Of a stretch of 64,000 nt of DNA, positions 1 to 64,000 are shown in pieces. The DNA is from an uncultured Methanosarcinaceae archaeon. Its GTDB lineage: Archaea > Halobacteriota > Methanosarcinia > Methanosarcinales > Methanosarcinaceae. Both the position numbers and the translations under genes were made by a program. The notes below the pieces were generated by a model, which saw only the letters and a program-made list of their open reading frames with translations, was not told the origin of the DNA and did no database searches. How positions within the stretch are numbered: the stretch's first letter is position 1; each line of letters starts with the position of its first letter. Location of the stretch: positions 128,001-192,000 of the forward strand of contig CAWHXP010000013.1 in NCBI GenBank assembly GCA_963833425.1. Reading direction: 5' to 3'.

Positions 1-625
1 CAGCTTCAAAAGCCTTAGCGTAATCATTATGGAGCCCCTCCGTGGAGGGAACCTCACAAGCCCCGTGCCTATCTGCTGTGGAAGATATCTGGGATAAGGC
101 TCTGACGAAGAGGACCGCTGCAGAATGAGCTATTCGCTGGGGATGGAACCATCAAGAGGTCACGGTTGTCCTTTCCGGGATGAATGAGGAAACACATATT
201 AAAGAGAATCTTTCAATAGCAGAAAAAGCATACCCAAATTTTTTGACTGAAGCTGAACTGCAGCTAGTAAAAAAAGTTGAGTGGAAGTACCATGAACTAT
301 GAAAGTAGGCTGTACAGGCCGTATATACTATATGCCCTGTCCAGGAAGGGTGAATATTCCATTTTGTTTTGAAGAGTATGACAATCTGTACATGTCCGAC
401 AATCCAGACGTGGCAAAGCAATACTATGCTACAAGGTTGAGTGGTGTCATATCTGTTGGAGAGCCCGAATTTGCATACCAGTGTGTACAATGTGGAAAAT
501 GCCTTGAAAAATGTCCTCAGAACCTTGACATACCAAAGATTCTCGAATCCGTTGTAGAAGAACTTGGAGGACCTGATCTGAAGAAGAGAATTGCTATAGC
601 AAAACATATATTCACCCGGTCTTAA
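1..625 (+). pseudogene. Aldo/keto reductase with C-terminal 4Fe-4S domain, 3' part, disrupted
   Basis: Manual translation across frames: IIMEPLRGGNL, frameshift near 70, AAE*AIRW (TGA in place of Trp), VTVVLSGMN, frameshift near 298, then CVQCGKCLEKCP ferredoxin motif. Confidence 0.8.
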
Positions 626-701
626 AAGCGAGAAATTCGAAGTGCTGAAAAGATAAATTGAAGATTTTTTTTAAGCTAACTTTATTGAAAGATTAAACAA
701 T

Positions 702-832
702 GAGCTCATCTCAAAACTCAAAATTGCCGCTTTGAATCCCGAAAGTGGGAAAATCAATTGAATTTCTGATCATAAAAAAACCGTCCTTAAACTCTTATTA
801 ACTCGAGAAAAAATTGATTTTGAGATGAAATC
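702..832. mobile_element. MITE-like element (~130 bp)
   Basis: Imperfect terminal inverted repeats GAGCTCATCTCAAAACTCA / TGATTTTGAGATGAAATC; no ORF. Confidence 0.55.
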
Positions 833-869
833 ATGGATTCATTTATCAAATGGATGAGAAGTGCAGGAC

Positions 870-1270
870 TTACGATTGAGAATCTCTCCCCTTTTACTAA
901 TATCCTGAAGATAAGAAGTGATTTCAGGATAGCTTTCTGAAATGCTGAAATATTAGCTTCTACCTCTGATTTAGATAATTCTATCCCTGATTCAGTTTTT
1001 AATCGCTTTACTAATCAGAAAAGGGCATTCCATATTTTAATCCGAAATTTATTGTTTTTGCCATACCCTTCATTTTGCTCTCTTTCTTGATATTTTCTAA
1101 AAAAGGTTGAATATTTTCGACCCCTTAGCTTATGGAGGTTCATATTTTTAAAATAAGCTTTTATGAACTAAGGCTCGTTTGCCATTTCCCCTAATATCCT
1201 TAGCTCAATATGTGTGGAGTCGCAAGCTACGATCTTATTTTCCGTCTCGGCAGTAATGATAGATCTCCAA
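870..1270 (-). pseudogene. Family A DNA polymerase (PolA-like) catalytic-domain fragment
   Basis: Minus strand gives IVACDSTHIELRILGEMANEP* (motif A like DYSQIELR), NLH, MAKTINFGLKYGM (motif B like KxxNFGxxYG), SYPEITSYL; stop and frameshifts present. Confidence 0.75.
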
Positions 1271-1910
1271 TTTTATTATTATCCCAAGTATCAGATAGGT
1301 TACAAATTATTTAAGGTACCTTTTATTATTCTTATAACTATCTAAATTTTATTATATTTCATTTCCATGTATACAGTGGCATATAATTTTGTTCCCAGGA
1401 ATGTGATGTCATGAACAAAACAAAAAGAAATTTATCAAATAAAAAAATATTTTTGTAGAAAAATAAGTCACTGAAAAAATAATGAATTTTATAGCCTTTC
1501 TCCGTAACAAATGCGGTAAAAATAGATATGCAATTGGCTTTAATTCTTTCACTGTAGAATATTATTGTATTAATACTTAGGCATATAATAATCTGTGAAA
1601 AGTGATCTGACAATAGCCAGGGCTAAAGCTGTTTATATTCCAATGAATACAACATCCCGTTCCTAGGCGAATGGCACCACTTCTGACATGGTGCCAAAAA
1701 CAGAGTCATTTCGCAAAGAATTGATGATCTAGTAGGCTGAAAGAAAACAAAAAATGCGAAAAGTCACGTCATTTTCTACTAAAGGAAGGGAGGGCAAAGG
1801 CACTCTATCGATGATGAAATGATTAATTATAATATTGTTTTCCCAAGATAATAATCGTATCTCTTCTAGAGATGTCGCGATAAGAAAAATAAGCGATTCG
1901 GAAAGAGTAA

Positions 1911-2750
1911 TTATTTAAAGCATTCGGCTCGCATGAAAAGATTTTGAGGGGATCTGTCAACTTCATCACAAATAATTCTGTGAGGAACAGAAAAAGGCAA
2001 GATGGAATATGCCTGATTATCAGTACATCGTAGACCCCAGGTATCATCTGTTAGCAGGAAATAGGAATCTTCAAGCCTTATACCCTTTGATTTCAGGACA
2101 GAAATAACTATTGGATCAGACAGATTTTTCCGAATCTCTTCTCCTACTTTTACCTGAGTGCCAGGCCCTCCCTTTTTTACAATATAAAGTAGCTCATTTG
2201 ATAGTGTGTTCTCCATGGTACGGATTACTAGCCTGTAGCAAATCTTTTTTTTAGTAGACAATTCCTCATCTTTTTCCAGATAAAAAACGGAACGTCCATT
2301 TCTGGCAATATCTGATAAAATATCTTCCTGCCGTGAAAAAGACTCAACTTTAAAAGTAGGAATATTCAGAAAAAAGATAGGAAATTTTTTAGAAAGGCTG
2401 TCAGCAATTACCTGATTTACTTTTTCTCTGGGTATGTATTCAAAGCTAACACGAGATCCCAAAAACTCCTTTTCGATTTTTTCCCTTTTGGCCTGAAAAA
2501 ACTTTACAGCCTCTGTGGAATCATTATAAATAATTATCTCCTTTTCATTCTTAGAAAATATGTTAGCCAGAGTGACTGCGAAATCAAGGGCTTCTAATTC
2601 GCAATTAAGATTATTTCCAAAGCGATTTTGGACCATAGTGGTGGATTGGTGGATCTGTCTGTTGTTTCGAAGCACCGTACAGCCAATATATGAGTCCTCA
2701 TTTCCATGATAAGAAGAATCACAGTACACTTCAAGCATGCTTAACTCCAT
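1911..2750 (-). CDS. RNase H-like fold protein with uncharacterised C-terminal domain
   Basis: 279 aa ORF; EVYCDSS...NNLNCELEAL...IYNDSTEAV...YIPREKVNQVIADSLSK matches the RNase HI D-E-D-D pattern. Confidence 0.7.
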   Translation of the reverse strand: MELSMLEVYCDSSYHGNEDSYIGCTVLRNNRQIHQSTTMVQNRFGNNLNCELEALDFAVTLANIFSKNEKEIIIYNDSTEAVKFFQAKREKIEKEFLGSRVSFEYIPREKVNQVIADSLSKKFPIFFLNIPTFKVESFSRQEDILSDIARNGRSVFYLEKDEELSTKKKICYRLVIRTMENTLSNELLYIVKKGGPGTQVKVGEEIRKNLSDPIVISVLKSKGIRLEDSYFLLTDDTWGLRCTDNQAYSILPFSVPHRIICDEVDRSPQNLFMRAECFK

Positions 2751-3056
2751 CTGACTAATACAAGAGCTTTATAATACTCAAACTCATAAGTATAAACAAA
2801 GCATATGAACTATGATATAATAAGGCTGTGAATCAATGATCAATGCTACTAATAAACTATCATCTAGAAATATGTTGCGTATTATTAAATAAAAGAAGTT
2901 CTCAGTTTTTGGTCGCCTTCTATTATTTGGTTTATTTTATTTCCAAAATGTACTTGTGCCGTGTTCCGAGCCTTTTGTTCTCACTTCATTGAAGCTATTT
3001 AGATAGGACTATATCAGTGAATGAAAACGCAAACTTTTGTTACATTGGAGACTTAG

Positions 3057-3565
3057 GAGAATTTCTATAAAATACCTGTTTACTTGTTTATTGGTAGATT
3101 AAAATCCGAAACAATAATTTTTACTCATGAAGACTTTTTCTTGATCCATTATTGGAGAAAAAAAGATGAGTATCAAGTTTTTGGGGACAAACTTCTGAAA
3201 TTGATACCTTAATTTATTAGAAACCTTTTGTATCATTTTTAAGCCGTATATTTAAACAAAACCGTTTTATGAGGATGACTGTAGCTGATATAATTGTTAT
3301 TTTTAGAATGTGTTTTTAAAGCAGTCGCGTAGTCTTTCAAATTTTGAACATGAAAACTAATTTTTGATCGACTTTTCTCAAGTAATTTATTGGTTTTTCT
3401 GGATACCAAACAATGCCACAATCTGGTCATTCGGCAAGAGAATCATTGATAACTGTGAAGAAAAATAAATATAAATACAGTTTTAAAATCAACTTTACTG
3501 CCGTGGTTTTAAAATAAAACAGAGAATGATTCATAACGCAACTTTTATCCATTCAGATCCCGGAA
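3057..3565 (+). mobile_element. Degenerate IS5-family remnant (family of 48831..49973)
   Basis: Left-end motif GAGAATTTCTATAAA; decayed similarity to the transposase through ATFIHSDPG. Confidence 0.65.
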
Positions 3566-3589
3566 CTTCATAAGTATATAAGTTCAAAA

Positions 3590-4081
3590 AAGCTTTTATC
3601 TGCACTTTTGTTTCTTGTTCCGATTTTGGATGGTTTGTAATCTTTGGGTATATTATAATACTTATTAATGAATTTGTTGATGGCAGGTGTGAAAAGCTTA
3701 TTGATCTTGATTTTATAGAAGACTTGAAACATGGAATCCTTATTCTTCTGAAGGCTCTTCCTTTACTATATCGTATATACAATTCTAATTTTTGCCGCAA
3801 ATTATGTAAGCGAAACTCTTGGATATATCATCGTCTTCCTGCTTGGATTCTTTGTGATCCTGATATTCATGGCTGACTTCTTCAGGAAACAGACCATTGT
3901 GTCTTTCTTTGAATTTTGCATACTGAACATCGTTAAAAATGATCTCGGGGATTATATCGTAACAGTACCGAAACAAGATGCACTTGGAATTGTCTTTGAA
4001 ATTCTCTCAATTGTTCTTATAGGCATTTTAGCAATGATTTTGACGAGCTCGAAATTTATTGCGAACTTCTATGGAAGATAG
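3590..4081 (+). pseudogene. DUF4013-like membrane protein fragment
   Basis: Frameshifted hydrophobic reading ...GWFVIFGYII...FFRKQTIVSFFEF...FIANFYGR; 5' end missing. Confidence 0.5.
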
Positions 4082-4399
4082 ATTAAACAAAAGAAAATTT
4101 TGACTTAAAAATATAATCTACAAATCTATCGGTATTCTAAATAGGAAAATTCATTTCGAGCTAGATTCTCATGGTTAAGTAATAATTCTTTAATTTTACC
4201 ACATAGCAGTTTTTTTACTTTTTATTATTACAGTGATTTAAATAAAAAATATGTATTGATCTCAAATTCAGATAAAATGCCGTATAATTTCGGATCAAAG
4301 TGAAAACATGAGGAGTTTTTATCACAAAATCTATGTAAATATCCATATTATATAGTCGCTATTTTATCAAATGATATAAGGGGATTTATAACGTGCACA

Positions 4400-5119
4400 C
4401 TTTTCTTACTGGTATCAAACTTGGAACTGAAGCACAAAAACAAGATCAAAAAAGTTCTTGCTGTTTTTTTAATCGACAAACCAGTGTTCTCACAAACAAA
4501 TAATGTTTTAACTAATATCTGTGCTTCTTTTTTGTTGATTTTCCATCCCAATATTACCTTTTACTTGTGTCTACTGATATTGGAGTTCTCAGGAGGCTTC
4601 TTTGAAGCTTCCCTGTTCTTCCGGAATGATAATAACTTGCATATGAACTCTTAAATCCTGTTGCATCAATCGCTGCAACATAGACATCTCTCCATACGAG
4701 TAAAACAGCTTTAGACTCCTTTACAGGAGAAAGTTAAACAGATAAGAGGGAAGCCGGATTACAAACTTTTGAAGGGTAGTGAAATGTGAAATCTTATCAA
4801 GACCAAGTTTTTCTTTTATATCGCTTATAAGGTCAATAAGTTCTCAAAATCTCGATAGTCTGTAATAATTATGCTCTTTCAATAAAACCAGTATAGAAGC
4901 TGATGCTGTGTATAAACGTGTTTTGAATGCTTGCAGGAATTAAGCTTCATTCTCGAAGACTGAACTGCTTCGAGGCTGGTATCAACAAATTTAATGTACT
5001 TATTAAACTTCAATATTGAATATTCCTTCGTTTTTAGCGAAAAAATAAGAAGAATATTATGACGAAACAGCAATAATACTATCGTGTAAAAGTTCAATTT
5101 AGAGCATTTCTACAGAGCC
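4400..5119 (-). mobile_element. Degenerate IS5-type element (family of 37327..38327)
   Basis: TIR GGCTCTGTAGAAAT at 5106-5119; fragments KFNKYIKFVDTSLE, DATGF and GWKI match the intact copy. Confidence 0.8.
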
Positions 5120-5570
5120 TTAATATGTTCTATTTTAGTACGATATATATATGTATAGTTATATGTAATATATCAGATATTATATACTATAGATAATTTT
5201 GATCAACCTAAATTTTTGGGTAATTGTCTATAAAAACAAATGTAAACAATGTTGAATTCGAAATCCATCAAAACTCTCTCGAATTAATCAGATACTCACA
5301 AATCATTCAATTATATCTTACTATCTATTTGTTTGCTTTAAGCTGCAAAGTATAATTATTCAAATGTTTATTTTAAACTAATCCCACGAACAAAAACAGT
5401 CTCTGAACTAAACTTACTTCTCCATGAAATGTTTTAAAATCCAAAAAGAAAATTATATTAATACTATTATGATTTAAAAGTATTTTATGTGAAAGTAATT
5501 TTTATTTCAAAACTATTATTGATATCATTTGTTTAAAATAATAGCTAGAATAAATGGATATATGGCTAAA

Positions 5571-5672
5571 AGAGGATTCCAATAAACAACCAAATTTTGT
5601 CAGATTCTTATAAATAAGCCATATAGTGCTATATCTAGGACTCGTAAAATCGGAGGTTTATCGAAATCCTCT
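5571..5672. mobile_element. MITE with IS5-type ends
   Basis: AGAGGATTCCAATAAAC ... GTTTATCGAAATCCTCT inverted ends resembling the TIR of 48831..49973; ~100 bp. Confidence 0.55.
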
Positions 5673-5927
5673 AAAGTGAACGGATAAAGAACAGATTGAG
5701 GAATAACCAAATATAATCTCAAAAAAAATTTCAAACAGAATTGAGTGGCTATCTAATAAAATGAGGCTCTATGAATCTATTTTACCATTTGCAGAAATCA
5801 CAGTAATTAAAGACAGAAAAGGAAAAGGGAGTTTCGAAAAAGAGGATATATGTAGGCAAATATAGAGTTGCTCAAAACGAATGAATATTAAGAGAGATGT
5901 TCAATCAAATGTTTCTTAAAATATTAA

Positions 5928-6524
5928 TTGATCAATGAGAAAACACTGATTTGTATGGATTTCACAAAAATACATATTCTATTGAATCTAAATGGAATGA
6001 TTTTTAACAGACTGCTCCGGGATGTTGCTGGTCCTTTCCTTTTAAGACAGTGGAAAAAGATGGATAAAGAAAACATTTTAACTATAGAGGATTACATGCT
6101 TCCTGAAATTTTTAGAATTCAGGCAGAAGCATTCAATCGTGAAAACAGGGAAAGACTCATAAACTATTCAAAGAGCTTCAGAGATATCTTCTATGTTATT
6201 AAGAATAAAGATAAGGTTATAGGCTACTGCTTTTATTATTTGAAACCGGCACTTTCATTTCAGGGTTTTGAGAAGCAATCGGTTCTTTTCGCGCTCGCAG
6301 TTGACATTAATTTTAGAGGGGAGGGTTTTGCTGAGAAATTATTGAAAGAAAGTATTGAGGAAATGAAACTAAATAGAATATCATTTATTACGTTATATGT
6401 ACAGATACACAATCATAGCGCTATACAATTATACAAAAAAATTGGTTTTAGGATAATTAATGAGACTAAAAATATATGTGGCTATGGGGAAATTTGTTAT
6501 AAAATGGAATTGAAACTCATTTAA
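5928..6524 (+). CDS. GNAT family N-acetyltransferase (RimI-like)
   Basis: LAVDINFRGEGFAEKLL acetyl-CoA motif and NHSAIQLYKKIGF; true start may be a downstream ATG. Confidence 0.85.
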   Translation: MINEKTLICMDFTKIHILLNLNGMIFNRLLRDVAGPFLLRQWKKMDKENILTIEDYMLPEIFRIQAEAFNRENRERLINYSKSFRDIFYVIKNKDKVIGYCFYYLKPALSFQGFEKQSVLFALAVDINFRGEGFAEKLLKESIEEMKLNRISFITLYVQIHNHSAIQLYKKIGFRIINETKNICGYGEICYKMELKLI

Positions 6525-6714
6525 TCCTTTTTTTTCTGATATTATATATAAATTTTCTCTAAATGAAATTGGCTATTAATCCATTTTTTTGGTTCTTAAT
6601 TCAGTATTTTACTAAAGAGTACAATAGGTGATTCTAAATACAAAATTATTTATTTTATCCTTATTAAACGTTGATTGACAACATAGTATATCTTTCTCAT
6701 TAAATTACACTGAA

Positions 6715-7732
6715 GAGGAATTCGATAAACACCTGTACATTTAAATATTGGAGAGTTTAAATCCCGTAACATTAATTTTTACTAATGAAAACTCTTATGA
6801 TTTGTTATTAATGAATAATACAAACATTTTCAGTCAGTTGATGGCAGACCAGATGAAATTAATTCTTTAGTTGATTGGAAATCTTTTCGTATCATTTCCG
6901 AGTCTATATAGTTTAACAAAACAATTTTCTGAGGCAGATCTATAGCTAACCTGATCATTATGCTTAAAATTTTTGTTTAAAATCATGCAATAATCCTTTG
7001 ATTTTGAACTTAAGAAATAATTTATTGGTCAAATTCTTTCAGAAAATTTTTTGGCTTTCCTGAGCACCTAAAAGACAGTACTGCAATTTTGTTATTCTTT
7101 GTCCATCACCTGGATATGCAAAAGCTGATAAACGTCGAGAAAATGAAGCAAAAACAAGGAGAAACAGAGATTGAACCTGGGGGAAAGGATGGGAAACACA
7201 TTTTGGATATAAATCCCATATAATAATGATAATAATAATTGGATCACGAGCTGTTCAGAAAATTCAAAACAACAACTGCGCCAGTACATGATTCGCATGT
7301 AGATTTGACAGAGGAAAATGACGTTGGTTACAGAGACAGAGTGTACTTTGTGGCTAAGTCAGTGGTGTAACGGTGAAAAGAGCAGTAAATGGATATTCTC
7401 TTGGATGTGTGATGTATTAAAAAACTAGAATATCATCTCAAAAAAGCTCAATGGAAACGAGTTTATGCCGAAACTAAAAGGGTATTCAAAGGAGAAAGTT
7501 ATTGTTACTACTGATCAAAGAGTAAATTTAAAGATTTTGTGTACAACTTTTTGTTATTATCTCTATCATTTGATGACATTGAAATAAAAGTAGCATTTTA
7601 AGGATAGCGGAAGCTATCTTTAAAATCAAAGAATAGTATCCCAGCAAAAAATTGGGTCAGATATAGAAAACAGCGAGAAAGATTTGGACAGCATTACTGC
7701 GAATAAACAAATCGGAGGTAGTCGAAATCCTC
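6715..7732 (+). mobile_element. Degenerate near full-length IS5-family element
   Basis: Ends GAGGAATTCGATAAAC and GTAGTCGAAATCCTC; internal sequence aligns by eye with 48831..49973; many stops. Confidence 0.75.
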
Positions 7733-8074
7733 TTATACATCCAAAACAATGAACAAATTTGTTAGGCATCTGCAGGAAATTATATTTATTTAAGAGCCCA
7801 TTGATTTGAAGCTTTGACAAGTTGTAATTTCATTGATGTTCATTTGTTTAAAAAGAGATAATTTTTTTTGAGTTTTATCAGTAACTATATATATTAAATA
7901 ATGTATTTTTTATTATAATCCACTAAAAACTATCGACCAAGCAATTCGAAAAAATAGAACATATACAGTTTAGCTATTGTTTTTTAATTGCATCTGTCAA
8001 CTAGGTGGATCGAAGCAAGAAATACTGATTTGGAAAATATTTGATTTATATAGTTATCCAAAGGAGAATTTTAG

Positions 8075-8419
8075 ATGAAAAAATACATTTTACCAATGGT
8101 TTTATTAGTTTTATTTGTAATACCAGCAGCTTTAGCGACAGGCAATGTAAAAGTTAATGATTTTTCTGCTAGTAATACAAGTGGGAATGTACCTTTACAC
8201 GTATATTTTAATGGTAGCGCTACCGGGGACGTCACTAACTGGCAATGGCAGTTTAAGAATGAAGAAACAGGAGCTATTACCCATAGCACTGCAAATGTGA
8301 CAACCGTCCACACTTTTGGCAAGCCTGGGGTTTATGGTGTCAACTTGACAGTATGGGGACCCGCGGGTAAAGATTCACTTTCAAAGCCACGTTATATAAC
8401 TGTTAGTAATAGCAATTAA
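8075..8419 (+). CDS. Secreted PKD-domain protein
   Basis: Signal peptide; DFSASNTSGNVPLHVYF, WQWQF, HTFGKPGVYGVNLTV PKD pattern; RBS AAGGAG. Confidence 0.85.
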   Translation: MKKYILPMVLLVLFVIPAALATGNVKVNDFSASNTSGNVPLHVYFNGSATGDVTNWQWQFKNEETGAITHSTANVTTVHTFGKPGVYGVNLTVWGPAGKDSLSKPRYITVSNSN

Positions 8420-9400
8420 AGTTCCTACTTACGTCTTTTTCTCTTTTCTTTCTTTATTGATGCAATTAGTGACTGCTGATAAAATTGTATTAATGCATGA
8501 TGAAACTATTAACGCAAATATATAAATATCAATTACTTTTTTATTTTCTCTCTTTTTAGTATGAAAATTTATTCATTTTCTTAGTTTCAGCCTAAATCTG
8601 AGACAATTTTGTACATGAATTTGGAGGGGAAATTAGATTTTGTTGGAATTATTGAATAATGAAAAGATAAAATGTTGCTTCCACATCAAATAAGGATTCT
8701 ATTGAGAAATTCTGTTAACGATCTCTGGTCATATTTGTCGCCATTTTTATCTGTTATATTTCGATTTTATCGCGATTCAGTTCTAAAATTCACTGATTTT
8801 TAATTTACTTTCATCACTAAATGTTGGAGTTGAAGCCAGATCAACCCCATTAAATTACAAGTTTCTTTAAATGAGCTTTGAGTCCCTTAAACTCAATAGA
8901 CGAGCACCTTCAACAATTCTTCTGATATGTCTGAGAATAAATCGAGTTCCGTAAAAACATGTTTTTGAATATTGACTTACCTTTTCGGGGATTATTGGTA
9001 AAGAAGAAATTTTAAATTTTTTATATTTATCATAAAGTTCTTTTGTGTCTTGTTTTATATTCTAACGCAATTGTATTATTTCTGTTCCTAAAGACATGAT
9101 CTTTTTTTATCATGAAAATTTAGTTCTGTATCAACTAACTAGGATGAAGTTATCATATTTACTGATGCAGAAGTTTTCATATAAAAACGGTGCATTTAAA
9201 GATTGCATATTAAATATGACTGACTTACCAAAAAAACATCTATTCAAGATATTATGAATATAATAGGACAGTAAACAAAAAATAAAAGTGTATTGGATAA
9301 AATGTAGAGAAAATTATGAATCCTGCCTTAGTTGAATAGTCATGGAAATTATTATTTCAGATATTTCTACAGAACCTAAATTCTGAAATTGTTTCTTTAT

Positions 9401-9628
9401 TTAGCATTTACCTTCTTTGATCATCTCCTGAACTTTTCGAACATCAGCTATAGCCTCTCTTTTAATTTCGATCATTTTTTCCATACCAGATATTTTCATT
9501 TCTAAAATTTTGATTGTTTTTTCCATTCTCATTAATGTAACTTTCTTTTTCTGTTCTTCAGTAAGAATTTCCCAGGTCTGAGTCATCAAAGTCTGTATTA
9601 TTGGGCCTTTTCCTGCTAAATCGTGCAT
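9401..9628 (-). CDS. Small hypothetical coiled-coil protein
   Basis: 75 aa ORF with AAGGAGA RBS just upstream. Confidence 0.6.
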   Translation of the reverse strand: MHDLAGKGPIIQTLMTQTWEILTEEQKKKVTLMRMEKTIKILEMKISGMEKMIEIKREAIADVRKVQEMIKEGKC

Positions 9629-9779
9629 GTGATATGTCTCCTTTAAGTTATTATATTTTTTTAAATTTATAATTTAAGACTGAATCAAATATGTTTTAAT
9701 ATTTCACCAGCTTTAGATATATATATACATATATGTATGTATATATATCATGCTTTTGACATTACTTTTTTAACAATTT

Positions 9780-10509
9780 TTAGGCCATCAATATTCTATT
9801 AAGAGCTGCTTTAATATTACCTTTGTATATACCACCATGGTAACAAATTATTTCCTCGATATCATAGTCAATAAGTTTTCTTATAGATTGTTTTGCTTGC
9901 TCAAAATCTAGAGTATACATTGACAGCGAGATCACAAGTTCATCATCTTGAATAAACAAAGCATCTCCCGCAATCAAGGTTTTGAACTAATATAAATACA
10001 AGCAGATATGACCATCTGTACGCCCTGGAGTTGAAACAATTTCAACATCACCACACCATGAAAATATATCATGATCATGAAGAATTCCATCGATATCAAC
10101 AGGTTCGTAGCTACTATATGATTGTTGTAGAACCCTTATTATTTCTTTTTGGCTTTCAGGGAGACTATCATATGTTTCACGTTGTTTTTGTAATTTTACA
10201 AATTCTTTTTCGCCATTAATATATGGTCTTTCTTTAATATCAGCAAGAACCTGTATACCATGATATTTACGCTTCAATTCTGCTAAAGAACCGACGTGGT
10301 CTAAATCTTGGTGTGTGAGAACTACTTTTGTTAGATTGTCTATATTCACACCTTGTGTCAGAGCATTTTCTTTGATTTTAGACACAGAACCTGGTGTACC
10401 ACAGTCTACCAAGACCATTTAGGTATCACTTTTTAAAATGACAGGATGGTATACTTTTATATTATCATTGTGAATCTGCTCGATCGTCAAAACTATCAGC
10501 TTATTCATT
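9780..10509 (-). pseudogene. MBL-fold metallo-hydrolase, two in-frame stops
   Basis: MNKLIVL...KSDT*(TAA 10419-21)MVLVDCG...THQDLDHVG...TPGRTDGH...LY*(TAG 9987-89)FKTLIAGDAL...CYHGG in one frame. Confidence 0.8.
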
Positions 10510-10798
10510 CTTACAACACCTATTTCAGTGATTGAATTGTATATTCTTCAATATTTATAGTTTGTTGGCAGTGCACAAAAGTTCTGTAAATTCCAAAGGA
10601 TCTTGTATCTATTTTTCTCCAAAACAAAAACAGTATTGTATTGTGTTAATTATACACAGATTTTATATCAAAAACTGTGCATCACTAAAAACAAGAAATT
10701 ATGTTATTTGTGGTAAATTTAAAGGGATTCTACAGAGCTGAAATATATTATTTTAATGAAAAAAAGCCAAGATGAAAAAATTATACAGGATATCTCGG

Positions 10799-11356
10799 TT
10801 ATTCGATCAGTACAAGGCAAAAGATGTTCATCATATCGGATACATCCGTCAATACTTCGATAGGATAGCCGTTATTCTTCACCGTGCTGTAAACGTCTAT
10901 ACCGCAACTTTCCATCGATGGTCTGGCAATCTTTGGATTCCTGCAATCCTTCAGTGTGCATTCAGGGCAAAGCTGACAGTGACCACCGCTTAGTGCAAAA
11001 GCCTTATAGTACCCAGCAAGGAAGATATCTCTCTCAAGCGTGTTGATGACCTTTGTGCTGTCCCTTGTGATGATCTTTATCCTATTTAGCAGGTCTTCCG
11101 TCGCTTTGTCGATATTTGGAGAAAAATGTACTAAAAGCGCGTATTCATAGCAATCTACCAGTTCCCTAGTCTCTTGATGTGTAGGTGAATTAGGCGGACA
11201 GCAAAGACTTTTGTTATACTCCGGACATCCATACCTGCACTTCCATCTGGTCCACGCCGCTGTGACTATACTATCTGTCTTAATAATCTTAGCATCGTGG
11301 GCGCCCAGCTTGACAGCCATCTCAACGAATTTTTGGTATTTTTCCAGATTACTCAC
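10799..11356 (-). CDS. DUF2284 cysteine-rich metal-binding protein
   Basis: KCRYGCPEYNKSLCCPP, GHCQLCPEC, RPSMESCGIDV motifs. Confidence 0.85.
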   Translation of the reverse strand: MSNLEKYQKFVEMAVKLGAHDAKIIKTDSIVTAAWTRWKCRYGCPEYNKSLCCPPNSPTHQETRELVDCYEYALLVHFSPNIDKATEDLLNRIKIITRDSTKVINTLERDIFLAGYYKAFALSGGHCQLCPECTLKDCRNPKIARPSMESCGIDVYSTVKNNGYPIEVLTDVSDMMNIFCLVLIE

Positions 11357-11458
11357 TCCTGAAAATCAGTTCTTTTTGTAAGAGTTATAATTCTTAATTT
11401 TTTAAAAAATTTATTATCAAATATTGAAATGGGAGTAATATCACTGAGCTAAAGACTC

Positions 11459-11905
11459 AAAAAAGAAATATAGCAATAGAGATTACCTTAAGGAATATCA
11501 TTATTGCCCTGGAAAATTAGGTGACCAACCCTTTTAAATTATACATGGAGAATACATCTATCAACATGAAATTAACAATAATAATAAATTGTTTGTGTAG
11601 TTAGTGAGATAATCAATCCGATGCGTTTAAGCTTCTTTTTCCTTAACTGTTTAACTCATTTTGTTAACAAACTGAGAATCCCTATTTTTTCATTGGGAAG
11701 AAAAAGATATAGAATCAACCACACTTTACAGAACTTTTGGTACAATGCCAAATTTATATAATTATTATTTCTTATTTTTCGATTCAAGATGATCTTTTAA
11801 GCTAATTAGTTCCAGATGTTATATGTGTCCCACAAGCTCCAGGAGTCATAAAGCAGTAACCTTTTCTTATTTCGAACGGAACTAGAAAATTTCGAGATTT
11901 TAAGA
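11459..11905 (-). ncRNA. Dispersed repeat copy 1: putative sRNA gene plus conserved upstream region
   Basis: Aligns with 13049..13515 and 27185..27374; on minus strand: TATA, conserved initiator motif, GUCACCU linker, hairpin GGCAAUA/UAUUGCU, U-tract. Confidence 0.55.
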
Positions 11906-12137
11906 TAAACATTGTGCATAAGATTATGCTATTTAAAAAATATTGCTTTTAATTGTAGATCGATAAGAATTTCAATAAACCGATTTTTTTAATGAATAAT
12001 TTATATATTATTCATAGCATATAACAAACTTATGGGTTTATAGTAATCTGCTATATAATCTATTAAATAACTCATGGGCATAACTAAGAATCTATAGATT
12101 TTAAAATATGGAAAATTGAATAAATGGAGTGATCTAA

Positions 12138-12668
12138 TTGAATAAACAACATTTACCTTATTTCGCTACAATTCTTATCGTACCGCTAATGTTCTCACAG
12201 ATTGTGATAGCAGCAGAAAGTAACAATCAAGATAATTCTCTTGAATACCAGAATGTAACTGCCAATGAAGCTTATAAAATGGTTACAAGCACCGCTGTGG
12301 TTTCAAGCGATGAAGTATTTATTCTGGATGTTCGTACTCCTGCAGAATATAATTATACACATATTGAAGGAGCAAATTTGATACCATTGAGAAACGTGCC
12401 TTTACATGATCCTGTTAATTTATCCGATGAAGGACTGTTGGCGTGGCATATCAAAAATAATAAAGATTTGCCAAAAAACAAAGATGCAAAAATAATTGTT
12501 TACTGCTTTAGTGGAAAAAGAAGTTCTGTTGCAAGTCAAATGTTGGTACAGTCAGGTTACAAAAGAGTCTATAATATGCAAAGCGGTATCAAAGAATGGG
12601 TAAATGCAAGGTATCCAATTGTAATTGACCCTATATTTTGGACAGTTAATTATCCGAAGGTAGTGTAA
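12138..12668 (+). CDS. Secreted rhodanese-domain protein
   Basis: Signal peptide; ILDVRTPAEY...HIEGA...IIVYCFSGKRS...GIKEW. Confidence 0.9.
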   Translation: MNKQHLPYFATILIVPLMFSQIVIAAESNNQDNSLEYQNVTANEAYKMVTSTAVVSSDEVFILDVRTPAEYNYTHIEGANLIPLRNVPLHDPVNLSDEGLLAWHIKNNKDLPKNKDAKIIVYCFSGKRSSVASQMLVQSGYKRVYNMQSGIKEWVNARYPIVIDPIFWTVNYPKVV

Positions 12669-12799
12669 AAAAAAGTATTGATAGTTGCTTAAGCTATGAT
12701 TTCCAGGATAGATTATTGCAGCCCATTTAATTAATTTGTTGAGCTGATCCCAAAACAAATTGGGCATTGTACTCAAAGTCCTGTAATTCTTATTGACTC

Positions 12800-12869
12800 T
12801 AGGATCTTTTGACTTTTATTTATTACTTATAGATTTACATGCTTATTCTGGAGTTTTTGCAACGGAACC
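12800..12869 (+). mobile_element. Isolated IS6 right-end remnant
   Basis: TTACTTATAGATTTACAT...GTTTTTGCAACGGAACC matches the end of IS6 40591..41445. Confidence 0.7.
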
Positions 12870-13048
12870 ACTCCTTTTTTGTAGTGAAAGAAGGGTAGAT
12901 GAAATAAACAAAAATTTAATTTGTCGTATATGTGCAGGAACCCCAACCACAAACTTCCTGCGCATATATCTATAACGGTTTATTCCACTATCAAATACGA
13001 CCAAATATATTATATAATTGATAGAATAAATTATTCTGAATAATAGTT

Positions 13049-13515
13049 CAAAAAAGAAATAGGGCAATACTAATTACCTTAAAGAATCTCGTTATTGCCC
13101 TGGAAATTAGGTGACAAACACTTTTAAATTCTGTACTGGGATTGTAGTTATCAACATGAAATTAACAACAATAGGATATTATTTTAATAGTTAGTGAGAT
13201 GACCAACCCGATGCTTTCAAGCTTATTTTTTCCTAACTGTTTAACTCTTTGTGCTAATAGACTGAGCAATTTCTGTTTTAAATTGGGAAAAAAATACAGG
13301 ATCAACTACACTTTACAGAACTTTCGGCATGCTGCCGGATCTATATAATTATTCCTTCCCTTCTATTTCTATTTACAAATGTTATTTTGGTTAATTAGTT
13401 CCAGATGTTCCATGAGCTCCAGATGTTCTACGGGTACCATGAGCTCCATGAGTAATATATCAGGAATGTTTTCTTATTACTGATGGAATTTAGGAAATTC
13501 ATAGATTTTATCACA
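13049..13515 (-). ncRNA. Dispersed repeat copy 2: putative sRNA gene plus conserved upstream region
   Basis: Homologous to copies 1 and 3; perfect terminal stem GGGCAAUA/UAUUGCCC followed by UAUUUCUUUUUU. Confidence 0.55.
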
Positions 13516-13577
13516 AAAACTGGAACTAAAAAAGGAGTGCCAAGCCTGCCTTTGGTGAAAGAATAACCCAGTGAGCT

Positions 13578-14030
13578 TTATTTTTGGAAATTATTGGGAT
13601 TATTTTCCAAAAATATGATATTCAAAGACTCCTGTACCATTTCATCAGTTACATCAGAATGTTTGGATTTATATTCGTCAATACTTTCTGCAAGTGCTTT
13701 TGCAAGATTATGAACGCTACCTTTAGGTTTACTGCCTATACTAAGCTGTCGAATATGAGCTACTGCTTCCGTAGTGGTAAGTTCTTTTTCACAGATGAAA
13801 AGAGCAACCTTTCTTATCAAATCTACATCTTCTAATCTGCCCAATTCAATGAGTATAGTTTTTGTAGGTATCAAAAACTGGCTTCATAACAATTAGGGCG
13901 GAGATTATAAACGAAAATTCATCACTGTCTCCATCATCTAATGCAACTTGTGCAACCAGTGCATAATATTGATTCATCTCAGTTCTATCAGTTTTATTAT
14001 AGTCCATCCGCTCCCATTCCACGAAATTTT
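13578..14030 (-). pseudogene. Hypothetical protein remnant, 5' end disrupted
   Basis: 98 aa ORF 13578..13874 plus broken upstream frame; truncated near the MITE at 14048. Confidence 0.4.
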
Positions 14031-14047
14031 TTATTGAAAACTTGCTA

Positions 14048-14196
14048 GGTTCTGTTGCAAAAATAATTTTACTGCCTTTTTAGGTTATAATTATTGCTTT
14101 TTGTATCATTATTGATCTGTTTAGAGCATATAAATACCCCATTTGTGATGTTTTTCACTGGTTTTGTAAAATAACCAGATTTTTTGCAACGGAACC
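14048..14196. mobile_element. IS6-type MITE (149 bp)
   Basis: TIRs GGTTCTGTTGCAAAAA / TTTTTGCAACGGAACC of the same type as the IS6 ends; no transposase. Confidence 0.8.
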
Positions 14197-14480
14197 TGAA
14201 TGCTAATGAAATTAGAGCGCTGAAAGTACTCTCAGCACCTAATTTTTGGGATCAAGATTTATTCGAAATACTGATGAAAAAGTTTGATCCGGGATTTCCA
14301 ACTGGTGCCTTTTCAGAATTAATTAAATCTTCCTTTATCAAAGTAGAATCGGATGGGAGATATTCTATCCATCAATTGATGAGAAAAAGCCTTCAGGAAG
14401 ATCAAGATCTAGCCGACAGAAAAAAGATCCATGAATTTCTACGTGAGTACTACAGTTACAAACTAATAGATATTGATATG
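14197..14480 (+). pseudogene. Internal fragment of a large ATPase/TPR-type protein
   Basis: ALKVLSAPNFWDQDLFEILM...YSIHQLMRKSLQE winged-helix-like segment bounded by IS6 sequences. Confidence 0.5.
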
Positions 14481-14971
14481 ATAAGCTGGATTCTTATCAA
14501 CGGTTATTACTCTTGGAATTTGATTATGATTAGAACTTAAAGCTTTCTTAAAGAATCTCTTCGCTGCTTTTCTATTTCGTTTTGAACTTAACATGAAATC
14601 AATTGTATCTCCATTTGAGTCAACTGCTCGGTAAAAATATTTCCATTTACCTTTTACTTTGATATAGGTTTCATCAACTCTCCACGAATCATTTGTTGGT
14701 CTTAAATGTTTTCTTATCTTCTTTTCTATTTCAGGGGAATATCGATGTACCCATCTCATGATTGTTGTATGGTAGACTTTTACTCCCCTTTCTGCCATCA
14801 TTTCCTTTAAATTTCTATAACTTAATGCATATTTTAAGTACCATCTTACATTCAATAGGATAATTTCCCCTTCATAATGCTTCCATTTAAAGGAATTAGA
14901 TAGCATGTTACTATCTCTGGTTTTCTTTTTATTCTATTGTATCAGTAGAAAGGATTTTTTGCAACAGAACC
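14481..14971 (-). mobile_element. 3'-truncated IS6-family element
   Basis: TIR at 14956-14971; ORF nearly identical to the first ~142 aa of 23888..24592, ending at VDKNPAY. Confidence 0.9.
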
Positions 14972-15255
14972 CAAAAAGCTGTACATAACATCATAGATTC
15001 ATTCTTTTAACAGTAAAAAGAACTTTTCCTACCTGAATATCTTTTTTAGTTACTGAATAAATTCATTCCCCTTGAGCTCTTTTTGAGCTGACCCTTTTTT
15101 TAATATAGTACTCATTTCAGAGGACGTTCTTTTACTGCTCTCTTCATTGTTGGTCATAATTTCTTGATTTTGCTCCAAAGCATCCTCTGTCTTTATAAAT
15201 CACTTAAATTTTTAACTTTTTATTATATCCGTAGTATTTTCCTTTATTTATTTCT

Positions 15256-18200
15256 TCATCTCTTAGATCCAGACATGAAATCAGAAAGTCCAAGCTGTTT
15301 GACTCTGTGATTTTCAAATAAAGAACATATATCTTTATCCAAAAGTTCGATCCTCTGTAGGGTATAGCTGGAAACCCCGTACCTCTCTCCAATCTCTTTT
15401 GAAATCTCAAGATATTTTTTAACAGATCCTTCATACACTGTTAGCACTACATTGCCTCCACATTGTGGACAGAAACCTATAAGAGGAGGGCGTCTAAATT
15501 TTTCTCCACACTTAATACAACGCATCCGTTGCCTGGAGAAGGAACGAAGGTTCCCGAGAAGGTCGGGAAGAAAATGAGACTTGAGAACTCTTTCTGCCAC
15601 ATCTGAAGCATCTACAGCTCTTATCTTATTGGCCAGGGAAAGTTGAGCTTCCATTTTTTCTATCATGCTTCCCATAGTTTTATAAGAAGAATTCAGTGGG
15701 CCTGCGGCAATATCCGTAGTGTCGTGTGTGAACATAAAATGTTCATACTGCTTAAACGTCCCAAGCCTACAACTAACCAGGTCCATAACGCCTTCAAGTT
15801 CAGTGGGGTTCTTGATCTCCTGGGTAGCCTTGTAGAATTCAAGGGGATATTTTGCAAGCACTTCTATATTATGTGCTTCCTTATCTACTTCTTTAGGGTC
15901 GATACGGGTCGTAAGAACCAGAGGAGCATCCATTTTCCCCCCCCTTTTATCCGGGAGATAAAATCTCGAGAAATTAAGGATTCCATCCATAAGGAGCATT
16001 ATACAGTCTTCATCTCCATCACAATTTCGGCGTTTAGAAGCATGGAAAAAAGGATGAGCATAACCGACTGAAGCTTTAGTGAAACCTATCAGCCTCCCGA
16101 GTACTCCTGCAGAAGTATGTGGAGCAAGTCCTATAAGTAATACTCCTACCAAATCTTGAATTGTCTCAGCGTTGTAATATGGCTCAACATGGTAATATTT
16201 CACAAGAAGATCATCCACGTATTTTGCAGTACGCAGCATATACTCTCCCCCGTCGTAAGAAATCACAAGATCCTGGACCTTCAAGCACACGACTTGGTCA
16301 TTCCTCTCGAGTGATTTCCCATAAATATCCTCTGTATAGCCGAGTTCAAGAAGTTTGGCTGCCGTAATTCCGAGTTCATCAGCCCGGATATGAGTAAGTG
16401 GAATATCTGACATATCATAACGAACAGTCCCGTCCTTAAAAATATAAACATCGTGTTTCGCTCGAAGGATTCCTTTTTCGAGAGGCTCTGGAGTCATCTG
16501 CCCGTTCATGAGCCGCTTTACTCCTTTGATGATGTCTTTTTTTTCTCTTTCTCCTACATTTTCAAAAGCCTGCTTGTAAATGGAACGGAAATCAAGTTTA
16601 ACCTTTGAAACTGAATTTGATTTTCTTCCGCATTTGTGACAGGTCTCTGCACCTTTTACATCCATCTTGCAGCGAGGGCAAAAAAGTTTTGGAAGGGTAT
16701 ACTCTCCGCAGTCACAGCGCCAAAAATATGCCTCTTTCCTACAGGTAGGACATTCTCTTAGCCCTATTTCGACTTCAATTTCTCCAATCTTTCCATTCAT
16801 GGAAGTAGAATACTCAGAAGCAGATACAATGTTCCGAGTAATCCCCCCGGCATTACTTATTGGGAAGAGTACCTGAGCTGCAGGAGACATCTTTCGAAGG
16901 TTAGATTTTTCCGGCCTTCCCATCCTTGCCCCTATTCTCGAAGGAGCTCTGGGTAGAATTTTAAACCCACTGAGAAGAGCAGCAGCATCCACAATATTAT
17001 CAGTATCAGGTATCTGGGCTCTTTCTTTCAGTTTTGTATCGAGCCCAAGGCAAGAAATGAAAGGAAGAGATTCTTCGATAAAGATTGTTTCATTTTTTAC
17101 TCCGTGCAGCACCAAGAGTTTTTCAAATATGAATTTGATGCCTTCTTTCAGACAAGCTTCTAGAGGTAACCTGAGAATTCCGTCTTCAGCCGAAAAAATT
17201 CCTCTTTCAACTACGAATTTTCTCAAAGCTTCAAATTCACTTAAGTTTATATCATGCCAGAGATAGGTGAACTTTGGATGTAGCGGGACATTGAATTCCT
17301 TCGCAAGTCTGAGAACCAAATTTGCCGATGGGTTTTTCAATTCTTCTTCAGGGATTTTTTCGGGACATGTTGCCTCATAGTCATAATGCCACCATTCAAA
17401 AACATACGGAGAAGGCATAAGTGGATGGTTATTTTCCAGAAAATCCCCGTAATTGATAAGGATCTCGCCAATGTCTACTATTACTTCTATTTGTGAGCGG
17501 ATTCTATAGGCTTTTTCTATGTTATCTACACGGACAAGATCTCCGGAATAAAGGCGCACAGTTGGTCCCTCTATCGAATCTACGGCCGAAATGGCTGCAG
17601 CTTTTCCAGGTCTTTCTACTTTAAGCTGAGTTCCGTTAGTAATAAAATCATCAAGTAATACCATGGTGGAAGGATTTATTCCTGCAGCTGCAAAAGAAGT
17701 ATTTCTTGAACGTCCGTAGCGAAGTCTAAATCCGCCTGGCCTTGAGGGGTGAGAAAAAACAGGCCTTCCTGCAATAAGGTCTCTTATATATTTATCCCTC
17801 GGCTTAATATTTGTCTGCTCATTTTCTTTATCTCCTACAGCTTTTGAGCCTCCAATAAGCTTTTCCAGCCATTCCCAACCATCCATATTGAGCTTATTAA
17901 CATGTTTTTTAACCTTTGGAGCTTTGAGGGCAAGCCCTTCAGCAAGTACAAGGCACATTCCTCCTCTAACACGGTTTGTTACTATCCTCTCCAGATCTCT
18001 ATGACCTTCTACCTCAGCTTCTTCAGTTGGGTCCCCATCTATACAAACTGGGCAGTTTCGCACTATCAAACGGATTTCATCTTCAGAAGGGGTATACTGC
18101 AAACTTGCAACTCTTTTATAAAGCATTATTTCTTCCACATAGCGCTCCACCTCTTCTGGCCTTGGTTTATAGCGTCCAATCCCGATACCTCGTCTTACAT

Positions 18201-18693
18201 AGTCACCCACAAGTACGGAAAGAGCCTGTGCTGTCCCTCCTGCACTCCGGATGGGCCCAGAATAAAATATTCTGATATAATGAGAACCATCGTCGTTATT
18301 CCCCAGTTGAACCTTGTCGATTCCCTCAATTGGAGCTGCAACAACTCCTTCTGTAAGAGTAGCCATTGAAACCCTGATTGCAGCTTCAACTGCATCCTTC
18401 TTAGTGGCAAAGATTCCAACTTCACCTTCTGCAACCTGACGCCCAATCTCGAGAGCTGCTTCCTCCCTAGACATCCTTGTCTCAAGATCCCGAATCTTTT
18501 CTGCAACTCCTTTTACTCCTATCAGATTCTCAACCCTATCTGCAAGATCCTTGGCGAGGAGAATTTCTACAACTGGCTTGGGGTCTCCCCCACGGGCACG
18601 AGCTCTGTTTGCAATCCCAATTGCTTCTTTGAGCCTCCCTTCGAGTCCATCGAAGTATTCGTGCATCTTATCACTTGCAATTATTTCACCCAT
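15256..18693 (-). CDS. polC: DNA polymerase D large subunit DP2
   Basis: 1145 aa; [22 protein letters not shown] catalytic motif, zinc fingers; no intein evident. Confidence 0.97.
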
Positions 18694-19006
18694 TTTGGAA
18701 GCCTCTTTAAAAGAAAAAACTGACTTATCTAGGCCTTCGAAGATGTCGGAGGCTAAGGTGTCTAATGTTTCAGCTAAAATAAAGACAAAAATTACAGTTC
18801 GGACAATATAGCATCTCTATTTCTTCCATTCCAAGCCTATTAAAAACAGACCAGCAACTGGCATCACAAAGTAAATTTCGTTTAATTTTTCATTTTGTTC
18901 CATGACTTTTTGTGGGCCCGTATCTTTTGCATATTTTCTTCTTTCTACTTTCAAAAATGTCTATCTCAATTATATCAAACTTTTTATACTGCTGTCATAA
19001 TCTAAC

Positions 19007-20098
19007 TTAAACAGTAAATATTGACGATGAAGCTTCTCTCATTCTGTTAATGAGAGCACCACCAAGTCCTGAATGGCTGAAGGAGCCATCGACTACGATG
19101 ATATCTAGACCCTTTTTGTCAAGATCTCTGAGCCCTACAAAAAATTTTCTGGCAGCAATTTCTGGTTCTTTTCGGGATCCCAGCAAAAAGGATTCCTCAA
19201 TATCCAATTCCTTCAAAGCAAAAATTCCTGCAGTTTCCTTGCTTAGTAGGAACCCGATTTTTTGCCCAGTATCCCTATAATTATCGAGTAGTTCAATAAT
19301 TTTTTCCGAAACTGATTCATTTCCCCCTTCAACGAGAATGACCTTTGTATTAGGAATATAGTGCCCGTATCTATGGGACACTTGCTTTTTCAGAGATGCT
19401 TCATCAATCCTAACATTATCATTTTTGTATCCATAATTTATTTTTCCGATGATTTTTTCAAGCTCTTTAATCCCCACAGCTCCGGGCCTAAGCACAATCG
19501 GAGCCTCAGCAGTCATATCAATCACAGTAGATTCAAGGCCTATGGCAGCTACTCCTCCATCAATAATTGCATTTATTCTACCAGCAAGATCATCTATTAC
19601 GTGTGCTGCGAGAATGGAACTAGGCTTTCCTGAAAGGTTTGCACTCGGAGCGGCAAGAGGAGTACCTGCCCTTGTTATGAGTTCTAGAGGGATCATGTGA
19701 TTAGGCATGCGTATTCCTATGGATGGAAGGTATCCGGAGGTAATTCCTGGGACGATATCTTTTTTTTCCAGAATAATCGTAAGTGGGCCTGGCCAGAAAG
19801 CATCCATGAGCCTGAAGGCTTTTTCCGGGATATTCCTTGAAATCTTCTCGAGATCTCCTCTTGAATGGACGAGCAAGCTAAGAGGATTTCCTGAGGGACG
19901 TTCTTTTGCCTCGAAAATATTCCGGACTGCGTATCTATTCAAGCCGTCAGCCCCTAGCCCGTAGACAGTTTCCGTGGGGAAAGCTACAGTTCCTCCACTC
20001 CTGATAATCGCCGCTGACTCTTCAAGAACGACATCTAAGTTTCCTTCGGAAACCCGGAAAATTCGGGTCTTTATTTTATTCCATTTTTCAGTCTTCAC
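19007..20098 (-). CDS. sua5: L-threonylcarbamoyladenylate synthase (Sua5)
   Basis: VAFPTETVYGLGA, WPGPLT, AAPSANLSGK plus C-terminal SUA5 domain. Confidence 0.93.
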   Translation of the reverse strand: MKTEKWNKIKTRIFRVSEGNLDVVLEESAAIIRSGGTVAFPTETVYGLGADGLNRYAVRNIFEAKERPSGNPLSLLVHSRGDLEKISRNIPEKAFRLMDAFWPGPLTIILEKKDIVPGITSGYLPSIGIRMPNHMIPLELITRAGTPLAAPSANLSGKPSSILAAHVIDDLAGRINAIIDGGVAAIGLESTVIDMTAEAPIVLRPGAVGIKELEKIIGKINYGYKNDNVRIDEASLKKQVSHRYGHYIPNTKVILVEGGNESVSEKIIELLDNYRDTGQKIGFLLSKETAGIFALKELDIEESFLLGSRKEPEIAARKFFVGLRDLDKKGLDIIVVDGSFSHSGLGGALINRMREASSSIFTV

Positions 20099-20176
20099 TA
20101 GTAATAAGCTCCTTCTGGTTCAATTATGCTGACTTCATTTATTTTTCCCATGATTTCGTTTGTAGGTTTCTGAACC

Positions 20177-21463
20177 TTATTTTTTCAACCACTTTCCAAG
20201 TGCTATTTCAAGTTCTTTATGGCTTTTTGCATATTCTTGCAGACTGACTCCATCAATGCTCGCTTCAAGTGCCTGCCTGCAGGCAGTGGCTCCTGCAGCC
20301 GTACCCATAGGATGTGCGTGAATTCCACCACCTAATTGTATAATAACTTCTTTTCCGAAAATGGAGTACAGGTTAGGAATCATTGTAGGAGCAAGTCCTC
20401 CAGATGCGATCGGAAACATGGGTTTTAACCCCCCCCACTCCTGAGATAAGACATGCTGACTTTCATCAGCAAGTACTTTGTCAAGTACACACTCATCCCG
20501 AAGAATAAGAACCTCATTTTTATCTCCGTGCATCTTCCCTACAATCGTACCTATGTGAATCTGATCAAGACCGATAAGTCTGCAGAGTTTGGCAAGGACG
20601 ATCATGCTTATTCCGTGGCGCGGGTTCCGAGTATATGCAGAATGCATGCATCTGTGAGCATGAAGCACCAGACCTGCATCACCAGCGTCTTCCCTCAGAG
20701 TTTGAAGGGCTGTCCAGCCTACGGGTACAATATCGATCATTGCATAGCTTGCGCCAAAGTCTTTAAGAATATTCATGCGGCTAATCATTTCCTTGCAAGT
20801 TGAGGCAGTGATGTTGCAGATGTACATCTTGCGTTCTCCAGTCTCTAACTCCGCCTTTTCTGCGAGCTTGAGTGTGAGTTCGGCTCTCTTTTCAAAGCTG
20901 TTAAATTTCTGGTTTGTAAGGTTCTCATCATCTTTAACAAGGTCACAACCTCCCGCAAAAGAATGATAAGCGACTTCAGCATGTTTTTCAGAGTTTAACC
21001 CTACTTTAGGCTTGACGATGGACCCTATAAAAGGCCTGTCCTGAACGTTCATAAGTTTCCTGATTCCTGGCAACCCAAAGTTCGGACCTTTGAACTCGTG
21101 AAGCATCGATTTTGGGAAAGAGATATCCTGCAACCTGAGATTATCAACGATTTTCATGCTAAGAATATTTCCTGCAACAGCACTTAGAACCTGTGGGACC
21201 GAACCCAGTTCAAAAAGTTCTTCAGAATAAGCCACCCTTACAGTCTGTGTTTTCTCATCCACGTAGAAGATGTGAGGCTTAAGCCTCTCTGCAAGCTCTG
21301 AACTGAGTGTCACAATTTCAGTCCAGGAATCTATAGAGCTTTCCCCAGCCATGTGTGTTGCTGCTTCCTCGAAATTCACTCCTGCAGATGGTTCTATGTG
21401 GAATTCACATATCAAATCCTTATCCTTGGGGTTATAGTCTATGTCTATATAGTCCCTGAGCAT
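20177..21463 (-). CDS. rbcL: Form III ribulose-bisphosphate carboxylase
   Basis: GSIVKPKVG, GGCDLVKDDENL, HAHR, SGGL, GGGIHAHP; 428 aa. Confidence 0.95.
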   Translation of the reverse strand: MLRDYIDIDYNPKDKDLICEFHIEPSAGVNFEEAATHMAGESSIDSWTEIVTLSSELAERLKPHIFYVDEKTQTVRVAYSEELFELGSVPQVLSAVAGNILSMKIVDNLRLQDISFPKSMLHEFKGPNFGLPGIRKLMNVQDRPFIGSIVKPKVGLNSEKHAEVAYHSFAGGCDLVKDDENLTNQKFNSFEKRAELTLKLAEKAELETGERKMYICNITASTCKEMISRMNILKDFGASYAMIDIVPVGWTALQTLREDAGDAGLVLHAHRCMHSAYTRNPRHGISMIVLAKLCRLIGLDQIHIGTIVGKMHGDKNEVLILRDECVLDKVLADESQHVLSQEWGGLKPMFPIASGGLAPTMIPNLYSIFGKEVIIQLGGGIHAHPMGTAAGATACRQALEASIDGVSLQEYAKSHKELEIALGKWLKK

Positions 21464-21707
21464 TGTCTTTACTCCATACTAAATAGGTTAATTTTCGGAA
21501 TAAAATTTCTTTATGATAAATAGTAGTCCTGTTGAAGGAAGTAACTGAACATGAATAAAAACTTGTTTATCAAATTCATTGAAACTCAGACTCAAAACAA
21601 AAAAAATATTGAAAATTATGAAAGAAAAATGTTATGGGGTAGACAGATAGGTAACAAATGTGAGTGCATTATTTGTCTACATTAGTTAATTTTTCCAAAA
21701 TAATATA

Positions 21708-21794
21708 AAGGATTTCGATAAACACTTAATTTTGTCATATGCTGATAAATGGAATATTAATAATTCGTGAAAGTCAAAGGTTTATCGTGATCTT
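21708..21794. mobile_element. Short MITE with IS5-type ends
   Basis: AAGGATTTCGATAAAC ... GTTTATCGTGATCTT inverted ends. Confidence 0.45.
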
Positions 21795-22065
21795 TTAAAT
21801 TGCATCGATACTCAGGTACCAGCGTTAAGTGGAGAGGATCCAATCATAAGAAGCTGTTTAAGTTCTAATGTGTATCATTTCGGTCAGAGGCTGAGGCATG
21901 ACGACTGACTATGGTGCAAAAAAATTCACTTTAAAAAAATAGATAATTTTGAGTCTCGAGCGAAAATTAGACGAAGCGAAGGTTCAAATTATCCTTTATT
22001 TAAGGAATTGGATATTAGTGACCTTTCACATCCAAGTAATAATTCGTAATTAAAGGAGTTATCAC

Positions 22066-23040
22066 ATGTTTCCAGATGTCAGATTGAGACGGTTGAGAAA
22101 AGGAAAAATTAGAAACCTTGTACGTGAGACTATATTATCCGTTAACGACTTGGTTCAACCCATTTTTGTGGATGAGGCTATCAAGTCTCCAGTTGAGATT
22201 TCTTCTATGCCTGGAATATACAAATTTCCTATTTCAGAGGTTGCAAAAGAAGCAAAAAAAATCTCAGAACTCGGAATTCCTGCAGTGCTCCTTTTTGGGG
22301 TGCCTGCTTTTAAGGATGCATATGGATGCTCTTCTTTCGGGGAAACTGATGTGACGCAGGAAGCTATCCGTAGGATCAAGGCTGAGCTAGAAGACAAACT
22401 TGTGGTGATCACAGATGTTTGTGTGTGCGAGTACACAAACCATGGACACTGCGGTATAATCGATTTTGAAACTAAATATCTTATGAACGACCAGACTCTT
22501 GAGGTCCTCCAAAAAATAGCCGTCAGCCACGCAAGAGCAGGTGCTGATATAGTGGCCCCCTCAGGAATGATTGATGGCATGGTAGGAGCCATCAGAGGAG
22601 CACTTGATTTAAATGGATTTAATAATGTTCCAATTATGTCTTATGCCGCAAAATACTGCTCTTCTTTTTATGGACCCTTCAGAGACGCTGCCAACTCGTG
22701 CTGCTCTTTTGGGGATCGCTCTACCAACCAGATGGATCCTGCAAACAGCAATGAGGCTATCAGGGAAGTAACCCTTGATATTGCAGAAGGGGCAGATATT
22801 ATAATGGTAAAGCCAGCCATCCCTTACCTAGATATTGTTTATAGGGTAAAGACAGAATTCGGAATACCAACAGCTGCATATAACGTAAGCGGAGAGTATT
22901 CCATGCTTAAAGCAGCTGCAGCTAACGGTTGGCTTGATGAAAAGAAAGCTATTTATGAGTACCTCATTTCTATCAAAAGGGCAGGAGCTGATTTTATAAT
23001 TACCTACTTCGCAAAAGATGCTGCTAGTATTCTTAAGTAA
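22066..23040 (+). CDS. hemB: Porphobilinogen synthase
   Basis: DVCVCEYTNHGHCG zinc site, MSYAAKY, MVKP, AYNVSGEY. Confidence 0.96.
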   Translation: MFPDVRLRRLRKGKIRNLVRETILSVNDLVQPIFVDEAIKSPVEISSMPGIYKFPISEVAKEAKKISELGIPAVLLFGVPAFKDAYGCSSFGETDVTQEAIRRIKAELEDKLVVITDVCVCEYTNHGHCGIIDFETKYLMNDQTLEVLQKIAVSHARAGADIVAPSGMIDGMVGAIRGALDLNGFNNVPIMSYAAKYCSSFYGPFRDAANSCCSFGDRSTNQMDPANSNEAIREVTLDIAEGADIIMVKPAIPYLDIVYRVKTEFGIPTAAYNVSGEYSMLKAAAANGWLDEKKAIYEYLISIKRAGADFIITYFAKDAASILK

Positions 23041-23802
23041 GAGTATCAATATCCGTTGCTTCCACTTATCAAAAATTTCCAATTTTTTACTTTTGCTGTT
23101 TTTTTCATTTTAGAGTCTATTTCTCGTTTCGCCTATTTGTTCATCAATTATATTCGAGTAAGTATTAAAATAATAATTATTTTTTATTTGTTCGTCAAAT
23201 ATTTTCATCACATATTTAGCAAATGAGTTTGATTTAGCTAACTCTGCATATTTATCTATGATCAACTCTTGAATCTCAGGAATAATTCAATGTATTCTTT
23301 CAAAATGTTCATCTTCATAATTTCAAGATAATGCAAGTAAATTTAGATTAGATGGATAGGATATTAGTAATAATAACAACACTTCATTCTTTTGACCGTA
23401 ATTTCTGCATGATTTTTTATACTTTTAAGTTTGTGATTTAGGTAGTATGAACAAAAAAGTAATGTTTACGTTGAGAATGTAAATATGTTTTACTTCAAAA
23501 ACTAAGCATCAGTGAAAACATTCGAAAAAAAATTATCAGTAAAATTATAGACTTTAATTCCTGTTTTTATTATGAAACAAGATTTATGATAACAAAATTA
23601 TGCAGAATTAATCAAAATTTACAATCATTAGGGATGCTTGGCATCAGAAGGTTAATTCAAAAAAAATATTTTAATCTTTGATAATTAGCGGTAGGTAAAC
23701 CTAGTTGTAGATAATTTACTCAATAAATTTTAGTCAATTTTTAATCCCTATAGGACTAAAATTGTTGTTATTATTAAACTATCGTCCTGTGATTTAAAGC
23801 TT

Positions 23803-24656
23803 GATTCCGTTGCAAAAACTTCAAAAAAATATGTAAATCTATAAGTAATTAATAAAAATCAAAATATTCAAGGAAAATGTACTAATATTATAAAGCTATA
23901 CCAAATAATTGATTAATGTATTTGACTTCATTAAGAACAGAGTAATTTAGATCGATTACTTGTCCTTTTTTGATCATATTTATAGCTTCAATCCCTTTTA
24001 AAGTCTTATTAGCAGATCGAAAAGACTGAAGCTCTAACATTGGATTAACGATTCGCTTTATAGATCTGTGATCTTGTTCTATAATGTTATTCAAATACTT
24101 GATTTGTCGAATGCCTACGTTTTTAGGTAGTATTTTATCAATTTTTAGTTTATCTATAGCAGATGGATAAGCTGGATTCTTATCAACGGTTATTACTCTT
24201 GGAATTTGATTATGATTAAAACTTAAAGCTTTCTTAAAGAATCTCTTCGCTGCTTTTCTATTTCGTTTTGAACTTAACATGAAATCAATTGTATCTCCAT
24301 TTGAGTCAACTGCTCGGTAAAAATATTTCCATTTACCTTTTACTTTGATATAGGTTTCATCAACTCTCCACGAATTATTTGTTGGTCTTAAATGTTTTCT
24401 TATCTTCTTTTCTATTTCAGGGGAATATTGATGTACCCATCTCATGATTGTTGTATGGTAGACTTTTACTCCCCTTTCTGCCATCATTTCCTTTAAATTT
24501 CTATAACTTAATGCATATTTTAAGTACCATCTTACATTCAATAGGATAATTTCCCCTTCATAATGCTTCCATTTAAAGGAATTAGATAGCATGTTACTAT
24601 CTTTGGTTTTCTTTTTATTCTATTGTATCAGTAGAAAGGATTTTTTCAACGGAACC
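23803..24656 (-). mobile_element. IS6-family element, complete
   Basis: TIRs GATTCCGTTGCAAAAA / TTTTTCAACGGAACC around a 234 aa DDE transposase. Confidence 0.93.
23888..24592 (-). CDS. IS6 family transposase
   Basis: WRVDETYIKVKGKW, TVDKNPAY, NNIIEQDHR. Confidence 0.93.
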   Translation of the reverse strand: MLSNSFKWKHYEGEIILLNVRWYLKYALSYRNLKEMMAERGVKVYHTTIMRWVHQYSPEIEKKIRKHLRPTNNSWRVDETYIKVKGKWKYFYRAVDSNGDTIDFMLSSKRNRKAAKRFFKKALSFNHNQIPRVITVDKNPAYPSAIDKLKIDKILPKNVGIRQIKYLNNIIEQDHRSIKRIVNPMLELQSFRSANKTLKGIEAINMIKKGQVIDLNYSVLNEVKYINQLFGIAL

Positions 24657-24957
24657 CAACATCTTGAAAAACATTATTTACCTAGAATTATTAAAAATAT
24701 TTTATAGTGCATTAATTCCTATTAACTTATTGTTCGTTTTTATGACTTTTTATATGGAAATGATTTTTGTTCCGAAACAATTTCTCGTATAATTAAATAA
24801 AATAACTGCATGGATATTATTATTGCATCTTGAGCAAACAGACCAAGAAAATTTTAGTGAATGAGACCGGTCAGTTTGTATCCTTTGGGAAAGATTCCTG
24901 GAACAAAATGGTCATTTTCAAGTCATTTTAGGAGTTTACATCAAAACGGAGGTATAA

Positions 24958-25240
24958 CTATAGTATATACAGTTAAATCACAGAGTTGAAGATTATTCCA
25001 GATGGAAACATGTTTTCGATAAATTTAGCCTACGAGAGGAAAAGCTGGCTGTAAAGTTGTGCAGTTCTTTCGCAGTTTAGATAACCCTTACGAAATCTTA
25101 ATCCTTTTCTAATAGAATACAAAAGAAGACGCAACCAGTTTCTATGAATCAGAAAACCTGAAAAAAACATATCAAGATGCATGTGTAATCAGCAAGCTGG
25201 AAATCTACCTTTTGGATAAAATCGAGGATTTCTCGGTCTG
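24958..25240 (+). pseudogene. Small dimeric alpha/beta-barrel (ABM-like) protein relic
   Basis: Broken reading HRVEDYSRWKHVFD...KAGCKVVQFFRSLDNPYEILILF...ESENLKK. Confidence 0.35.
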
Positions 25241-25420
25241 ATTTGCAAAAGTTCAATGTAGCATTGTAGAAAAAATGCATATTTCCTCAAAGTATGCAGT
25301 TTTTTAGGGCATGAATCAACCCATAAGAGTAAAATGATACATTGAAAAATTCTTATCATTTAAATCAAATCGGACTTACGCAGTTAAACTGCATAATCAA
25401 TATTACTGAACCCTTAGAAA

Positions 25421-25891
25421 CTAATCTCCATGTTGTTTTTCTAGCTCCAAAAGATATGCCTTTATTCGAAGCCCTAACCTGTAACCAATCAACTTTCCAT
25501 TTGTACCGATCACACGGTGGCAGGGGATCAAAATTGGAATTGGATTATGGTTACTTGCAAGCCCTATTGCTCTTGATGCATTTTTAATGCCAATGCTCTG
25601 TGCTATTTTTTGATAACTTCGCGTTTCACCATATGGAATTGTGCATATACTTTTCCAGACGCTCAGCAGAAAATCTGTTCCAGAGAGTGCAAGAGGAAGC
25701 GTAAAATTTTTTCTTTTTCCTAAAAGATAGCTCTGCAGCTGTTCACCTGCTTCTTTTAGTAGCTTTGTTTCACATATTATAGCATCTGGAGGGATATTTT
25801 CTGTTTGAAAATACAGATTTGTAATAAAGCTTCCTTCTTCTGTTATTCCTATCCTCCCGATGTCTGTTTTATAAAAAAATATTTTCTTCAT
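25421..25891 (-). CDS. ogt: Methylated-DNA--protein-cysteine methyltransferase
   Basis: IPYGETRSY...NPIPILIPCHRVIG active-site motif. Confidence 0.93.
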   Translation of the reverse strand: MKKIFFYKTDIGRIGITEEGSFITNLYFQTENIPPDAIICETKLLKEAGEQLQSYLLGKRKNFTLPLALSGTDFLLSVWKSICTIPYGETRSYQKIAQSIGIKNASRAIGLASNHNPIPILIPCHRVIGTNGKLIGYRLGLRIKAYLLELEKQHGD

Positions 25892-26469
25892 GGTTATTGA
25901 TCCCCCTTAATTAGATGTCATCATTTTTGTACCTGCATTCTTAGTATATAGATAATTCCTATGAACTGCTATGCTCATTTTTTTATGAAATTTTGAATTT
26001 TTGAATAAATAGCTGTTTCAATTCTGAACCAAATTAACCAATATATTCAAAGAAATTTTTTACTTGTTTCAAAGGTTACTTAAATTTTTCATCGTCTTTG
26101 TTGTTTTCCATCTTTTTTTGAAAATTTCCTTAATCTTTCAGTACGATTCAGAGCAGGCAAATATTTCCGTAAGAAGAATAATTAAATATCCTCTCATTCA
26201 GTTATTTTTCTTAAGAAGTGTTCTCACTTAAAAGCGACTTACTGATCTTTTCATTCACAGCTATTCTATTCGAGTATCGAATCCTCTTAACTATTATAGT
26301 ATTCTTAATAGTTCTAAGTAAATATCGATTTCAAACTACTGTTAACATCTATTCTCAAAGTGTTAGTTGAAGCAAAAAGAAAAATTTTAACATAAAAGTG
26401 ATTTAATAGGGTCTATCCGAAAAGTAGATTAATTGTTAGTAGGGTAAATAAGCTAGAACGAAACCTCTA

Positions 26470-26940
26470 AACACCAGATCCTTAAGCCCCTCTGCGCGAG
26501 GATTGTAGATGGAATTCTTGTTAATGACAGAAAATAATATCGGCTACCGAGTCAGATCGCTTGCAGTAAGCCATTAACTGAGACGTGGTTGTAGAGCTAC
26601 TTTTGTCGACTCAAGCATTTTAGTCCATTAAATTAATTTTAATTGCTTGTCATATATTTTTATGGTTTCATGTATTGGTCTAATCTCCTAAGTTCAATTC
26701 CTTGATTGACATAAACGTCATCTGGCTTGTCTACTTCTCTAGAGCTGCTTTTTTGCTGATCCTAGCATCTTAGTCCTGCGGGTTAATTTTAAGTGCTTTG
26801 TACTAGGTTTTTATTGCTTCATCTAACCGGCTTAATGTCCTTAGTTCAACTCCATTATTAACAAAATTTTTCGATCCAGTAGACGAGCTTGCGGTTATTG
26901 CTGTTAATGATATAAACACTATCACAAGTAGAATGCAATT
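26470..26940 (-). pseudogene. TPR-repeat protein relic
   Basis: NNGVELRTLSRLDEAIKT*YKALKINPQD*DAR; a second decayed copy about 150 bp away. Confidence 0.55.
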
Positions 26941-27184
26941 AGCTTCTTATACATAATATGTATTATCAATATTCGTTAAAAAATATTGACAAAATAAATA
27001 TACTAAATATTATTTACTTATTATTGGAATTTCTAATGAAATTTATGGTTAAAATTGGCAATATTTGAGAATTAATTTTGACTAAAAAGGGAAATAGGCT
27101 TTGATTTACAGATCAAAAGAGTAGGTTTGAGCTTCTAATCTCAGCAAAAGCAATTTAAAAGCAAGAATTATAGCCTGGTGGGAC

Positions 27185-27374
27185 CAAAAAGAAATAGAGC
27201 AATATCGATTACCTTAAGGAATATCATTATTGCCCAGGAAATTAGAAGACAAAACCCTTCAAATTATCATGGATATTTAATCTATCGACATGAAGTTAAC
27301 ATCAATAAAATATTGTTTGTGTAGCTAGTGAGACGATCAACTAGATGCTTTAAAGCTGATTTTTCCCTAACTGT
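27185..27374 (-). ncRNA. Dispersed repeat copy 3: putative sRNA (3' ~190 nt)
   Basis: Homologous to 11459.. and 13049..; terminal stem GGGCAAUA/UAUUGCUC plus U-tract. Confidence 0.5.
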
Positions 27375-27767
27375 TGTCTCATTTTACAGGGTTTGCGACG
27401 TTGACCCTTTGCTTTTTTCCACTATATCGGTATTAAAAGTAGTATAACATAATGTATTTGTTGTATTTATGCAATTAAGTTGATACTACATGTTTTCTTA
27501 TTGTATCTACATAGATAATACATATTTTGCACAGTATTTATTGACTTATATTTAGTTAAATAAGACTTGTACAAATCTGTATACTATATAATTTTTTATA
27601 GCTTTTAATACATTATTCTATAAGGCCTGGAAATACTAATATTCCAGTCATAATTTGCAGAAAATATTTCAAAAAGGGAAAATATGTAATTAACTAAAAA
27701 TATGTTTAGATTGAATCGACGACTATAAACTTGACAGAATTATTAAATCAATTTATGGATGAGAGGT

Positions 27768-28680
27768 AATGAAAAAGAAAGAAAAATAATATCTTATAAT
27801 TTTAGTGTCAACAGCCATTTTTTTTTTGCTTTTAATTATCTCTTCATCTGCACAAAGTGCTTTTTTTGGGGGACAATATGCATGTGTGTTGCATTCTCTA
27901 GGCAGCGACTTCAGGGGTACTGTACTGTAATTGACATAGCAATGAACATTGTTGTATCCAGTGCCTGTAGAAGACAGACTCAATGGGTTTGCAATCACCT
28001 CAGATGGAACAAAGGTATATAGTAGCGCTTAGCAATACTGTCTCTGTAATTGACAAGCTACGCACACATTACAACTACAATGAAAAAGTAGAAGACTCTC
28101 CTTCTGAAGTTGCTGTAGGACTTCGGCTATCAACTCCAACACCTGCTCTGATATCTTCTCCAACACCTAGTCCCACATATATCAATATAACTAATGTTGG
28201 AAATTTGAATATTGTAGGACCTACAACTATTACAGATAACTAAGCTGGACCAATTACGATCAGTACCAAGGGCCTGTACCTGATCAAAGTGTCCCTCAAC
28301 TCCTAATCCCCCAGCTCTTATTCAAACCCTAGTCTTATCACTCCTATTTCCACAGAAACTCCTAGCCAAGCTCCTGATCCTCCAATCATACCCCACTCCT
28401 AGCCCCACCACTTCTATTCAAACTCCTGGTCCCACAAAATTTCTTAGTCAAACTACGAGTTAACTGTCAAAAACAATGGCTGGGTTAACTTCTTCGGCTA
28501 GTCAGTATACATCTGGTCAGACAATAAATACTTACTTCTAAATCTTGTGGATCTGAGAAACCTTCAGGTACAGTTACTTTCATGGATGGAACACACAAAT
28601 AGGGCACAAAACTGTAAATTCTGGACGATCAAATTTGACTACTTTGTCTCTTTCAGTCGGTTCACATTCGTCCATTTAAT
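27768..28680 (+). pseudogene. Cell-surface protein relic (YVTN beta-propeller, Pro/Thr linker, Ig-like domain)
   Basis: Signal peptide, GFAITSDGTKVY, SNTVSVID, PTPSPT linker, GTVTFMDG; many frameshifts. Confidence 0.65.
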
Positions 28681-29216
28681 CCTAAGTTAAATAGATTTTT
28701 TTCATTTTTTATCTTTTTTGTATTGTTGTTCATCAAGGGTTAGCTATTTAATTATGGTAATTAGTAATACCTCTATAAAATCTGCAATAGCCTCATAGAT
28801 CATTCCTTTTCTAGCCAGTTAATGGCTAATTCAATGATTAACTTCATCAGTATGAAGTTCATAACAGCGTATTTGTAATGGCACAAAAGGTTATGTGTAA
28901 CTACTGCAAGAACCTCCGAAAATCCTTGTTATATCTGCTCAGTAAGAAAGGAGATGGGTAAATAACATTTCTTGCAGCTTGGTGCGCCACATAAATTTTG
29001 TTATTTATATAATTCGTGAATAACTATCTCTTGAGAATACGAGTCTTTTTTGGGAAAAAATATATAGGATAAATTAAAAATAGCGCAATGATATTGCAAG
29101 AAGTTTCCTCAGAGAATTCGATTTTGAGGATGAAGAAAATTTTGCAAATATATGTTGCTATTTGAAAAGGAATAAGGGAACTATATTTTTTGTAAGAGTT
29201 TTCAAGAAGAAGGGTT

Positions 29217-30005
29217 ATGATGAAAAAATCACTTATTGACTTGGCATTTCTTTCAGAAAAAAGAAAAGATGTGTTGCTCCTGTTGGAAGAAGGGCCTAAA
29301 ACGGGTGAAGATATCAAAACAGCCCTTAACGTCAAATCGACTTCTATTATGCCTCAAATCAAAAAATTAAAGGATGGACATCTAATAGTACAGGATAATA
29401 AAAACAACTACAAGCTCTCTAGTATGGGAGAATTAGTAGTCGAAAAAATGGGCCCTCTATTGAATACAGTGAGAGTTTTTGAGGAAAATTATGATTACTG
29501 GATAAACCATGACCTTACTGTAATTCCTGAATATCTCCGTAACAGGATTAATGAACTCGGGAACTATTTCATGCTTGAGGCTGACCTTAACAGACTTTTT
29601 GAAATACCTGAAGATTTTAAGAATAACTTCTTGGAATCTTGCTACATAAAAATATTTCTTTCATATTTCAATCCCCTTTATCTTGAAATGTATTCTGACC
29701 TCGCAAGAAAAGGAGCCGAATTGCACCTCATCCTGACAGAACCGATTTTTAGCAGGATGAAAAAAGACTACTATGAGAATTTGAAGTCTCTTATAAAATC
29801 AAAAAATACTGAAATCTACATTTGCAACAAAGAAGTAAACCTCGAAAATGTTGTAACAGAGCGTTTCTGTTCGCTTGTGCTTTTCGACAAAAAGGGAAAA
29901 TTTGATCATCAACGCTTAATTAGTTATGACAAAAGTGCAATTAAGTGGTGTGAAGGGCTCTTTTTGTACTATAAAGAGAGATCATTGCTTCTGGAGAAAT
30001 TATAA
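29217..30005 (+). CDS. Winged-helix transcriptional regulator with DUF1724-type domain
   Basis: FLSEKRKDVLLLLEEGPKT...PQIKKL N-terminal wHTH; YWINHDLTVIP; SAIKWCEGLFLYY. Confidence 0.85.
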   Translation: MMKKSLIDLAFLSEKRKDVLLLLEEGPKTGEDIKTALNVKSTSIMPQIKKLKDGHLIVQDNKNNYKLSSMGELVVEKMGPLLNTVRVFEENYDYWINHDLTVIPEYLRNRINELGNYFMLEADLNRLFEIPEDFKNNFLESCYIKIFLSYFNPLYLEMYSDLARKGAELHLILTEPIFSRMKKDYYENLKSLIKSKNTEIYICNKEVNLENVVTERFCSLVLFDKKGKFDHQRLISYDKSAIKWCEGLFLYYKERSLLLEKL

Positions 30006-30032
30006 TTGCCTTTCTAGAAATCACTTTTTAAA

Positions 30033-30410
30033 TTAATCTGAGTATTCCCCAAGATACTTGTCGATCAGTTTTCTGAACTTGTTAATATCAATAGGCTTAG
30101 AAATATAATCCACACAGCCCATTTCAATGAAATGTTCTTCACTACCTTTCATAGCGTGAGCTGTAACAGCTATCACAGGTATACATGCAGTTGAAGGATT
30201 CATTTTAATTCTTTCTAAAACCTCAAGGCCGTCCATTTTGGGAAGTTGCATATCGAGCAGAATGATATCAAATCTTTCCTCAGCAAGGCGCTCAAGGGCT
30301 TTGATCCCATCCTCAGCCTCAGTTACATTATGACCATAGAATTCCAGAAGGTCTAAAATCAGTTCCATATTCATGGGATTATCTTCAACAATCAGGATTT
30401 TTTTCATCAT
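30033..30410 (-). CDS. Single-domain response regulator
   Basis: ILIVEDN, ILLDMQLPKMDG, VTA, YISKP. Confidence 0.93.
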   Translation of the reverse strand: MMKKILIVEDNPMNMELILDLLEFYGHNVTEAEDGIKALERLAEERFDIILLDMQLPKMDGLEVLERIKMNPSTACIPVIAVTAHAMKGSEEHFIEMGCVDYISKPIDINKFRKLIDKYLGEYSD

Positions 30411-33400
30411 TAAGCCTCTTAAGCATAACTAATTGCTTCATTCTATTAATCAACTCTCTTCTTACAAAAGCGCCTTGTTTCATAATAAAAATTAAATGCG
30501 CTTTCAATTCACTATTTAACTCATCAATATTTTTCTCAGTAAACTCCCCAGAAGTACACACAATGATAGGGATGTCTTTTGTGTGTACATCTGCTCTTAA
30601 GCTGGAAATGATATCAAATCCACTTATTTCCGGCATCATGAGATCAAGGATCAGGATATCGGGTTTCTTACCTGAAAAGAGCTTTGGTAGGCCTTCTTTT
30701 CCACTATAAGCCTTAATCACTTCAAATCCCTCGGACTCGATCATGGAGTTTAACAATTCTACAGTGTTCTCATCATCGTCTACAATAAGAACAGTTGGAT
30801 TTTCTAACCTGAGTTTAGTAGCGATTCCTTTTAGTGAACACACCAATTCAGCTCTTTTTACGGGTTTTGTAAAAGAATATGTTGCTCCAAAAGCAATTCC
30901 AAGCTCGTTATTGTTGGTAGTTGAAATAATAAGTATCGGAGTTGAAGCTGTATAAGAGTCATTTTTGAGCTGCTTCAAAACAAGCCACCCATTAGTGTCC
31001 GACAGGAAAACATCAAGGACAATAATATAGGGTTTTAGTCTCTTTGTAACGTTTAATACATTTTTCCCACCGTAAAGAGAAGCTACGCTATATCCACTCT
31101 CTTTGAGGATAGTTGAGAGAAGTTCGTTGGAATTTTTGTCGTCGTCAACTACCAGAACAAGTCTATGTTCTGCATTTTTCTTTTCAGGAGGATATATTTC
31201 AGGTAGCTCTATTCCTTCCTGCAAATTTTCGCTACATTCAATTACGGAAAGCGCTTTTGATTTGTTCATTTCTAATTCAACAATTATTTCTTCGAGTCCA
31301 ATTTCGTTAGCTTTCCTGGACTCGGTATGTTTTTTTAGAGGAATTGCAAATATAAATGTACTTCCTTTCTCAACATCGCTTTCAATCCAGATATCTCCCT
31401 GATGCATGTTTACAATTTTCCTTACGAGAGCGAGCCCGAGCCCTGTTCCGCAATACTGTCTGGATGCGGAGGCATCAATCTGGGTAAATGGTTGAAAAAG
31501 TTTTCTCTGGTCTTCAGGAGAAATGCCTATCCCAGTGTCTATCACTGAAATAAATGCTCTACTTCCGCGTTTTTTACAAGAAAGATATATTTTTCCCTCG
31601 TCTGGAGTAAATTTGATTGCATTGCTAGCAAGGTTGTAAAGCACCTGGATAAGGCGACTTCTGTCAGCTTCCAGAGTTGTAACGGAATCTATGCTGAAAG
31701 CTATTTCAATGGATTTTTTCTGAGCAAGGGGAGCCAGAACTGCTATGACCTCCTCAAAAACAGAATTAACAGAAAATTCGCTGTAGTAAAGTTCCATTTT
31801 TCCCGCTTCAACTTTAGAGAGATCAAGAATATCATTTATAAGTTCCAGTAAATGCTTCCCACTAGTAGAGATGTTATTTATGTATCTCAATTGTTTTTCA
31901 TTAAGTTCTCCAAAAACCCTATCAAGCAGAATATCCGAAAACCCTATGATGGAATTAAGAGGCGTCCGTAATTCGTGACTCATATTAGCAAGAAATTCAC
32001 TCTTAGTACGGTTGGCTCCTTCAGCTTCTAATTTTGCCTGAAGCAGCCTCTCCTCTGAACGCTTGTGTGCGGTAATATCAAGACCTGTTTGCAGAATGCC
32101 AGTAATCCTGTCGTCTTCATCTCTAATAAGATTTGCGCAGATCATCCAGACTTTTCCTTCCGGAGTGATAACTTCTCCTAACTCTTCAGCTCCTGATTCA
32201 AGAGCTTTTCTTACGTAAGACTTACCAGAAATCTTGTCGCACATGGTGAAAAATTTTTCATAATAAGATCCTACAACTTCCTCGAGTTTTAAACCGATAT
32301 ATTTCAGAGAAGCCTTGTTAGCCCAGACAATTTTCAACTCAAGGTCTACAAGAACTATTAGTTCACTTAGAGAGTTAAGAATAGCCTTTTTTTCATGTTC
32401 CTGAGCTTTAAATTTATCAGAAGTCATTTTAAGATGATCAAGCATCCGGTTTATCCCTTCTGTCAGCCTTGATAGCTCATCATCTCCATCCATAGAATAG
32501 CGTGCTGCAAAATCTTCGCTCTTTCCAACTTTTTCTATATATTTGTCAATAAGTACTATCCGAGAAACTACTTCTCTGTCAAGAAGAAGCTTGCAGCATG
32601 CCCCAACCATCAATCCTGCAAACAAAAGGAAGATAACAATATACCTGAGGGACTTCTGGCCTTCAGCATAGATGTTCCTGTCAGAATTTGTTCGAATAAT
32701 AAAAGCGGGGTTTCCGTTTATGTCTTCGTTGATAAAATAACCGGTTACTTTATTTTCTCTGACAGTACGAGTAAAACTCTTGTCTTTGTTTTCTAAAAAG
32801 GCTTGTTGGAATTCAGGAAGTGAGCTATCATACTTCTGGAGCGAAATCCGGTTTCCAGTTATAACCTGTAAATATTCTATAAAATTAGCATCAAGATTCT
32901 CTCCTAGTATAATTGTTCCAATTATTTCTTTACTATTGGGTGCTGCAAACACAGGCCGACATGAGATAATTACAGGACCATTTTCCAGCACAAGGATCCC
33001 TTTCAAAGGACATTTCTCATCCTTACATAAGAGGCTATTATCAACTATCTTCTGGTCTATTTGTGAATGAATTAAGGCATTACTAGTATTGTTTGAACTC
33101 GAAATCTGAGAGTATATTGTATTCCCTAAACTATTAACACAAAATATAAAGTCGTACTCCCTCGGGGAGAACAGATCAGTGAGTAAAATTTTGCTGAGGG
33201 ATTCACGATCCTGGTTAATCACAAAAGCCCTGATATCTTCCCTTGAAGAAAGTATAGAGTTAGTATTATCCAGTTGTGCAGTCTGCAAATCAATTATATG
33301 TTTCACGTTTTTCGCGTTATCAATTGCTTCTTTTTCTTCCAGGTGGGAGAAGCTCGAATAGAGAATTCCCTGGGATGCAAAAATAACAACAGAAGTTAGA

Positions 33401-33450
33401 AGAGCAAAAATTACATAGATGATAATAAGGACCTTTTTACTAACATTCAT
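30385..33450 (-). CDS. Hybrid sensor histidine kinase (CHASE4-HAMP-PAS-HisKA-HATPase-REC-REC)
   Basis: Two TM segments; FLANMSHELRTPLN, NAIKFT, DTGIGI, GTGLGL; two receiver domains; overlaps the response regulator start. Confidence 0.93.
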   Translation of the reverse strand: MNVSKKVLIIIYVIFALLTSVVIFASQGILYSSFSHLEEKEAIDNAKNVKHIIDLQTAQLDNTNSILSSREDIRAFVINQDRESLSKILLTDLFSPREYDFIFCVNSLGNTIYSQISSSNNTSNALIHSQIDQKIVDNSLLCKDEKCPLKGILVLENGPVIISCRPVFAAPNSKEIIGTIILGENLDANFIEYLQVITGNRISLQKYDSSLPEFQQAFLENKDKSFTRTVRENKVTGYFINEDINGNPAFIIRTNSDRNIYAEGQKSLRYIVIFLLFAGLMVGACCKLLLDREVVSRIVLIDKYIEKVGKSEDFAARYSMDGDDELSRLTEGINRMLDHLKMTSDKFKAQEHEKKAILNSLSELIVLVDLELKIVWANKASLKYIGLKLEEVVGSYYEKFFTMCDKISGKSYVRKALESGAEELGEVITPEGKVWMICANLIRDEDDRITGILQTGLDITAHKRSEERLLQAKLEAEGANRTKSEFLANMSHELRTPLNSIIGFSDILLDRVFGELNEKQLRYINNISTSGKHLLELINDILDLSKVEAGKMELYYSEFSVNSVFEEVIAVLAPLAQKKSIEIAFSIDSVTTLEADRSRLIQVLYNLASNAIKFTPDEGKIYLSCKKRGSRAFISVIDTGIGISPEDQRKLFQPFTQIDASASRQYCGTGLGLALVRKIVNMHQGDIWIESDVEKGSTFIFAIPLKKHTESRKANEIGLEEIIVELEMNKSKALSVIECSENLQEGIELPEIYPPEKKNAEHRLVLVVDDDKNSNELLSTILKESGYSVASLYGGKNVLNVTKRLKPYIIVLDVFLSDTNGWLVLKQLKNDSYTASTPILIISTTNNNELGIAFGATYSFTKPVKRAELVCSLKGIATKLRLENPTVLIVDDDENTVELLNSMIESEGFEVIKAYSGKEGLPKLFSGKKPDILILDLMMPEISGFDIISSLRADVHTKDIPIIVCTSGEFTEKNIDELNSELKAHLIFIMKQGAFVRRELINRMKQLVMLKRLNDEKNPDC

Positions 33451-34369
33451 ACTTTATACTCGGGGGATATGCATTAGGTTTGAGCATGAGGTGAGTTTAT
33501 AATAAATTATAAACAGATAATCTTAAAGGAAATACTATATAAAAGTTTTCAATGTATTTATGATTCTAAATGTCTTCAATTCACACCATTTTTACAAATC
33601 ATGATAAAATGAAAAAAAAAATCATTGGAGGTAATGGAATCATCATTTATGACAAAATAGTTTTTACAGTATACACTAATGAAAATTAATCCTTCATAAT
33701 TTTGGATAAAGCAGATTTGACTAAATTTATGAATATATACCATTTTATCATTTAAGAATTGCCGATGGCACAAATACCAAATCCAAAGATGAAGGATAAA
33801 GTAAACCTTCGATTTTTTTCATTTTCATTCAAACCCCAAAATCATCACTTAATTGTAAAGCGAGTTTGTTTTTGGCACTATGATTAAATATGGGTATCAC
33901 CGCATCAGACCTGGATTTGATGTACATTAGAATTAAGCAGCTTTATCTAGGGCTAAGATCAGATCACCTCAAAAATATTTTTGGTACCTAAGTATTGATA
34001 CAACATATGACTACATGAGTAAATTAAAAAGGATTGGTGCCCATCCCTTCACTAGTTTCATGGAGCAGGTAAAGAATTTATTCTATTTGAGGGGGTAGAA
34101 CCTCGATCTCACTCTTTCCGCAATTCCATACCAGCAACTCTCTATCAAAGGTAGCTCAATATTTGAAAAAAAATAATCCTCAAAGACTTTTCAAAGCCAT
34201 TTTTAATTGGAAAAATATATTGTGATGAGTTTCCTTTATCAAGTGGTAAGTTTTATCGATTCTTTGGGGATGTGACAGCTAACAAAACAAAAACTATATT
34301 AAGAAATCTCAGAAGGAGCCGAAAGCAAAGTTTTAATTATCTAGGTTAAAGAAATGCGTTCAAACAAGA

Positions 34370-35064
34370 GAGGATTTTGATAAACTTCGGATTTTATTTA
34401 TTAGATGTAATTTATCGTATCTTCCCCTCAATTTCTCTATTTAATTCCTCTTTTTGGCTTTACTTATTCTCAATTCTTTGATTTTAAAGATAGCTTCCGC
34501 TATCTTCAATATACTTTTTTTATTTCCGCCTCATCTCTCTGTTTTTGCATGTCCTGAATCTGAATGGATAAAAGTAGCATCCTGAATCAGTCCCTGCTTT
34601 ATCTGTAAATCCAGAGCATCAAGTTGGCTTTGCAACTTTTTCCATATTTTCTTTGAAATTCTCGATAATTCTCTTCCTAAATAGCCATACAGTAGTACTA
34701 TAAGGTATGTATTCCGGAAATCCACGGAATTTCCTAAAAGAAATTCGATCTATACACTATTTCTCAAGTTCAAAATCAGAGAGCCTGTACCATTGTTGTA
34801 AAACAAGCATTTTGAACATCACAATGACACCAGTTTCAGGTCTCCCTTCTGAAACGGTTTTGTTAATATACATAGACTAAAGAATAATACGAAAAAGTTT
34901 CTAATCAATTAAGGAAGCAATTTCAGCAATCTTATCTCCAACAGCTTCAAGACGTTATACTCTTCTTTAAGATCAAAATCGATAAGAGTTTTCATGAATA
35001 TACATAAATATTGACAAATTTAAAGTCAACCATGCTCAAGAGCATGGAGGTTCTCGAAATTCTC
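34370..35064 (-). mobile_element. Internally deleted IS5-family element
   Basis: Both TIRs present; near-identical to both ends of 48831..49973 with about 450 bp missing. Confidence 0.88.
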
Positions 35065-35108
35065 AAGAATCAATTATTTCTAATTTTCGACAAAACTAGA
35101 AGAAGCTA

Positions 35109-35256
35109 GAAGTATCCCAATCCTTTAGTGTGTGATGTTTCCTTGCTGTCCTTGCAGAAATTTCAAGGCAGTTTCCAGGAGCTTTTCAATTGTATTAAAT
35201 TTCGTATACGGGAAATTATTTCAGTTGAATATCCAGTACCTTACTGCGGGGATGAA
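35109..35256. mobile_element. Degenerate IS200/IS605-type non-autonomous element
   Basis: Two direct imperfect-palindrome ends TATCCCAATCCTTTAGTGTGTGATG and TATCCAGTACCTTACTGCGGGGATG. Confidence 0.4.
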
Positions 35257-35544
35257 AACTTTCTGAAAAAGGTTATTAAATAACGAATTTACACTTAAAT
35301 CTACCTTTGCAGTCTAAAATCGAACTATGTCATGCAAACTATTGTATATATAAAATGAGATCACAAATAGTCTTTATTTATGAAATATCGGGAAAAATTT
35401 ATTTTAGACAAGTATTATCTTTTATAAGAATTATTTGTCTAAACTTTTTCTTTTTTGGCTTTATTTTCATGAGTTTTATCCGTTTTTGCATGTAAAGGAT
35501 CTAAATGTTAAAGCTAGCACATAGAATTATTTACGTTTTTTGTT

Positions 35545-36005
35545 TTCAAACCAAGAAAATTAACTGGTTTTGCAACTGTTCCCATATTTCTTCTCCTTTG
35601 CAGGGATCACTAATTCTTTTTCTGCATGACCAGATTGTGGTACTCCTGTATGTTTTCAGGAAAACCAAGAAATTTTCTGAATAAAATATATCAATACATT
35701 GTTTTTCAAGTTCAAAATCTAAAAGATTTGTCATTCCTGTGAGACACGAATTCAGAACAATGATTAATCAGTTTCAGGTTCGTTCAGAAAACGGTTTTAT
35801 TAAAATATGTACACTCAAAAATGATACGAAAATGTTTACTAATAAATTCAGGAATCAATTTCAACAAGTTTGTTCCCAACAGACGTAATACTTTTGTATT
35901 TTCCTCCAAGAGCAAAATCAGTAAAAATTTTCATGAACGAAATTATTATTTAGCGATTTAAATTCTCCGATAAACAAATGTATGCATATATTTATCAAAA
36001 TTCTC
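35545..36005 (-). mobile_element. Degenerate IS5-family 5' remnant
   Basis: DFELEKQCID and EEIWEQLQNQL fragments; end TTTATCAAAATTCTC. Confidence 0.65.
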
Positions 36006-36302
36006 ATAAAGTTAAAACAAAATATAAGATTTCTGGTGGAATGACGATATGAATAAAATATGTAATTAATTTGGTATCAATATATTAGTAAAGCAACGAT
36101 TCCTTCGGAAAATCCATAGCAAAGATATTTTGAAGAAAAACAACTGGAAGAATTGATTAAACAAAAAAATTGGGGAATAAGATATCAATATAAACAAAAT
36201 TGAGGAGATTGAGGGATCGGAGAACAAGAAGAAAATATGATTTAAAAATAATACATCATCTTAAATATGATCGTTTTATGACGAAAATAATAAAATATGT
36301 AA

Positions 36303-36377
36303 TGGGATAGCGCGGATTTGAACCGCGGTCCAAGCGTCCCAAACGCTCGAGGATGGACCAAGCTACCCTACTATCCC
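36303..36377 (-). tRNA. tRNA-Pro (anticodon UGG), no intron, CCA not encoded
   Basis: GGGATAG acceptor stem, anticodon arm GAGCG-TTTGGGA-CGCTT, T-loop GGTTCAAATCC; BRE/TATA CGAAAATTATATA upstream. Confidence 0.96.
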
Positions 36378-36649
36378 AAGGATACCTGATTCCAAAGGTT
36401 ATTCTACCTTATATAATTTTCGTTAGAATAGGCTTTGTACGTAAACTCTTTTTTGCACGAAAATTCTGGACTTACTAACAAGTTCGGGTAGGGAGGAGTA
36501 ACAAAAATTGGATTAATTTTCATACCAAATCATTAATGTTTTTAGTAGAGTACGAAGCGTATGTTGAGCTTGGGTTTGTAGCAGAAAAGTTATTATTCTT
36601 GTTTGCATGATAAGGAAATGGACTTATTTTTTTGTAAACTGAAAAATAG

Positions 36650-37065
36650 GAATTATTTATTAGATGCTTCTTTTAATTTTTCAACAATTATCTCTGCATC
36701 GTGTCCTTTAAATACATTTAAATAACTGAGAAGAAACCTTTCCAAGAAGTCGGACTTTTTGGATTCTCAAACATAGCAAGTTTGTCTTTCAAATCTGAAA
36801 TCGGAATTCCATTTTTCAGCTTTCAAAATATAAACCTGATGCACATTTACTTGGACTGGGTATATGCCATTTTTCTAAATACGAAATTCATCTAAAAAGG
36901 GTATTGAGGTGATTTCTAATAATCCTACGAAGCGTGATAATTTTTGACATAACATATTAGGAAATTACCGGGATTCGTCTTTTCCATACGTCTTTGTTTA
37001 TTTAAATTTGTACCATATACCGACGAACCGTTATCTAAAAATTCGTTCCATGTTTCTTCATTTTC
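36650..37065 (-). pseudogene. EVE-domain-like protein relic
   Basis: EETWNEFLDNGSSVYG...NPGNFLICYV...SRFVGLLEITS...FLDE...YPVQV; frameshifts and stop; 5' end replaced by an IS5 remnant (37070-37290). Confidence 0.55.
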
Positions 37066-37326
37066 TCCAAAGAATTCTCTTCTCTAGAACCCACTTTTTT
37101 TAATGAATCTACACACTATTCATGGATTATGAAGCTATTTTTTGAATCTTCTGATAATCCCAGAATATTTGTATATTATGCTATGAAGTTTATATCCAAT
37201 TTTTGACGTGCAATTCTTTTTTGCCTAGGTTCCATCTCTGCTTCTCCATGTTTTGCTTCATTTTTTCGAGGTTTATCCACTTTTGCATGTCAAAGTATAA
37301 TGACTATAATATATCTATAATATATC

Positions 37327-38327
37327 GGCTCTGTAGAAATACTCTAAATTGAACTTTTACACCAGTATCATAACTATTCAGTTATAATATTCTTCTTATT
37401 TTTTTCGCTAAAAACGAAGGAACATTCAAGATTGAAGTTTAATAAGTACATTAAATTTGTTGATACTAGTCTTGAAACTGTTCAGTCTTCGAGACTGAAG
37501 CTTTATTCCTGCAAGTATTCAAAACACGTTTATACTCAGCATCAGCTTCTTTCACTGGTTTTATTGAAAGAGTATATTAGTACAGACTATCGAGATTTTG
37601 TAGAATTTATTGACCTTATGAGCGATATAAAAGAAAAACTTGCTCTTGATAAGATTCCACATTTCACTACCCTTCAAAAGTTTGTAACTAGGATTCCCTC
37701 CTCTCTGTTTAACCTTCTTCTGTCAAGGATTCTAAAGCTGTTTTACTCATATGGAGAAAATGTCTCTGTTGCAGCGATTGACGCAACAGGATTTACGAGT
37801 TCATATGCAAGTTGTTATTATTCCAGAAAAACAGGGAAGCTTCGAAGAAGCTTCCTGAGAACTTCAATGTCAGTGGACACAAGTAAAAAGATAATATTGG
37901 GATGGAAAATTAGTCAAAAAACAGACCATGAAATCAAACATGCAAATGCTCTGATAAGGCAATCAAATAAGATGAGAAAGTCTGATTGTTATGTAATGGA
38001 TAAAGGATACGATTCAGAAAAAATACATTCTATAATTAGAGAAGAAATCAAAGCAGATTCAATTATACCTGTAAGAGAGAGAAAAAGAAAGAAAATAAGA
38101 GGTAAATATAGAAACCAGTTGAATCTGGTCTTTGACAAAATTAAATATAATCAAAGAAATATCGTGGAGACAATATTTTATGTAGTTAAAAGAAAATTAG
38201 GAGAAACACTGAGGGCAAGGAAATTCCGTTATCAAGTGAAAGAGATTAAAATTAAATTAATAATATACAACATAAACAAAAAAGTTGTAGAGGTAATTGG
38301 CATCAAATTGAGGATTTCTACAGAGCC
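37327..38327 (+). mobile_element. IS5-type element, complete (1001 bp)
   Basis: Perfect 14-bp TIRs GGCTCTGTAGAAAT / ATTTCTACAGAGCC. Confidence 0.92.
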
Positions 38328-38349
38328 AATTTATATAATATATATATAG
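37432..38349 (+). CDS. IS5 family DDE transposase
   Basis: AIDATG, VMDKGYDSE, YNQRNIVE; stop lies outside the right TIR. Confidence 0.9.
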   Translation: MKFNKYIKFVDTSLETVQSSRLKLYSCKYSKHVYTQHQLLSLVLLKEYISTDYRDFVEFIDLMSDIKEKLALDKIPHFTTLQKFVTRIPSSLFNLLLSRILKLFYSYGENVSVAAIDATGFTSSYASCYYSRKTGKLRRSFLRTSMSVDTSKKIILGWKISQKTDHEIKHANALIRQSNKMRKSDCYVMDKGYDSEKIHSIIREEIKADSIIPVRERKRKKIRGKYRNQLNLVFDKIKYNQRNIVETIFYVVKRKLGETLRARKFRYQVKEIKIKLIIYNINKKVVEVIGIKLRISTEPIYIIYI

Positions 38350-38751
38350 CGCTCTCAATCATTACTTTTTTATTTTCAAATTAAAATATTATGTTAGCTT
38401 TGTAACTGTCCCTATATTTATTTCATTGCAGTTTTAATTTATTTTTTATGAATGATCAGACTGTGGTATTGTCTGGTATGTACTCAGGAAAACCAATAAA
38501 TTTTCTGAAGATGTTTGTATTCTTCTTTAAGAGCAAAATCAGTGAGAGTCTTCATGAGTATAAATTATTTTTAAGAAACTTAAAGCTATCCAATAATAAA
38601 ACGCATAGGAATTTATTGAAATTTTCTATTGTTTTATATCCATAGGACCCTGCAGGAAATGAGAACGTCTCTTTTTCCTATCCAAACTTCATCCTGATTA
38701 TCGACTAACAAAAATAACTATATATTTTTGAAGAAATCCTTTCCAAAATCC

Positions 38752-39757
38752 CTATTTATTCCCTGAAATATGAAAATATTTCTCAAGCAGAGGTAAAACC
38801 ATTTCTTCCAGTTTTTCCTTTTCCTTAAGACTCTCAATCCAGGAGCCCGGCACTGCCTCAATTCCTAGCATAGCTCCAAGAATACTCCTGCAATACTGGC
38901 TACAGAGTCTGAGTCTCCTGTGATGTTTACTGCGGTTTGTAAAGCTTTTCTATAGTCTTTAGATAACGCAAAATACAGAAATATGCAAGGGCAAAAGCTT
39001 CATCCGGATACCAGCCCTGCCTGAGTTTCCTCAGCACATCTTCGTCCTCAATGACAGAATGAGCGATTTCGTAAGAATTTTACAGGGCTTTAGTGAATTT
39101 CTGAGAAATTCCTTCAGTTACTTAAGAATTGGTTTAAACATTTCCCAAGGTTCAACTCCATCAAGGGCTAGCTTCACGATATAAGCACCTGCAATAGATG
39201 CAGCATCTGAAATTGGGTGTGAATGAGTGATTCTGCTTGAAAATAAAGCTGCTTTGATTAGTTTTTCGGGGCTATTCCGATAAATGAAACCTAAACCCCA
39301 CCCGAATCAAGCTCCCACATGTTTTAGATTTGATCCCTGAATTGTTCCAGTGCATGCCTTCCCTAAGCTTCAGAGCTGCACCTCTAGAAGTTACTCCTGC
39401 TCTTATGTCAGGTTCTTCCAGCCAGAGAACAAGTTCTTCTGCAATATGGTCCATAAGCTCAGGAAGTTCAAGTATCTGCTCCCCTTAATAGGCTCCTTAA
39501 AAGTACAAGCATTAACTGAGTGTCATCTGTCCAGGAAGAATCTGGGAGGAGATCGAGAATCCCCTTTTCCCCGTTTCTTTAATTTCATCAAGGGTGAGAT
39601 GTTCAACAGGAAGCCCAAGAGCATCCCCGCAGGCACTGCCGAAGAGATAACCTCTTAGTTTTTTTCGATATCCAAAGTATCCTGTATATTTCCTATTCTC
39701 ATTGTTCGAACACGAATATACGGGCCTAAAAGGATCTTTGACGTAATCTCTCTTCAT
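38752..39757 (-). pseudogene. ADP-ribosylglycohydrolase, frameshifted
   Basis: GSACGDALGLPVE, WTDDTQL, SKTCGSLIR, ITHSHP, NITGDSDSVA motifs in different frames. Confidence 0.85.
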
Positions 39758-40590
39758 TTTTTCCCATAATTTCGATTATTCTATTAATTAATTTTGTACG
39801 TTTCTCAACTTGAGAATGTTTTAATATCTGTAATCTTCTTTTTAAAATATTCTCTTTGCACTATCTCGTTTAATCCTCTTATATTAGTATTCGTAATACG
39901 ATGCACATAATTGTTGCATTTTTTTCATAACAATAAGTGCCTTTGATATCAGATTGATTTTTTCTGCTATTTTACAAACCCTTCAATTTGCGATTTTTCT
40001 TTATTACTGCTGTCTTAGTAATCTGCTTTAAATTCACATACTATCTTAAATCCACCTTGAGTGACGCTCTAGTTTTAGAATTTATTCGCAGATCAGTATA
40101 CATTTGAAACAATTCCAAGCCATGAAGCAAGCTTATCTCCTTAAGAAAAATTCTTGAAATTATGTATTTAAGCAATTAGAGTCGCAGCACCAATTTTCCA
40201 ATGTTCCGAACATACATTTTGAATCTACAGAATTTTCGGTACACTGCCGGTTTTATTGATCATCTGGTACAAAATATGCTTTTTTGGCCAAAATATTAGA
40301 GAACTAGCCAGTATTCTTTGATAATTATAAATATGCAAGTTTAATTAAAAAGTATTAAATAGTGTATTTATTCCCTATTTTTTAGGGATATTTTGATAAT
40401 TAAAGCTTTTTAATATGAATTAATCGATTCAATCAGGTATTATTCGGCACTTTTATTCGATAAATTAAATCAAGTTAGGGCTTTATTAGTCAAGTTATGA
40501 TTGAAATTGGTAACTATTTGAGAATTAATTTTTATGAAAATAGTAAATCAACAATATTTTAAACAATTTAAAAAGTCCATTTAAGCTTTA

Positions 40591-41445
40591 GGTTCCGTTG
40601 CAAAAAATCCTTTCTACTGATACAATAGAATAAAAAGAAAACCAAAGATAGTAACATGCTATCTAATTCCTTTAAATGGAAGCATTATGAAGGGGAAATT
40701 ATCCTATTGAATGTAAGATGGTACTTAAAATATGCATTAAGTTATAGAAATTTAAAGGAAATGATGATAGAAAGAGGAATTCAAGTTGATCACAGTACTA
40801 TAATGAGATGGGTACATCAATATTCCCCTGAAATAGAAAAGAAGATAAGAAGACATTTAAGACCAACAAATAATTCGTAGAGAGTTGATGAAACCTATAT
40901 CAAAGTAAAAGGTAAATGGAAATATTTTTACCGAGCAGTTGACTCAAATGGAGATACAATTGATTTCATGTTAAGTTCAAAACGAAATAGAAAAGCAGCG
41001 AAGAGATTCTTTAAGAAAGCTTTAAGTTCTAATCATAATCAAATTCCAAGAGTAATAACCGTTGATAAGAATCCAGCTTATCCATCTGCTATAGATAAAC
41101 TAAAAATTGATAAAATACTACCTAAAAACGTAGGCATTCGACAAATCAAGTATTTGAATAACATTATAGAACAAGATCACAGATCTATAAAGCGAATCGT
41201 TAATCCAATGTTAGGGCTTCAGTCTTTTCGATCTGCTAATAAGACTTTAAAAGGGATTGAAGCTATAAATATGATCAAAAAAGGACAAGTAATCGATCTA
41301 AATTACTCTGTTCTTAATGAAGTCAAATACATTAATCAATTATTTGGTATAGCTTTATAATATTAGTACATTTTCCTTGAATATTTTGATTTTTATTAAT
41401 TACTTATAGATTTACATATTTTTTTGAAGTTTTTGCAACGGAACC
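40591..41445 (+). mobile_element. IS6-family element, complete ends, transposase with one in-frame TAG
   Basis: Perfect TIRs GGTTCCGTTGCAAAAA; ORF 40656..41360 interrupted only at 40878-40880 (TGG>TAG). Confidence 0.92.
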
Positions 41446-41749
41446 GCTTTTTGTTATAATCTATTAGTTGATAAAATTGAGAATAAAGGAAATATTGTAA
41501 GGTTGTTGGCAGCTACTTTAAAATCAGAGAATAATTATCCAGAAAAAATAGGGCCAAACATAGAAATTAGCGAGAAAGATTCACCGAATTCTAGCAAAGA
41601 AAATAGAGGTAAATCGAAATCCTCTCCATTTTTTAGATATACCTATAATCAGTCTTTTTTGATGATCTTTACATTAAACTTAATAAATTATTCAACAAAA
41701 TATTTCCCCTTTTGGATCTGGATTGAAAGTTTTTCGGTAATGAACTTTT

Positions 41750-42985
41750 TCATCCCACAGGCAATCCAAGTGAGTTGATCTGCTCTATAAGCTCAGTGAA
41801 ATTTTCAATTTCAAGCTCTAGAACTTCCTCTTTGGTCATACCTATTGACATTTCGCCATCTACGGAAAGACATTCCGGCCCCCTTCGAACAAGCCTATTA
41901 ACACCGTCTATTTTAAAAATTTCTTTTATTTCCATATCATGCACAAAGGCTCTGCCTGGAATAAAGACAGTCTCACTCACTTCAGTCATGTCTAGTGCTT
42001 TAAAATCTTCAATAGTAACTAGGCATCCGATGTCCTTATTTAAGGGAACAACATTTACAGTACCACCAAGGGCATTAAAGATTTCTCTCAACCTTGGGGC
42101 TGCTATCTGACCTGTAATAACAGTAGCTTTTTTTGTGACCTTAGGAAGCCTACCAAGGGCTTCAGGAACGTTTCGGATGGCAAAAGGGGAACCAATTAAA
42201 GGGTCTTCGAGTGGAGTTCCTGTGATTCTAATGGAAGGGTATTTTGCTGCAAAACTGCGTACAAGCTTTGAGAATTCTGGAACTGTGTGTGGATTTATAC
42301 CCGGCATTATAGGAGCATTGTTAAGGATCAGCCCATTTTCCGGGAAGTTTGCAAATCTCATAAGAATTGCTCCTTTTGCACCCATGATTTCAAGGTCACT
42401 AAGGGTTTTATCGAGGATTTCTCCATCATTTACTCCCGGAATAAGTACTATTGCTCCATATACATTACAGTGAGTGCAGAAGTCTCGAAGAACCTGTAAC
42501 GAAGCATCAGGTTCCGGGTCTTTCATATATTTGGCTCTTAAAGCCGAATCCGTTGCAAAGACTGTAAAACTTACTTCTGTGGTTCCATGGTCAATGTAGA
42601 AAAGAGCATCTTTAGGGTTGTTGAAACCTTTCCCACTTGTATACCCCAGATGTATCGCAGTTTTGAATTGAGACAAGAACGTAACAAGATTTCTCAGTTC
42701 GGGGTAGCAGCTTAAATCGCCTCCTCCACTGATCGTGAATTTTTTAATCTCTTTGTTCGCGAAATATAGTTTTCTTGAAGTTTCTTCCAGTACCAACTGA
42801 AGGGGTTTAAAGCCGGAGTATGCTTCCTTCACACCCCGGATGCAATAATCACACCCTTTTTTGAAAGGGAGACAGTGCTTGCAACCCAAAGGCTGAATTT
42901 CTTTTACTTTCTTAAAATAACAATATTTGCAAAAACCTCTGCAGTCTACACCGGGATTTCCACCCACATCGACAACTACTTCCAT
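41750..42985 (-). CDS. mmp10: Methanogenesis marker protein 10, radical SAM MCR arginine methyltransferase
   Basis: CRGFCKYC radical SAM motif plus second CxxC...CxxC; divergent from mcrB. Confidence 0.93.
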
Positions 42986-43251
42986 ATTAAACTTTCGTAT
43001 TATAGGAATATTACTAAAGCCTTTTGGTGTGATTCACAGGCTTGGGACGCTACATACGAAAAAGTGGACGCCTAACTCTCGTTTTATTAATAAAAAATTT
43101 AGTAGTCCTTTTTACATCTTCGATGATTTTGAGCAGTATTCGTAAATTAATTGGTCAAAAAATACCGTTTTTTTTAAATATATTTATTAGACTAATTTTT
43201 ATCTTACTACCCCAATTTTTAAAAACAATACCGATTAATTGACAGACAACA

Positions 43252-43266
43252 CAAAAGATTTAAGTA
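43252..43266 (+). promoter_or_regulatory. mcr operon BRE/TATA promoter
   Basis: CAAAAGATTTAAGTA about 135 nt upstream of the mcrB GTG, implying a leader over 100 nt. Confidence 0.65.
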
Positions 43267-43400
43267 CATTCCAAACGAATGAATTTCCATTGGGAAAGTG
43301 ACACTCAAAAGCGATTAGATACTTGATTTATTGAGTGCAAGAGCACCTTAGTAGGTGATCAATCCCATAAATGATTTTAACAAATAAGGAGGAAATTAAA

Positions 43401-44705
43401 GTGTCTGACAAAGTAGACATCTACGACGACAGAGGAAAACTGCTCGAGAGCAAAGTTGACATTATGAACCTTGCTCCAACAAGAAATGCAGCAATTAAAA
43501 AAATCATCTTGGACACCAAGAGATCTGTTGCAATCTCCATAGCAGGTATTCAAGGCGCACTTGCTAGTGGTAAAATGGGCGGAAAAGGCCGTCAGATCCT
43601 GGGTCGCGGACTCAATTATGACCTTGTTGGCAATGTTGATGGACTTGCAGCAAAGGTAAAGGATTTAGTTAAAGTCGACAGCGGAGACGATACCAATGTG
43701 AAGGTCCTTAAAGGAGGGAAGAGTCTTCTCGTTCAGGTTCCAGAGTCTCGAATGGTCGCCGGCGCAGATTATATGTCCGCAACAACAGTAGGTGCAGCAT
43801 CAGTCACCGAGGCAATTTTGGATATGTTCAAAACCGACATGTATGATGCACCCATAGTTAAAGGCGCAGTATGGGGAAGTTACCCACAAACAATGGACCT
43901 CATGGGCGGAAACGTTGCAAGTATCCTGAGCATTCCCCAGAACAACGAAGGTCTAGGTTTCTCTCTCAGGAATATCATGGCCAACCACGTGGCAGCAATC
44001 ACTAATCGGTCTGCTATAAATTCATCAGCTCTTTCTTCTATCTATGAACAGGCCGGTATTTTCGAGATGGGTGGTGCAGTCGGTATGTTCGAAAGGCATC
44101 AACTTCTTGGTCTCGCATACCAGGGCCTTAATGCCAACAATATATTATATGACGTTGTGAAGGAAAATGGAAAGACCGGTACAATGGGAACTGTTGTCCA
44201 GTCAATAGTCAACAGAGCAATTGAAGATGGAGTAATTTCAGTTGACAAAAAAGCACCTTCTGGATACAACTTCTACAAGGCAAATGACGTCCCCAAGTGG
44301 AATGCTTATGCAGCAGCCGGTACACTTGCAGCAACTCTTGTAAACTGTGGCGCAGCACGTGCAGCTCAGGGTGTTTCTGCAACACTTCTCTACTTCAATG
44401 ATATCCTTGAGAAGGAAACAGGTCTCCCGGGATGTGACTATGGTAAAGTAGAAGGTGTCGCTGTAGGGTTCTCATTCTTCAGTCACTCAATCTACGGTGG
44501 CGGTGGACCAGGTGTCTTCAATGGTAATCACGTGGTTACTAGACACTCAAGAGGATTTGCAATCCCCTGCGTATGCGCAGCAGTAGCCCTTGATGCAGGT
44601 ACCCAGATGTTCACAATCGAATCAACATCCGGCCTCATAGGTGACGTTTTTGGTGGAATCCCAGAATTCCGCGAGCCAATTAAAGCAGTCGCAGGAGCGC
44701 TCTAA
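43401..44705 (+). CDS. mcrB: Methyl-coenzyme M reductase beta subunit
   Basis: GTG start after AGGAGG; SDKVDIYDDRG...FSHSIYGGGGPG. Confidence 0.98.
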   Translation: MSDKVDIYDDRGKLLESKVDIMNLAPTRNAAIKKIILDTKRSVAISIAGIQGALASGKMGGKGRQILGRGLNYDLVGNVDGLAAKVKDLVKVDSGDDTNVKVLKGGKSLLVQVPESRMVAGADYMSATTVGAASVTEAILDMFKTDMYDAPIVKGAVWGSYPQTMDLMGGNVASILSIPQNNEGLGFSLRNIMANHVAAITNRSAINSSALSSIYEQAGIFEMGGAVGMFERHQLLGLAYQGLNANNILYDVVKENGKTGTMGTVVQSIVNRAIEDGVISVDKKAPSGYNFYKANDVPKWNAYAAAGTLAATLVNCGAARAAQGVSATLLYFNDILEKETGLPGCDYGKVEGVAVGFSFFSHSIYGGGGPGVFNGNHVVTRHSRGFAIPCVCAAVALDAGTQMFTIESTSGLIGDVFGGIPEFREPIKAVAGAL

Positions 44706-44729
44706 AAATCTATTAATTAAGGTCTATAG

Positions 44730-45224
44730 ATGTCAGACTCTGCTTCAAATACAGAAGATTTGAGTATTCAAATCGAAATTTTCCCAAATAGAATCCTGTC
44801 TCCGGAAACAGCTCAGAAGCTCATGACTGAGCTTTACAAGATAGACGGAATAATCCGCGTTATGGTGCAGGGCAACAGGTTGCCTGAAAAGGTGTCTTCT
44901 GGTCCAGGTACTGGAGAAAAGGTGGAACATCCACTAAGAAAACCTATTCAGATAGGGGATCAGGTTATTGAACTAAAGATCAGTGTAGGCAGAATCAGGG
45001 TTGAACTTTCAAACGCTGAATCGAAGGACAAAGTCAGAGAGATATGTGAAAACATTCTTCCGTTCTCTTTTGAATTCAGGGAAGGAAATTTTTTCAGGAG
45101 AAAGCCTACTGTGACTGACTATGCAAAACTTGGTCCTGAAGCTGACCCTCGTTTGCTTGGGATGGTAGATCCTAAAAGCAAGACAAATCAGTTGGCCTTC
45201 ATCGAAAAAAAAGAAAAAAAATAA
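44730..45224 (+). CDS. mcrD: MCR operon protein D
   Basis: IEIFPNRILSPETA; operon position. Confidence 0.95.
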   Translation: MSDSASNTEDLSIQIEIFPNRILSPETAQKLMTELYKIDGIIRVMVQGNRLPEKVSSGPGTGEKVEHPLRKPIQIGDQVIELKISVGRIRVELSNAESKDKVREICENILPFSFEFREGNFFRRKPTVTDYAKLGPEADPRLLGMVDPKSKTNQLAFIEKKEKK

Positions 45225-45236
45225 AGATTAATTAAA

Positions 45237-45854
45237 ATGATAGATAGGGAAACACAAATCGTTGACTGCCGATGTGGTTCAGGACTTGGCAGAGGAGGAG
45301 GACTTGCTCAGCGTGGTACTCTCGCAGAAGCCTGCCGTTCAGATGTCGTGGCTATTGCCATGAGTCCCGGCCAGAGACATATCACAAAACCCGTATGTGA
45401 GATCACGTACGGAATGAGAAAAGAAAACATTCAGGTCAGTGTGCTGGTACTCTATTCAGGTTCCGGAATTCCTGATTCAGGTATGATAACCGGATCTTTT
45501 GTACTGAGTCCGATAGAAGTTGCACAAATTGAAATGCACAAGCTGGCAGTTATCCACCTCGGAAATATCAAGGACCACGTAATTAGGAAAACTAGGGAAA
45601 TCTTGAGCCAGGCTAATATACCAGCAATTGTCGTCAGTCAGATTTCGGTAGATTTTGAGGATTTTGCAGAAGCAGGGATAAAGACAAGATTAGTGATGCC
45701 AAGGGATGAAAATATTTGTACAAAAGGAATTGTGATGAATATTGTGAGTGGGGTTACACGCGGTGACTCCTGTCCCAGGGATAAACTAAACTTAATCGTG
45801 AAATATGTCAAGACAACATTAGACCATTTAGAAAATCACAAAGGAGTTGCATGA
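45237..45854 (+). CDS. mcrC: MCR operon protein C
   Basis: VDCRCGSGLGRGGGLAQRG, HITKPVCEIT. Confidence 0.95.
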   Translation: MIDRETQIVDCRCGSGLGRGGGLAQRGTLAEACRSDVVAIAMSPGQRHITKPVCEITYGMRKENIQVSVLVLYSGSGIPDSGMITGSFVLSPIEVAQIEMHKLAVIHLGNIKDHVIRKTREILSQANIPAIVVSQISVDFEDFAEAGIKTRLVMPRDENICTKGIVMNIVSGVTRGDSCPRDKLNLIVKYVKTTLDHLENHKGVA

Positions 45855-45855
45855 A

Positions 45856-46602
45856 ATGGTATATAAACCACAATTTTATCCAGGAGCGACCTCAGTTGGC
45901 GCTAACAGAAGAAAGCACATGTCTGGAAAACTTGAAAAACTCAGGGAAATTTCAGACGAAGACTTAACCGCAATTCTCGGACACCGTGCACCAGGAAGCG
46001 ACTATCCAAGCACCCACCCACCACTTGCAGAAATGGGAGAGCCCGCATGCTCGACTCGTGAAATTGTCGAAGCTACCCCAGGCGCAAAGGCCGGTGACAG
46101 AGTCAGATACGTTCAATTTACTGACTCTATGTATAATGCCCCAGCTACCCCGTACTTCAGATCATACTTCGCGGCAATCAACTTCAGAGGTGTAGATCCA
46201 GGTACCCTTTCTGGTCGTCAGATCGTCGAAGCTCGTGAGAGAGACATGGAAAAGTGTGCAAAGGTTCAGGTGGAGACCGAAATTAGTGACCATGCACTCT
46301 GCGGTGTGCGTGGTGCAACAGTGCACGGCCACTCAGTCCGTCTCCAGGAAGATGGTGTAATGTTTGATATGCTCGACAGGAGAAGACTCGAAGGCGGCAA
46401 CATCATCATGGACAAGGACCAAGTTGCAATTCCACTCGACAGGAAAGTAAACCTTGGAAAGCCTATGTCTGAAGAAGAAGCTGCAAAGAGGACTACCATC
46501 TACCGTGTGGACAATGTGGCCTTCAAGGACGACCCAGAAGTCGTTGAATGGGTACACAGAATATTCGATAACAGGACTAAGTACGGATTCCAGCCTAAAT
46601 GA
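45856..46602 (+). CDS. mcrG: Methyl-coenzyme M reductase gamma subunit
   Basis: [22 protein letters not shown]. Confidence 0.98.
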
Positions 46603-46612
46603 GGTGACCACA

Positions 46613-48328
46613 ATGGCAGCAGATATTTACTCTAAATTCAAAAAATCAATGGAAGTCAAGTTCACAAAGGAATTTGGTTCTAACCAGCAGTCCACCAAGG
46701 ACATTACCGACAAGACCGAAAAATTCCTGAGGCTTGGGCCTACGCAAGATCCAAGAAAGGCCGACATGATTAAGGCCGGAAAGCAACTTGCAGAGAAGAG
46801 AGGCCTAGCATTCTACAACCCGATGATGCACTCCGGTGCTCCAATAGGTCAGCGTGCAATTACTCCCTATATCATCTCCGGCACCGACATCGTTGCAGAA
46901 CCTGACGACCTCCACTACGTGAACAACGCTGCAATGCAGCAGATGTGGGATGATATCAGGAGAACGTGTATAGTCGGTCTTGATCTTGCTCATGAGACCC
47001 TTGAAAAGAGGCTGGGTAAGGAAGTTACTCCTGAGACTATTAACCACTATCTTGAAGTCCTTAACCACGCCATGCCTGGCGCAGCAGTTGTTCAGGAAAT
47101 GATGGTCGAAACCCATCCAGCGCTTGTAGATGACTGTTACGTCAAAGTCTTCACAGGTGATGACGCGCTTGCAGACGAAATAGACAAGCAGTTCCTTATT
47201 AATATCAATAAGGAGTTCACTGCAGACCAGGCAGCTCAGATTAAGGCCTCCATTGGTAAAACTTCCTGGCAGGCAATCCACATCCCGACAATCGTCTCAA
47301 GAACGACTGACGGTGCTCAGACCTCCAGGTGGGCAGCCATGCAGATAGGCATGTCCTTCATTTCCGCATATGCAATGTGCGCAGGGGAAGCGGCTGTCGC
47401 TGACCTGTCCTTCGCTGCAAAGCACGCAGCTCTGGTTTCCATGGGCGAAATGCTGCCTGCAAGGCGTGCACGTGGTCCTAATGAGCCAGGTGGATTGTCC
47501 TTCGGTCACATATCAGATATCATTCAGACAAGTCGCAAAGCGATTGATGATCCAGCAAAGGTCTCTCTTGAAGTTGTGGGTGCAGGCTGTATGTTGTACG
47601 ATCAAATCTGGCTCGGGTCCTACATGTCCGGCGGTGTCGGGTTCACCCAATATGCAACAGCTGCATACACCGACGACATCCTCGACAACAACGTCTACTA
47701 TAACGTTGATTACATCAACGACAAATACAAGGGTGCTGCAAAAGTCGGCAAGGACAACAAGATAAAGGCAACCTTGGACGTTGTAAAGGACATTGCAACC
47801 GAGTCCACAATCTATGGTATCGAGACCTACGAGAAATTCCCGACAGCCCTTGAAGATCACTTCGGTGGATCTCAGAGAGCAACTGTGCTCGCAGCAGCAG
47901 CAGGTGTCGCAACAGCTCTTGCGACCGGAAACGCCAACGCTGGGCTATCAGGCTGGTATCTATCCATGTACCTTCATAAGGAAGCATGGGGACGTCTCGG
48001 CTTCTTCGGATACGACCTGCAAGACCAGTGTGGTGCCACAAATGTTCTGTCCTACCAGGGCGATGAAGGTCTCCCAGACGAACTACGTGGGCCTAACTAC
48101 CCTAACTATGCAATGAATGTAGGACACCAGGGTGGGTACGCAGGTATTGCTCAGGCAGCTCACGCAGGCCGTGGCGACGCATTCACCGTTAACCCCCTCA
48201 TAAAGGTATGTTTCGCTGACGACCTCTTGCCCTTCAATTTTGCTGAACCCAGGAGAGAATTCGGTCGCGGTGCCATGAGGGAGTTTGTGGCTGCTGGTTC
48301 GAGATCTCTCATAACCCCGGCAAAATAA
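46613..48328 (+). CDS. mcrA: Methyl-coenzyme M reductase alpha subunit
   Basis: ATG after [50 protein letters not shown]. Confidence 0.99.
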
Positions 48329-48354
48329 TCAAAATGGTCAAATATTTTAAAAAT

Positions 48355-48385
48355 AGTAGGTCTTTTTACCTACTTTTTGTTTTTT
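48355..48385 (+). terminator. mcr operon terminator
   Basis: Hairpin AGTAGGT/ACCTACT followed by T-tracts. Confidence 0.7.
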
Positions 48386-48830
48386 ATAATTATTTTAAAT
48401 ATATCTTTTCTCAGAAATTATTTTGGTTCAATAGGATATACATACCCAGTGTATATTAGTAAATTTCTTTGCATTGAGAACCGGGAAATTTAACTTTTTC
48501 AACAATAATTTTAACCACAAAGATGGCATTAGCTTTTCAAACGTCATTTAAGAGCCTTCAAAAATTTCATCCGAATTCTATCGAATTTGTCAATTTCTAA
48601 CCCCAGATGCTAAAAAAGTTATAGGACTACTGAAGGTTTTGTTCTGTTTTTAGTATCAAATTAATTGACCAGTACTAACTATTGTCCCCAAAGTATAATA
48701 ATCTGTCAAATTTAGTACCTCAAATTCGATAAAAATTTGAAAAATAGTTCTTATGATACGGATAATCATCTGTCATATAATATCTTCACAAAAGGGACAA
48801 AAATTTATTGACACAAATATTACTTCTATA

Positions 48831-49973
48831 GAGAATTTCGAGAACCTCCATGCTCTTGAGCATGGTTGACTTTAAATTTGTCAATATTTATGTATATTCA
48901 TGAAAACTCTTATCGATTTTGATCTTAAAGAAGAGTATAACGTCTTGAAGCTGTTGGAGATAAGATTGCTGAAATTGCTTCCTTAATTGATTAGAAACTT
49001 TTTCGTATTATTCTTTAGTCTATGTATATTAACAAAACCGTTTCAGAAGGGAGACCTGAAACTGATGTCATTGTGATGTTCAAAATGCTTGTTTTACAAC
49101 AATGGTACAGGCTCTCTGATTTTGAACTTGAGAAACAGTGTATAGATCGAATTTCTTTTAGGAAATTCCTTGGATTTCTGGAATACATACCTGACAGTGC
49201 TACTGTATGGCTATTTAGGGAGAGAATTATCGAGAATTTCAAAGAAAATATAGGGAAAGTTGCAAAGCCAACTTGATACTCTGGGTTTACAGATAAAGTA
49301 GGGAATGATTCAGGATGCTATTTTTATCCATTCAGATCCAGGACATGCAAAAGCAGATAAACCTCGAGGAGATGAGGCAAAAACAAGAAGAAGCAGAGAC
49401 GGAACATGGACAAAGAAGGGAGGTAAGTCTCACTTTGTATATAAGCGTCATAATATAATAGACAGAGATTATGAGCTGATCAGAAGATTCAAAACAACAA
49501 CTGCATCAGTACATGATTCGTATGTAGATTTGACAGAGGAAAATGAAGTGGTTTATAGGGACAGAGGATACTTTGGAGCAAAAACGAAAGTGTATAATGC
49601 AACAATGAAAAGAGCAGTCAAAAGACATACGCTGGGAATAAGGGATATATTAAGAAATAAGAGAATTAGCTCAAAAAGAGGCAAAGGAGAAAGAGTTTAT
49701 TCAGTAACGAAAGAAATTTTCAAAGCAGAAGAGTTTTTGTTACTACTGTTAAAAGAGTAAATCTAAAAATGTTGTGTACGGCTTTTTGTTATAATCTCCA
49801 TCAATTGAGGAAATTGAAAATAAAAAAAGTATATTGAAGATAGCGGAAGCTATCTTTAAAATCAAAGAATTGAGAATAAGTAAAGCCAAAAAGAGGAATT
49901 AAATAGAGAAATTGACGGGAAGATATGAGAAATTCCTGCTAAGAAATAAAATCCGAAGTTTATCGAAATCCTC
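48831..49973 (+). mobile_element. IS5-family element, full length, transposase pseudogenised
   Basis: TIRs GAGAATTTCGAGAAC / GTTTATCGAAATCCTC; TATA on both flanks; fragments IQDAIFI, YRDRGY, ERVYSV; frameshifts and TAGs. Confidence 0.9.
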
Positions 49974-50162
49974 TATATACTTCTCAAAAATAAAAATGTC
50001 GTTGATACAAAATCAAAATGCTAAATTAGAGATCACAAATCCAATAGCAATTTAGATCAAAATAAAATTTGAAGATAAGTCCCAAAAACGAAATAAAGAG
50101 TTAAATAAAACATATTGTATTAATGAATCTCCTAAAAATCAATTAAAAGTTCAAACTGAATT

Positions 50163-50205
50163 AAAAAAGACTGAAAAATTAGTCAATATAAGATTTTTCA
50201 GTCTT
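50163..50205 (-). terminator. Terminator of TRAM cluster
   Basis: 13-bp stem AAGACTGAAAAAT/ATTTTTCAGTCTT with T-run on minus strand. Confidence 0.6.
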
Positions 50206-50231
50206 GCTTGTTTTCATTTGAAGCATAACGC

Positions 50232-50438
50232 TTATTCAAGGATGCTAGCAAAACCATATTTTGGAAGTATCTTTTCTATCTTAATCCTTACCTCATCGCC
50301 AACCTTGGTTCCTGGGACAAAAATCACAAAGCTCTCTATACGAGCAATACCATCTCCCTGGCGCGCGATATCTTGAATTGTAACATCATAAACTTCACCT
50401 TCTTCGACAGGAACAGAGCTACTTTCGTCTCTGAGCAT
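50232..50438 (-). CDS. TRAM-domain RNA chaperone
   Basis: 68 aa; PVEEGEVYDVTIQDIARQGDGIARI. Confidence 0.92.
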   Translation of the reverse strand: MLRDESSSVPVEEGEVYDVTIQDIARQGDGIARIESFVIFVPGTKVGDEVRIKIEKILPKYGFASILE

Positions 50439-50500
50439 GAAAACCATTCCTTAATAAATTAACTTGAAATTTGGAGTAATTACTCGATTCAAGCCTGAAT

Positions 50501-50707
50501 TTATTCTACAACACTTGCAAATGCAAATTTGGGTAATACTCTTTCAACTTTAATCCGAACCTCATCACCAACTTTGGTGCCCGGAACAAAGATAACAAAA
50601 CCCTCTATACGTGCAATGCCATCTCCTTGACGGGCAATATCCTGAATTGTTACATCATAAACTTCTCCCTCTTCGATAGGGACCGAGCGACTCTCTTCTC
50701 TGAACAT
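50501..50707 (-). CDS. TRAM-domain RNA chaperone
   Basis: 68 aa paralog; start at MFREESRS. Confidence 0.92.
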   Translation of the reverse strand: MFREESRSVPIEEGEVYDVTIQDIARQGDGIARIEGFVIFVPGTKVGDEVRIKVERVLPKFAFASVVE

Positions 50708-50774
50708 GAAAAACCATTCCTTTAGTTTACTTAAGTTAAATTTTAATATAATACTTGATTTTCGGAAGCTGTAC

Positions 50775-50981
50775 CTACTCGACAACAGTTGCAAATGCAA
50801 ATTTTGGAAGTACCCTTCCAACCTTAATCTGAACTTCATCGCCTACGCTAGTATTCGGGACAAAAACTACGAAGCCTTCGATACGGGCGATGCCGTCTCC
50901 CTGGCGCGCAATGTCCTGAATAGTTACATCATAAGTTTCGCCCTCTTCAACGGGCACAGAAATACCTTCTTCTTTAAACAT
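50775..50981 (-). CDS. TRAM-domain RNA chaperone
   Basis: 68 aa paralog; ends in TAG. Confidence 0.92.
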   Translation of the reverse strand: MFKEEGISVPVEEGETYDVTIQDIARQGDGIARIEGFVVFVPNTSVGDEVQIKVGRVLPKFAFATVVE

Positions 50982-51224
50982 AGGTTCATTCCTTTAATTT
51001 CTATTTAATTGCTTAAGAGCGCTCTTCGACAGAAAGGAGTAAAAACAGTACTTAACAAACCAAACTTGAAATCCAAATTTAGAAAGTACACATCCTATTT
51101 AATCTACTTGGTTAACTAGTATCCAACAGAGCTTCTGATTAAGTCAATTAATTGGTCATATTCATATTCGCTTGTATATAAAATTTTGCTTCAATTATAC
51201 TAAATTCGACACAGATAAAAAGGA

Positions 51225-51702
<478 letters not shown>

Positions 51703-52488
51703 TAAAATAACTCAGTTAGTTAATAACAATTATCGGAGAGTTTCAATCTAGCAGTAAGCTGTGGGGGGTATTCAACTTGAATAATCACTATATCAGAGTT
51801 GTACTAGCCAATTAAAAAACATATTGGCAACATATCATGGTCAAAAAGGAGAGTAATTTGGTATGATATCGGTATTCCTTCCAATACATTCAACTAAGAT
51901 AAATTCACTAAATTTTATTCATGAAGTTATACAAATGGATTTCAACAAAACTCATTATATTAGTCGTTTGATTCAAAGAGTTTGTCAGAAGTAAATATAC
52001 AGAATAGCTAAATTAGGATCGTTTACTAAGAATTTGATGAAAATATTTAATGAACAAATAAATAGTTTAATTAATTGCTGAGTTGACTGCAAATAACTTC
52101 ATGCACATTCATGAATTCAAGAAACTTAAAGAAGTATACAATTCATAAATTTGTGGGTTTTTGATTATTACAGTCAATTGCTAGCGGAATTAATAATAAA
52201 TTATAGAGCTCCTAATAGGATCCATAAGTCTAGAGACTTACCATTTGTAGGAAAACTTCTAACCTTAACCATTTTACAAACTACAACAGTTACCGTTAAC
52301 AAATTCTCTCATCCAAGTTCAGTATCTCATTCCTAATTATGTTATCCACAAAAGTCTGGTTGTTTGTAAGGTTACATCTTTGATTTTCATTACATAAGAG
52401 GAGCAAATTATATACCATAATATTGGCCGCAGAATATCAGTAGCATTCTTAAAAAATTTATCCCAGATCAAAAATAGGAAATATTTCC

Positions 52489-53370
52489 ATGAAGATTAAT
52501 CCACGCTGCATCTATTGCCTACTTTCAAGAGTCCACTTCCAGTCTAAGCTTTCGACAGATGATGAAGATCTCATAAACAAGACAATGCATGAATGCCTTA
52601 GAGTTATGAATAAATATTATGATCCTGAAGCAGTATCTGCATCTATAGCAACTAAAATCCATAGGAAATGCTATGAAGTTCTGGGAGATAAAGACCCTTA
52701 TGCGGGAACAAAGAAACTTATCAACCGGTCTGCACTTAAAGTCCTGACTGCAGCCAAACAAAAAATTTATGAAAATTCTCCTGATAACAGGGAAATTTTC
52801 CGGCGGGCGGTGCTTTCATCTGTGATTGCAAATTACTTTGATTTTGGTATAATGGGATTTGATGCCAATGAAACTGAATTTGAGACTGTTTTTCTGAAAC
52901 TCTTCGAACACGGACTTGACGTGGATGATACTCCTAAAATATTTTGCCTCCTGCAAGATGTTGTTTACATTGCAGACAACTGTGGTGAGATCCTCTTTGA
53001 TGTGCTAGTTTTTGATGTTATAAAAAAACTCGGAGGGAAAATAACGCTTGTAGTTAGGGGAGGCCCAATTCTCACGGACGTAACCTTAGAAGAGGTAACA
53101 GAGTTTGAAGTGGATAAAAAAGTTGATCGGGTCCTGACTACAGGTTCTAATGCAATAGGTGTTCTGATCGAAGAAGCTCCACCTGAACTTCTCAAAGCCA
53201 TGAAAGATGCGACCCTTATCATAAGTAAGGGAATGGCTAACTATGAAACTCTTTCAGAACATAATTTTGGGCCTACTGCTTATATGCTTCTTACAAAATG
53301 TGAATGCGTTGCTGAGGATCTCGGGCTCGAACAGGGTCTAGTTGTTGCAAAACTAATGAATTGTCCTTGA
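52489..53370 (+). CDS. DUF89/ARMT1-like damage-control phosphatase
   Basis: CIYC, DPY, ANYFD, YIADNCGE, SKGMANYE, KC motifs. Confidence 0.9.
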   Translation: MKINPRCIYCLLSRVHFQSKLSTDDEDLINKTMHECLRVMNKYYDPEAVSASIATKIHRKCYEVLGDKDPYAGTKKLINRSALKVLTAAKQKIYENSPDNREIFRRAVLSSVIANYFDFGIMGFDANETEFETVFLKLFEHGLDVDDTPKIFCLLQDVVYIADNCGEILFDVLVFDVIKKLGGKITLVVRGGPILTDVTLEEVTEFEVDKKVDRVLTTGSNAIGVLIEEAPPELLKAMKDATLIISKGMANYETLSEHNFGPTAYMLLTKCECVAEDLGLEQGLVVAKLMNCP

Positions 53371-54018
53371 AATGTTAATTAGTATCTATTTTTTTCGGCA
53401 TCTTTTTATTTTCTGTGAGACAAAGACAAAACGCTTCGATCTATAAAAATGCAGCATTCATTACACTGAAAATTTAATCTAGAAAACGTCAACAATTTAA
53501 TGGTAAAAGAACTCCTGTTTTTGGAAAGTACTATAAGTGTAAACAACATATTGAAAAAAGTGGTTTCTTAGAACTATTTCATATATTTTGATGGCCTAGT
53601 TAAAAATGTGGCAACTCACAAATTAAATACTACTTTAATTTATTTAGGTGAAGTTTAAATCAGAGTTTGACTTATACCTAGATCAAAGAAAGGTAGCCAA
53701 AACAAGAATAGAGCATTTATGAATTTTGACAAACCAAGTAGAAAGTCCGAACATATTCATCCTTAGGTTGGTCGTAGCTTCGGGTATTTTAATTTTGAAT
53801 TAAGGAGAATTTCGATAAACCTTTATTTTCAAGAGTCAGTTGATATAAAGTTAAATGTATAAAAGAATTATAGGTTATCAAAACCTTTAAAACTCTCAAA
53901 AAGATATTTATACTCATACGATATTTAATTGGTAAGTGAATTTTTTTATCTAGTTAATGGATTATTGAATTTCCATTAACAGTGTGATTCTTAATATTTA
54001 TTAATAAGATACTCATCA

Positions 54019-54945
54019 ATGAGTACACTTGATAGCAGTGGTGGATCTATGAAAAGTAGCTTTTCGATCACAGTAGATCTTGAGGACTGGTATCATATTC
54101 CTTCAGTTTGTGGTTCTCCTTTTGCTGTTTATAGAAGTGTAGATGAATTTTTTGAAAAATGGGATGGTAAGTACGACTTTCTGACTGAGCCAACAAAAAG
54201 GGTACTGGATCTCCTCGATGAGTTCAAAGTGACTGCTACATTCTTTGCAGTTGCGGATATTGTAGAGAATTATCCTGGACTGATCGAGTCAGTCGTGGAA
54301 AGGGGACATGAGCTCGCATGCCATGGGTTGCACCACACCTGTAAAATAGATCCTGAAACAAAAAAACAGTTAATAAGTAACGAGGAATTTGAGCAAAGGA
54401 CATTGCTTGCAAAAAGAATTTTGGAAAAAGTTTGTGGGGACAAAATAGTTGGGTATCGAGCGCCAAATTCTCTAGTCGGTGGTTGGATGCTGGATTCTTT
54501 GGAACGGATTGGATTCAAATATGACTCATCTGTATCTGTAAATTCTCTTTATAATAAAACAGATTCGTCTCTTAGTACAGTTTCATCAACTCCATATTTT
54601 CCTATAGAAAGTGGCCTTGAAGTAGGAGAGGATAGAAACCTGGTTGAGTTTCCCTGGGCCTATTATCATAATTTATTGAAAATTCCGGCATCTGGAGGGC
54701 CAATGCTTCGTTTTTTTGGGGCTCCACTTGTATTAAATGGGCTTCTTCAAAGTCTAAGAAGAGGGCATACAGTATTTTATTTTCATCCATTGGATATTTC
54801 TTGTGCTAAATTTCCCTCAGTAGGGAACAATAGACCCTTTTATTGGTGTTTAAAAGGCAAGTTTGTTGAACAGAGGATCCGTTATATTTTGAAGAAGTTG
54901 GAAGACGTTGATAAAATATGCTTGCGAGATTATCAAGGCTTATGA
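54019..54945 (+). CDS. Polysaccharide deacetylase family protein
   Basis: TVDLEDW, HELACHGLHH, GYRAP, YDSS, FYFHP; start may be 54049. Confidence 0.9.
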   Translation: MSTLDSSGGSMKSSFSITVDLEDWYHIPSVCGSPFAVYRSVDEFFEKWDGKYDFLTEPTKRVLDLLDEFKVTATFFAVADIVENYPGLIESVVERGHELACHGLHHTCKIDPETKKQLISNEEFEQRTLLAKRILEKVCGDKIVGYRAPNSLVGGWMLDSLERIGFKYDSSVSVNSLYNKTDSSLSTVSSTPYFPIESGLEVGEDRNLVEFPWAYYHNLLKIPASGGPMLRFFGAPLVLNGLLQSLRRGHTVFYFHPLDISCAKFPSVGNNRPFYWCLKGKFVEQRIRYILKKLEDVDKICLRDYQGL

Positions 54946-55964
54946 ATGCATATTTTGAAAAGTTTTTGTTTTATCATAGGACTAAAACTCAAAAATTAAA
55001 AACTTGCAGAAGATGTTGCACAAAAACCTGCACTATTTCACTGAATTGAATCAATGGTCTCAAAAGCACATGAACTTCTTTAATCTTATTAAATTGTGGT
55101 GAATAAGATAACTATGTCTTATCTCTACAAATGCAATAATATATATGCCTAATCAATTTTATTCGACATTTTTACTTGGAATTAAACATAAATCACAAAA
55201 TGTTAGTATTTGTATTTTGGATTGAGTTTACTGGTAAAATTTAATAACCATTAATGGTAGAATCTTGAAAAATAACCTAGAAGTTAGCTTTGACCGAATA
55301 GAAATTTGAATATTTTTATTGACTAGTCAGTCTACTAAAAATTTGTTGAGTTAGATTTATTTTGATGGGATACATACTTTTAATAAGTAACTGGTGAAGA
55401 GAACTAAAACATCATAAAAACCAATAATGAAATAAGCTCAGCACACTATAATTTGCCAATTGAATTCCAGTAAACATGGTTATTGATATTTTTTATCTAA
55501 ACTTGAAAGCTATTGTTTTATTATAACAGTTGTAAAAACACGGAATATATATTTAACTTCATTCTAATTACACTAGTATTGTCACTTTAATTCTTGTTTA
55601 ATATTTTATGACTAGTTTTCACTCAAATGCAGACCCTTTTAAGAATTTCAGTTTCATCTTTTTTCTTTTTCTACTGGATTAAGTACTTGAATCTTCACCA
55701 AGTCAAAATTCTTTTAAATACGATCACTTATCAATCTCATATATATTTGATAACATTTTTGGAAGCTGTAAACTGATTTTTGGCAAAAAGATGAAAATTA
55801 ATCCCAAAGTGAATGAGATTCATAATCCAGTTTTAAAATATTGCTACGAGCTGATTTTTTGTTTTTATCAAAAAGTTTGTCATTCCAAACTTTGGGAACA
55901 TTAAATTTTCTAATAGATTAAGATTCTAAGGAAAAGCGTTTACCGAAGATTATTATCTAAAGGA

Positions 55965-56594
55965 TCAAACATACTTGAAAAGGTCATCCCTTTTCATTTC
56001 GTGCAGCCTGTCTCGAAGGAGGACCTTTAATGTCTTGATATATCCTTTTTTGGAGCTTACTGGAGCAATCAAGTGATCCCATTTATGCCATGGGGGAGAA
56101 AGTCCAAGGAGGGCTGCAATCTCGTCAAGAAGAGGATCATAACCGTTTTCTTTGACCTTATCCATCTTATTTGCAGCAACAAGAGTATCTATTCCAACTC
56201 CTCTGAGAAAATCAAACATTTCAACATCAATAGGAATATACCCCTTGGAATCCCAACGGTAGAAGATTTCTGGAAATAAAGGACCGTCTATTACCAGAAT
56301 TCCAAATTTGATCCTTTTGGCATTATCCTCAATGTAGTGCACGATTTTATCCTTCACTATATCCTGCTTTCTATCCTTTACGCCACTCATGAAGCCGAAG
56401 CCAGGCATGTCGGTAATAAGCATATCTGAGATCTGAAAATGCGTCGGCTGCAGGGTAACTCCTGGACGTTTCCCCACCATCACTTTTACCCCAAAAAGTT
56501 TCCTTATTAGGGAGGACTTCCCCACATTTGAGCGGCCCACAAAAATTGTCTCAAAATTCATGTTGCTTTCAGCTTCAGTATTGCTAGTTCCCAT
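55965..56594 (-). CDS. engB: GTP-binding protein EngB
   Basis: GRSNVGKSS, RPGVT, DMPGFG, NKMD. Confidence 0.92.
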   Translation of the reverse strand: MGTSNTEAESNMNFETIFVGRSNVGKSSLIRKLFGVKVMVGKRPGVTLQPTHFQISDMLITDMPGFGFMSGVKDRKQDIVKDKIVHYIEDNAKRIKFGILVIDGPLFPEIFYRWDSKGYIPIDVEMFDFLRGVGIDTLVAANKMDKVKENGYDPLLDEIAALLGLSPPWHKWDHLIAPVSSKKGYIKTLKVLLRDRLHEMKRDDLFKYV

Positions 56595-57689
56595 TGTTTA
56601 TTACCTCATTACTTTCCAAGATGTGTATCGAAAGCCCTGAAGAATACCTAAACTGATTTTTTTGGATGTGCATCCCTGCAGAAAGTAAATACACTCCGTA
56701 AATTTTTTCAAATTAAGATGCAACTAGTGAGAAGAACGTTTATGCCTACTTTTCCTTCGGAAAAAGTATTAAATTTCAGGTGGCTCTTCTCTCAAAGTCC
56801 TCAAGTTCAATTCCCACTTACTTCTTGCATCAGGAAACTGCATAGATATAACCATTGAAATCAAATTATCCGTAATTATAAATACTCGCTGTTTATCAAA
56901 ACTTTAATATTTGATTTGCAAATTTCTTGATTTTTCTTTTGTTAACCACAACTTCTCTGAAAATCTTGTGAGTATTAGGGATATTTGAAGGTATCATATC
57001 TTTCAAGCGGGAAGGAACATGTATTGACCCAGCTCTTTGCATTAATACACTGTTTAAAAAATTCACTCCAGATTCTGAATTGAAACACTCATACTATTTA
57101 GATAATATTCCAAGATTCTATCGTCAGCTCGGAAGAAAAAGTCCAATTTCATGGTAGACCCCAGTAGTTTTCTGTAGTTTTCTGGGAATTTGTGGCAGTA
57201 TATTTACATACTAAAGGTTGCTACTTTGTCACAATTAGTCAATTAGCGGATTTTGAAAAGTGTTTATAGTCTGGTGAATATCCTAGACCATAAGAGTATC
57301 CATAACTTCTATATAGCTTCTAATCATCACATAAAATATTACACTCTCTAAAAGATGGTTTTGTTTTAAGGATGATGTTCAAAACTTCACTTTATTCATT
57401 CGTAGAATAGAGTTTAAATAAATAAATGAAACAATGTAAACATCGATATAGGATATGAAGTGAGTTGGATATGAAGCGAATTTGAAACACTTGAAATATA
57501 ATTCTATATCTGATATGGCGTTAAAAAATATGCTTAATTTGTGATTTGACTATGATCCGCCTAGAATTTATGTATTTGTAAGGTCAAATTATAGTTTTTC
57601 CTTATTTTAGTTATATTACAGAACATTCCAATAAATTCCTAAATTTAATCATCTACTTAATAAAATATAAAAAACTCGTGAAAATCAGA

Positions 57690-58235
57690 GGTTTTATCAA
57701 AATACTCTTAAATAAATTTATAAAAATCCCATAGCATTCAGATTTATCTCTCATTTTTTTTGCTAGAATTCTGTCCAAATCTTTCTTGCCAATTTCTGTA
57801 TTTGACCTGATTTTTTTCTTTTTTGATTCGTTATTCTTTATTTTAAAGATAACTTCAGCTGTCCTTAAAATAATTCTTTTATTTTCAAGGTAATCGATTG
57901 ATAGAGATTCTAACAAAAAGCTGTACATAACATCATAGATTCATTCTTTAGATAAGGACTTTCCCTGCCCTGAATCTCTTTTTAGTTACTGCACAAACTC
58001 GTTCCATAGGAGCTTCTTTACAATTATCACTAAATCTCTTCTGAATGATCAAACTGTGGTACTAACTGGTATGTATCAAGAAAATTCTGGAAAAAAATCA
58101 ATCAACACATTGTTTCTTGAGTTCGAGTTCTTAAAGACAATTCTATTGCTGTAAAGAAAGCATTTTAAGAATAGTGATTACATCAGATTCAGGTCTGCCT
58201 TAAGAAGTGGTTTTGTTAAAAAAATATGAACTCAA
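57690..58235 (-). mobile_element. Fragmented IS5-family remnants
   Basis: AACAAAAAGCTGTACATAACATCATAGATTC shared with 14972..; decayed transposase pieces. Confidence 0.5.
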
Positions 58236-58316
58236 AATTCAAAGACAAGATCAAAAAGGGACTTGCTACTATTCGATCTATTTTATCACTATTTACTTTT
58301 TTTCTGTAATGATTAT

Positions 58317-59936
58317 TTACACAAATTCTGCTTTCACAGATGTGAAAACCGGGCCTCTAATATCTATCTTTCTCTTTTTGCCAGTGATATAACGTTGAGC
58401 AATGGGACCTATTTTTAGGTTTACTTCCGAGGGAACTTTGACAATTCTTACTCTCACAATATGTTCATTTGCTCCGGAAATTGCCGCTTCTTCAATTTCC
58501 CTTGCAGCCTGGGCGGCAAAAGCTTCAATGAAACTAATGCCTGTTTTTGCAGAGTGATTTTCAAATGCTTTTTGCCATTTCTTGATGTTAGGAATTCCTA
58601 AGATATCTCCCTGGTAAGCTACAACTTCGTTGAAAACTGCAGGGCCGCAAAGTTTCGTGTTTATTTCAGGTTCTATTATGGAAATTTTTACTTTTCTACC
58701 GCATACTTCTCCTTCCCAAACAGGGAATTCGCAGGGGCTTAGCTCTTCAGCATGTAATTCACACTGTGAAACGATTGCATCTACAATCGTACGCCCTTCA
58801 GGAGTTTCAGGCATTTTGTCTACAAAGATCTGTTTTGCAAGCTCGTTATCCGACATACTCCACTCACTGTACTGAGGGATCTGTGGATAAGCCAGAGCAC
58901 GGACATCCGGGAAATCGTGGAGGATCATTGCTAGCCTTTCCACTCCAAGACCAAGGTTCATGACAGGATACGGGATAGCGTATTCTGCAAGAGCAGTTGG
59001 GGAATAAATTCCAAAAGTTGCAACTTCGATCCAGCCATCAGAGTACTTTGAGTTAGAGCCTACAAGTTTCGGGTGAAAGGCAAATACTTCGATCTGGGTG
59101 TCAGGAACATAGTATTTGCTGCGCTTCTCATCAGGCCTGAAAAGGAATTTTTCAAAGCCAAAATGGGTAAGAAGCCCTTCTGCAACGGCTTTTCCATGAT
59201 CTATGGTCACATCTTCATCCATGATTACGCAGGAGGCTGAATAATAGGTCATTAGCCTTGAGGCATCTTCCTGTTGTTCTCTCCTGAAACAACGATCTAT
59301 AGAAAATAAATTGAATGGAGGTTCTTTCCTTTCAAGAAGTGCGCCAAGGGAGATGAACCACCCACTTGTCATGTGACTGCGGAGTGTCTTTGTGCTTGCC
59401 TGGGGCACAAGCTCTTTAAATTCCGGGAAAACTTTGTCAATCATATTGGCAACATTTGAGTCTGAAACTTTAAGCGCTGAAGAAATCTCGGGAACAAGAT
59501 CATCTCCATCAACCTTTCCTTTTTTGTATGCATGGAGAATTTGCCTGATAATATCTATCCCTTTGTCACCAACGTTCCCGAGGATCGTAGTTACTTGTGC
59601 AATACGCTCATCGGAAATTCCAACGTTAGGACGAGGAAGGCCTGCTAGGTAGAAACAGCGATCTAGAACTGCTAGGGCTTCGCTTCCAAATTGTTTATGA
59701 ACTTCTCTTTCATCTATTATCAAAGGGTTCATCGTCTCTTCAAAGCCCATTCTGAGATAGGCCTCTCTCAGTTTCTGGATGGTGGCGTAAACAGGATGTT
59801 CCTTTCCAAATTTAAAAGCGATTCTGGGATAGCGTTCATTCAGGGTAGGGGTCCTGACAATTTTTTTACCTTTGTTCCAAGTAAGATCGAAGTTCTCTTT
59901 TGCATCTTTTTTTATTTTTTCTGGATCAAATCTCAT
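58317..59936 (-). CDS. sepS: O-phosphoserine--tRNA(Cys) ligase
   Basis: Start MRFDPEKIKK (539 aa); LRSHMTSGWF, IDRCFRREQ, MNLGLGVERLAM. Confidence 0.96.
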   Translation of the reverse strand: MRFDPEKIKKDAKENFDLTWNKGKKIVRTPTLNERYPRIAFKFGKEHPVYATIQKLREAYLRMGFEETMNPLIIDEREVHKQFGSEALAVLDRCFYLAGLPRPNVGISDERIAQVTTILGNVGDKGIDIIRQILHAYKKGKVDGDDLVPEISSALKVSDSNVANMIDKVFPEFKELVPQASTKTLRSHMTSGWFISLGALLERKEPPFNLFSIDRCFRREQQEDASRLMTYYSASCVIMDEDVTIDHGKAVAEGLLTHFGFEKFLFRPDEKRSKYYVPDTQIEVFAFHPKLVGSNSKYSDGWIEVATFGIYSPTALAEYAIPYPVMNLGLGVERLAMILHDFPDVRALAYPQIPQYSEWSMSDNELAKQIFVDKMPETPEGRTIVDAIVSQCELHAEELSPCEFPVWEGEVCGRKVKISIIEPEINTKLCGPAVFNEVVAYQGDILGIPNIKKWQKAFENHSAKTGISFIEAFAAQAAREIEEAAISGANEHIVRVRIVKVPSEVNLKIGPIAQRYITGKKRKIDIRGPVFTSVKAEFV

Positions 59937-60189
59937 GCATATCCTCTTTAGCGAATTATTGAATTCTAAATATCTCATTTTGAGATTCTTGTTTGTAAGT
60001 TTTAAAAAATTCAAATATTTTTTTACACTCCAAATATTCAACGGTTTAACAACTACTAAACTTATTATATTGGCAAGTTGCATATGAGCAAATAGTAGTT
60101 CAGTTGCATAATTTTGGCATTTGTGGCTTCAAGTTATTAATATGCTTATTTTCGAAACACAGTTTATTCTTAAAGTCCCGGTGTCGGAT

Positions 60190-60812
60190 TCGACGTTGAA
60201 GTTTCAATTTTTTTTGTGCCTAATTGTACTGGTAACATCTGCAAGCATATTTATTATCAGACCACTGGATAATTGATCTTCCTACTGAATCCTCTAGTTA
60301 TGGCATCAGGGTGATCAAAATTAATAATCATTTAATGGATCTATTACATAATTCCTAAATAATAATTCAGTTTTTTTTCAATGGATTCCTTTCTGATAAT
60401 GTCCCGGACACTTTTTCTGGTCTTCCTCATGATGGCTCCAAGACCATTGATATAGGAAACATTATTTGATTCTCAATTCCTTTTGGAGTAGGGAATATTC
60501 TTTAGCTTCCTTTTTTCATTAGCAAGCCACTGAGAATTGAAACTTAGAACTATTTTTATGTCAATATTCTACGAATCCGCCACAATAAATCTCAGCATGT
60601 CTCAGAAAAGAACTTCAATTTCTTCTTGGAATATTCCCATTTCTTTGATGCTGTTATTTGACGTCTCGAAGTTCTACACACACAAGGCAAATGTTGCTAT
60701 CCATTATTTCCGGACAATTTATCAGGAAATTTTTAATCCATCCTCTGTACTACCTTTGGTCTCAAAATTTTCACCTATCTAAGCCAAAATATCTTCAAGC
60801 ATTTTTTTCATA
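60190..60812 (-). pseudogene. Decayed hypothetical gene
   Basis: Protein-like reading MKKMLEDILA*...SYINGLGAIMRKTRK...LFRNYVIDPLND with several stops. Confidence 0.35.
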
Positions 60813-61375
60813 TACTCTTTGATGCTTTTTCAATTTTTCATTAAATTTAGTTTTTATATTCTAAAACTAAATAGCGCATTATATATTTTACAGGTACTTT
60901 CCATGATTTATATTTTTAATCTAAGAATTCCCCTTTAGTGTAATTGTGTCCGTAAGTGAAATTACTTGGCCTAGACAGTCTTGATTTCGGATTGTTTGGT
61001 GTTTTATCATCTGAATTACTTATTATCTCCCTTAATTAAGCTATATATAATAATATCTTCTAACATTCTGTTCAACACCAATATTTAAATTCTAGTTAGA
61101 GATCAAAAAATCAAATAATAGGAGAAAAGGTTAGCTTTCGTGCCAATATCATTAACTTTTAGATACAATCCTCTAAATGGGCATTATATTAGAAAATAAT
61201 GGGGTTTGCTACCTTGTAAGTCCTTTTTCAGAATAAGATCAATTGTATTATTTTTGAATAGCGTATTCTAAAGAAACTTGACATACCTTGTTTGTTTTTG
61301 GCAGATTATCTATTTTTCAGCCTAAGCTCTCGGAAAAAATAGATTTTTAATATAATTAGATAATTTTTTACTGTT

Positions 61376-61648
61376 TTACTCATTTACAGGGATCGTCTCA
61401 AGCTGACTTGAAAGATTCCATATAAGAGTTCTTGTATGGAGAGGAAGGTTAGGATCATTGCTTATATCTTCGAGGATGGAAATACTTGATGCTGCTCTAA
61501 GGAACAGAGGCTCTGATTCGTTATTTAGTATCTCCATGATTTCATTCACGGAACGCCTGATATTTCGTGGAACTGAAGAATCGCTGATTATGCTTTCTAG
61601 AACCTGAAGACATTGTCGGATAACTTCTGCTGAATCATTTGATGACAT
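61376..61648 (-). CDS. UPF0147 family protein
   Basis: [10 protein letters not shown]...[23 protein letters not shown] before ATG 61648. Confidence 0.9.
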
Positions 61649-61891
61649 TCGAATCACCTTCGTAGTCAATTATAATGTAAAATTAGAGCTAATAAATTAG
61701 TTTAAGACAGACTAGTGATATAAAATAGTATCGGTGATTTTAACAATAATCAGTACCTATGCCTTCTAGTTGTGATTCGGAATCTATGCTCTGTCCTATT
61801 TCATGGAGCAGAGGTAGTTTCATGCATCGAAAGTAACAGGACAAATCATATTAGATAAACTAGAAGCTGGGTATAGAGGAAGGTTGTGCAC

Positions 61892-62500
61892 ATGGATTCT
61901 GAAAAAGATCGAAAAGTACAGCGAATAGCACGTTTTCTTGAGTTAGGGGGTACGATGCTTGCCGAGCATTGTAATGGATGCGGAGCCCCAAGATTTCGTT
62001 ATCAGGGCAAAATAATCTGCCCGATATGCGATGTTCGTGGTGAAGAGGAGGCTGACGAACCAGCCACAGAAATCCAATTCCCTGAAACCAGAAAGCATAC
62101 TGAAAAAGACACGCTTTCAATTGAGAACGAAAAAAGAGTTCAAGCGCACAGACAAAAACCACTTTTCGGGCTGAGAACCGTTGAAGCTACCGAGAAAGAG
62201 GAAAAAGCTATCGACTTTGCAACAAAGGATTTTTCAAAAATACCTGACGATGCTGGAGGAGCAAAAAAACCAGCCACTATACTCCAAGGTGCATCCACAA
62301 AAAAAGCAGAAAAGCCTACAGAGGCCCCAAACCTGCCCATAGTTCATGAAAACAAGGAAGTAGTGGAGAGCCTTCTCTTCAAAAAAATAGTCAGTATTGC
62401 AACCTCTCTTCAGGATGAAACGGACTCGCAGAGTATTGTTGAGAATTTCGAACTGATTGAAAAATGTCTTGGGATAATAGAGCGCCTAAAGAGGATATGA
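61892..62500 (+). CDS. UPF0148 / SSSCA1-like zinc-ribbon protein
   Basis: GGTMLAEHCNGCGAPRFRYQGKIICPIC. Confidence 0.85.
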   Translation: MDSEKDRKVQRIARFLELGGTMLAEHCNGCGAPRFRYQGKIICPICDVRGEEEADEPATEIQFPETRKHTEKDTLSIENEKRVQAHRQKPLFGLRTVEATEKEEKAIDFATKDFSKIPDDAGGAKKPATILQGASTKKAEKPTEAPNLPIVHENKEVVESLLFKKIVSIATSLQDETDSQSIVENFELIEKCLGIIERLKRI

Positions 62501-62643
62501 AGGATGAATGTAAGAAGAAAAAAGAGCCTGGAACAGTAGTTGGGCAGATATAAGAGCATAAGGAAGGGAAAGTGAAAAAAAAGAAAAAAATACAGAAGCT
62601 GAAAAACAAAACTATTTACCATTAAAGCTTATTATCTTTCCAT

Positions 62644-64000
62644 TTACCCTCTGTAAGGACTTTCAAGGATCTCTCTAATCTTGGCTGCTGTTTTTGGTCC
62701 TATTAGTTTTACCTTTCTGAGTTCTTCGGTGTTAGCTTTCATAAAGGCCTCCACGGAGCCGAAATGCAACAGGATATATCTTGAGGCTTTTGGCCCTATA
62801 TTTGATATTGAAGAAATCAGATATTCCTGCTGCTCGGCAAGAGTACTGGCTAACTTTTTACCATGTGGATTGATTTCACGCTTATTTTCGTTTTGCTCAC
62901 GTTTAGCAAGCATTTTTAATATCGCAGCTGTCTCTTCTTCGTCCCTTGAGTAGAGAATTGAGATTCCAAAATCAATTGCAATAGAGACTAGAGAACCGTA
63001 AATAGAATTTGGGTTAATTTGCCTGAAGGTGAATAGGTCTCCTCCTTCAATGATGAGGACGGGTTTTTCATATATTCGTGCAAGATTAGAGAGCTGGGCA
63101 AAGAGATTATGCTTCCCATCGATAAGAGAAGTTGCAAAATCATCAGTGCGTTTTCTCTCTACAGCAATGCGATCGCTTACAATGTAATCGCCTACCTCAA
63201 GAGCTGCAAAATTAAGTTCCATTCCTAGCCTGTCAAGGACTTTTGCAACTCCACTCTTCGTTTCCCTGTGGTCTATAACTATCCTGAGAACTCCTGTTTC
63301 GGGTTCTCTCCCGAATGTTTTTAGTTCATTTACGGATTTCTTTCCGGTAAGAGCTTCAAAATCTACCAGGGTTTTTTGGTTTCTGCTTCCTTTTTCTTGT
63401 TTTATACCAGTTCCTTCTTTATAACTATCAGTAGCCTGATTTTCTTCATATATACCTACCTTTTCTTTTATGCCTATTTTCTGTATCTTTTCTTCTTTCT
63501 CTGCCTCCTTCCCCTCTCTCTTTACTGTATCCTTATTTTTTTTTTTCTGTTCATAGATTCCTTCTTTTTTCTCTTCCTTTTTATCTCCTTCCTTTTTCCA
63601 TTTATCTTTAATTCCTCTATCCATCCCGTTGCAATCTAAGCCTGCAGCCGTATCCTGAGAATCTATTGTCAAATTTCTATTTTTCTTTCGACTCCCGACC
63701 CCATATTCATCTTTAATTTCTGTTTCCTTTAAATCTGAAATAAAGTTTTCAGATTCAGAATCAAAAGGCTTAGATTTTTTTATAGAGTCCCTCATGCCAA
63801 AAACGGCTTCAAGCCCTTGCATTCTGTTAAGCATTTTTTTTTCCTTGTTTTTGCTGCTCCAGTAATAAGCTTCGTCTCGTGTACCTTTTGTCATCAGTAC
63901 AATTACTTTGCCCTTATGTTGCCTGCCTGTCCTGCCCTTACGCTGAATGCTGCGGATTTCCGATGGAATTGGTTCATAAAATAGTACCAGATCCGTGGAT
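62644..64000 (-). CDS. hef: Hef helicase/ERCC4 nuclease, 3' part (start outside window)
   Basis: Helicase motif VI QRKGRTGR, charged linker, GDYIVSDRIAVERK nuclease motif, HhH IGPK x2. Confidence 0.93.
   Translation of the reverse strand, partial: STDLVLFYEPIPSEIRSIQRKGRTGRQHKGKVIVLMTKGTRDEAYYWSSKNKEKKMLNRMQGLEAVFGMRDSIKKSKPFDSESENFISDLKETEIKDEYGVGSRKKNRNLTIDSQDTAAGLDCNGMDRGIKDKWKKEGDKKEEKKEGIYEQKKKNKDTVKREGKEAEKEEKIQKIGIKEKVGIYEENQATDSYKEGTGIKQEKGSRNQKTLVDFEALTGKKSVNELKTFGREPETGVLRIVIDHRETKSGVAKVLDRLGMELNFAALEVGDYIVSDRIAVERKRTDDFATSLIDGKHNLFAQLSNLARIYEKPVLIIEGGDLFTFRQINPNSIYGSLVSIAIDFGISILYSRDEEETAAILKMLAKREQNENKREINPHGKKLASTLAEQQEYLISSISNIGPKASRYILLHFGSVEAFMKANTEELRKVKLIGPKTAAKIREILESPYRG

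Follow-up and report, generated by a model that had tools for sequence, protein, structure and literature searches.

The closest described counterparts in layout of the element considered here are sRNA162 and sRNA171 of Methanosarcina mazei, which are intergenic RNAs of ~190 nt with stem-loops split by a single-stranded linker; sRNA162 occurs in one or two copies next to an ArsR gene and has a long SL2 as well as a variable linker of 39 nt for pairing with a single target (PMC3510493). A precedent of a different kind is RNA-257(1-4) of Sulfolobus solfataricus, a set of paralogous intergenic copies that derive from the distal part of a gene in a mobile element; they have been shown to be expressed, each from a promoter of its own, and to target a single 3' UTR (PMC3674436). 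Among mobile systems, in integron cassettes and CALINs, including those of archaea, a repeated recombination-like site sets off small modules arranged in arrays, and breakpoints fall at this site (bioRxiv 10.1101/2022.02.06.479319); the passages of that preprint on archaeal CALINs do not mention Methanosarcina. Lastly, elements of the IS256 family typically generate 8-bp target duplications (PMC7780238).

The locus described here shares features with each of these, and is distinct from all of them. Unlike sRNA162 and sRNA171, with which it also shares its genus, it exists in dozens of dispersed copies with no common promoter. Compared with RNA-257, its copies are far more numerous, carry varied 5' modules, and are known here from DNA sequence. 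The site delimiting its modules is a symmetric 12-7-12 palindrome, which from its geometry we take to be of the lox/dif type rather than an integron attC hairpin, and the cargo lies in both orientations with the module itself largely non-coding. It includes a genuine IS256-type left end, but no paired ends with a target duplication surround it, as would be expected of a bona fide non-autonomous IS256 derivative. Literature searches on MITEs, IS256 derivatives, integrative elements, and integrons of Methanosarcina, which most subscription papers lay outside, yielded no description of this repeat. It is a real composite repeat with a constrained terminator-like hairpin, previously undescribed within the literature searched.

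The window, i.e. the whole 64,000-nt stretch of DNA under analysis, had been described in an earlier note as holding three homologous minus-strand copies of a non-coding RNA family. These copies and their motifs are located where they had been reported, at 11459-11905, 13049-13515, and 27185-27374, and homology between them is clear, with blastn E values from 1e-38 to 1e-79, far beyond chance. All three are real, but a three-copy family they are not, as the repeat is genome-wide with 24 covariance model matches in the source genome. Copy 2 illustrates the composite organization. On the minus strand, it is opened by a 31-bp lox/dif-like palindrome forming a cassette boundary (13497-13527; PWM score 20.0), followed by module U (13351-13496), which is a separate ~200-bp repeat with a 9-bp tandem array and has a candidate TATA-like motif at its end (13342-13350). 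Next come an IS256-family left end (13273-13336; the terminal inverted repeat plus ~40 nt), previously taken for an initiator, and a decayed remnant (13223-13279) of a coiled-coil/zinc-finger gene from small mobile elements, which corresponds to the 3' end of that gene and terminates at the homologous stop codon. The remainder is a conserved core, R, of ~180 nt (13049-13229; matched by model R2 at 13033-13232, E 2e-32), which contains a hairpin around UUCAU that is constrained on the minus strand (13150-13166), the linker GUCACCUAA (13107-13115), an AGGUGA complement of no special conservation, the two arms of the terminal stem (13093-13100 and 13062-13069), and a U tract (13051-13060). The terminal hairpin and U tract together (13051-13100) form a terminator-like 3' end. 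On the plus strand, an antisense ORF of 12 codons with a weak coding signal in the clade lies at 13156-13194, and an inverted IS256-type end without a target-site duplication faces the copy at 12763-12792.

Copy 1 has the same arrangement on the minus strand. A degenerate 31-bp palindrome (11889-11919; score 14.8), which is the joint of two cassettes, opens its module U (11764-11888; nhmmer match 11762-11939), followed by the TATA-like motif (11755-11763), the IS256-family left end (11681-11749; 81.4% identity over 70 nt, E 3e-12), and a stretch in which the gene-end remnant is followed by core R, including its two hairpins and the U tract (11460-11689). Within this last segment are the UUCAU hairpin (11560-11576), the linker GUCACCUAA (11517-11525), the terminal stem arms (11502-11509 and 11471-11478), and the U tract (11460-11469). 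Copy 3 (27185-27380, minus strand) is core R alone, joined upstream to a different repeat, and no module U, TATA-like motif, IS256 end, or nearby palindrome was found with it; its UUCAU hairpin (27284-27300), linker GUCUUCUAA (27242-27250), terminal stem arms (27228-27235 and 27197-27204), and U tract (27186-27195) are all in place.

The earlier note likened this family to sRNA162, and a likeness in layout is all that could be found. We located the 191-nt sRNA162 with two published primers in genome G013 (locus L309), and its local alignment with copy 2 scored 78 versus 73 +/- 6 in shuffles, i.e. no detectable homology. A profile of eight primer-matched sRNA162 stretches found nothing in the source genome, and the repeat models R1 and R2 likewise had no match in G013, which carries sRNA162. 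The s162-NB probe (PMC3510493, table S2) matches L306 at 1500-1520 rather than the locus bounded by the other sRNA162 primers; since the L306 locus lacks those primers, it was left out of the homology comparison. The genomic setting is different as well, as the sRNA162-type position, between an ArsR regulator and an MM2442-like gene and in one to two copies, does not apply; instead, the copies within the window neighbor DUF2284 and rhodanese genes, and 69 different downstream flanks occur among the 111 copies of the set defined below. In Rfam, no family reached its gathering score in the window, and only chance-level E values were obtained for the copies and six divergent loci.

In its distribution, the repeat belongs to peat-type Methanosarcina. 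Five sister genomes yielded at least 40, at least 29, at least 28, at least 15, and at least 9 matches (42 scored candidates), and the same covariance model identified divergent matches, 1-5 each, in eight further genomes and none in 45 of 58 congeners. A broader model returned the same 14 genomes, and in an order-wide sample of 151 genomes only 2 matched, both within the genus. The core was absent from the plasmid and viral collections searched; a single pattern match to it came from an unrelated phage, which the model did not match. The statistics given here for copies refer to 111 distinct near-full-length copies obtained from the 145 matches of the six-genome clade, and such copy counts are phylogenetically non-independent. 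These copies are ~88% identical to their consensus and ~80% identical pairwise, with a near star-like divergence. Two groups, of 13 and 11 copies, each have a downstream flank in common, and the inspected loci in these groups hold a convergent gene. In the group of 13, L018 1840-2208 and 12 related loci contain a small TIR_2/nucleoside deoxyribosyltransferase-like gene (below the Pfam cut-off), convergent to the hairpin. At the DUF2284 locus, two sister genomes (L075 and L077, compared with window 11459-11637) carry a shorter, different repeat variant joined at an A-rich microhomology. Short variants of this type arise via deletion between A-rich stretches, and across genomes the variants at this locus are 76-78% identical inside the repeat versus 95-96% in the flank. 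The presence of different variants at one locus points to ectopic recombination as an additional contributor.

Neither the whole 282-nt strand (z -0.77) nor the cores (z -0.09 to -0.68) fold better than shuffles, and the terminal hairpin alone stands out (z -1.2 to -2.9). Among the 111 copies, pair-breaking transitions in the terminal stem amount to 20/884 versus 633/8712 in the background, and pair-keeping transitions to 83/884 versus 697/7945. Expressed as observed/expected on the minus strand, the terminal stem has values of 0.39 for breaking and 0.90 for keeping changes, and the UUCAU hairpin 0.58 and 1.08, whereas the plus strand has no such pattern (1.02 for pair-breaking changes in the UUCAU hairpin). 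The internal and terminal hairpins that had been proposed are consequently under strand-specific constraint, and within the clade the G-U asymmetry of the terminal stem is strong. The related claim that stem changes between copies mostly keep pairing requires some qualification, because the 3' arm of copy 1 has one G-A mismatch in addition to one G-U pair and not every change preserves pairing. Structure-preserving covariation is likewise split: compensatory changes in the terminal stem among divergent homologs (alignment A2) reached a level attained in 0/500 shuffles, although relatedness may inflate this result, whereas a 47-sequence alignment dominated by the clade did not exceed shuffles (102/500). 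Two further comparisons count against ongoing selection, namely that 13 flank-sharing sister pairs differ at 15/207 stem sites versus 163/1698 in the background and that conservation of the core does not in general exceed that of the shared flank. Many copies now drift. Judging from the strand-specific constraint, the hairpin most likely acts in cis on the minus strand, as a terminator or RNA 3'-end signal. Since U tracts serve as a termination signal in archaea with no requirement for a hairpin (PMC8716108), termination itself is something we can only infer, and it is plausible that the hairpin marks a predicted RNA 3' end of the terminator-like kind. Were it a plain terminator, there would be no explanation for the ~130 nt preceding the hairpin, which are still alignable among copies with unrelated flanks (mean column identity 69%).

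According to the earlier note, the linker hexamer UCACCU would mask ribosome-binding sites. AGGTGA is indeed the most enriched 5'-region complement of any core hexamer, with a 4.7-fold enrichment before long ORFs, but it precedes only 22 of 1354 long ORFs in the source genome. The hexamer is exact in 53/111 copies, conservation of the linker is 0.858 versus 0.864 for the core as a whole, and divergent homologs carry other letters at this position, all of which speak against a masking seed. The linker thereby differs from the anti-RBS seeds described for sRNA41 and sRNA154 (PMC5867862), in that it has no special conservation. The proposed self-contained gene led by a TATA box does not hold up either, as a TATA-like motif lies upstream of only 28/111 copies, the core is joined to at least four different 5' partners, and no common conserved promoter was found upstream of the copies. 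Regarding transcription, 20 RNA runs contained only 10-16% of the words sampled from the stretch. RNA contigs from four runs (four studies) cover the copies, but they also cover neighboring repeats and give no strand, ends, or level; in run X1, the highest local figure among these unstranded contigs is at the hairpin. Altogether, the three copies are not relatives of sRNA162, and an RBS-masking sRNA family is probably not the correct reading of them. We also considered whether the repeat could be the fixed 3' UTR of a secreted-leader gene family with ~100 members and rejected this, because the 9/25 matches that lie within 2 kb of a member (8% expected) have no fixed geometry relative to it. 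As a separate observation, the ~100 small ORFs concerned share a signal-peptide leader, have hypervariable mature parts rich in Gly/His/Trp/Cys, and are enriched near U and R repeats.

The 5' half of the repeat has a different origin from that previously supposed. The motif following the TATA, formerly read as a conserved initiator, is found 139 times in the genome but never in shuffles. A pattern scan identified it as the left terminus of a 1268-bp element that is intact and has 8-bp target duplications and a Mutator-family transposase. From its sequence, this element is a member of the IS256 family, because its transposase is of the Mutator family and 8-bp duplications are typical of that family. 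The consensus of the repeat family matches this left end at 85.7% over 70 nt, and window 13288-13336 matches the intact element at 77.6% by blastn. Over the next ~55 nt, the family consensus is identical at 37/55 nt to the gene end at L117 (shuffle maximum 29) and at 33/55 nt to a second outgroup gene end (shuffle maximum 30). In divergent genomes, this gene end forms the final codons of a coiled-coil protein located immediately ahead of the core, and it is often a C-terminal extension of a small zinc-finger protein in uncharacterized gene clusters, three of which lie near a small tyrosine recombinase. Hence, what had been viewed as the 5' part of an sRNA aligns with a decayed gene end, an outcome that the earlier note had itself named as refuting its interpretation. 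Nine of the 15 divergent copies examined are located in or beside a zinc-finger gene cluster, while the core is found beside only 2/30 zinc-finger loci, so the core is a passenger and not a fixed part of those elements. The zinc-finger protein was not found in plasmid, phage, and viral collections. A C4 zinc-finger cluster of small genes of no assigned function (L115, L116, L118, L120, L138-L167) was observed in 24/58 congeners, sometimes near a tyrosine recombinase of ~190 aa, and is absent from the six-genome clade. Module U plus the 5' part was also rejected as a living gene, as no codon-phase signal is left in the clade and 140/165 indels are not multiples of three; the one copy that is open across this region has just 4 near-identical database relatives.

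The suspicion that the element spreads as a module proved well founded, as the 150 bp upstream of the TATA are a separate module, U, with ~70 copies in the source genome, and the copy 1 cassette is duplicated exactly from one boundary site to the other. Apart from one weak match, module U was found in the six-genome clade alone. At L174 (~1500-1570), in a mobile-gene region of genome G066, there is a 9-bp tandem array resembling the one in module U, suggesting that U may be of mobile origin as well. The boundary site is the 31-bp palindrome (ATGCAYAG-N15-CTRTGCAT), in which two 12-bp arms enclose a 7-bp spacer and which has ~200 sites in the source genome versus 0-4 in shuffles. It begins 39/55 full U copies, and is present upstream of the core in 42/111 copies (2.4% by chance), downstream in 18/111 (1.4% by chance), and on both sides in only 5/111 within the ranges scored. 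To the left of the upstream palindrome, identity between copies is random (0.31); likewise, ten copies having the palindrome at about +278 are 0.73 identical left of the site and 0.32 right of it. Genome-wide, 83/197 gaps between palindromes are under 2 kb. In the window, palindromes at 9165-9195, 10652-10682, 11889-11919, and 13497-13527 are spaced 1.2-1.6 kb apart and delimit modules with a metallo-beta-lactamase-fold remnant, DUF2284, and rhodanese; others occur at 4308 and 23479.

Copies 1 and 2 each sit in a cassette between such sites. The copy 1 cassette (10652-11919), closed by a palindrome scoring 37.7 at 10652-10682, has as cargo a minus-strand DUF2284 gene (10799-11356; Pfam PF10050), which is duplicated together with copy 1 on contig C10, where the duplication breaks inside the palindromes at 11889 and 10652. 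The cargo of the copy 2 cassette (11889-13527) is a plus-strand rhodanese-domain gene (12138-12668; Pfam PF00581). Alignments with sister genomes also break inside the 10652 palindrome, and long alignments of sister loci end inside 13497-13527. In total, 16/102 alignment ends are inside the four nearby palindromes versus 2.7% expected, though these ends are not independent and many others fall elsewhere in U and R. Modules bounded by a repeated site with breakpoints at that site were accordingly found for the copy 1 and copy 2 cassettes and for ten downstream joints, but not for copy 3, which is far from any palindrome; only 11/25 matches in the source genome are within 500 nt of one. The exact palindrome pattern is present in 22/59 genomes of the genus, including 12/14 of those holding the core, with the caveat that kin are not independent. 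Its link to a small Phage_integrase-family protein is weak and inconsistent across loci, as on a Methanosarcina barkeri plasmid a strong palindrome precedes the small integrase by 208 nt and at L118 the integrase is preceded by a weak one, whereas none was found near the source genome's C6 copy of the small integrase or in 11 loci of the viral collection.

Other repeated sites were encountered in the same genome. A further near-identical palindrome family, whose 12-bp arms are separated by a 6-bp spacer, has 162 sites (e.g. C2:60576), including 7597, 34483, 49833, and 57842 in the window, and 0/25 repeat matches are within 300 nt of one. Ends of the IS6 type are found at window 12869, 14048, 14196, 14971, 23803, 24656, 40591, and 41445, with 249 motif matches genome-wide; two of these ends are located beside IS240-type transposases (14463-14906 and 23888-24592).

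Based upon these features, we favor with moderate confidence the interpretation that the repeat is a composite of mobile DNA carried in part by a putative integron-like cassette system, with additional contributions from IS256 ends and ectopic recombination. Homology shows the ~180-nt core to be the ancestral trailer, hairpin and U tract included, behind the stop codon of a small coiled-coil/zinc-finger gene in uncharacterized, partly integrase-bearing mobile elements of Methanosarcina. In the ancestor of the six-genome clade, an IS256 left end would then have joined the last ~18 codons of this gene at a shared A-rich stretch, and module U would have joined in front of the resulting unit. The joint between the IS256 and gene ends is evident from homology, and we infer the order of the events. 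Cassettes have been duplicated and swapped with breakpoints inside the palindrome, as seen for the copy 1 cassette and the ten downstream joints, presumably through site-specific recombination by a putative tyrosine recombinase.

Transposition and RNA function each offer a different account of the same data. One alternative, which we regard as unlikely, is that the repeat spread chiefly as an IS256-derived MITE or by one-ended transposition, the core having been captured and carried along. The IS256 left end does occupy a fixed position ~105 nt upstream of the core in 42/111 copies (0.2% by chance), about half of which have no module U directly in front, the 139 end-like sites coexist in the source genome with transposase matches that are all broken, and an inverted end lies 574 bp from the IS256 end of copy 2. 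Yet such an inverted end is present within 600 nt downstream in only 7/111 copies, and no target-site duplication was found at 22 inverted end pairs of <12 kb in the source genome or at four core-containing inverted pairs in the copy set; lacking 8-bp duplications around its inverted ends, the repeat is not a proper MITE. A trans-acting multicopy sRNA family, in which some copies would be transcribed from the TATA of U or from a promoter at the 5' edge of the core and pair with RBSs or, in the manner of RNA-257, with mRNAs bearing the repeat in antisense orientation, we consider improbable. Constraint of both hairpins on one strand only, the sharp 5' edge of the core in divergent copies, a linker hexamer that is the best SD complement in the core, the RNA-library coverage, the two flank-sharing groups with their convergent genes, and the RNA-257 precedent (PMC3674436) would all suit such a family. 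It is more difficult to reconcile with a linker that is conserved no better than the core and changed in divergent homologs, with the lack of a common upstream promoter or of matches in most congeners, and with the stem differences of the sister pairs and a core generally no better preserved than its shared flank.

Functionless debris is a quite improbable explanation, by which segmental duplication and ectopic recombination or gene conversion would have multiplied the repeat in an eroded genome, with the palindrome being a protein-binding site that marks repeat edges. The star-like divergence, flat divergence profile, and frameshifting indels fit this scenario, as do the discordant variants at the DUF2284 locus and the many alignment ends elsewhere in U and R; it leaves the strand-specific hairpin constraint unaccounted for, and the breakpoints inside the 31-bp site count against homologous recombination because so short a site would presumably not support it efficiently. 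A very improbable option is a pair resembling type I toxin-antitoxin or spRNA/asRNA systems, in which the plus strand would encode the 12-codon peptide and the minus-strand RNA would be its antisense regulator. Pairs of spRNA and asRNA exist in M. mazei (bioRxiv 10.1101/2025.10.28.685009), and the ORF is intact in 67/111 copies, with 21 stop-creating changes versus 43 expected and a non-synonymous/synonymous ratio of 0.54; in 268 overlapping control windows, the 5th percentile of this ratio is higher, at 0.60. On the other hand, the ORF is not kept in divergent homologs, its overlap with the hairpins can mimic a coding signal, the peptide is very short and only mildly hydrophobic, and ~40 nt separate the AGGUGA motif from the start codon.

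Returning to the cassette interpretation, a whole unit of palindrome, U, TATA, core, tail, and palindrome (~600 bp) was seen in L202, L204, and L007. It is conceivable, albeit speculative, that this unit serves an archaeal integron-like system as a regulatory cassette lacking a gene of its own and combining promoter, structured RNA, and terminator in portable form. A tyrosine recombinase would then move it among gene cassettes to switch, insulate, or antisense-silence their cargo. If the gene-less cassette were indeed regulatory, it would constitute a mobile expression switch of a kind that we did not find in the literature searched. More generally, transposon ends and gene trailers can assemble into a lookalike of an sRNA gene, which calls for caution with ncRNA predictions in eroded methanogen genomes, and the exact site-to-site breakpoints make the putative cassette-shuffling system of Methanosarcina directly testable.
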